DNA of 32,000 nucleotides from Pseudodesulfovibrio piezophilus C1TLV30 (GTDB lineage: Bacteria; Desulfobacterota; Desulfovibrionia; Desulfovibrionales; Desulfovibrionaceae): positions 360,001 to 392,000 of the forward strand of contig NC_020409.1 in assembly GCF_000341895.1 (NCBI RefSeq), written 5' to 3'. The position numbers were made by a program, and so were the translations under genes. The notes under the pieces were generated by a model. It made no database searches, was not told the DNA's origin, and saw nothing but the letters and a program-made list of their open reading frames with translations. The stretch's first letter is position 1, and each line of letters begins with the position of its first letter. Of this stretch, positions 1-32,000 are shown one piece after another.

Positions 1-1
1 T

Positions 2-691
2 TTTGTTTCCAAGGCAGGGCTGGACATGGAGGGGGTCGGTAAAAAATGGGTCGAACGCCTTGCGTTGGATGGTGTGTTGAAAACTCCGGCAGATCTTTTC
101 TTTTTGGAGAAGACAACTCTGCTCAAGTATGAAGGCATGGGTGACAAGTCTGCCGATAAGTTTATTGCGGCTGTAGAAAAAAGACGGCGAGAAGCTCCTC
201 TCTGGCGGTTGATTGCTGGATTGGGAATACGACATGTGGGAGAACAGACTGCTAGGATGCTGGGAGCTCATTTCACGGATTTGGAAGCGATTGGGTTGGT
301 AACACGCGAAGAATTACAGGATTTGGAAGATATAGGACCGATCGTAGCCGAGAGTCTCTTTGAATATTTTCAGCGTCCTTCAACCCGAGAGTTGATAGAA
401 AAATTCAAGGCCGCTGAATTTTGGCCACAAGGCAGCATATCTACTGCCATTTCGGAACAGGAATTACGACCGTTGGCAGGTAAAGTGTTTCTTTTTACCG
501 GGAGTCTTCCTGACATGTCGCGCACTCAGGCTCAAGCGCTTGTGGAGGCTCAAGGAGCGAGCGCAGCGAAATCGATTTCAAAAAAAGTTGACTACGTGGT
601 GGTTGGAGACAAAGCTGGATCAAAGAGGGCCAAAGCAGAAAAAATGGGGCTTGAGATACTTGATTCTGATGCTTTCAAAGCGTTACTTTAA
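2..691 (+). CDS. ligA: NAD-dependent DNA ligase LigA, C-terminal fragment; the 5' end lies outside the window
   Basis: The frame is open from the window edge. The translation has a helix-hairpin-helix region ([10 protein letters not shown]) and a terminal BRCT domain ([10 protein letters not shown]...[24 protein letters not shown]). Confidence 0.9.
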
Positions 692-728
692 TCATCTGAT
701 TCGTAATAAAATTTCAGGAGGAGCTGTT

Positions 729-1508
729 ATGACAACAGATATTGTCATTCTTGGTGCAAAGGGACGTATGGGAAAAACCTTGGTCAATTTGACTCTGGCA
801 GATGCAGAGTTGAATCTTGTCGGAGCATGTGAACGAGAAGGCAATACAGGAGGTATTGAGCATGAAGGATGCATCATGACTGACTGTCTTGAGGAGCTTC
901 TGCCACAAGTCCCAGGGGCTGTTATAATAGATTTTACAGCTCCCGAAGCTTCTTTGGCAATGGCTCAAATTGCAGCAAAAAATGGCAACCCCGCTGTGAT
1001 TGGAACAACCGGTCTGAATTCGACCCAACAAGCTGATTTGGAAGTGTTTGCTCGGGAGGTTCCTCTTTTCTGGGCACCAAACATGTCTGTGGGAGTCAAT
1101 ACTTTGCTGAAGATTCTACCTATGCTGGTAAAGGCGCTTGGCCCAGATTATGATATGGAAATGGTTGAGACTCACCATAAAATGAAAAAGGATTCTCCAA
1201 GTGGAACAGCCCTGAAGCTGGCTCAATGCATGGCCGAGGCCCGTGGCTGGGAGTATGATGACGTCAAGAAGCATTGTCGTGACGGTATTATTGGGGAACG
1301 CCCCAAGAATGAGATAGGTGTGCAAACCTTACGAGGTGGTGATGTTGTTGGCGACCACACAGCATTTTTCTTTGGACCTGGCGAGCGTATAGAAATAACT
1401 CACAGGGCTCATTCTCGTGAAACGTTTGCATCAGGAGCGTTGAGGGCTGCAAAATGGCTGGCAAAGCAAAAAAACGGAAAGCTCTACTCCATGGCAGATA
1501 TGGTGTAA
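729..1508 (+). CDS. dapB: 4-hydroxy-tetrahydrodipicolinate reductase
   Basis: It has the N-terminal dinucleotide fold [10 protein letters not shown] and the DapB signature [19 protein letters not shown] 729 is preceded by AGGAGGA. The track ORF start at 540 would overlap ligA. Confidence 0.93.
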
Positions 1509-1531
1509 TTCTCTTCTATGTGAGAATAAGA

Positions 1532-1569
1532 AACGGGGACTGTGTATACAAGCGGTTCCCGTTTTTTTT
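1532..1569. terminator. Intrinsic terminator between convergent dapB and cls
   Basis: AACGGGGA (1532-1539) pairs with TTCCCGTT (1556-1563), including one G-U. It is followed by T8 on the + strand and by TTTCTTATT on the - strand. Confidence 0.6.
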
Positions 1570-1575
1570 GAAGCA

Positions 1576-3018
1576 TTACAGTATGGGGGAAAGTAATCTG
1601 GCAAAGCGAATGACGGTTTGTGAAATGATATTTTTCCGATTATATTCCAAAGTATCTGTTTCTTTACATCGAGCAAAATCAGCTTCAAACATTCCTTCAA
1701 CTTGCTGACAGAATGTTTGATTTTCAACCAACATGGTAATTTCGAAATTCAAGCGGAACGAACGATTATCAAGGTTTGCCGTTCCGATGCCCGCGATGGT
1801 GTCGTCAACGAGAAATACTTTTTGATGTAAAAAACCAGCATGATAGCGGTAAATACGAATGCCGGGGAGTCTCAAATCGTTGAGGCATGCAAACCCAGCC
1901 AGATAGACGAGAAGGTGATCTGCCTTTTGGGGAAGTATAATACGAATATCGACACCGCGCATAGCTGCCAGTTGAAGCGCTTTGGTCACGGAACTGTCCG
2001 GAACATAATAGGGGCTTGCTATCCAAAAGCGCTTCTTGGCTGCATTGATGGCTCTGATGAACATGAGTGAACAGGATTCGAGATCGTCAGCCGGACCTGT
2101 TGCCAGAGCGAGCACATCAACATCTCCGGCCCGTTCTGGCATTGCCAAATCGTGCTCATGAAGTTCATGGGTAGCCCAGTACCAATCCTTGGCAAAACTT
2201 ATCTTGATTCCCAAGACAGCAGGGCCGGTAATTTTTAGATGGGTATCGCGCCAGCCTTTGAACTTGTTTGTCTGTCCGAGGTATTCATCACCAACATTAT
2301 GCCCTCCAACAAATGCAGTACAACCATCAATGATAACTATTTTTCGATGGTTTCTGAAGTTAAGTTGAAATCGGTTGCCAGGGCCTTTAGTACTGTGAAA
2401 TGAGTGCGCTTGAATACCAACATCTTGCATTTTTTTCCAGTAGCTTGAAGGTGTTGGGCCACACCCTACTTCATCGTAGAGGAACCGAATCGAGATTCCT
2501 GACGCAGCTTTGTCAATCAGGGCTTTTTGAAGTCGTTTTCCCAATTGATCACTGCGGACGATGAAGAATTGTAAGCAAATGGAGTCTTGTGCAGATTTTA
2601 TTGAGCTTATGATCGCATCAAATGTAGTTACTCCATCCACAAGAAGTGCAACATCATTGCCTTCAAGGAAGGGAATCTCTGCCAATGTTTCAAAGGCACA
2701 TCGGGGGGCATGTGGAGAGAGTCTTTCAGAAAGCCCTTTGATAGTGGGTATGTTGTTTTTACTAATTTTTTTCAGATACCGTATTTTCCTCGCCCGCATG
2801 ATTTCTACATAGCCATGAAATTTACTTCGTCCAAAGACCCAGTAAAGTGGGAGAGCTATGAAGGGGATTGATATGAGTGAAAGTGCCCAGGCTACAGCGC
2901 CCTGTGGTGTTCTTGTGTCGCGAACAGCCAGGATCGCAGTTGCTATCGCTCCTATCTCAAGCGCAGTGTACGCTATACTCAATGCGGTAAATAAATAATT
3001 CAGATCAGTAGAATTCAT
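1576..3018 (-). CDS. cls: Cardiolipin synthase (phospholipase D family)
   Basis: It has two HKD motifs (NHRKIVIIDG...GGHNVGDEY and FLHQKVFLVDD...GTANLDNRS) and two N-terminal TM helices. Confidence 0.92.
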   Translation of the reverse strand: MNSTDLNYLFTALSIAYTALEIGAIATAILAVRDTRTPQGAVAWALSLISIPFIALPLYWVFGRSKFHGYVEIMRARKIRYLKKISKNNIPTIKGLSERLSPHAPRCAFETLAEIPFLEGNDVALLVDGVTTFDAIISSIKSAQDSICLQFFIVRSDQLGKRLQKALIDKAASGISIRFLYDEVGCGPTPSSYWKKMQDVGIQAHSFHSTKGPGNRFQLNFRNHRKIVIIDGCTAFVGGHNVGDEYLGQTNKFKGWRDTHLKITGPAVLGIKISFAKDWYWATHELHEHDLAMPERAGDVDVLALATGPADDLESCSLMFIRAINAAKKRFWIASPYYVPDSSVTKALQLAAMRGVDIRIILPQKADHLLVYLAGFACLNDLRLPGIRIYRYHAGFLHQKVFLVDDTIAGIGTANLDNRSFRLNFEITMLVENQTFCQQVEGMFEADFARCKETDTLEYNRKNIISQTVIRFARLLSPIL

Positions 3019-3113
3019 AAATGTGAAATAGCAGAAAATTATTCAAAGAGGAACAGAGTCCCTTGCTCACGCGGAGGAAATATGGTCTGAATCAAGGCCG
3101 TAGGATAGTAAAT

Positions 3114-4460
3114 ATGCCCTTTGAAAATAAAGAAAAATTATCACAACACCCCTTTCAGGAATCGCCTAATTTGACGTTGGTGCGTTTGGCTCTACCTGTA
3201 CTTTTTTCCCTGATTGCAGAGCCTCTGACAGGTTTGGCAGATACTGCGTTTATTGCTCGTTTGACAGGACCTGAGCCTGTGGCGGCCTTGGGGATTGGGA
3301 GTGTGGCGTTTTCCTCTCTTTTCTGGGTCTTTGCTTTTTTGGGGATTGGAACCCAGACTCAGGTGGCCAGGAATGAAGGGGGAGGTGGCAATTCGGTTAA
3401 AGTGACGTCACTTGCCTCTATGGTTGCTCTTTGTCTTGGCTTTGTTTTAATTGCAGCTTCTTTGCCACTACTTGATACGATTGCCACTCTTTTCGGGGCA
3501 TATGGGGTCGTGAATGATCTGGCCTGTAAATATATGGCATATAGGCTTTTAGGCGCTCCGGCTGTTCTTGTTTCTCTGGTATGCTTCGGAGCCTTACGAG
3601 GTGTTCAGGATATGAGGACTCCCTTATTGGCCGCTCTCGGGATCAATGCCATCAATTTCCTTTTGGATTGGGTCTTGATTTTTGGGAATGGTCCCTTTCC
3701 AATGATGGGAGTCAGTGGCGCAGCCCTGGCCAGTTCTGTGAGTCAATGGGGGGGCGCTCTATGGTTACTCCTTGTCGTCAGGAAAAAAATAGGACTGACT
3801 TGGAAATTTAAGGGCGCAGGGATAGTCGAATTGATGCAAGTGGGGGGAGATCTATTTATTAGAACAGGGGTGCTTTTATTCTTCTTCGGACTCTGCACCA
3901 GAGTGGCGAATGGGGCTGGAGCAGACCAAGGGGCCGCTTATCAGGCTATTCGACAATTTTATATTTTTTCAGCTCTTACGCTGGATGCTTATGCTATTAC
4001 TGGGCAAAGCCTGGTCGGCTATTTTTTAGGGCGTGGGGACACCTTTTTTGCACATCGGGTAGCTGTTGTTGTATGTCGCTGGAGCATCGTGACAGGATGT
4101 GTCGTCTGTTTAGCCATGCTTCTCGGTAAGGATTTTGTCGCGTGGCTCCTTGTGCCTGCGACTGCTGTAGGTGTTTTTGGTCCGGCGTGGTCTGCTGCCG
4201 CTCTTTCCATGCCCTTGGGGTCTTTATCGTTCGCAACAGATGGGTTGCATTGGGGGAGTGGCGATTTCAGATATCTTCGTAATGCCATGGTCATCTCTTC
4301 AGTCCTTTGTGTAATAATAGTCTTTTGTGTTGATGCTAAGTCGAATGACGTTGTTTACTACATATGGCTCGTCACAATTCTTTGGACACTCCTTCGGGCA
4401 GGATTTGGCATCGTACGAATTTGGCCAGGTGTAGGAGATGCTCCTCTGAGCAAAGCATAA
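3114..4460 (+). CDS. MATE family efflux transporter
   Basis: The roughly 450-aa protein is polytopic with about 12 hydrophobic segments and has MATE-like N-terminal (PVLFSLIAEPLTGLADTAFIARLG) and mid-protein (ALRGVQDMRTPL) regions. ATG 3114 is preferred over the TTG at 3063. Confidence 0.8.
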   Translation: MPFENKEKLSQHPFQESPNLTLVRLALPVLFSLIAEPLTGLADTAFIARLTGPEPVAALGIGSVAFSSLFWVFAFLGIGTQTQVARNEGGGGNSVKVTSLASMVALCLGFVLIAASLPLLDTIATLFGAYGVVNDLACKYMAYRLLGAPAVLVSLVCFGALRGVQDMRTPLLAALGINAINFLLDWVLIFGNGPFPMMGVSGAALASSVSQWGGALWLLLVVRKKIGLTWKFKGAGIVELMQVGGDLFIRTGVLLFFFGLCTRVANGAGADQGAAYQAIRQFYIFSALTLDAYAITGQSLVGYFLGRGDTFFAHRVAVVVCRWSIVTGCVVCLAMLLGKDFVAWLLVPATAVGVFGPAWSAAALSMPLGSLSFATDGLHWGSGDFRYLRNAMVISSVLCVIIVFCVDAKSNDVVYYIWLVTILWTLLRAGFGIVRIWPGVGDAPLSKA

Positions 4461-4501
4461 AAAAGGCTGCCACACGGCAGCCTTTTTTATGCTTTGCTCA
4501 G
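4446..4501. terminator. Bidirectional intrinsic terminator formed by a perfect 26+26 bp palindrome
   Basis: 4446-4471 is the exact reverse complement of 4476-4501, with a 4-nt loop (ACAC). The core GGCTGCC/GGCAGCC is flanked by A6 and T6. The left arm contains the MATE stop codon. Confidence 0.8.
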
Positions 4502-4509
4502 GTTTGGAA

Positions 4510-4857
4510 TTAATGCTCAGCCAGATAATTGAACATAAAAGCATATGCATGGCGCATTTCTAGTTCAAGCTCACTTAGATGGGATTGGGCCGCATTCATA
4601 TCCTTTGCTTTGGACGCTCTTTCAAGGAGCAAGCAACAGTCTCGGATTCTGCCAGCTCCCATTGTTGCCGCTCCTCCTTTTAAAGCATGAGCCAAATGGC
4701 GGAGGCGTTCAACATCTTGTGAGCCCAATGCATCCTTGATCTCTTGGATTCTCTTGGGCTCTTGTGAGATAAAAACGGTAAACATTCGTTTTAAAAACGG
4801 TTGTTTACCAGCCATTGAATCAAGAAATTTACTATCTATGACTTCGTGTTTGTCCAT
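4510..4857 (-). CDS. Histidine phosphotransfer (Hpt) domain protein, stand-alone
   Basis: It has the Hpt phospho-accepting motif HLAHALKGGAATMGA in a 115-aa helical protein. Confidence 0.8.
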   Translation of the reverse strand: MDKHEVIDSKFLDSMAGKQPFLKRMFTVFISQEPKRIQEIKDALGSQDVERLRHLAHALKGGAATMGAGRIRDCCLLLERASKAKDMNAAQSHLSELELEMRHAYAFMFNYLAEH

Positions 4858-5031
4858 ATCAATCGATCGATGTTACAACATCATTCTTTTGCAGAAGAAT
4901 CGAAGTGAAAATCAAAAGCCCCTCAACATCCAGACAATGACATCTTCTCATCTCTATACGTCAGCAGTAATTTTTCGGCAACAATTTTGACGCGAATCAT
5001 CGTATGGAATTACGTGAGAAGGAATACCATG

Positions 5032-5061
5032 AAAAAGGGCAGAAGCTTTCAGCTTCCACCC
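5032..5061 (-). terminator. Intrinsic terminator ending the paaK-ACT operon
   Basis: The minus-strand RNA GGGUGGAAGCU-GAA-AGCUUCUGCCC forms 11 bp, with 2 G-U pairs that form only in this orientation, followed by UUUUU. It lies 30 nt after the ACT gene stop. Confidence 0.7.
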
Positions 5062-5091
5062 CATGATAGTCATCGACTTATTATGGCTGGG

Positions 5092-5523
5092 TTACATCGT
5101 GTATAATTTTTCACCGGGAATAATTTCGATGGTGTTTTTTTGGAGAAGTTCAATTCCTTGTTCCGTGCGATCGAAGCGCAGAATGAGGATTGCTGAATCT
5201 CCACTTTGCTGTACAAATGCATACATGTATTCAACATTGATTTCAGCATTTTGAAGCATTGTTAAAATATCATGCAACCCACCCGGTTTGTCGGGAACTT
5301 TTACTGCCACAACGGTGGTACGTCCTACAGTGAAACCATTTTCTTTCAGTTTTGCTTTAGCTTTTTCAAAATCGGAAACGATGAGACGGAGGATTCCGAA
5401 ATCCGAGGTATCTGCCAGAGACAGTGCCCGGATATTCACTTGAGCTTCCGAAAGCAGGCGGGTGACCTCGGCTAATCGGCCTGCTCGGTTTTCCAGGAAT
5501 ATGGAGAGTTGATTGACTTTCAT
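5092..5523 (-). CDS. ACT domain-containing protein (tandem ACT), partner of PaaK-type ligases
   Basis: It has an ACT fold signature (LSIFLENRAGRLAEVTRLLSEAQVNIRALS, with a second repeat VKVPDKPGGLHDILTMLQNAEINVEY). The start is preceded by AAGGAG, 24 nt after paaK. Confidence 0.8.
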   Translation of the reverse strand: MKVNQLSIFLENRAGRLAEVTRLLSEAQVNIRALSLADTSDFGILRLIVSDFEKAKAKLKENGFTVGRTTVVAVKVPDKPGGLHDILTMLQNAEINVEYMYAFVQQSGDSAILILRFDRTEQGIELLQKNTIEIIPGEKLYTM

Positions 5524-5547
5524 GGTGATCTCCTTGAAGTATGGCTG

Positions 5548-6852
5548 TTAAGCTTCATCCCTATTATCGATAATGCGCTTGGCTTTCCCCAAAGAGCGTT
5601 CGATACTTTTGGGCTCCACCAATTTGACCTTGGCTGTGACGCCAAGAAATTCTTTGATATTTTTCATTACCTTTGATTCCACACGCTGTAAACTCTTGAT
5701 CTCGTCAGAGAACATTGCTTCATTGACTTCGACCTGGACTTCCAAAGTGTCAAGGTTGCCTTGTCGTCCCACCAGCAGTTGGTAGTGAGGAGTCAGTCCT
5801 TCTGTCTCAATGAGAATCGATTCAATTTGAGATGGAAAAACATTGACACCACGGATGATTAGCATGTCATCGGAACGTCCGGTAACGCGTTTCATTCTGG
5901 TAGTGCTTCTTCCGCATTTGCATGGAATTGTATTTAAAGTAGTCAGGTCGCGGGTTCGGTAGCGAATGAGGGGGATACCTTCCTTGGTCAGTGTAGTGAA
6001 TACCAATTCACCTTCTTCTCCGGGGGCAACGGTTTCTCCTGATTCAGGGTCAATGGTTTCGGCCAAAAAGTGATCTTCCTGAATATGGAGTCCATCTTGT
6101 GCTTCCCAACATTCGATAGCTACTCCCGGTCCCATGATTTCTGAAAGCCCATAGATATCTATGGCTGTGATGCCAAGTCGTTTTTCTATCTGAAGACGCA
6201 TTTCGTCTGTCCAGGGCTCTGCTCCAAAAATACCAATGCGCAACGGTAACTTTTTGATGTCAATTCCCATTTCTTCGCCAGTTTCTGCCAAGAAGAGCGC
6301 ATATGAAGGAGTGCAGCAGATGACATCGGGTTCAAAATCCTTGAGCAACATAACTTGTCGGCGAGTTGCTCCGCCAGAGACGGGGATAACTGTGGCACCA
6401 AGAGCTTCAACCCCATAATGCGCCCCTAATCCGCCGGTAAAAAGGCCATACCCATAAGCGTTGTGAACAGCATCTGCCGCCGAAGCGCCGGATGCGACGA
6501 AAGAACGAGCCATAAGTTCGCCCCAATTGGTTATATCACGCTTTGTATATCCTACAACTGTGGCTTTGCCTGTCGTGCCGGACGATGAGTGAATGCGGAC
6601 GATCTGGTCTTTCGGGACAGCGAAGAGGCCAAAGGGGTATTGATCTCGGAGGTCTTGTTTATTCGTGAAGGGGAGCAGACTCAGGTCTTTCAAAGATTTA
6701 ATGTCTGTCGGTTTGACCCCTTTTTCATCAAATTTCTTTCGGTAGAATGGAACATTGGCGTAGACCCGTTCGCAGAGGGCCTGGAGTCGTCTAAGTTGAA
6801 GTTTTTCCATTTCATCACGAGGCAGTGTTTCATTCTGTATATCGTAAATCAT
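5548..6852 (-). CDS. paaK: Phenylacetate-CoA ligase family adenylate-forming enzyme
   Basis: It has a PaaK-type N-terminus ([29 protein letters not shown]) and the AMP-binding motif SSSGTTGK, at a length of about 434 aa. AAGGAGG lies upstream of the ATG. Confidence 0.88.
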
Positions 6853-6895
6853 CCCCTAGTCCTCCTTTTTGACCTTCATCAATCACGCAATCGAC

Positions 6896-6929
6896 AATAA
6901 AAAACCACGGTTCTGGAATCCCGTGGTTT
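6896..6929 (-). terminator. Intrinsic terminator in the paaK 5' leader (attenuator terminator)
   Basis: The minus-strand RNA is AAACCACGG-GAUUCCAGAA-CCGUGGUUU followed by UUUAUU. It sits only about 45 nt upstream of the paaK ATG, and no gene lies upstream for it to terminate. Confidence 0.6.
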
Positions 6930-6967
6930 GATTTGGCGCTCTAAGCCATTGCTGTTCCACGAGTTCC

Positions 6968-7024
6968 CTACTGGAAGCTCATAAAAAATGAACAGCTATA
7001 AAATAAAAAAAAATTCATAACCAT
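6968..7024 (-). CDS. Candidate leader peptide MVMNFFLFYSCSFFMSFQ (18 aa, 6 Phe)
   Basis: GAGG-N6-ATG(7024) opens the ORF. An in-frame upstream ATG at 7036 would add MRQL. The stop UAG is at 6970-6968. This ORF is too short for the supplied track. Confidence 0.45.
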   Translation of the reverse strand: MVMNFFLFYSCSFFMSFQ

Positions 7025-7264
7025 AAGCTGCCTCATGTTTTTTGTTGCGTCAAGGGCTTTATCTCACTCCTTGAATTTAAAGGAGAAGAATTTATTCATA
7101 CTAAATATGGAGTTGGAAAGATTTATTTTCGTAGTCAGTAGACTTTTCATCATAAAGAAGAGAAAATCAACATGATGAGTTGGTTATTGAGAAGAGACGT
7201 AAATCTGCATTGCAGGTGCAGGAAAAGTCCTTTACTACAGTGAAACTTGACGTAAGGAGGGTAT

Positions 7265-7849
7265 ATGAATTTCAAAGAATTGGTGGCAGCCAACAGAAGC
7301 CGCCGCCGCTTTGACCAGGCACAACTTCTCCGAAAGGAAGATCTAGTAGATTTGGTTGATACCGCTCGTTTGATGCCATCTGGTATGAACAAGCAACCAT
7401 TGAAGTATCATGTTACAGTAGATCCAACTGAATGCTCCGAAATTTTTCCTCTTTTGGGATGGGCTGGTTATCTCAAGGATTGGCCCGGTCCAAATGAAGG
7501 AGAGCGTCCGACTGGATATATTGTTGTTCTGTTGGATAAAACCATTGCTGAAGATTCTCATTGCGATCAAGGTATTGCTTCTCAGACCATTATGTTGGGA
7601 GCGGTTGAAAAAGGATTGGGTGGATGTATTATCGCCACTATCAACCGTAAAAAGCTAGGATCTATATTAGGGCTTTCTGATAATTTGGAAATCTTGCTTG
7701 TACTTGCTCTTGGAGTTCCAATTGAAGAGGTCGTCGTTGATCCTCTTTCGTCAGAGGGAAATATCAAATATTGGCGTGATTCCGTAGGTAAACACCATGT
7801 TCCAAAACGAGAGCTTGCCGAATTGCTCGTTGAACGAAACGTCTCATAA
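7265..7849 (+). CDS. Nitroreductase family protein
   Basis: It has an N-terminal NRSRRRFD motif and the size and pattern of an FMN nitroreductase fold. AAGGAGG lies 5 nt upstream of the ATG. Confidence 0.8.
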   Translation: MNFKELVAANRSRRRFDQAQLLRKEDLVDLVDTARLMPSGMNKQPLKYHVTVDPTECSEIFPLLGWAGYLKDWPGPNEGERPTGYIVVLLDKTIAEDSHCDQGIASQTIMLGAVEKGLGGCIIATINRKKLGSILGLSDNLEILLVLALGVPIEEVVVDPLSSEGNIKYWRDSVGKHHVPKRELAELLVERNVS

Positions 7850-7883
7850 GAGGCATAAACATCATAATTCCCGAGTAGGATAA

Positions 7884-8255
7884 ATGAACAAACCGAAAAA
7901 ATTTAGTGAAATATCAAGTCGTGAAAAAGCTCTTTTGGTCGCCAATTGGCTTGATGAGAAACAAGGCGAGAAAATTGTTGTCATGGATGTTGAAAAAATG
8001 AGCTCTGTGACAAATATGACTATTGTCGTTTCCGCGCGTGGAACGAAGCACGCCAAGGCTCTTGCCGATCATCTTCTGGATCAGGCGGCTAAAGACTCTG
8101 TAGAATTTTTAAGCATGGAGGGGCACCAGGCTGGAGAGTGGGTCCTGGTTGATCTGAATGATGTCCTTGTCCACATATTCCTCGATGAACTCCGGGATTT
8201 TTATAATCTTGAAGGGATGTGGGCTGAGGCTCCACGTGTGCCGTTGACTCTATAG
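7884..8255 (+). CDS. rsfS: Ribosome silencing factor RsfS (Iojap family)
   Basis: It is 123 aa. The segment DEKQGEKIVVMDVEKMSSVTNMTIVVSARGTKHAKALADHL...WVLVDLNDVLVHIF is a typical RsfS pattern. Confidence 0.88.
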   Translation: MNKPKKFSEISSREKALLVANWLDEKQGEKIVVMDVEKMSSVTNMTIVVSARGTKHAKALADHLLDQAAKDSVEFLSMEGHQAGEWVLVDLNDVLVHIFLDELRDFYNLEGMWAEAPRVPLTL

Positions 8256-8266
8256 GTGGGATAGTG

Positions 8267-9796
8267 ATGTCTCAGCCTAAAAAAACGCTTTTGCTGATTC
8301 TGGATGGTTGGGGCGTGGCACCAGAAGGTGCCGGGAACTGTGTCAAGACTGCTGACACTCCTCATCTGGATAGCATCATGGCCCACTATCCGCACACCCT
8401 TTTGGCGTGCTCAGGACGTGCTGTCGGACTCCCTGACGGTTTTATGGGGAATTCCGAAGTAGGCCATATGAATATCGGTGGTGGACGGATCATTTACCAA
8501 GATATGACCCGTATCGATATGGCTATTGAGAAAGGCGATTTCAACGGAAATCCTGTTTTGTCCGACCTTATCGAGAAGACGAAAGCGGGGAGTGGACGGC
8601 TCCATCTTATGGGTCTTGTTTCGGATGGTGGTGTCCATAGTCATATCAAGCACCTCGACGCGTTGCTTAAGCTGGCAAAAAAAGAAGGGCTCACTGAAGT
8701 CTTTGTGCATGTTTTTCTCGATGGTCGTGATACTCCTCCAACCAGCGGACTTAAATACACCCGGCAACTGATGAGTATATTAACTCAACTTGAAGTTGGT
8801 TCTGTCGCAACGATAACAGGGCGTTATTGGGTCATGGATAGGGATCAACGGTACGAGCGCGTTGAAAAGGCCTATAAAGCCTTGGTGGAAGGGAAAGGGA
8901 ATATTGTATCAGATCCATTATCAGGCATCAAAGCATCCTATGATGCCGGTGAGACTGATGAATTTTTCGAACCGAGTATTGTTGAAGGTGTCGATGGTCT
9001 ACTGCGAGACGGTGATGGGCTGTTTTTCTTCAATTTTCGTGCAGATCGTGCACGAGAGATAAGCAGGTCTCTTTTTGATTCGGATTTTGAAGAATTCGAA
9101 AGGGGGGCAGTTCCCTCATTGGCCGAGTTTGCAACAATGACTCAGTATGAATCCTCTTTTCCGCTTCCTGTAGCCTTTGCACCGGAAAAATATGCAGAAA
9201 CATTGGGTGAAGTCGTTTCTGGTAACGGATTGAAACAACTCCGTATAGCCGAGACCGAGAAATATGCCCATGTTACCTATTTTTTGAACTGCGGGCGAGA
9301 AGATCCATTCATCAAGGAAGATCGAATCATGATCCCTTCTCCTCGTGATGTTGCTACGTATGATAAAAAACCGTGCATGAGCGCGGTAAAAGTTACTGAG
9401 ACCCTGATTGAAAAGTTGAGTCAGTATGATCTTTGTGTTTGCAATTTGGCCAATCTCGATATGGTCGGACATACAGGGCTTCTTGACGCGACCTGTCAGG
9501 CTTGCATGACTGTTGATGATTGTGTGGGGAAAATAGTCAAAGCTGTACTGGAGGAGGGAGGTCGTATCCTTTTAACGGCGGATCATGGCAATGCAGAGCA
9601 GATGATCGCCACAGATGGAACTCCTCATACCGCCCATTCTACAAATCCGGTTCCTCTGGTATTCATTGAAAATGGAGCTGAAGAGGTTCTGTTGAGTGAA
9701 GGTATTCTCGCTGATATTGCCCCAACAATACTTGGCTTGTTGGGGCTGGAAAGACCTTCAGCGATGACCGGGAAAAATTTAATCATTAAAAGGTAA
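8267..9796 (+). CDS. gpmI: 2,3-bisphosphoglycerate-independent phosphoglycerate mutase
   Basis: It has the LLILDGWG and GNSEVGHMNIGGGR motifs, TADHGNAE near the C-terminus, and a length of about 509 aa. ATG 8267 is preferred over GTG 8264 because of the AGGTGGG spacing. Confidence 0.93.
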   Translation: MSQPKKTLLLILDGWGVAPEGAGNCVKTADTPHLDSIMAHYPHTLLACSGRAVGLPDGFMGNSEVGHMNIGGGRIIYQDMTRIDMAIEKGDFNGNPVLSDLIEKTKAGSGRLHLMGLVSDGGVHSHIKHLDALLKLAKKEGLTEVFVHVFLDGRDTPPTSGLKYTRQLMSILTQLEVGSVATITGRYWVMDRDQRYERVEKAYKALVEGKGNIVSDPLSGIKASYDAGETDEFFEPSIVEGVDGLLRDGDGLFFFNFRADRAREISRSLFDSDFEEFERGAVPSLAEFATMTQYESSFPLPVAFAPEKYAETLGEVVSGNGLKQLRIAETEKYAHVTYFLNCGREDPFIKEDRIMIPSPRDVATYDKKPCMSAVKVTETLIEKLSQYDLCVCNLANLDMVGHTGLLDATCQACMTVDDCVGKIVKAVLEEGGRILLTADHGNAEQMIATDGTPHTAHSTNPVPLVFIENGAEEVLLSEGILADIAPTILGLLGLERPSAMTGKNLIIKR

Positions 9797-9798
9797 GT

Positions 9799-10041
9799 AT
9801 GTCTGGAAGTAAAAAACCACTGACTCCTGTCAAGCCCGCTGGAATGGAACTCATCTTTCTCTATCCGTGCCCTCATTGCAGTCGAGAGGTTCCACTCATT
9901 GCACCGTCTCGTCCTGCTATGGCACAATGTGACGCTTGTAGAGAGAACTTTCCAATTGTTCCCGTGGATGATCGAACTATTCGGTATATGAAAGTTATAT
10001 TAGCTGGAGGTAAGGCTGGTATTGACCCGGATTTTCTTTGA
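9799..10041 (+). CDS. Small hypothetical protein with a CxxC-X18-CxxC zinc-ribbon-like motif
   Basis: The ATG lies 2 nt after the gpmI stop codon, suggesting translational coupling. The motif is CPHC...CDAC. I recognise no family. Confidence 0.55.
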   Translation: MSGSKKPLTPVKPAGMELIFLYPCPHCSREVPLIAPSRPAMAQCDACRENFPIVPVDDRTIRYMKVILAGGKAGIDPDFL

Positions 10042-10106
10042 TTTAGGGAAAGTTGAGAAGGGCAGAAGTGGCATTTTAAAGGTTTAAAAAAAATCTAGAG
10101 TTTTTC

Positions 10107-10127
10107 AAGATGTCTGCTCAACATCTT
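10107..10127. promoter_or_regulatory. Inverted repeat AAGATGT-N7-ACATCTT, possible upstream activator site
   Basis: The 7-bp arms are perfect. The centre lies about 55 bp upstream of the -24 element of the putative sigma54 promoter. Confidence 0.3.
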
Positions 10128-10170
10128 AAATATACAGATTTTTTTTGTTTAAAATCAATCGACGGATAAT

Positions 10171-10186
10171 TGGCTTTACTCTTGCT
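10171..10186 (+). promoter_or_regulatory. Putative sigma54 (-24/-12) promoter of the MCP gene
   Basis: TGGCTTTACTCTTGCT matches TGGCACG-N4-TTGCW, with exact GG-N10-GC spacing and an intact TTGC. It ends 45 nt before ATG 10231. Confidence 0.5.
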
Positions 10187-10230
10187 GGTACTCAGTCAGT
10201 TTTTTATATTTGATTAGAGGAAGACATTCG

Positions 10231-11955
10231 ATGAAGCGACGTAAAGATGTGTACCACGCTGTATTTATGATTTTTTTGGTTACTGGGACAGGACTTCTTT
10301 CATTTGGTGGGGAAGCGATAGGGGCCGAATCGGAAGTCACAATTCTGTCATCAAAGGGCAATACCTTGGCTTGGAGTTTAACAGGAGGCACCCTTTTTTT
10401 TGCACTCTGTCTTATAGGGATACTTCTTGCTTATCGTGTAAGAAATACCAAGCGAGAAAGAGTACTGTCCATAATTTTTGATCACATTATTGCTCACAGG
10501 CCGGAAGATGCCGTCCAAGTTCTTCAGAGTAACGATTTTGTAAATAACTTTGTAAGTTTAAACCAAATTGTAAGCTATGTAAGTGGACTGGAACAAAAGC
10601 TCGAGGAGAGTGAAAGTCTAGCTTGTGATGCAGAAAACAAGGCGTGCTTTGCACTGGATCAAGCGATTCAAGCACGGGAATTGGGTGAAGTCGCGAGATG
10701 CCAAGGGTTACTTTCTGCCGCAGAGACCCTGGACCTCTCTGTTCAGGCAATACGGGACCAATCCGAACACCTTGGTATTGCTTCGGGTAAAGCTCAGGAT
10801 GGCGCTTTTGATCAGCAGCGTTATATTTCAGAATCCGTTTCTGCCATGGAAGAGATGAATGCTTCTGTTGGCGAGTCTGCATCGAATGCAGAAGCAGCTG
10901 CTTCTGATGCGGAGAAAACAAAAGAATTCGCACAGAAAGGGGCATTGGTGGTGACAAGAACGTTGGATTCCATCAGTTCTGTTTCCGGCAATTCTCAATC
11001 CTTGGCTGGCCGGGTGGCTGACCTGGGTGCGCAGGCTGAAGGTGTTGGAAAGATCATGGGAGTCATTTCTGATATTGCGGACCAGACAAATCTTCTTGCT
11101 CTCAATGCGGCAATCGAAGCAGCACGAGCAGGTGAGGCAGGACGGGGCTTCGCTGTCGTTGCCGATGAAGTTCGCAAACTTGCGGAGAAGACAATGGAAG
11201 CAACAAAAGATGTCGGTGTTGCTATTCAAGGGATTCAGGAGCAGGTAGATATTACTATCGAGGGAGTCGAGAATATGACAGGCCTTGCTGATGAGGCTGC
11301 TGTTCTTGCTCATGAATCTGGCAATGCTCTTGAAGAAATTGTTGCCATTGCAGGGGCTAGTGCTGATCGAATTCGTTCAATTGCAGCAGCTGCAGCCCAG
11401 CAGTCCATTGCAAGCGAAGAAGTCACGAGAACCATTACCGAAGTGCATTCGATTTCTGCATCGACAGGTGAAGAGATGGAAAAGGCCTCTACGGCAGTTG
11501 TCGTTTTAGCGGAACGGGTCGAAGATCTCTCTACCATGACAGGCGTATTTAGATTGGTTGGAAATGGCAAGGTACAAGAAATTATAGGTGATCTGGCTTC
11601 TTCCTCTGATGTTCAATCACTTGAACGATCGAGGCAGGAAGTCGCCATGAGACGCGCTTTGAAGGCGAATGATTTCTTGGAATTGATGTATATTACAGAC
11701 TCTCAAGGGACACAGACTGTGAGTAATCTTGGAGGGAAGGATATGAATTATTCCGAAGACCAATCAGCATATGGTTCACAGTGGGCATCCCGAGCTTGGT
11801 TTGTTGGTGCTGTTGAAAATAAAACATTTTATATTTCAGATGTGTATCTTTCGTCAGCTTCAGGTGAAAAATGCATTACAGTCTCATGCCCATTTCTTGA
11901 TTCGGATGGCGCAGTAAAAGGTGTAATCGCGACAGATGTGCGTATTGCAATATAG
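10231..11955 (+). CDS. Methyl-accepting chemotaxis protein with a C-terminal Cache/PAS-like module
   Basis: It has the highly conserved MA hairpin [32 protein letters not shown]. There are two N-terminal TM helices separated by only about 25 aa. ATG 10231 is preceded by AGAGGAAG; the track start at 10210 is TTG. Confidence 0.9.
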
Positions 11956-11980
11956 GATTATTACCAGAAATGTCTTTGAG

Positions 11981-12011
11981 GCCGAAAAGGAATTCCTTTT
12001 CGGCTTTTTTT
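11981..12011 (+). terminator. Intrinsic terminator after the MCP gene; the stem also abuts the EamA stop codon
   Basis: A perfect 24-nt palindrome, GCCGAAAAGGAATTCCTTTTCGGC, is followed by T7. Confidence 0.8.
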
Positions 12012-12906
12012 ATTGCCTGGAACGACATTGCATTAAAATGGTGCCTATTATTATGAATATGAGTCCAACTATCGTCGTTGTCAAAATCTCCTCGCCAACG
12101 AGAAGATGAATAAAAAAGAGTGAGAGAAATGGAGAGAGGAATATAAGGTTTGCAATTCGAGCTGTTCCTCCGCCATTTGGTTGTGCTGCATATTTCATCG
12201 CTGTTAACCACAAAGCAAAGGTTATTCCCATTTCGAAGAAGCCGACGTAGGTCGCTCCAATCAGCCCCCATAGATTGGGAGAAGGGAGTTCTGAAAATAT
12301 AAGCGTTGTTAAAAAAATGAAGGGTAATCCAAAAGCAAAATTGAGGAGAAGGATAAGGATTGGAGGGAGGGCGCTTGTGGTGTTGAAAATCCAGTAAAAA
12401 GCCCAAATGAGAGTGCTGGTTAATGCGAGTGATACTCCAAGAGGATTTGAGAATTTCAAGTTGAAAATTTCCCCATGTGTAGAAATGATTAACACACCAA
12501 TATAACACGTGAATATCGCTCCGATATCCTTACCCGTCATTTTTTGTTTAAGGAGTGGGACTGAAAGAAGGGAAATCGTGATTGCCCACGTATAGTTAAG
12601 TGGTTGTGCTTCTTGTGCTGGAAGCAATTCATATGCTTTGAATAGAAGAATATAATATAAAAATGGATTGAGAAATCCAAGCAAAGCACACCGAACTAGG
12701 TCGGATCGTTTTATTCTTTTCAGTTCGTAAAGTTTGCCTTGAATTAATGATATAGTTATCAGCGCAAAGAGAGATGCCGTGCTTGCACAGAGTAAAAATT
12801 GCAGCGGGTCAAGGTAACGAAGTGATAGTTTGAAGGCAGAAGCGACAGTGGACCATAAGCCCACTGTCGCCAGGCCGTAGAGAAGAGCTTTGCGGGAGTT
12901 CGTCAC
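12010..12906 (-). CDS. DMT superfamily (EamA-like) transporter
   Basis: It is 298 aa with about 10 TM segments and has the typical EamA N-terminus (ALLYGLATVGLWSTVASAFKLSL). Confidence 0.8.
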   Translation of the reverse strand: MTNSRKALLYGLATVGLWSTVASAFKLSLRYLDPLQFLLCASTASLFALITISLIQGKLYELKRIKRSDLVRCALLGFLNPFLYYILLFKAYELLPAQEAQPLNYTWAITISLLSVPLLKQKMTGKDIGAIFTCYIGVLIISTHGEIFNLKFSNPLGVSLALTSTLIWAFYWIFNTTSALPPILILLLNFAFGLPFIFLTTLIFSELPSPNLWGLIGATYVGFFEMGITFALWLTAMKYAAQPNGGGTARIANLIFLSPFLSLFFIHLLVGEEILTTTIVGLIFIIIGTILMQCRSRQ

Positions 12907-12911
12907 AAAAA

Positions 12912-13571
12912 TTAAAGAATGACGTGCTTTTGTATGTGAGAGACGACTTCATCCGGATCATCTGTGACAATGAACAGGTCGAGGTCCGTGCTTTCGGCAA
13001 AATGATTGACCACTAATTGTTCTTTGAACCAATCAACCAAGCCCCCCCAGAATTGAGTGCCGAAGAGGACTATCGGGAAAGGCTTGATTCGATGGGTCTG
13101 AATGAGTACGAGTGCCTCTGCGAGTTCATCAAGGGTGCCGAATCCACCAGGGAGAGCGACGTATGCCAGTGCATATTTTATAAACATGAGTTTTCTGATG
13201 AAAAAGTATCGAAAGTCACTGCGGATGTTAAGGTATGGATTGTTGTGCTGTTCCATTGGGAGGTGAATGTGCAGGCCTATCGATTCGCCGCCATTTTCAA
13301 AGGCTCCTTTGTTGCCAGCTTCCATGAGCCCTGGACCACCTCCTGTTATGACCGAAAAACCTGCTTGCGAGAGTTTTTTGGAGAGTTCAACCGTACTCGC
13401 ATAAAGAGGCTCGTCAGGTTTGACTCGTGCTGAACCAAACATTGAAACTGCTGGACCAATTTCGGATAAATTTTCAAAACCATCGACAATTTCCGACATG
13501 ATTTTGAAAAGGCGCCAGGATTCTTGTATCGAGAGGTCGTCGATGAGATATTGTTTTGAGCGGCGTTTCAT
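12912..13571 (-). CDS. LOG family protein (TIGR00730-type nucleotide 5'-monophosphate nucleosidase)
   Basis: It has the signature motifs GGGPGLMEA and PGGFGTLDE. Confidence 0.88.
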   Translation of the reverse strand: MKRRSKQYLIDDLSIQESWRLFKIMSEIVDGFENLSEIGPAVSMFGSARVKPDEPLYASTVELSKKLSQAGFSVITGGGPGLMEAGNKGAFENGGESIGLHIHLPMEQHNNPYLNIRSDFRYFFIRKLMFIKYALAYVALPGGFGTLDELAEALVLIQTHRIKPFPIVLFGTQFWGGLVDWFKEQLVVNHFAESTDLDLFIVTDDPDEVVSHIQKHVIL

Positions 13572-13766
13572 GGGAACTCCTTGTTCTTTTGGTGATGTTA
13601 ATCTCGGTATGGAGAAGTTGCCTGATCATCGTTAATAAGGCATGTATGCACAGTCGGCAGTGAATGTAAGCGTCTGCCGTCACATTATTATTACACCGAT
13701 TTTTGTCCTTTCGAAAGAGTATTGTTGCATGTATTTCCACACCTCATAAAAGCGAGAAGATTCTTT

Positions 13767-15374
13767 ATGAAAATAACCTTCATGGGTGCGGCCCGGACTG
13801 TTAGCGGATCTTGTTATATTATTGAATGTGGGGGTAAACGATTTGCTCTCGATTGTGGATTGCATCAAGGAAACAAGGAAATAGAGAAGAGAAATCGGAA
13901 TTTTGATGCATATGGTGCTAAAAATCTCGATTTTATACTGATTACTCACGCCCATATTGATCATAGTGGCCTCTTGCCAGCCCTGGTCGCCAAAGGGTTT
14001 AAGAATCCGATTTATTGTACAGCTCCAACGAGGGATTTGTTAGAAATAATGCTCCTCGATAGTGCTCATATTCAAGAAATGGAAGCTGAATGGGCGAACC
14101 GCAAGCGAATGAGAACAGGAGTTCAACCGGTACGCAGTTTGTACAGTATTGTAGATGCTGAAGGGACAATCCCTTTATTGGCCTCTGTTGAATATGACAA
14201 AACGTTTGAACCGGCACCAGGTATAAAAGTGACCTACAAAAATGCCGGACATATTTTGGGGTCGGCATTTATTGAGATTGAATACGAACAGGATGGTAAA
14301 AGAACCAAAGCCGTTTTCTCGGGGGATTTGGGACGTCCTGAGCAGTTGATTGTCGAAGACCCGGTTGGTGTCGAGACTGCTGATTATGTTTTTCTCGAAT
14401 CTACCTATGGTAATCGTAATCATCCCAACGAAGAACATAATCTAGACGAACTGGCGGCCGCCATTGACTATAGTTATGCCAATGGCGAAAAGGTTGTCAT
14501 CCCGGCCTTTGCTGTCGAAAGGTCGCAACAGATTATCTATTCACTTTTTCTGCTCAAGAAGCAGGGGCGTCTTCCTGCTGACATGCCTGTTTATCTTGAT
14601 AGTCCTCTTGCTATTCGCGCGACGGAAATATTCAGGAAACATCCGGAATTTTATGATGAGCAGACTCAGGAATTTATTCGGCGAGGGGAACACCCTCTGG
14701 ATCTCCCGAATTTACATTTTACCCAAACTCGGGATCAGTCCCAGGCTATTAATGAGAGTGACGGGCCTGCAATTGTCATCTCGGCGAGTGGAATGGCCAA
14801 TGCCGGGCGTATTAAACATCATCTGCGGCATAATCTATGGAAGCCCGGAGCCAGTGTTATTTTCGTCGGATGGCAGGGAGTCGGAACTCCTGGGCGGAAG
14901 ATTCTCAACGGAGCCAAAAAAATCAGGTTATTCGGAGAAGAGGTCGCTATTAATGCAAAAATCTTTACGATTAACGGCTTTTCCGGTCATGCTGGGCAGG
15001 ATGATTTGATGAGTTGGTTGGGGGCCATGCGCGGGAAGCCGGTCAAGGTCATTCTTGTGCATGGGGAGGCTGAGGTTCAAAAAGAATTTGCAAACTTGAT
15101 ATCAGAAAAATTTGGTTTTGAAGTTCATATACCTGAATATATGGAAGAATTAGAGCTTGAACCAGGGCAGGAACTCGAACCTGTTGTTGATATGGATATT
15201 GCTCAACCCAGAGTGGATTGGGAATACATCCTCCGAGATTCTCAATCTCTGTATGCAGAATTGAAATCGCGAGTTCAAGATGTTGAAAATCGTCCCTGGG
15301 TTGACCAGGTTGAATTGAGAGACAAGTTGCTGGACGTCAACCGCGATATTCTCGCGCTAATTTCAGAGATGTAA
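13767..15374 (+). CDS. MBL-fold beta-CASP family ribonuclease/hydrolase
   Basis: It has the HAHIDHSG (HxHxDH) motif, a beta-CASP-type middle region and a C-terminal H (VHGE). The MKITFMG start at 13767 is preferred over the longer track ORF. Confidence 0.85.
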   Translation: MKITFMGAARTVSGSCYIIECGGKRFALDCGLHQGNKEIEKRNRNFDAYGAKNLDFILITHAHIDHSGLLPALVAKGFKNPIYCTAPTRDLLEIMLLDSAHIQEMEAEWANRKRMRTGVQPVRSLYSIVDAEGTIPLLASVEYDKTFEPAPGIKVTYKNAGHILGSAFIEIEYEQDGKRTKAVFSGDLGRPEQLIVEDPVGVETADYVFLESTYGNRNHPNEEHNLDELAAAIDYSYANGEKVVIPAFAVERSQQIIYSLFLLKKQGRLPADMPVYLDSPLAIRATEIFRKHPEFYDEQTQEFIRRGEHPLDLPNLHFTQTRDQSQAINESDGPAIVISASGMANAGRIKHHLRHNLWKPGASVIFVGWQGVGTPGRKILNGAKKIRLFGEEVAINAKIFTINGFSGHAGQDDLMSWLGAMRGKPVKVILVHGEAEVQKEFANLISEKFGFEVHIPEYMEELELEPGQELEPVVDMDIAQPRVDWEYILRDSQSLYAELKSRVQDVENRPWVDQVELRDKLLDVNRDILALISEM

Positions 15375-15935
15375 ATGCGAATCGTTGGTGGACGGTATAA
15401 AGGGCGAAGAATTAAGACCTGCGAAGGTCCCGGTTATCGCCCTGCAACGATGAAAGTTCGGGAATCGATTTTTTCTATGTTGTCGGCAAGGGGTGTTGAT
15501 TTTTCCACTGCTCGTGTCATTGACATGTTTGCGGGAAGTGGAAGTTTGGGAATGGAGTGTTTGAGCAGAGGAGTACCTTCTGCCTGGTTTGTTGAAAAGA
15601 GCCATAAAGCCGCAGGTTTAATTAGGAAAAATTTACTTGACCTTGGTATTGAAAAGAAGCGGGCCAAGGTCATGAGCAAGGACCTTTTCGCTGTTCTTTC
15701 CAAACAGCCGGAGCTCCCATTTGATCTGGTATTTATTGATCCGCCTTATGGGCGAGATCTGTTGGTCCCTGCCTTGGAGAAAGCGTTGGAAAAGTCATGG
15801 ATTGCTGACGGAGCGTTTGTCCTTGCAGAAGTGGAAACATCAGTACTGCCTTCCGCAGATGGGCGTATTGCGGATATGGAACTTCTAACCGATCGTGAAT
15901 ACGGTCAAACCAGGATTCTATTATGGCGGAATTAA
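15375..15935 (+). CDS. rsmD: 16S rRNA (guanine966-N2)-methyltransferase
   Basis: It has MRIVGGRYKGRRI, a GSGSLGME SAM site and an IDPPY motif. The ATG immediately follows the upstream stop codon. Confidence 0.88.
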   Translation: MRIVGGRYKGRRIKTCEGPGYRPATMKVRESIFSMLSARGVDFSTARVIDMFAGSGSLGMECLSRGVPSAWFVEKSHKAAGLIRKNLLDLGIEKKRAKVMSKDLFAVLSKQPELPFDLVFIDPPYGRDLLVPALEKALEKSWIADGAFVLAEVETSVLPSADGRIADMELLTDREYGQTRILLWRN

Positions 15936-16441
15936 ATCCAAAGATAGCCGTTTACCCCGGCACTTTCGACCCATTGACTATGGGGCATGTCAGTTTGATT
16001 AGGCGTGGACTCACAATTTTTGACACAGTTGTCCTTGCTATTGCCGAAAGTACCCCCAAAAAAACACTCTTTTCTGTAGAGGAACGAGTGGCGATGGCTC
16101 ACGATGTGTTTCAGGGAGAGTGTAATCTTGTTATTGAGCCATTCAACAGTTTGCTTATTGACTATGTGGCAAGTAAAGGCGCGGGGGTCATCATGCGCGG
16201 TCTTCGAGCGGTCTCTGATTTCGAATATGAGTTTCAGATGGCTTTGATGAATCGAAAATTAGCGCAGAAAATTGAAACAGTCTTCATGATGACTGATTTT
16301 CAGTGGATGTACTTGAGTTCGACGATCGTCAAGGAGGTTGCCAAATATGGTGGTGATGTCTGTGGATTGGTTCCAGAGCAAGTCATTGATCCGCTCCAAG
16401 TTCGCTACGGTGTTCAATTTGGTTGTGCGGAGGGCAAGTAA
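15923..16441 (+). CDS. coaD: Pantetheine-phosphate adenylyltransferase
   Basis: It has the YPGTFDPLTMGH nucleotidyltransferase motif and the downstream pattern RGLRAVSDFEYE. It is 172 aa and overlaps rsmD by 13 nt. Confidence 0.93.
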   Translation: MAELNPKIAVYPGTFDPLTMGHVSLIRRGLTIFDTVVLAIAESTPKKTLFSVEERVAMAHDVFQGECNLVIEPFNSLLIDYVASKGAGVIMRGLRAVSDFEYEFQMALMNRKLAQKIETVFMMTDFQWMYLSSTIVKEVAKYGGDVCGLVPEQVIDPLQVRYGVQFGCAEGK

Positions 16442-16447
16442 GCTCCC

Positions 16448-17392
16448 ATGAAACAAATTCCTTCAGTCGTTTGCCTGCTTGGTCCAACTGGTACAGGGAA
16501 AACGGCAGCAGCCATTACGCTATCCCGCCAGGTTCCGGTGAGTGTCATTAATTTTGATTCTCGCCAAGTCTATGCTGACTTCCCTCTTATTACGGCACAG
16601 CCCAATGAGGAAGAGCAGAGCATGTGCCCTCATCTTTTATATGGTTTCTTACCAACAGAGACGAAGATGACAGCGGCCCGGTTCGTTACGTTGGCAATGG
16701 AAAAGATCAATGAGGTGTGGAAAGCAGGACGACTGCCGGTTTTAGTCGGAGGGACTGGGATGTATTTACGCTCTCTTTTACAGGGAATTGCGCCAATACC
16801 TCCCATCCCTGAGGAAATTCGCACAGCAGTCTTGGCTCGAGTGCAATCAGAGGGGCCGCAAAAACTCCATGAAGAATTGCTGGCTACCGATCCTGACTAT
16901 GCTGCGAAAATTCATCCGAACGATGCACAGAGAAATAGCCGGGCGGCTGAAGTCTTTCTTGCTACCGGAAAGAATATGACATGGTGGCATACCAATAGCG
17001 AACATATTCCTGCTCCATGCAAGGCTTTGAAAATAGGTATTGATATATCCCTCAAAGAGTTGGAACCGCATCTTGCGGCTCGAATCGATTCCATGCTTGA
17101 ACTTGGGGCTCTTCAAGAGGCCCAAGTTGCTCTGGCCGCATGTCCGGACCCACGAGCTCCGGGGTGGACCGGAATAGGGTGTGCTGAATTATTGGCGTAT
17201 CTGCAAAAGGAAATATCACTTGAAACTGCCCAGCTTGAATGGATCAAGCATACTCGAGCTTACGCCAAGCGGCAGATAACCTGGTTTAAAAAAGAGACTG
17301 ACATCAACTGGTTTTCCCTTGGCGAAGGGGAAGCTGTTGCTGAGTTTGCTTTGCAATGGCTTGATAAGAGTGGAGTTAACTTTCGGCGATAA
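16448..17392 (+). CDS. miaA: tRNA dimethylallyltransferase
   Basis: It has the P-loop GPTGTGKT, the FDSRQVY motif and the segment GGTGMYLRSLLQG. Confidence 0.92.
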   Translation: MKQIPSVVCLLGPTGTGKTAAAITLSRQVPVSVINFDSRQVYADFPLITAQPNEEEQSMCPHLLYGFLPTETKMTAARFVTLAMEKINEVWKAGRLPVLVGGTGMYLRSLLQGIAPIPPIPEEIRTAVLARVQSEGPQKLHEELLATDPDYAAKIHPNDAQRNSRAAEVFLATGKNMTWWHTNSEHIPAPCKALKIGIDISLKELEPHLAARIDSMLELGALQEAQVALAACPDPRAPGWTGIGCAELLAYLQKEISLETAQLEWIKHTRAYAKRQITWFKKETDINWFSLGEGEAVAEFALQWLDKSGVNFRR

Positions 17393-17864
17393 ATGTCAGA
17401 TGTGCTGGAGAGAGGTGCCAATTCAGGCTTGCGAGTCTTGTGCCTGTTCCCATTAAAAGTTGTATAAGACCGCCATTTTCTATTACTATTTTGAGATGCT
17501 CAGATCCTGTTAAAAGGGTTGAAACAAGTCTTGTCAATGAGGGCTGATGGCCTGTAATCAATATCGAATCCAGGCCTTCGTACTCTTGAATAAAATCCAG
17601 AGTGGACTGAGGAGCGGCCATTGGTGTTACTGTGTCACTCAATTCAATGCGCTTCAAAGGATAGTTCGTCCCCTGGGCCATGATTTCGGCTGTTTGGAAT
17701 GAACGAGGTTTGTGACTGGCAATTATCAGTTCAAAGTTAAGTCCAAGCCTTTGTGCCGCTTTTGCCGATTTTTCAATTTGTTCTCGGCCAACAGGACTGA
17801 GAGGTTGAGTAGGATCAAGCTCTTTGGGCAGGCAGGCTCCGTGTTGCATTAAATGAATTAACAT
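17376..17864 (-). CDS. sixA: SixA-like phosphohistidine phosphatase (histidine phosphatase superfamily)
   Basis: It has SixA-like length and pattern (LMQHG...PLSPVGREQ...ITGHQPSL). The usual RHG motif reads QHG here. Confidence 0.75.
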   Translation of the reverse strand: MLIHLMQHGACLPKELDPTQPLSPVGREQIEKSAKAAQRLGLNFELIIASHKPRSFQTAEIMAQGTNYPLKRIELSDTVTPMAAPQSTLDFIQEYEGLDSILITGHQPSLTRLVSTLLTGSEHLKIVIENGGLIQLLMGTGTRLASLNWHLSPAHLTFIAES

Positions 17865-18028
17865 AGTGTGCTCCGTAATAATATACTTTCAGAAGAATAA
17901 CATTGTCTTTTTCTGGCAGCAAGAGCCGCTAGGCGTGGCTTGCGGAAAAAGCACAAGCGCGATACATCCCAATCAGTTTTGAAAATTCGAATCGACCACT
18001 TGTCACCTTCAAGGATATATCAATACAC

Positions 18029-18964
18029 ATGTCTTTGCGTATACTCCTCTTGAGTACCTCTTTATTGTTGGCCTTTCCTGTTTGGGCATACTCGTCTCAG
18101 GGGTATGTTCAAAGATTGAGCCAGAACGCGACCATTTCCTGGGACAATGGGGAGCTCCTCGTTGTGAAGGGAATACAAGGTTCTGAAGACGAAGAAAAGG
18201 CCGCTTTGACGTCGCTTTCGGTTCGTAAGGCTGTTATTTCGGCACGGAAACAAATGCTCGACATGATACTCTCGGTTCGTGTTGACTCTCGACAGACTGT
18301 TTCGGCGTATCTGTCAGAAGAGAATGAACTGGCAGAGCGTGTGAGAGGCCTTGTCCAGAATTCCCCCATTGAACGCCCCTCTGTGTTTAACGAAAATGGT
18401 GAAGTGCGTGTTTTTGAAATCTTACGTGGAAAACTCGCAGAGCTTATTTTGCCGACAACTATTCCGTTCCAAAGCGGCATTCCTCCAAAAATGGCAACCT
18501 CTTTTGAGCAAGATCTTTCTTTTCAGGAAACAGTCCCTGAACCTGTCGGGACCGGAATATCGAGATATACCGGGGTGATTATTGATGCTCGTGGTCTCAA
18601 AGTCACTCCCGCGTTAACACCGGTCATTTTTGGACAAGACGGTGTCGGCGTTTATGGGGCTTTCATGGTGAGCAGGGCTGATGCGATCAACAAAGGTGTT
18701 GTCAGTTATGTTACAACTCCCAATCCCGTAGTCCTTGAGAAACGTGTCGGTACAAATCCCTTGCTGGTTCCAGCTCTGAGCGTCTATGGATCGTGGCGGA
18801 CAGATCTTGTGATAGCCTCTCCAATGGCGCGTTTAATCAAAACTATATTGCGCTCGCCCGGTGTTCTTGAGAATTGCCGTGTCGTGGTTGTTTTGGATAG
18901 CATCGAGGGGTTGAATGTTGAAGAGGGCGTTTATTCAAGTGATTTGCCTTTAGAGGATCAATAG
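18029..18964 (+). CDS. Secreted hypothetical protein, possibly with an LPP20/FlgP-like N-terminal region
   Basis: It has the signal peptide MSLRILLLSTSLLLAFPVWA. I cannot securely recognise a family. The segment YTGVIIDARGLKVTPALTPVIFGQDGVGVYG looks like a conserved core. Confidence 0.6.
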   Translation: MSLRILLLSTSLLLAFPVWAYSSQGYVQRLSQNATISWDNGELLVVKGIQGSEDEEKAALTSLSVRKAVISARKQMLDMILSVRVDSRQTVSAYLSEENELAERVRGLVQNSPIERPSVFNENGEVRVFEILRGKLAELILPTTIPFQSGIPPKMATSFEQDLSFQETVPEPVGTGISRYTGVIIDARGLKVTPALTPVIFGQDGVGVYGAFMVSRADAINKGVVSYVTTPNPVVLEKRVGTNPLLVPALSVYGSWRTDLVIASPMARLIKTILRSPGVLENCRVVVVLDSIEGLNVEEGVYSSDLPLEDQ

Positions 18965-18966
18965 AA

Positions 18967-19863
18967 ATGTTGAAGATCAGATATTGTTTTTTCATTTTTG
19001 CTTTTCTTTTTTGTTTTCAAAGTGGTGCTGCGATGGCTCGAGAGGTGCAGGTTTTTTTGCCTATACAAGAAGATGTCTCCCCAATGGAACTTCGCCAGCA
19101 AGCCCTGACTCAAGGTTTTGCTGAAGCTGTTTTAATGGAAGCCCGTGTCATGTTGCCAGCAGAATTGGATGAATCTCGTAGTGATCTTTTCAAAGAGTAC
19201 CTTTTAACCCGAGTTGAACCGTATATCCAGGGCTATAAAGTGGTTTCATCCCAATCGACAGAAGATGGTGTTATTCTTGATCTTGATGTCAGGATTAATA
19301 AAAAACCGTTGCGTGAGGGGCTTAAAAATATGGGGTTGTTTTCAACTGTCATGGCCCCACTGGTCGCGAATGTCGAATGGGCTGCTGACATATCAGAGGA
19401 AAATCTCGTTAAATTGCGCGGATTAATGACGCTGACAGGCATTCGAAACACTCAAGGAGTTTTGCCTTCCTTAAAAATAGAAAACGGTCCTGAAGGTACT
19501 TTTAAAGGATCTCTTTTTTCGGAGAAGAAAGAATGGGCTTATATTAATAAGGATTTGTCGGTAGTATGGTTTAATCTTTGGGGCAAATATTTTCATCAAT
19601 CACAGCAAAGCCAGCCCTTAAGAGCGACAAGAAAATTATCCGTTGCAGGCTGGTTCTCTCCGGACGCAGCTTTGGAATTCGACAGGGTTCTCAAGGGCTG
19701 GGATTCTGCTGTTCAGGATGTCTCATTGGCAGAATTGAACTTGCAACCCTCCGGGGTTGGTGGGACCTGGGAACTGAGACTCCTTGATGATCAGCGTCTG
19801 GAAATGTTGCTTCAGGCGTATTTACCCCAACGGGGTGTGACCTATCAGTTGTCGGGGGATTAG
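18967..19863 (+). CDS. Secreted hypothetical protein
   Basis: It has the signal peptide MLKIRYCFFIFAFLFCFQSGAAMA. The start lies 2 nt after the previous stop codon and is preceded by GAGGA. Confidence 0.6.
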   Translation: MLKIRYCFFIFAFLFCFQSGAAMAREVQVFLPIQEDVSPMELRQQALTQGFAEAVLMEARVMLPAELDESRSDLFKEYLLTRVEPYIQGYKVVSSQSTEDGVILDLDVRINKKPLREGLKNMGLFSTVMAPLVANVEWAADISEENLVKLRGLMTLTGIRNTQGVLPSLKIENGPEGTFKGSLFSEKKEWAYINKDLSVVWFNLWGKYFHQSQQSQPLRATRKLSVAGWFSPDAALEFDRVLKGWDSAVQDVSLAELNLQPSGVGGTWELRLLDDQRLEMLLQAYLPQRGVTYQLSGD

Positions 19864-19878
19864 AAGAGGAGGGGAGGA

Positions 19879-20445
19879 GTGGCTCAAGACGACATATGGA
19901 CAATTCCCAACATTCTTACCCTAAGCCGGATTCTTTTGACTCCGGTTTTCGTCATGGCGTATACGAGTGAAAATTTTAATTTGGCGTGGATTCTTTTTGC
20001 TATAGCGGGATTAACTGATGCTCTAGATGGTTTTTTGGCCCGTATTTGGAATCAACGGACACAGCTCGGTGCCATGCTGGATCCACTGGCGGACAAAGCC
20101 CTCTTGGTGACATCTTTTGTTTGCCTTGCCCTCAAGCTTTGGCTGCCAACTTGGTTGGCTGTCCTGGTAGTCAGTCGTGATGTCATCATCATTGGTGGGT
20201 TATTTGCCCTGAATCTCTGGGGTGTTGATGTAAAAAATCGTATCCAACCAATCTGGGTTAGTAAGCTGACGACTGTTGTCCAAATATTTTTGATCATTTA
20301 TGTGATGATTACTCGAACGTTTTCTCTAGAGTTTCCTTTCATACTCAACATAATGGTATGGGTGACAGCCTTTTTGACGATTTGGTCTGGAGGCGCTTAT
20401 TTAAAGAGAGGATTCGCTTTATTCGAGGAAGTGAATGGAGATTAA
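19879..20445 (+). CDS. pgsA: CDP-diacylglycerol--glycerol-3-phosphate 3-phosphatidyltransferase
   Basis: It has the CDP-alcohol phosphatidyltransferase motif DALDGFLAR-X8-GAMLDPLADK and the N-terminal segment IPNILTLSRI. It uses a GTG start after GGAGGGGAGGA. Confidence 0.88.
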   Translation: MAQDDIWTIPNILTLSRILLTPVFVMAYTSENFNLAWILFAIAGLTDALDGFLARIWNQRTQLGAMLDPLADKALLVTSFVCLALKLWLPTWLAVLVVSRDVIIIGGLFALNLWGVDVKNRIQPIWVSKLTTVVQIFLIIYVMITRTFSLEFPFILNIMVWVTAFLTIWSGGAYLKRGFALFEEVNGD

Positions 20446-20487
20446 AATAAAGCCCGATTGTTGCAACAATCGGGCTTTATTTTAATC
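20440..20487. terminator. Bidirectional terminator formed by a perfect 48-nt palindrome
   Basis: 20440-20463 is the exact reverse complement of 20464-20487. The GC core GCCCGATTG/CAATCGGGC is flanked by A/T runs. The left arm includes the pgsA stop codon. Confidence 0.75.
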
Positions 20488-20506
20488 AGTGTCGTCTGAC
20501 ATTTGA

Positions 20507-20695
20507 CTAATTTTCCTTTTTATCCTCATTTTTGGGAGTCACATCAATCTCTTCAGGCTCGCTGGAAGCCCGTTTGAAATTGCTGATGGCCTGTCCAATG
20601 CCGCCGCCTATTTCAGGCAACTTTTTGGCACCGAAGATGACCAGCACGATAACGAGGATAATCAACAGTTCCCATACTCCAAATCCGCCGATCAT
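20507..20695 (-). CDS. tatA: Twin-arginine translocase subunit TatA/E
   Basis: It is 62 aa. The segment [41 protein letters not shown] is a canonical TatA TM helix plus amphipathic helix. Confidence 0.92.
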
Positions 20696-20918
20696 ATAGA
20701 GCCTCCAATAGTAAAAATCTCTGAATTTCGAATGATGAGGTCATACACCTGCGCACAGTTAAGGTCAAGATAATGGACCTTTTTGTCTGATAAAAAAGCG
20801 AAGTTTAAAAGCGTTGCTTCAACCTTTACAATTACACCATGGGGCTTTACATCTTGTAAGCGAAACAAGCTGTTGCAATCATCATTCTTGGACGAGAAGG
20901 TGAACTGAAGGTGGCGAA

Positions 20919-21299
20919 ATGGCAGAGATCAAACAATTGCCCGGTACTGGGTGCCTACATCATGAAACAGCACGATGTTTCTATCAAGAGCATTTGAACC
21001 CAGGGTATTATACCCGGTGGCGATGTCGGGTTCTCGTTCATTGGGGTGATGCCTATGATGATTTTCTCGATAGAGTCGGTGCATTCAAAGTCGATGACTC
21101 ATCGGTTCCCGATTTGTGGGAGCGGCAATTCCAACGGTTGGCACGCGATGTTTTTCATTGTCTTGACTATACTCATGCCCCCAATAATGACATCCCTCAT
21201 TGTGTTTATGTTGTTGATGGACTTTGTCTATTGAGCTTGCCAAAGTGCACGGGAAGATGTCGCCATTTCCGCCTTGATCGGAGTCGCCAGTCCATTTGA
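20919..21299 (+). CDS. Hypothetical Cys/His-rich protein (126 aa)
   Basis: AAGGTGG lies 5 nt upstream of the ATG. It has coding-like codon usage, 9 Cys and 9 His. I recognise no family. Confidence 0.55.
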   Translation: MAEIKQLPGTGCLHHETARCFYQEHLNPGYYTRWRCRVLVHWGDAYDDFLDRVGAFKVDDSSVPDLWERQFQRLARDVFHCLDYTHAPNNDIPHCVYVVDGLCLLSLPKCTGRCRHFRLDRSRQSI

Positions 21300-21320
21300 A
21301 TCGATTTAAGGAGACGTACT

Positions 21321-22118
21321 ATGCTGTTAGCCTTTCCACATATGCATTCGGAATTTCTTCCCACTGAGCTTGTAGGGAAAGTCTCGACCTTTGACCCCGG
21401 GATGGTGGAGCAGGATGTTGAAGGAGGTTTTCGTCCTGGAAATTTACCTCTTGATTCCAAGACTGCTCACACTTTGATTGACGACTGTATTCGGTTTGGC
21501 GAACAGTTCAAAGACCCGAGTGAAATGGCATATTTTGGCGTTATGTCCACAGAAGAGTTTTACGAAGGATCCTCTCTGTCCATACGTGCGCAGTTGACTC
21601 GTCAGTTTGATGACGGGAAGGGGACGAAAGCCGCAAGGGAAGAAAAAGAGGCTTTTTCAAAGGCTCAGTTTATTCTGTTGTTGGCCTGGTTTTTTGAGGA
21701 GCGAATGATTGAACTGAAAAAACTCGAAAGAGGTATCAAGGATTCATGGAAGTCCCTTGATACCACTTTAGGGATGGAAGATGAGGATCGTGTCAACGGT
21801 CGTGTGCTTGAATTGAGCGCAACAGAAAGCCACACGGGCGGGCAATTGGATGAGCAGAGAGTTCGTCTTCCATGGCACCGGATTATTGAAGCGCTTCCTC
21901 TTTTCTTGCCAGCAGAAGCTATTCTTTTTTGTACTGAGCAGGAAATTTATGCTCACTGGAGGGAATTGGAAATAGATTTCAGTCCCGCACCAAAAGGCAT
22001 GGAGTTACCAGAGGGGGCTCAAATAGCTTCACAGCCTGTCTGGAGGTTTGCCGGTCGACGTAAGCAGCCGAGCACCCCCTCTCTTTTGTCAGAAGTGACT
22101 GTCGCCATAATGGAATAA
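21321..22118 (+). CDS. Hypothetical protein (265 aa, acidic)
   Basis: AAGGAGA lies 7 nt upstream of the ATG. It is tightly packed between the previous ORF and the HAD gene. I recognise no family. Confidence 0.6.
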   Translation: MLLAFPHMHSEFLPTELVGKVSTFDPGMVEQDVEGGFRPGNLPLDSKTAHTLIDDCIRFGEQFKDPSEMAYFGVMSTEEFYEGSSLSIRAQLTRQFDDGKGTKAAREEKEAFSKAQFILLLAWFFEERMIELKKLERGIKDSWKSLDTTLGMEDEDRVNGRVLELSATESHTGGQLDEQRVRLPWHRIIEALPLFLPAEAILFCTEQEIYAHWRELEIDFSPAPKGMELPEGAQIASQPVWRFAGRRKQPSTPSLLSEVTVAIME

Positions 22119-22133
22119 CCTCGGAGATGATCT

Positions 22134-22814
22134 ATGGCGTTGGCCAATCCACTTATGAATGTCAAGCTCCTTGAAGGGCTTAAATGTGTTATATTTGATT
22201 GTGATGGGGTTCTTATAGATTCATTACAGGCGAATATTCACTATTATGGAAATATAAAAGAACAATTGGGACTTCCTCCTCTCACTGCTTCAGAAATAAA
22301 ACATGTTCACATGTTTACGCATAGGGATGCCATCAAACACATCGTTCCTGATGAGCTTTTCGAACAGGCTTGGGAAGTGGTGCGGAATTTTGATTCCAGC
22401 AGCTTGACGCAATACATGACGCGATCTGAAGGGGTTCGTGAGTTCCTGTGCTGGTTGCGGGACACAGGATTTAAACTTGCCGTCAATACCAGCCGGGCAG
22501 ATTCGATGGACTTTATCTTGAAGCTTATGGATCTGGAGGGTTTTTTCTTTCCGGTCATGACTTCCGGGAAATTGGTTTCACCGAAACCTCATCCTGAAGG
22601 AATGTTCAAAATTTTGAGAGAGCTGGACATGCAGCCTGAAGAAGTTGCGTATATAGGTGATTCCTTGGTCGATGAAAAAGCTGGGCGTGCATCGGGAGTC
22701 CGATTCTGGGCATATAGGAATCAATCTTTGTCCGCTCAGGTTCATATTGAGAGCTTTTGGGATATCAAGGCCGCAATGCAGCGTTGTTATAAGGGATTTG
22801 CTCCAAGATTTTAA
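22134..22814 (+). CDS. HAD family hydrolase (phosphoglycolate phosphatase-like)
   Basis: It has HAD motif I (VIFDCDGVLIDS), motif II (AVNTSR) and motif III/IV (KPHPE...YIGDSLVD). Confidence 0.85.
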   Translation: MALANPLMNVKLLEGLKCVIFDCDGVLIDSLQANIHYYGNIKEQLGLPPLTASEIKHVHMFTHRDAIKHIVPDELFEQAWEVVRNFDSSSLTQYMTRSEGVREFLCWLRDTGFKLAVNTSRADSMDFILKLMDLEGFFFPVMTSGKLVSPKPHPEGMFKILRELDMQPEEVAYIGDSLVDEKAGRASGVRFWAYRNQSLSAQVHIESFWDIKAAMQRCYKGFAPRF

Positions 22815-22901
22815 AACTTGCTTCTTGCAATTTGGTGTGCGAAATTACTCACATTGATACTATTGCAGTGGACTGAAAAATTCACTTATTCTGGAGGTTT
22901 C

Positions 22902-23213
22902 ATGGACTTGATTGTCCGCGCTATCGCAACTATTCTTGGTATTGTTCTCAACGCATATTTCTGGATTGTTATCATCTCTGCGTTGCTTTCCTGGGTAAAC
23001 CCTGACCCATATAATCCTATTGTTCGTTTTTTACGTGGGGTAACGGAACCTGTATTTTACAAAATTCGTAGTGTTGTCCCGTTTGTCGTTGTTGGAGGTT
23101 TCGACCTGTCTCCAATCATCGTTATCTTGGCTATCAAGGTGTGCGAGATTGTTGTTGTCGGTAATCTTATGCGCTTAGCCTACTCTTTTGGCTCAGGCTC
23201 TCCAATGCTGTGA
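22902..23213 (+). CDS. yggT: YggT family membrane protein
   Basis: The segment YFWIVIISALLSWVNPDPYNPIVRFLRGVTEPVFYKIR is a typical YggT pattern. GGAGG lies upstream of ATG 22902. Confidence 0.85.
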   Translation: MDLIVRAIATILGIVLNAYFWIVIISALLSWVNPDPYNPIVRFLRGVTEPVFYKIRSVVPFVVVGGFDLSPIIVILAIKVCEIVVVGNLMRLAYSFGSGSPML

Positions 23214-23248
23214 CAGATTCTTTGAGGGACTTCCTTAAGGGGGCCGAA

Positions 23249-23752
23249 ATGACCGTTTCTAAAATTGATCTCCTCAACAAACAGTTTTCTCGTAGGATGT
23301 TTGGGTATTCTCGCATTGAGGTTGACCAGTTCATGCTGGAATTGGCTGAAGTGCTTGGAAATGCTGCAGATAGGCGTAAGAATCTTAAACGGAAGATTCG
23401 TCAGCTTGAACACTCTGTAAAGGAGTATCGGCAACGCGACGAGACCTTGCGTGATACTTTGGTGAGCACCCAAAAGATGGTTGATGACTTAAAGGTATCA
23501 GCAAGTAAGGAAGCGCAATTGATCATGGATGAGGCGCGGGCAAAGGCCGATGCAACTGTGCAGAAAGGGCATAATCGGCTGGCGCAAATTCATGAAGAGA
23601 TAGAGGCTTTGAAAAGGCAGAGAAGTCGCTTTGAGATAGAATTAAAAGGACTGCTTAAGTCGCATTTGGAAATGGTGGAATTGAGCGAACCGGGAAGAGA
23701 CCAAGTCGAAGAGTTGGAGTCCAAGTTGAAATACTTAAAAAAAGTTGACTAA
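23249..23752 (+). CDS. DivIVA domain-containing protein
   Basis: It has the N-terminal DivIVA motif IDLLNKQFSRRMFGYSRIEVDQFM followed by coiled-coil sequence. Confidence 0.85.
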   Translation: MTVSKIDLLNKQFSRRMFGYSRIEVDQFMLELAEVLGNAADRRKNLKRKIRQLEHSVKEYRQRDETLRDTLVSTQKMVDDLKVSASKEAQLIMDEARAKADATVQKGHNRLAQIHEEIEALKRQRSRFEIELKGLLKSHLEMVELSEPGRDQVEELESKLKYLKKVD

Positions 23753-24059
23753 AGTCTTTGGCGTGTTTTCAAATGGAATTGTCAGTAAAAGTAATAAGAT
23801 TTATTTTTTCGCTTCGGAGCAAATTCCTCTTGCTGTGGGGAAAGCAGAAGGTGTTGAAGAACAGCTATGCCGGCTGTAGGCAATAGAGGGATAGGGAACT
23901 CAGGAGCTTTGAGTAATCGATTATTGAACCGGAATTGGATGGGATTGTCCGGTTCGTCAAATCAAAGCGAAAATTGGTTATCAATAATGCGGGAGTGGTT
24001 GATTTCAGTGCCTTTCTGACTTTGATCAAACGCAACAACCAGTAACAAAGGAGCGGTAC

Positions 24060-24290
24060 ATGGAAGCCAATGACATTGAACTCATTGTGAAGCATGAGGG
24101 AGAAGACGCCGAATTGAAGGCTCTATGGGATCAGCACATTGTATACGAAAAATTGTTAGATAAGATTGAGTCGAAATCCTATCATTCCCCTACGGAAATT
24201 CAGGAAATGAAAGAACTCAAGAAGAAAAAGTTGGCAGGTAAGACTCAGTTACAGACCCTGCTTGACAAATATAGAGGAGAGGAGGCTTAA
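24060..24290 (+). CDS. DUF465 (YdcH-like) small coiled-coil protein
   Basis: It has the pattern [14 protein letters not shown]....[26 protein letters not shown] lies upstream. Its stop codon is 1 nt before the ilvB ATG. Confidence 0.7.
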
Positions 24291-24291
24291 G

Positions 24292-25983
24292 ATGAAATTG
24301 ACCGGGGCCCAGATGCTACTCAAGTGTCTGGAAGAGGAAGGAGTTGATGTCATGTTCGGATTCCCGGGTGGAGCCGTCATAGACATCTATGATGAGATAC
24401 CCAATTCATCCGTTGAGCATATTCTAGTGCGCCATGAACAAGGTGCTATCCATGCTGCGGATGGATATGCCCGGGCTACAGGCCAGGTCGGGGTATGCCT
24501 AGTCACCTCCGGCCCCGGTGCCACCAATACTGTAACCGGCATTGCTACGGCATATGCTGATTCCATTCCGGTGGTCATCTTTACAGGACAGGTCCCACGT
24601 CCTCTAATCGGTAATGATGCTTTTCAGGAAGTTGATATTGTCGGTATCACCAGGCCGTGTACAAAGCATAATTATCTGGTTCAGGATATTGAAGAACTTG
24701 CCGCGACGGTCAAGCAGGCCTTTTATCTCGCCCGCTCTGGCCGTCCCGGCCCTGTCCTTGTTGACGTACCTAAAGACGTGCAGAGTCAGATCGCGGAATT
24801 TCACTATCCAGAAAAAGTGGAGATGCGCAGCTATAATCCGACGAGTAAGCCTCATGTTGGGCAAGTCCGCAAGGTTGTCAAACTGCTGAAGAATGCAAAG
24901 AGGCCGTTGATTTATTCAGGTGGGGGAGTTGTCACTTCCGGAAGTCACGAAGAATTGACATGGCTGGCAAAAGAGCTGCACATTCCAGTGACTTCTACTC
25001 TGATGGGTTTGGGAGCATTTCCTGGTAATGACGATATGTTTCTGGGAATGCTTGGTATGCATGGAACGTATGCAGCGAATATGGCGGTGAACAATTGTGA
25101 TCTACTTTTGGCTGTGGGGGCTCGATTTGATGACCGAGTAACCGGCAAGGTTGATACCTTTGCTCCCAAGGCAACGATTGTTCATATTGATATTGACCCA
25201 ACATCAATTCAAAAAAATGTCTCGGTCCATGTTCCTCTTGTCGCTGATTGTAAGTCAGCATTGTCTGCACTGAAAAAAGAGACTCGGGCAACTCAGGATG
25301 AGTTTGATTGGGCTGCGGATCACAAGGAGTGGGTTGATCAAGTACTTGCATGGAGTGCGCAGCACCCTCTGACTTATGCGGATGATGCTGAATCCATCAA
25401 ACCGCAATATGTCGTTGAGAAAATCTACGAGATAACTCAGGGCGATGCTATTATCGCCACAGAGGTCGGGCAAAATCAGATGTGGGCTGCTCAGTTTTTC
25501 AAGTATACAAAGCCCAATACTTTGCTGACATCTGGCGGGCTCGGAACCATGGGGTACGGTTTTCCCGCAGCCATGGGGGCGCAAAGGGCTTTCCCTGATA
25601 AGCTTGTGATCGACATCGCTGGAGATGGATCTATACAGATGTGTATTCAGGAAATGATGACGGTGGTCTGTAATAAGCTTCCCGTTAAGATCGTCATTCT
25701 CAATAATGGTTACCTTGGAATGGTTCGTCAATGGCAGGAGCTGTTCTATGACAAAAATTATTGTGAGACCTGCATGGATGCTCAACCTGATTTTGTTAAA
25801 CTTGCAGAGGCCTATGGAGCTGCTGGTTATCGTGTAACTGAGAAAAATGCCGTAGAATCCACGCTTCGTGAAGCTTTTGCAATTGATAAGCCTGTCATTG
25901 TCGATATACGGGTTGCTCGGGAAGAAAATGTCTACCCAATGGTCCCGGCTGGTGCCTCGTTGACCGAGATGTTGCTGGTGTAG
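24292..25983 (+). CDS. ilvB: Acetolactate synthase (acetohydroxyacid synthase) large subunit
   Basis: It has [28 protein letters not shown] and the TPP motif [16 protein letters not shown]...GDGSIQM...[18 protein letters not shown] lies upstream of ATG 24292. Confidence 0.95.
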
Positions 25984-25988
25984 GGAGA

Positions 25989-26486
25989 ATGATGATGAAT
26001 AAACATACACTTTCTGTCGTAGTTGAAAATGAACCGGGTGTGTTATCTAGAGTTGCTGGGCTTTTTAGTGGCCGCGGCTTTAATATCTATTCCTTAAATG
26101 TCGCCCCCACTCTTGAAAAAGGTGTTTCACTCATGACAATCGTTGCTGAAGGTGACGATGGCATAATTGAACAGATCGTTAAACAACTACGCAAGTTAGT
26201 TCCTACCATAAAAGTCAAGGATCTCACGGAACTTCAATCTGTTGAGCGGGAGATGGTTCTGCTCAAGGTTAATGCCGAAGATTCGAAACGAGCTGAAATT
26301 CTCCGTATTGTTGACATCTTCAGGTGTAAGGTTGTAGATGTCAGCCCCGATGAGGTGACTATTGAGGTCACTGGTGATCAGGGAAAAATCTCTGCGCTGG
26401 TGAATCTGCTCAGCCGTTTCGGAATCAAAGAGATCGCCCGCACCGGGAATGTTGCCATGCAGCGTTCCATGCAGATCGACCTATAA
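25989..26486 (+). CDS. ilvN: Acetolactate synthase small (regulatory) subunit
   Basis: It has the ACT-type N-terminus HTLSVVVENEPGVLSRVAGLFSGRGFNI. There are three consecutive ATGs (25989, 25992, 25995), and 25995 has the best spacing from GGAG. Confidence 0.92.
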   Translation: MMMNKHTLSVVVENEPGVLSRVAGLFSGRGFNIYSLNVAPTLEKGVSLMTIVAEGDDGIIEQIVKQLRKLVPTIKVKDLTELQSVEREMVLLKVNAEDSKRAEILRIVDIFRCKVVDVSPDEVTIEVTGDQGKISALVNLLSRFGIKEIARTGNVAMQRSMQIDL

Positions 26487-26505
26487 TTCGCAATCAAGCG
26501 ATTTA

Positions 26506-26541
26506 CCGGGCCAAGGGAGATTCCCTTTGCCCGGATTTTTC
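26506..26541 (+). terminator. Intrinsic terminator-like hairpin between ilvN and ilvC
   Basis: CCGGGCCAAGGGA-GAT-TCCCTTTGCCCGG forms 12 bp with 1 mismatch, followed by ATTTTTC. Confidence 0.55.
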
Positions 26542-26556
26542 GCATGTTTATATAAT
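26527..26556 (+). promoter_or_regulatory. Putative sigma70 promoter for ilvC
   Basis: TTGCCC-N18-TATAAT has a perfect -10 element. It ends 48 nt upstream of the ilvC ATG. Confidence 0.4.
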
Positions 26557-26592
26557 TCAGGAAATTGCGGCCATACGTGGCGTAAAATATGA

Positions 26593-27594
<1,002 letters not shown>

Positions 27595-27618
27595 ATTCTC
27601 AAAAGAACACTAAAAATG

Positions 27619-27650
27619 AAGGGCGGCCCATGAATGGGCCGTCCTTTTTT
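27619..27650 (+). terminator. Intrinsic terminator after ilvC
   Basis: AAGGGCGGCCCA-TGAA-TGGGCCGTCCTT forms 12 bp with one G-U, followed by a T run. Confidence 0.75.
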
Positions 27651-27665
27651 GTATGAGGTGCTCCT

Positions 27666-28751
27666 ATGGCTGGTGAAATGAAAGCTGTAATTTCGTGCGA
27701 GTTTATCACTCAGCTCGCTGCTGAAATCAAGATGCATTTACCCGAATTCCCTTCTGAGGATTATACACAATCTGTTTGCGGAGAATCCTGGAAATCCTTG
27801 GAACTCAAAGAGAGATTGAGAAAAGGGGCAGCCATCCTTGGGCAACTCTTTCCATGTGATTATGCTGAATCGATTGAGGTGCTTAAATTGGTTGCACCGA
27901 GTTATAATGGATTGCAGTCCTTACTCTTTCCTGAATATGTGGAACAATTTGGTCTGGGAAACTGGGATATATCAATGGATGCCCTCGCGTTTTTCACGCC
28001 CCTGGGGAGTGCTGAGTTTGCTGTGCGTCCATTTATCCGATTGGATCAAGAAAGAATGACGCGTCAATTGCTTCTTTGGTCGGAAAGCGATGATATGCAT
28101 TTAAGACGCCTTGCTTCCGAGGGCTGTCGTCCTCGATTGCCTTGGGCTTCTCCCTTACGCAGATTTATTAAAAATCCAGACCCCATTATCCCCATACTGA
28201 CACAGCTCAAGAGTGACCCAGAAGAATACGTTCGTCGCAGTGTCGCCAATAATCTCAACGACATATCAAAGGATCATTCTGCTCGTGTCCTGGAGCTTGG
28301 TTCACAGTGGATCGGTTTTTCGATTGAAGTTGAAAAAGTTGTTAAACATGGTTTGAGAACATTGTTGAAAAAAGGGCATACAGACGCTTTGCGATTGTTT
28401 GGTTTTGGTGACCCAAAGGATATCTGTATAGAGAATTTTCGATTACCTGGGCAGACGATTTCGATAGGAACGACACAGGCAATCCAATTTGACGTTGTCT
28501 ATTCCGGGGTGTCACCAGTTAAAGTTCGACTCGAATATGCAATCGATTATCGCAAAGCGAATGGGAGTACATCCAGAAAAGTCTTTCAAGCTGGTGAGTC
28601 GTTTTTTAAACACGGTAAATCTCAGATTGAAAGGAAGCAGTCCTTCAAACAAATGACAACTCGGAAGCATTATCCAGGAAACCATGCAATTTCGATCCTG
28701 GTCAATGGCTGTGAGAAGGCTCATATCTCATTTATTTTGTTACCAGAATAA
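27666..28751 (+). CDS. DNA alkylation repair enzyme family protein (HEAT-like repeats, COG4335-type)
   Basis: The motifs LRRLASEGCRPRLPWA and EYVRRSVANNLNDISKDH are as I recall them for this family. The assignment is from memory only. Confidence 0.65.
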   Translation: MAGEMKAVISCEFITQLAAEIKMHLPEFPSEDYTQSVCGESWKSLELKERLRKGAAILGQLFPCDYAESIEVLKLVAPSYNGLQSLLFPEYVEQFGLGNWDISMDALAFFTPLGSAEFAVRPFIRLDQERMTRQLLLWSESDDMHLRRLASEGCRPRLPWASPLRRFIKNPDPIIPILTQLKSDPEEYVRRSVANNLNDISKDHSARVLELGSQWIGFSIEVEKVVKHGLRTLLKKGHTDALRLFGFGDPKDICIENFRLPGQTISIGTTQAIQFDVVYSGVSPVKVRLEYAIDYRKANGSTSRKVFQAGESFFKHGKSQIERKQSFKQMTTRKHYPGNHAISILVNGCEKAHISFILLPE

Positions 28752-28864
28752 TCACACCTTAAAAGAACGTTTTTTTGTCACATAAAAAGCTCTCTTTTTT
28801 GGTTGACCCAAATGATTATCAGCTATAATTGAGCGTCCTTCATTCTGAATTGAGAGGGATAGCA

Positions 28865-29437
28865 ATGACAACAGAAGTTCTATTTCTTGGGTCGATGATA
28901 TTTTTGGCAGAGGTTGCAGTTTTAACACTCGGCACGGTCAGAACCATGGTAACGGTTTTGGGTGAGTCTCGAGCAGCATTTTGTCTAGGATGTTTGGAAA
29001 TGCTTCTTTGGGTTTTTGGAACTTCAACAGTTATGCTCAAAGTTGGTGAAGAACCCTTTCTGGGCGTTTGTTATGCCGTTGGCTTTGCTTGTGGCAATGT
29101 CGTTGGCATTATTGCTGAGAAAAAACTTGCACTGGGTAATGTCGTGGTTCGTATTATCAGTGCATGGCGAGGGACGGAAATCGCACACGCCATCCGAGAT
29201 GCCGGGTTTATGATCACTACTGTGGCAGGTGAAGGGTCTCAGGGAGCTGTGACTGTTCAGTTTGTCGTCTGTAAGCGAAAAGATATGAATCAGGTTTTGG
29301 CTATTGCACGCAGCCTTGATCATGATCTTTTTTACACTTTTGAAACCGCAGGTGGGGCGAGTGAGGTACATAGCCCCAGTGAGAGCCGAGTTTCAAAAGT
29401 TTTACGTCCGATAAAACGTCTTGTTCCGATACAATAA
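28865..29437 (+). CDS. DUF2179 / UPF0316 family membrane protein
   Basis: It has N-terminal TM helices with the LTLGTVRTMVTVLGESRAA pattern and a C-terminal DUF2179-like region (VRIISAW...GFMITTVAGEGSQG). ATG 28865 follows GAGAGGGA. Confidence 0.7.
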   Translation: MTTEVLFLGSMIFLAEVAVLTLGTVRTMVTVLGESRAAFCLGCLEMLLWVFGTSTVMLKVGEEPFLGVCYAVGFACGNVVGIIAEKKLALGNVVVRIISAWRGTEIAHAIRDAGFMITTVAGEGSQGAVTVQFVVCKRKDMNQVLAIARSLDHDLFYTFETAGGASEVHSPSESRVSKVLRPIKRLVPIQ

Positions 29438-29820
29438 AGGGAGCTCCAGAGCGTGGACTTCGGGGGGGCTTTCTCGTATACGAATTGATAGGTTTGGTGG
29501 CCGTTCGTTAATTCAATACAAGCTATCCATAAATTCCTTGAGTGATGAGTAAAGCAGATTTGCTTCTCTGCAAAAGCGTGTGATCTTATATTTCCTCAAT
29601 TTAACTGAAAAAGCTTTTCTACAACAAGATTTTCTAGCGGATACTCCATGGCTGAGATGTCTGGTGTGAACGGAGAGTTTGAGGGCAGGAAGAGTCATTA
29701 AGGAAGTAATGCCGTGATGCCTAATCACTAACTTTGTGCCATCTGTTGTGGATATCCAATCGATCACGTGATTCTCACCTCACGTATCGAGAATTACCAA
29801 TCTCAATCACACTGACCCGT

Positions 29821-30213
29821 TCAAGGTTTGGGTTTTATATCGATAACCGGTGTGCCATCGAGCACTTCCAGGGGTTCGATAGTCAGGGTTGTCCCTTTTA
29901 TCGAAACAAGTGTGACACGATGCAAGCCTACTGGGTTAGGGCGAAAAGGGGACCGTGTTGTAAAGACCCCGCGCAGGGGGCGTTTCTTGTCGCCACGAGG
30001 ATGTACTTTAAGAACGTCTCTTTCTGCTTGGTGAAGCCAGGTGAGTAATTCTAGCTGTGCTCCTGCCTGCATTGAGTCCAGCCCTTCAGCGTAGAGTGGA
30101 TCGATTTCGATTGTTGCCTGAACAGCCCCAGGGGCGTCTTCCATTTTGGGAGCAGTGCTCAGATCTTTGATTGATGATCGGACCACTCCAATAATGACAA
30201 GTTCTTTATTCAT
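29821..30213 (-). CDS. trmO: TsaA/TrmO family tRNA methyltransferase (short form)
   Basis: The segment GVFTTRSPFRPNPVGLHRVTLVSI...LEVLDGTPVIDIKP is the typical YaeB/TsaA core. It overlaps thiL by 4 nt (ATGA). Confidence 0.8.
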   Translation of the reverse strand: MNKELVIIGVVRSSIKDLSTAPKMEDAPGAVQATIEIDPLYAEGLDSMQAGAQLELLTWLHQAERDVLKVHPRGDKKRPLRGVFTTRSPFRPNPVGLHRVTLVSIKGTTLTIEPLEVLDGTPVIDIKPKP

Positions 30214-31169
30214 GAGGTCTCCGTTTTTGTAAAATGGTCGAACCCAGATCCTGTAAAAGGATTACCATTGACAATAATACCGGGAGCTTTGGTCACAGTA
30301 CCGATACGCGAGAAGCCTGGTACTGATTCTGCTTTACCCAATTCAAAAGGAGAGACGGCCCCGAGAAGGGCATAGTCTTCACCCCCTATAAGGGTGAATG
30401 AAATCGGGTCATGCTGAATTATTTCGGAAAATTTTTTGATATCGTTATTTAAACTGTCTTCTTTGATCTCTAGCTCAGCACCGGAGTCCGCTCCGAGGAA
30501 TCTGGGGAGGTCCTGAGCCAAACCATCCGAGATATCCATGAGTCCTTTAACCCCAGCAGCGTTAAGAAGTGTGCCTATTAGTACCTTGGGTTTAGGTCTC
30601 AAGTGAGCCATCACAGCCGCCGGGAAAAGCGTCCGGGCTTTCTCTCCATATTTTTCAAGAGCCAGAAGCCCTGTACGCGCCAAGCCGAGGTCTCCTATTG
30701 TGAAAAGAATATCTCCGGTATGGCAATTACCTCGGGTTATGAACCCTGTAGAGCCGCCTATACCGAAGATGGTAATGGAGATCATCAGTTTGTCTCCTCG
30801 ACTTAAATCACCACCGGCCAAGACTATATCGTTTTGTTTGGCCAAAATAGCCATGGATTTGAAAAAATCCTTCCAAAAATCATTTTTGAGCGTAGGGGGA
30901 GCAACTATATTCATTGTAAATGCGATTGGCTTGGCCCCCATTGCGGCTATATCACTAATATTAACCGCAAGGGCCTTGTATCCGATATCTTCCGGAGAAA
31001 AGTAAGCCTGTCGAAAATGAATGTCTTCGATAAAAAGATCGGAGGAGACACAAAGGTCTTTATTTCCCGTTAATACGGCACAGTCATCACCGCGTCCCAG
31101 TTTAATAAAATCGTGATCACATGGGAAAAAAGAATCTATAAGTTCAAGGAATGTCTGTTCGCTCTTCAT
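30210..31169 (-). CDS. thiL: Thiamine-monophosphate kinase
   Basis: It has GRGDDCAV, the AIR-synthase-like fold pattern DIHF...GYKALAVNISDIAAMGA, and GGD motifs. Confidence 0.88.
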   Translation of the reverse strand: MKSEQTFLELIDSFFPCDHDFIKLGRGDDCAVLTGNKDLCVSSDLFIEDIHFRQAYFSPEDIGYKALAVNISDIAAMGAKPIAFTMNIVAPPTLKNDFWKDFFKSMAILAKQNDIVLAGGDLSRGDKLMISITIFGIGGSTGFITRGNCHTGDILFTIGDLGLARTGLLALEKYGEKARTLFPAAVMAHLRPKPKVLIGTLLNAAGVKGLMDISDGLAQDLPRFLGADSGAELEIKEDSLNNDIKKFSEIIQHDPISFTLIGGEDYALLGAVSPFELGKAESVPGFSRIGTVTKAPGIIVNGNPFTGSGFDHFTKTETS

Positions 31170-31186
31170 TTTAGTCTCTTAAGGAG

Positions 31187-31999
31187 TTAGATCATTTCAA
31201 TATAGTCGCCGATGATTGTCTTTATACCAAAGCCTGGGAAGTTTATCTTGAATTTATTAGGCTCTGGTTGAGCAATAATTTTGCCTTTGCCAAAGATTTT
31301 ATGTTTGCAGAATCCCAATTTGACAGTATTTTTTTTGTTTTTCGTGTCCGTATTACTCTCTGTGTGAGTTTGCTGGCGCGTTGTTCCTAACTGTGGATGA
31401 GTTTCAGGCCGAGTTCTTTTTTCCATGCCTCCACCGTATGATTCGTTGAGACGTTCAAAAGTCTCATTAGGCAATTCAAGGATAAATGGACTGGGCAATG
31501 TAGGGTCAGACATCCCACTGGCTCGATTGTAGACCGAACTTGGCACAAAGAGTTTAAGACAATCTTTTGCACGAGTGCACGCCACATACATCAGCCGACG
31601 CTCCTCTTCCAAGTCTTCAGCTCGTTGCATGGCCTTTCGAGATGGAAAGCGATCTTCAACCAAATCTATGATGATCACAGCTTTCCACTCTAGGCCTTTT
31701 GCAGAGTGAACAGTTGAAAGGACTACTGAATTCTCTTTGCGTTTCTCGTCCTCGGGATCTCCATTGAGGCTGAGATCTCCCAGAAACTGTTCCATATCAG
31801 AATAACTGACTGCAATTTGGCTTAATTGTTCAAGCCCTGCTTGGCGTTTTGGATAATCATCCGGGTATTTTTCAATAAGGATTGGCTGGTAGAAAGACAT
31901 TATTCGCTCAAGAAGCATGGAGGGTTTCGGTGTCAGTCCTCTCAGGGTATTGAGTTCATTAAAAAGTGCTCGTAAATCTTCATGCTTTTTTGTGATTGT
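31187..31999 (-). CDS. UvrD/Rep/PcrA-type superfamily 1 helicase, C-terminal fragment; the 5' end lies outside the window
   Basis: It has helicase motifs V/VI (LSTVHSAKGLEWKAVIIIDL, YVACTRAKDCL). The frame stays open upstream of the M at 31918 to the window edge. Confidence 0.85.
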   Translation of the reverse strand, partial: TITKKHEDLRALFNELNTLRGLTPKPSMLLERIMSFYQPILIEKYPDDYPKRQAGLEQLSQIAVSYSDMEQFLGDLSLNGDPEDEKRKENSVVLSTVHSAKGLEWKAVIIIDLVEDRFPSRKAMQRAEDLEEERRLMYVACTRAKDCLKLFVPSSVYNRASGMSDPTLPSPFILELPNETFERLNESYGGGMEKRTRPETHPQLGTTRQQTHTESNTDTKNKKNTVKLGFCKHKIFGKGKIIAQPEPNKFKINFPGFGIKTIIGDYIEMI

Positions 32000-32000
32000 C

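Follow-up and report, generated by a model that had tools for sequence, protein, structure and literature searches.

The paaK-ACT operon in the analysed stretch of DNA (32,000 nucleotides of Pseudodesulfovibrio piezophilus C1TLV30, called the window below) is probably controlled by a ribosome-mediated leader-peptide transcription attenuator that would sense charged tRNA-Phe. We give this reading a probability of about 0.8. The sequence features that an earlier note on this DNA had described, i.e. a short Phe-rich open reading frame (ORF), RNA segments and terminators, were all found where it had placed them. All features are located on the minus strand and are given in window coordinates. The first gene of the operon, paaK (5548-6852), encodes an enzyme of the phenylacetate-CoA ligase family with the Pfam domains AMP-binding and AMP-binding_C_2. 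It carries an AGGAGG motif 8 nt before its ATG at 6852, and this ATG lies 44 nt past the U tract of the attenuator. The protein scored 626.8 bits with the TIGR02155 equivalog model, which has a cut-off of 646.3 bits, and it matched PDB 2y27, an entry deposited under the name phenylacetate-coenzyme A ligase, at E = 1e-154. The second gene (5092-5523) encodes a protein of 143 aa with a pair of ACT domains (Pfam ACT_8, 1.3e-29; PDB 2f06, 4e-29), and it follows paaK at all examined Desulfovibrionaceae loci but one (L057). The same two genes were also found within an iorA-iorB-paaK-ACT operon of a Clostridia genome; ior genes were absent from the 32-kb window. The operon has its own terminator (5026-5062), as the earlier note had seen, with a stem of 12 pairs (5062-5036) that is followed by the T run TTTTCATGGT and begins 30 nt past the ACT stop codon.

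The whole leader unit was conserved in 30 other sequences, and it was always located upstream of paaK and never before another gene. It was present at 12 of 12 orthologous loci with PaaK identities of 81-89%, and also in Maridesulfovibrio (two loci), Salidesulfovibrio, D. oxyclinae, and D. aminophilus. When orthologous leaders were aligned, as the earlier note had proposed, conservation of the short ORF, including its Phe cluster, extended to at least five genera. The covariance model R1, built on 26 leaders, yielded independent hits from other genera with E values of 6e-12, 1e-9, 2e-4, and 1e-3, and a single copy in the 32-kb window. Metagenomes were scanned with a pattern comprising segments 2-4 only, which yielded 30 stretches. 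Fourteen of these were true leaders, and all 14 were followed by paaK as well as, where the sequence allowed, by the ACT gene. The other 16 were chance matches, coding sequence or a tRNA with a terminator, and lacked the leader ORF. The element was absent at the loci of D. africanus (L053) and Oceanidesulfovibrio (L057), and no such leader was found at the loci of distant PaaK homologues with at most 66% identity (L010-L014, L016, L017, and L019). The region upstream of ilvBNC (23740-24280) was inspected for a second attenuator, and none was seen.

The leader ORF (7018-6968) comprises 16 codons and a UAG stop codon and encodes MNFFLFYSCSFFMSFQ. Its ATG is invariant across the leaders, and its length is 15-17 codons in 25 of the 26 leaders. 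The short Phe-rich ORF that had been noted earlier is thus real and conserved, but conservation places its start at ATG 7018 and not at ATG 7024 or ATG 7036. The longer frame from ATG 7024 reads MVMNFFLFYSCSFFMSFQ and ends at the UAG at 6970-6968; this ATG abuts a conserved -10-like hexamer and has no counterpart in other species. ATG 7036 lies in the conserved promoter spacer (ACATGRGG) and is absent or out of frame elsewhere.

Six of the 16 codons in the window ORF encode Phe. Among the leaders, codons 10-12 retain a Phe-Phe-Phe cluster, whereas the T9 run of the window (codons 3-5) is not conserved. A Phe profile over 26 leaders identified F11-F12 of the window ORF (6983-6988) as conserved, and the Phe codons at 7012-7007, 7003-7001, and 6976-6974 as not conserved. 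When the profile was anchored on the final Phe codon of the cluster, this position encoded Phe in 26 of 26 leaders, the preceding codon in 20 of 26 (plus three with Trp), and the codon before that in 23 of 26. The early Phe codons of the window, F3, F4, and F6, would stall ribosomes too early for the switch to open. In some leaders, Trp or Tyr codons are located within the Phe cluster or adjoin it (FFWF, YYFFF).

Over the same bases, the leader frame contains 106 Phe codons, compared to 44 and 49 in the other two frames. Of the 24 interior C residues of the T tract, 23 occupy codon position 3; therefore, the tract is read as Phe codons, and the worry that these codons merely reflect a T-rich promoter region is refuted by the codon phase. 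In 25 of 26 leaders, insertions and deletions alter the distance from the ATG to the cluster only in multiples of three, and the sole frame-breaking leader (L044) is from a poorly assembled contig. Between the ATG and the Phe cluster the sequence varies freely, and the C-terminal half of the peptide (F-F-F-T/M-x-S) is better conserved than the N-terminal half. Of the leader peptides of Maridesulfovibrio and D. aminophilus, only the Phe run is shared. Three leaders deviate: that of L008 has retained only one Phe, that of L029 has lost its stop codon by a deletion of about 8 nt, and the 16-codon ORF of Humidesulfovibrio (L054) is devoid of Phe.

The ORF is followed by RNA segments that can form mutually exclusive helices. 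Segment 1 (6973-6996) contains UAUGAGCUUCC (6983-6973) and a window-specific extension, GCUGUUC (6996-6990), and represents the 5' side of the 1:2 hairpin; it begins at the last Phe codon, and the stop codon is situated in the 1:2 loop. Segment 2 (6951-6968), consisting of GGGAACUCGUGG (6968-6957) and GAACAGC (to 6951), has either segment 1 or segment 3 as its partner. Segment 3 (6915-6926, CCACGGGAUUCC) provides the 5' arm and the loop of the terminator as well as the 3' side of the antiterminator. CGTG in segment 2 and CCACGG in segment 3 are invariant. The pairing that the earlier note had described between GGGAACUCGUGG (6968-6957) and CCACGGGAUUCC (6926-6915) was verified at 11 of 12 positions. 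In the folds, a small hairpin (GGCU...GCGCC region, 6934-6948) is formed within the antiterminator loop, and most orthologues showed a GGC(N)/(N)GCC hairpin at the corresponding place. The predicted intrinsic terminator (6929-6896) is composed of AAACCACGG, a 10-nt loop, and CCGUGGUUU, followed by UUUAUU; this hairpin and its U tract had also been described before. It has a GC-rich stem of 9 bp and ends with UUUUUUAUU, and its folding energy in the window is -13.4 kcal/mol, with a family range of -12.7 to -21.2 kcal/mol. A promoter/terminator scan confirmed the operon-end terminator but missed the attenuator terminator, because the 10-nt loop exceeds the limit of 8 of the tool. There is no same-strand upstream gene that the attenuator terminator could serve, as the neighbouring gene is divergent.

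Folding of the minus-strand leader (7040-6890) yielded -43.2 kcal/mol with z = -3.6 compared to shuffled sequences, and the 1:2 helix was present in the minimum-energy fold of the window. RNAalifold with 13 sequences predicted the 1:2 and 3:4 helices and no others, because it yields a single consensus fold; hence, the 2:3 helix was tested as a named structure. The fraction of paired cells was 91% for 1:2 plus 3:4 and 88.7% for 2:3, compared to 31-50% for slid partners, and the proposed geometry of 1:2, 2:3 and 3:4 helices was thereby found to be conserved. For 2:3, the values ranged from 81% to 89%, and those of its slid controls from 32% to 48%. The terminator helix (3:4) had 97.9% of its cells paired, with changes from A-U to G-C at three pairs, while the value for the 1:2 helix was 85.5% (26 sequences), with four pairs changed on both sides. 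The 2:3 antiterminator is a helix of 8-13 bp that makes use of the 5' arm and the loop of the terminator. Some compensatory changes, which the earlier note had suggested looking for, were found, namely at two pairs of the 2:3 helix (k=7, k=8) and two of the 1:2 helix (45-61, 47-59); at k=8 the pairs were A-U 16 times, G-U 5 times, G-C twice, and U-A twice. Shuffle control (a) did not reach significance for 2:3, with 41 of 500 shuffles attaining the observed percentage of paired cells and 64 of 500 reaching the covariation score, because the core of the helix never varies. The support for 2:3 was, therefore, drawn from the slid controls and the individual compensatory pairs instead of this control. 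The cores of all three helices are invariant, and covariation is therefore modest.

The behaviour of the switch was modelled in silico. In the free RNA, the terminator-containing fold was favoured in 30 of 30 leaders, by a median of 10.1 kcal/mol, whereas masking of segment 1 brought the two folds to within a median of 1.8 kcal/mol. At equilibrium, with segment 1 masked and segment 4 present, the terminator was still slightly favoured in 20 of 30 leaders, including five in which the stall had been placed on a C-terminal Phe, which penalises the antiterminator. The switch must, therefore, be kinetic. When segment 1 was masked and segment 4 was not yet transcribed, 2:3 was the minimum-energy fold in 25 of 26 leaders (-20.0 kcal/mol in the window), and this was also the case in L052, L055, L056, and L059. 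For a ribosome at the stop codon, the modelled cover, which was assumed to extend 13 nt from the first base of the A-site codon, ended at most 3 nt from the 3' end of segment 2 in 30 of 30 leaders.

Other explanations of these features were weighed against the attenuator. The logic of terminator and antiterminator would equally suit a ligand- or protein-binding RNA switch, which would sense Phe or phenylacetate or be bound by the ACT protein and in which the short ORF would be incidental; the high conservation of the helix cores and the small internal hairpin and the co-transcription of an amino-acid-binding ACT protein would fit as well. However, the reading frame is conserved (invariant ATG, length changes by whole codons, 23 of 24 C residues at third positions), and the sequence between ATG and cluster varies freely. 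In addition, segment 1 overlaps the end of the ORF, the position of the stop codon would let a terminating ribosome cover segment 2, the short and variable RNA that links segments 2 and 3 leaves little space for a ligand pocket, and there is no matching Rfam family, so that we regard an RNA switch as very improbable. We judge in the same way a nascent-peptide arrest in the manner of TnaC, in which the FFF(T/M)xS peptide would stall the ribosome on a small molecule and not in response to tRNA-Phe charging. The better conservation of this peptide half compared to the N-terminal half would favour such an arrest, but the codons after the Phe cluster (ACG/AUG, AGC, and following) are the very bases that engage segment 2, and RNA pairing therefore explains their conservation. 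Moreover, runs of 3-7 Phe codons are a hallmark of codon-based sensing, and the peptides of Maridesulfovibrio and D. aminophilus share nothing but such a run. Lastly, a T-rich promoter region without a regulatory ORF could by chance precede an unrelated hairpin or a terminator of the ordinary type: the window is AT-rich here, the T9 run contributes three of the six Phe codons, and 16-codon open frames as such are not rare. This is hardly credible, as the unit is conserved across genera, the codon-phase test favours the coding frame, the terminator has no upstream gene to terminate, and the conserved Phe cluster differs from the T9 run.

A further alternative concerns solely the 5' end of the attenuator transcript. 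The -35-like hexamer TTGACG (7048-7053) is preceded by an AWAAACCCC-like conserved stretch and is followed after 17 nt by the -10-like hexamer CAGCTT (7025-7030; family pattern CAnnnT). CTTGAC is invariant in 13 of 13 aligned sequences and TTGAC[GATC] occurs in every leader found; C, A, and the final T of the -10-like hexamer are invariant, and the spacer is 17 nt long in 12 of 13 sequences. A consensus promoter scan did not call the TTGACG/CAGCTT site because of the weak -10 hexamer, which is a poor match to TATAAT, and the promoter assignment therefore rests on conservation. From the -10-like hexamer to the ATG, 12 of 12 orthologues have a gap of 7 nt and the window has one of 6 nt; the gap is also 7 nt in Maridesulfovibrio, D. 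oxyclinae, and D. aminophilus, for which the hexamers were assigned by eye. The bases in this gap vary freely while the distance stays fixed at 7 nt over at least five genera, as expected if the ATG marks the transcription start. In most leaders a pyrimidine precedes the A of the ATG, and no conserved Shine-Dalgarno sequence was found before the leader ATG across the leaders. From this arrangement we infer that the leader ORF probably starts at, or adjoining, the transcription start, i.e. that it is leaderless. The same attenuator could instead be translated conventionally from a longer 5' UTR, with a promoter further upstream and GAGG or GGGG as ribosome-binding site. This would be in line with the weak consensus match of the -10-like hexamer and with a G-rich motif (GAGG, GGGG), which many leaders carry 13 nt 5' of their conserved ATG and which in the window is found 6 nt 5' of ATG 7024. 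Yet the GAGG that the earlier note had pointed out before ATG 7024 is part of the promoter spacer, and as a Shine-Dalgarno sequence it lacks conservation, the corresponding bases being GTGCA in L041 and L037, CGGCCA in L033, and GAGACA in L049. A spacing of 13 nt is too long, ATG 7024 has no counterpart in the other leaders, and the fixed 7-nt distance with free intervening bases also argues against it. Conservation, moreover, begins only about 8 nt upstream of TTGAC, even at loci with a different upstream gene. Taken together, a longer 5' UTR appears unlikely.

For the attenuator with a probable leaderless start, the following mechanism is proposed. Transcription would start from the conserved TTGAC-17-CAnnnT promoter, and a ribosome would translate the 16-codon ORF, with a 5' end that is probably leaderless or nearly so. 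With ample Phe-tRNA, the ribosome would reach the stop codon and cover segment 2, so that segments 3 and 4 would form the terminator and transcription would end about 45 nt before paaK. The terminator would also form when the leader is not translated at all, because segments 1 and 2 would then pair. When Phe-tRNA is scarce, the ribosome would stall at the Phe-Phe-Phe cluster at codons 10-12 and cover segment 1; segment 2 would remain available and could pair with segment 3 ahead of the synthesis of segment 4, the terminator would be blocked, and paaK-ACT would be transcribed. In the physiological reading that we infer, PaaK would activate phenylacetate for reductive carboxylation to phenylpyruvate, which would then be converted to Phe, and the ACT protein would be a likely amino-acid-binding partner.

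Induction under Phe starvation would point to an anabolic role (phenylacetate to phenylalanine) over aromatic catabolism, and the attenuator thus implies a role of PaaK-ACT in phenylacetate-to-Phe salvage. With chances slightly below even, the leader ORF would be translated from a leaderless transcript, and the element would be the regulatory handle of an aryl-acid salvage module of marine sulfate reducers that has hitherto gone unrecognised and in which PaaK and its ACT partner would feed phenylacetate via reductive carboxylation into Phe. The module may also feed indoleacetate and hydroxyphenylacetate, because Trp and Tyr codons occur in or beside some Phe clusters. In Methanococcus maripaludis, aryl acids enter aromatic amino acid synthesis via indolepyruvate oxidoreductase, according to the passage of PMC4162585 that cites Porat et al., and this route supplies a physiological logic for operon induction under Phe starvation. 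The iorA-iorB-paaK-ACT operons of anaerobes contain the same gene pair, whereas at the Desulfovibrionaceae loci paaK-ACT is a separate unit with a promoter, an attenuator, and a terminator of its own.

A full-text literature search retrieved neither a described paaK leader peptide or attenuator, in agreement with the earlier note, nor leader-peptide attenuation in sulfate reducers. A paaK attenuator is likewise not mentioned in the delta-proteobacterial regulons of Rodionov 2004, in Desulfovibrio fitness studies or in the D. hydrothermalis pressure transcriptome. On the sequence evidence, the paaK leader is a new addition to the classical leader-peptide attenuator class. It would represent a well-supported attenuator for Desulfovibrionaceae, a lineage for which none was found described in the literature searched, and it contributes regulatory evidence on the role of the widespread PaaK-ACT pair in anaerobes. 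The element is small, conserved, and readily testable by reporter fusions.

The closest parallels are pheL-pheA and pheM-pheST of E. coli (Rfam Phe_leader, RF01859). The paaK leader shares with them a short ORF (14-16 codons in E. coli) with clustered Phe codons, the 1:2, 2:3, 3:4 order of helices, an intrinsic terminator directly before the regulated gene, and, as predicted here, read-through at scarce Phe-tRNA. In contrast to pheL and pheM, it belongs to a different phylum (Desulfovibrionaceae), has no sequence or structure homology to them, and its ORF apparently lacks a Shine-Dalgarno sequence and starts at the 5' end of the transcript. The regulated genes also differ, being an aryl-acid CoA ligase and an ACT protein instead of chorismate mutase/prephenate dehydratase or Phe-tRNA synthetase. 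RF01859 had no match in 6500-7600 at E values up to 10, and no family was found in the whole window at the Rfam gathering thresholds. The E-value scan of 6500-7600 returned only noise, with TEG147 matching the terminator hairpin, mycoplasma_FSE matching the A/T run, and Spd-sr37 as a third hit. The trpL, hisL, leuL, thrL, and ilv attenuators of Proteobacteria belong to the same mechanism class: their stop codon allows the terminating ribosome to mask segment 2, and the untranslated RNA terminates by default via 1:2 pairing. They differ in the amino acid and the helices, and they control de novo biosynthetic operons, whereas paaK-ACT would be a salvage operon. In mycobacteria, leaderless cysteine-rich short ORFs reportedly attenuate downstream operons, a finding attributed to Canestrari et al. 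2020, and these cases are said not to be described as a canonical terminator/antiterminator pair. The paaK leader resembles them in its short regulatory ORF, which would begin with the transcript and in which the codons of the sensed amino acid are clustered, although phylum and amino acid are different and the leaderless start of paaK is deduced from promoter spacing only. If this start is correct, codon-sensing leaderless short ORFs would not be limited to mycobacteria, and the paaK leader would be a leaderless leader-peptide attenuator outside Actinobacteria that controls salvage instead of de novo synthesis.

In the window, the paaK-family phenylacetate-CoA ligase gene (6852-5548, minus strand) encodes the Pfam domains AMP-binding and AMP-binding_C_2. 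Its product matched PDB entry 2y27 (phenylacetate-coenzyme A ligase) with E = 1e-154 and scored 626.8 bits against TIGR02155 (cut-off 646.3). The window comes from Pseudodesulfovibrio piezophilus, with whose protein this PaaK shares 100% identity. On the same strand follow an ACT gene (5523-5092), whose product has a pair of ACT domains and is plausibly an amino-acid-binding partner, and an operon-end terminator (5062-5036). The upstream neighbors, a nitroreductase-family gene starting at 7265 and then rsfS and a phosphoglycerate mutase gene, are divergent from paaK, and thus the 412-nt gap is a 5' region and the terminator within it does not belong to another gene. All elements listed in the earlier note, which had proposed a phenylalanine attenuator, were found in this gap on the minus strand: the stop codon UAG of a short Phe-rich ORF (6970-6968), segment 2 (GGGAACUCGUGG, 6968-6957), segment 3 (CCACGGGAUUCC, 6926-6915), and a terminator hairpin (AAACCACGG/CCGUGGUUU) followed by UUUAUU (6929-6896). 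Folding of the 151-nt leader RNA, a check named in that note, yielded -43.2 kcal/mol (z = -3.6), in a structure where a long hairpin around the ORF end and stop codon is followed by a small one and by the terminator.

Synteny of the divergent block (7265-9796, plus strand; the mutase is cofactor-independent) with paaK-ACT was kept in several Desulfovibrionaceae genera (loci L052, L053, L055, L056, and L058). Other genera often have an rtcB gene 3' of the ACT gene; the window does not. Many orthologues (L001-L009, L020) carry a conserved hairpin-like element, GGCCGATTCAGGCC, directly 5' of the paaK AAGGAGG, which could modulate paaK translation; the corresponding stretch of the window, from the terminator to the ribosome-binding site of paaK, lacks it and has GTCGATTGCGTGATTGATGAAGGTC.

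Genomes searched with the PaaK protein yielded 21 loci. The leader unit was present upstream of paaK in all 12 loci with 81-89% PaaK identity (Pseudodesulfovibrio and 'Desulfovibrio' genomes), and was absent from the eight full-length homologues with at most 66% identity. Metagenomes were scanned with a pattern of the RNA segments only (TCGTGG...ACCACGGG...CCGTGGTT), and 14 of the 30 stretches returned contained the full promoter-ORF-switch unit, in every case followed by paaK and, where the contig was long enough, by the ACT gene. The other 16 were chance matches in coding sequence or beside a tRNA. Among further orthologues fetched at 74-81% identity, units with the same promoter-to-ATG spacing were found in Maridesulfovibrio hydrothermalis (MLNHDFFTFFRFFFFWTIN), a second Maridesulfovibrio (MLNHDLFSFFFFFFFRTEI), Salidesulfovibrio onnuriiensis (MIKLFFFRFFFFMDLT), and D. 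oxyclinae (MLKQFFTVFFLFMNPT); D. aminophilus (MWRNSLFFFRLRTPRTPTGP) has the unit with different helices, and no unit was found at the paaK loci of Desulfocurvibacter africanus and Oceanidesulfovibrio. The short ORF and its Phe cluster were conserved in at least five genera, as the attenuator proposal had anticipated. A covariance model trained on 26 leaders matched copies outside the training set (Salidesulfovibrio, D. oxyclinae, Maridesulfovibrio) with E = 6e-12, 1e-9, 2e-4, and 1e-3, and found a single copy in the window (6893-7018). No branched-chain leader-peptide attenuator was seen upstream of ilvB-ilvN-ilvC (24262-27594, plus strand) in the inspected region 23740-24290; a 76-codon ORF (24060-24290, plus strand) extends across the TTG listed as the start of ilvB.

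The Phe codons could have been a by-product of a T-rich promoter region, a caveat raised at the outset. The T9 run (codons 3-5) was indeed not conserved, and the N-terminal codons were free to vary behind an invariant ATG in the 26 leaders. The cluster at codons 10-12, however, was conserved. In a codon profile anchored on its last Phe, the three cluster positions were Phe in 26/26, 20/26 (plus three Trp), and 23/26 leaders, and the next codon was Thr or Met in 24. ORF lengths differed by whole codons in 25 of the 26 leaders. Of the 24 T-flanked C residues of the pyrimidine tract, 23 occupied third codon positions; the remaining one is on a contig whose paaK also has a frameshift. For these same bases, the leader frame gave 106 Phe and the other two frames 44 and 49. 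The codon phase and the conserved cluster answer the caveat: the cluster is constrained as Phe codons.

The start codon had to be revised. In the 12 close orthologues the layout is TTGAC(G/T/A), 17 nt, CAnnnT, exactly 7 nt, ATG, and a 15-16-codon ORF; in the window the gap between hexamer and ATG is 6 nt instead of 7 nt, and the conserved ATG is at 7018-7016 (ORF MNFFLFYSCSFFMSFQ*). Of the two starts considered earlier, ATG 7024, which no other leader shares, directly adjoins the -10-like hexamer, and ATG 7036 falls in the conserved spacer ACATGRGG and is absent or out of frame in other species. The GAGG taken for a ribosome-binding site is part of the same spacer, and several leaders have GTGCA, CGGCCA, or GAGACA instead. 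The -10-like hexamer matches the consensus weakly, and a promoter scan did not call it. Conservation starts about 8 nt upstream of TTGAC, also where the upstream gene differs, the hexamer-to-ATG gap is constant in length and free in sequence, most leaders have a pyrimidine immediately before the A of the ATG, and no Shine-Dalgarno sequence is conserved among the compared leaders. Together, these features suggest that the transcript rather probably begins at or next to the AUG, which would make the leader ORF leaderless.

RNAalifold predicted the 1:2 anti-antiterminator helix (UUUACGAG... with ...CUCGUGGA) and the 3:4 terminator. In the 26 leaders, 91% of the cells of these helices were paired versus 31-50% in slid controls, with both-side changes at 7 pairs. 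For the 2:3 antiterminator the values were 88.7% versus 33-47%, with both-side changes at 4 pairs; a shuffle control was not significant (41/500) because the helix cores never vary. The compensatory changes sought as a check occurred in 1:2 and 3:4, and also in 2:3, where an anchor-based table of 30 leaders contained A-U 16, G-U 5, G-C 2, and U-A 2 at pair 8 and G-C 25 and A-U 1 at pair 7. Alignment column 61 is under dual constraint: C changes to U jointly with its segment-1 partner (G-C to A-U), while pairing to the segment-3 G is retained.

Ribosome positions were modeled with an assumed cover of 13 nt from the first base of the A-site codon. When the ribosome was set on the final cluster Phe and segment 4 left untranscribed, 25 of the 26 leaders had the antiterminator as their minimum-energy fold, at -14.0 to -25.2 kcal/mol (-20.0 in the window); the sole exception was L008, a leader from a MAG. 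Four of the more distant leaders also gave this fold. Terminator hairpins had -12.7 to -21.2 kcal/mol. In all 30 leaders, the full-length free RNA favored the fold with 1:2 and the terminator over the antiterminator fold (median difference, 10.1 kcal/mol). Masking segment 1 reduced this difference to a median of 1.8 kcal/mol, so that the fold adopted can depend on the order of synthesis. For a ribosome at the stop codon, the 3' limits of its cover and of the segment-2 core lay no more than 3 nt apart in all 30 leaders and coincided in 19.

Several leaders deviate from the common form. Upstream of paaK in Humidesulfovibrio mexicanus (L054:2250-2500), the promoter-7 nt-ATG layout precedes a 16-codon ORF with zero Phe codons (MLNLLHSLARSHRPGS); it has no clear U-tract terminator and no covariance model match, and may be decayed or re-purposed. 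On metagenome contig PDWI01001537.1 (L029:3020-3190), a leader with a deletion of about 8 nt has lost its stop codon and the greater part of segment 1, so that the Phe-rich ORF continues through segment 2 and the terminator (MKTLFFLRSFFFMIGSSW...); the deletion may be natural, giving a constitutive or altered variant, or may stem from misassembly. The L008 leader (2834-2960; MAG FCS_M_Desulfobacterota_19) has a single Phe (MKLLLSPRPFPLTSPR), and its segment 1 is shifted to codons 15-16 (CCCACGG pairs with UCGUGGG). In two Maridesulfovibrio leaders (L052:2317-2453 and L059:1316-1454), with 8 Phe and up to 7 consecutive, the partner of segment 2 (CGUGGUUAUGG) in the minimum-energy fold is codons 2-5 (CUUAACCAYGA) at the extreme 5' end of the ORF, not the codons past the Phe run; in this predicted fold the anti-antiterminator is wired differently. 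Some leaders have Trp inside the cluster (FFWF) or Tyr directly before it (YYFFF, NYFFFF; L002, L020, L024 and L018, L009). Such leaders might respond to other aromatic amino acids to some degree, in keeping with a possible ligase/oxidoreductase route that takes indoleacetate or hydroxyphenylacetate as well.

Since attenuation by Phe codons switches genes on when Phe-tRNA is scarce, PaaK and the ACT protein should serve Phe supply rather than Phe breakdown, and the leader is informative about their function. Rumen anaerobes convert phenylacetate to Phe. In a Clostridia genome the pair lies within an iorA-iorB-paaK-ACT operon; ior genes were not found within the 32-kb window. In Methanococcus maripaludis, aryl acids enter aromatic amino acid synthesis by a route that depends on indolepyruvate oxidoreductase (Porat et al., as cited in PMC4162585).

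Conservation, reading frame, and helices uphold the attenuator interpretation overall, while its start codon and ribosome-binding site did not stand. We consider the paaK leader to be a Phe-responsive ribosome-mediated attenuator with a probability of about 0.8. Rfam Phe_leader did not match it at E values up to 10, no Rfam family was found anywhere in the window, and a full-text literature search yielded no published description of such an attenuator. The leader apparently adds a new case, with a textbook mechanism, to the class of leader-peptide attenuators; unusual are the lineage in which it occurs, the operon under its control, and a start that is probably leaderless. The proposed 1:2, 2:3, and 3:4 geometry was supported by the pairing counts and the ribosome-cover model, and the arrangement of ribosome and segments is that of the classical trp, phe, and his attenuators. 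The paaK leader is not homologous to E. coli pheL and pheM, but its predicted way of working is like theirs.
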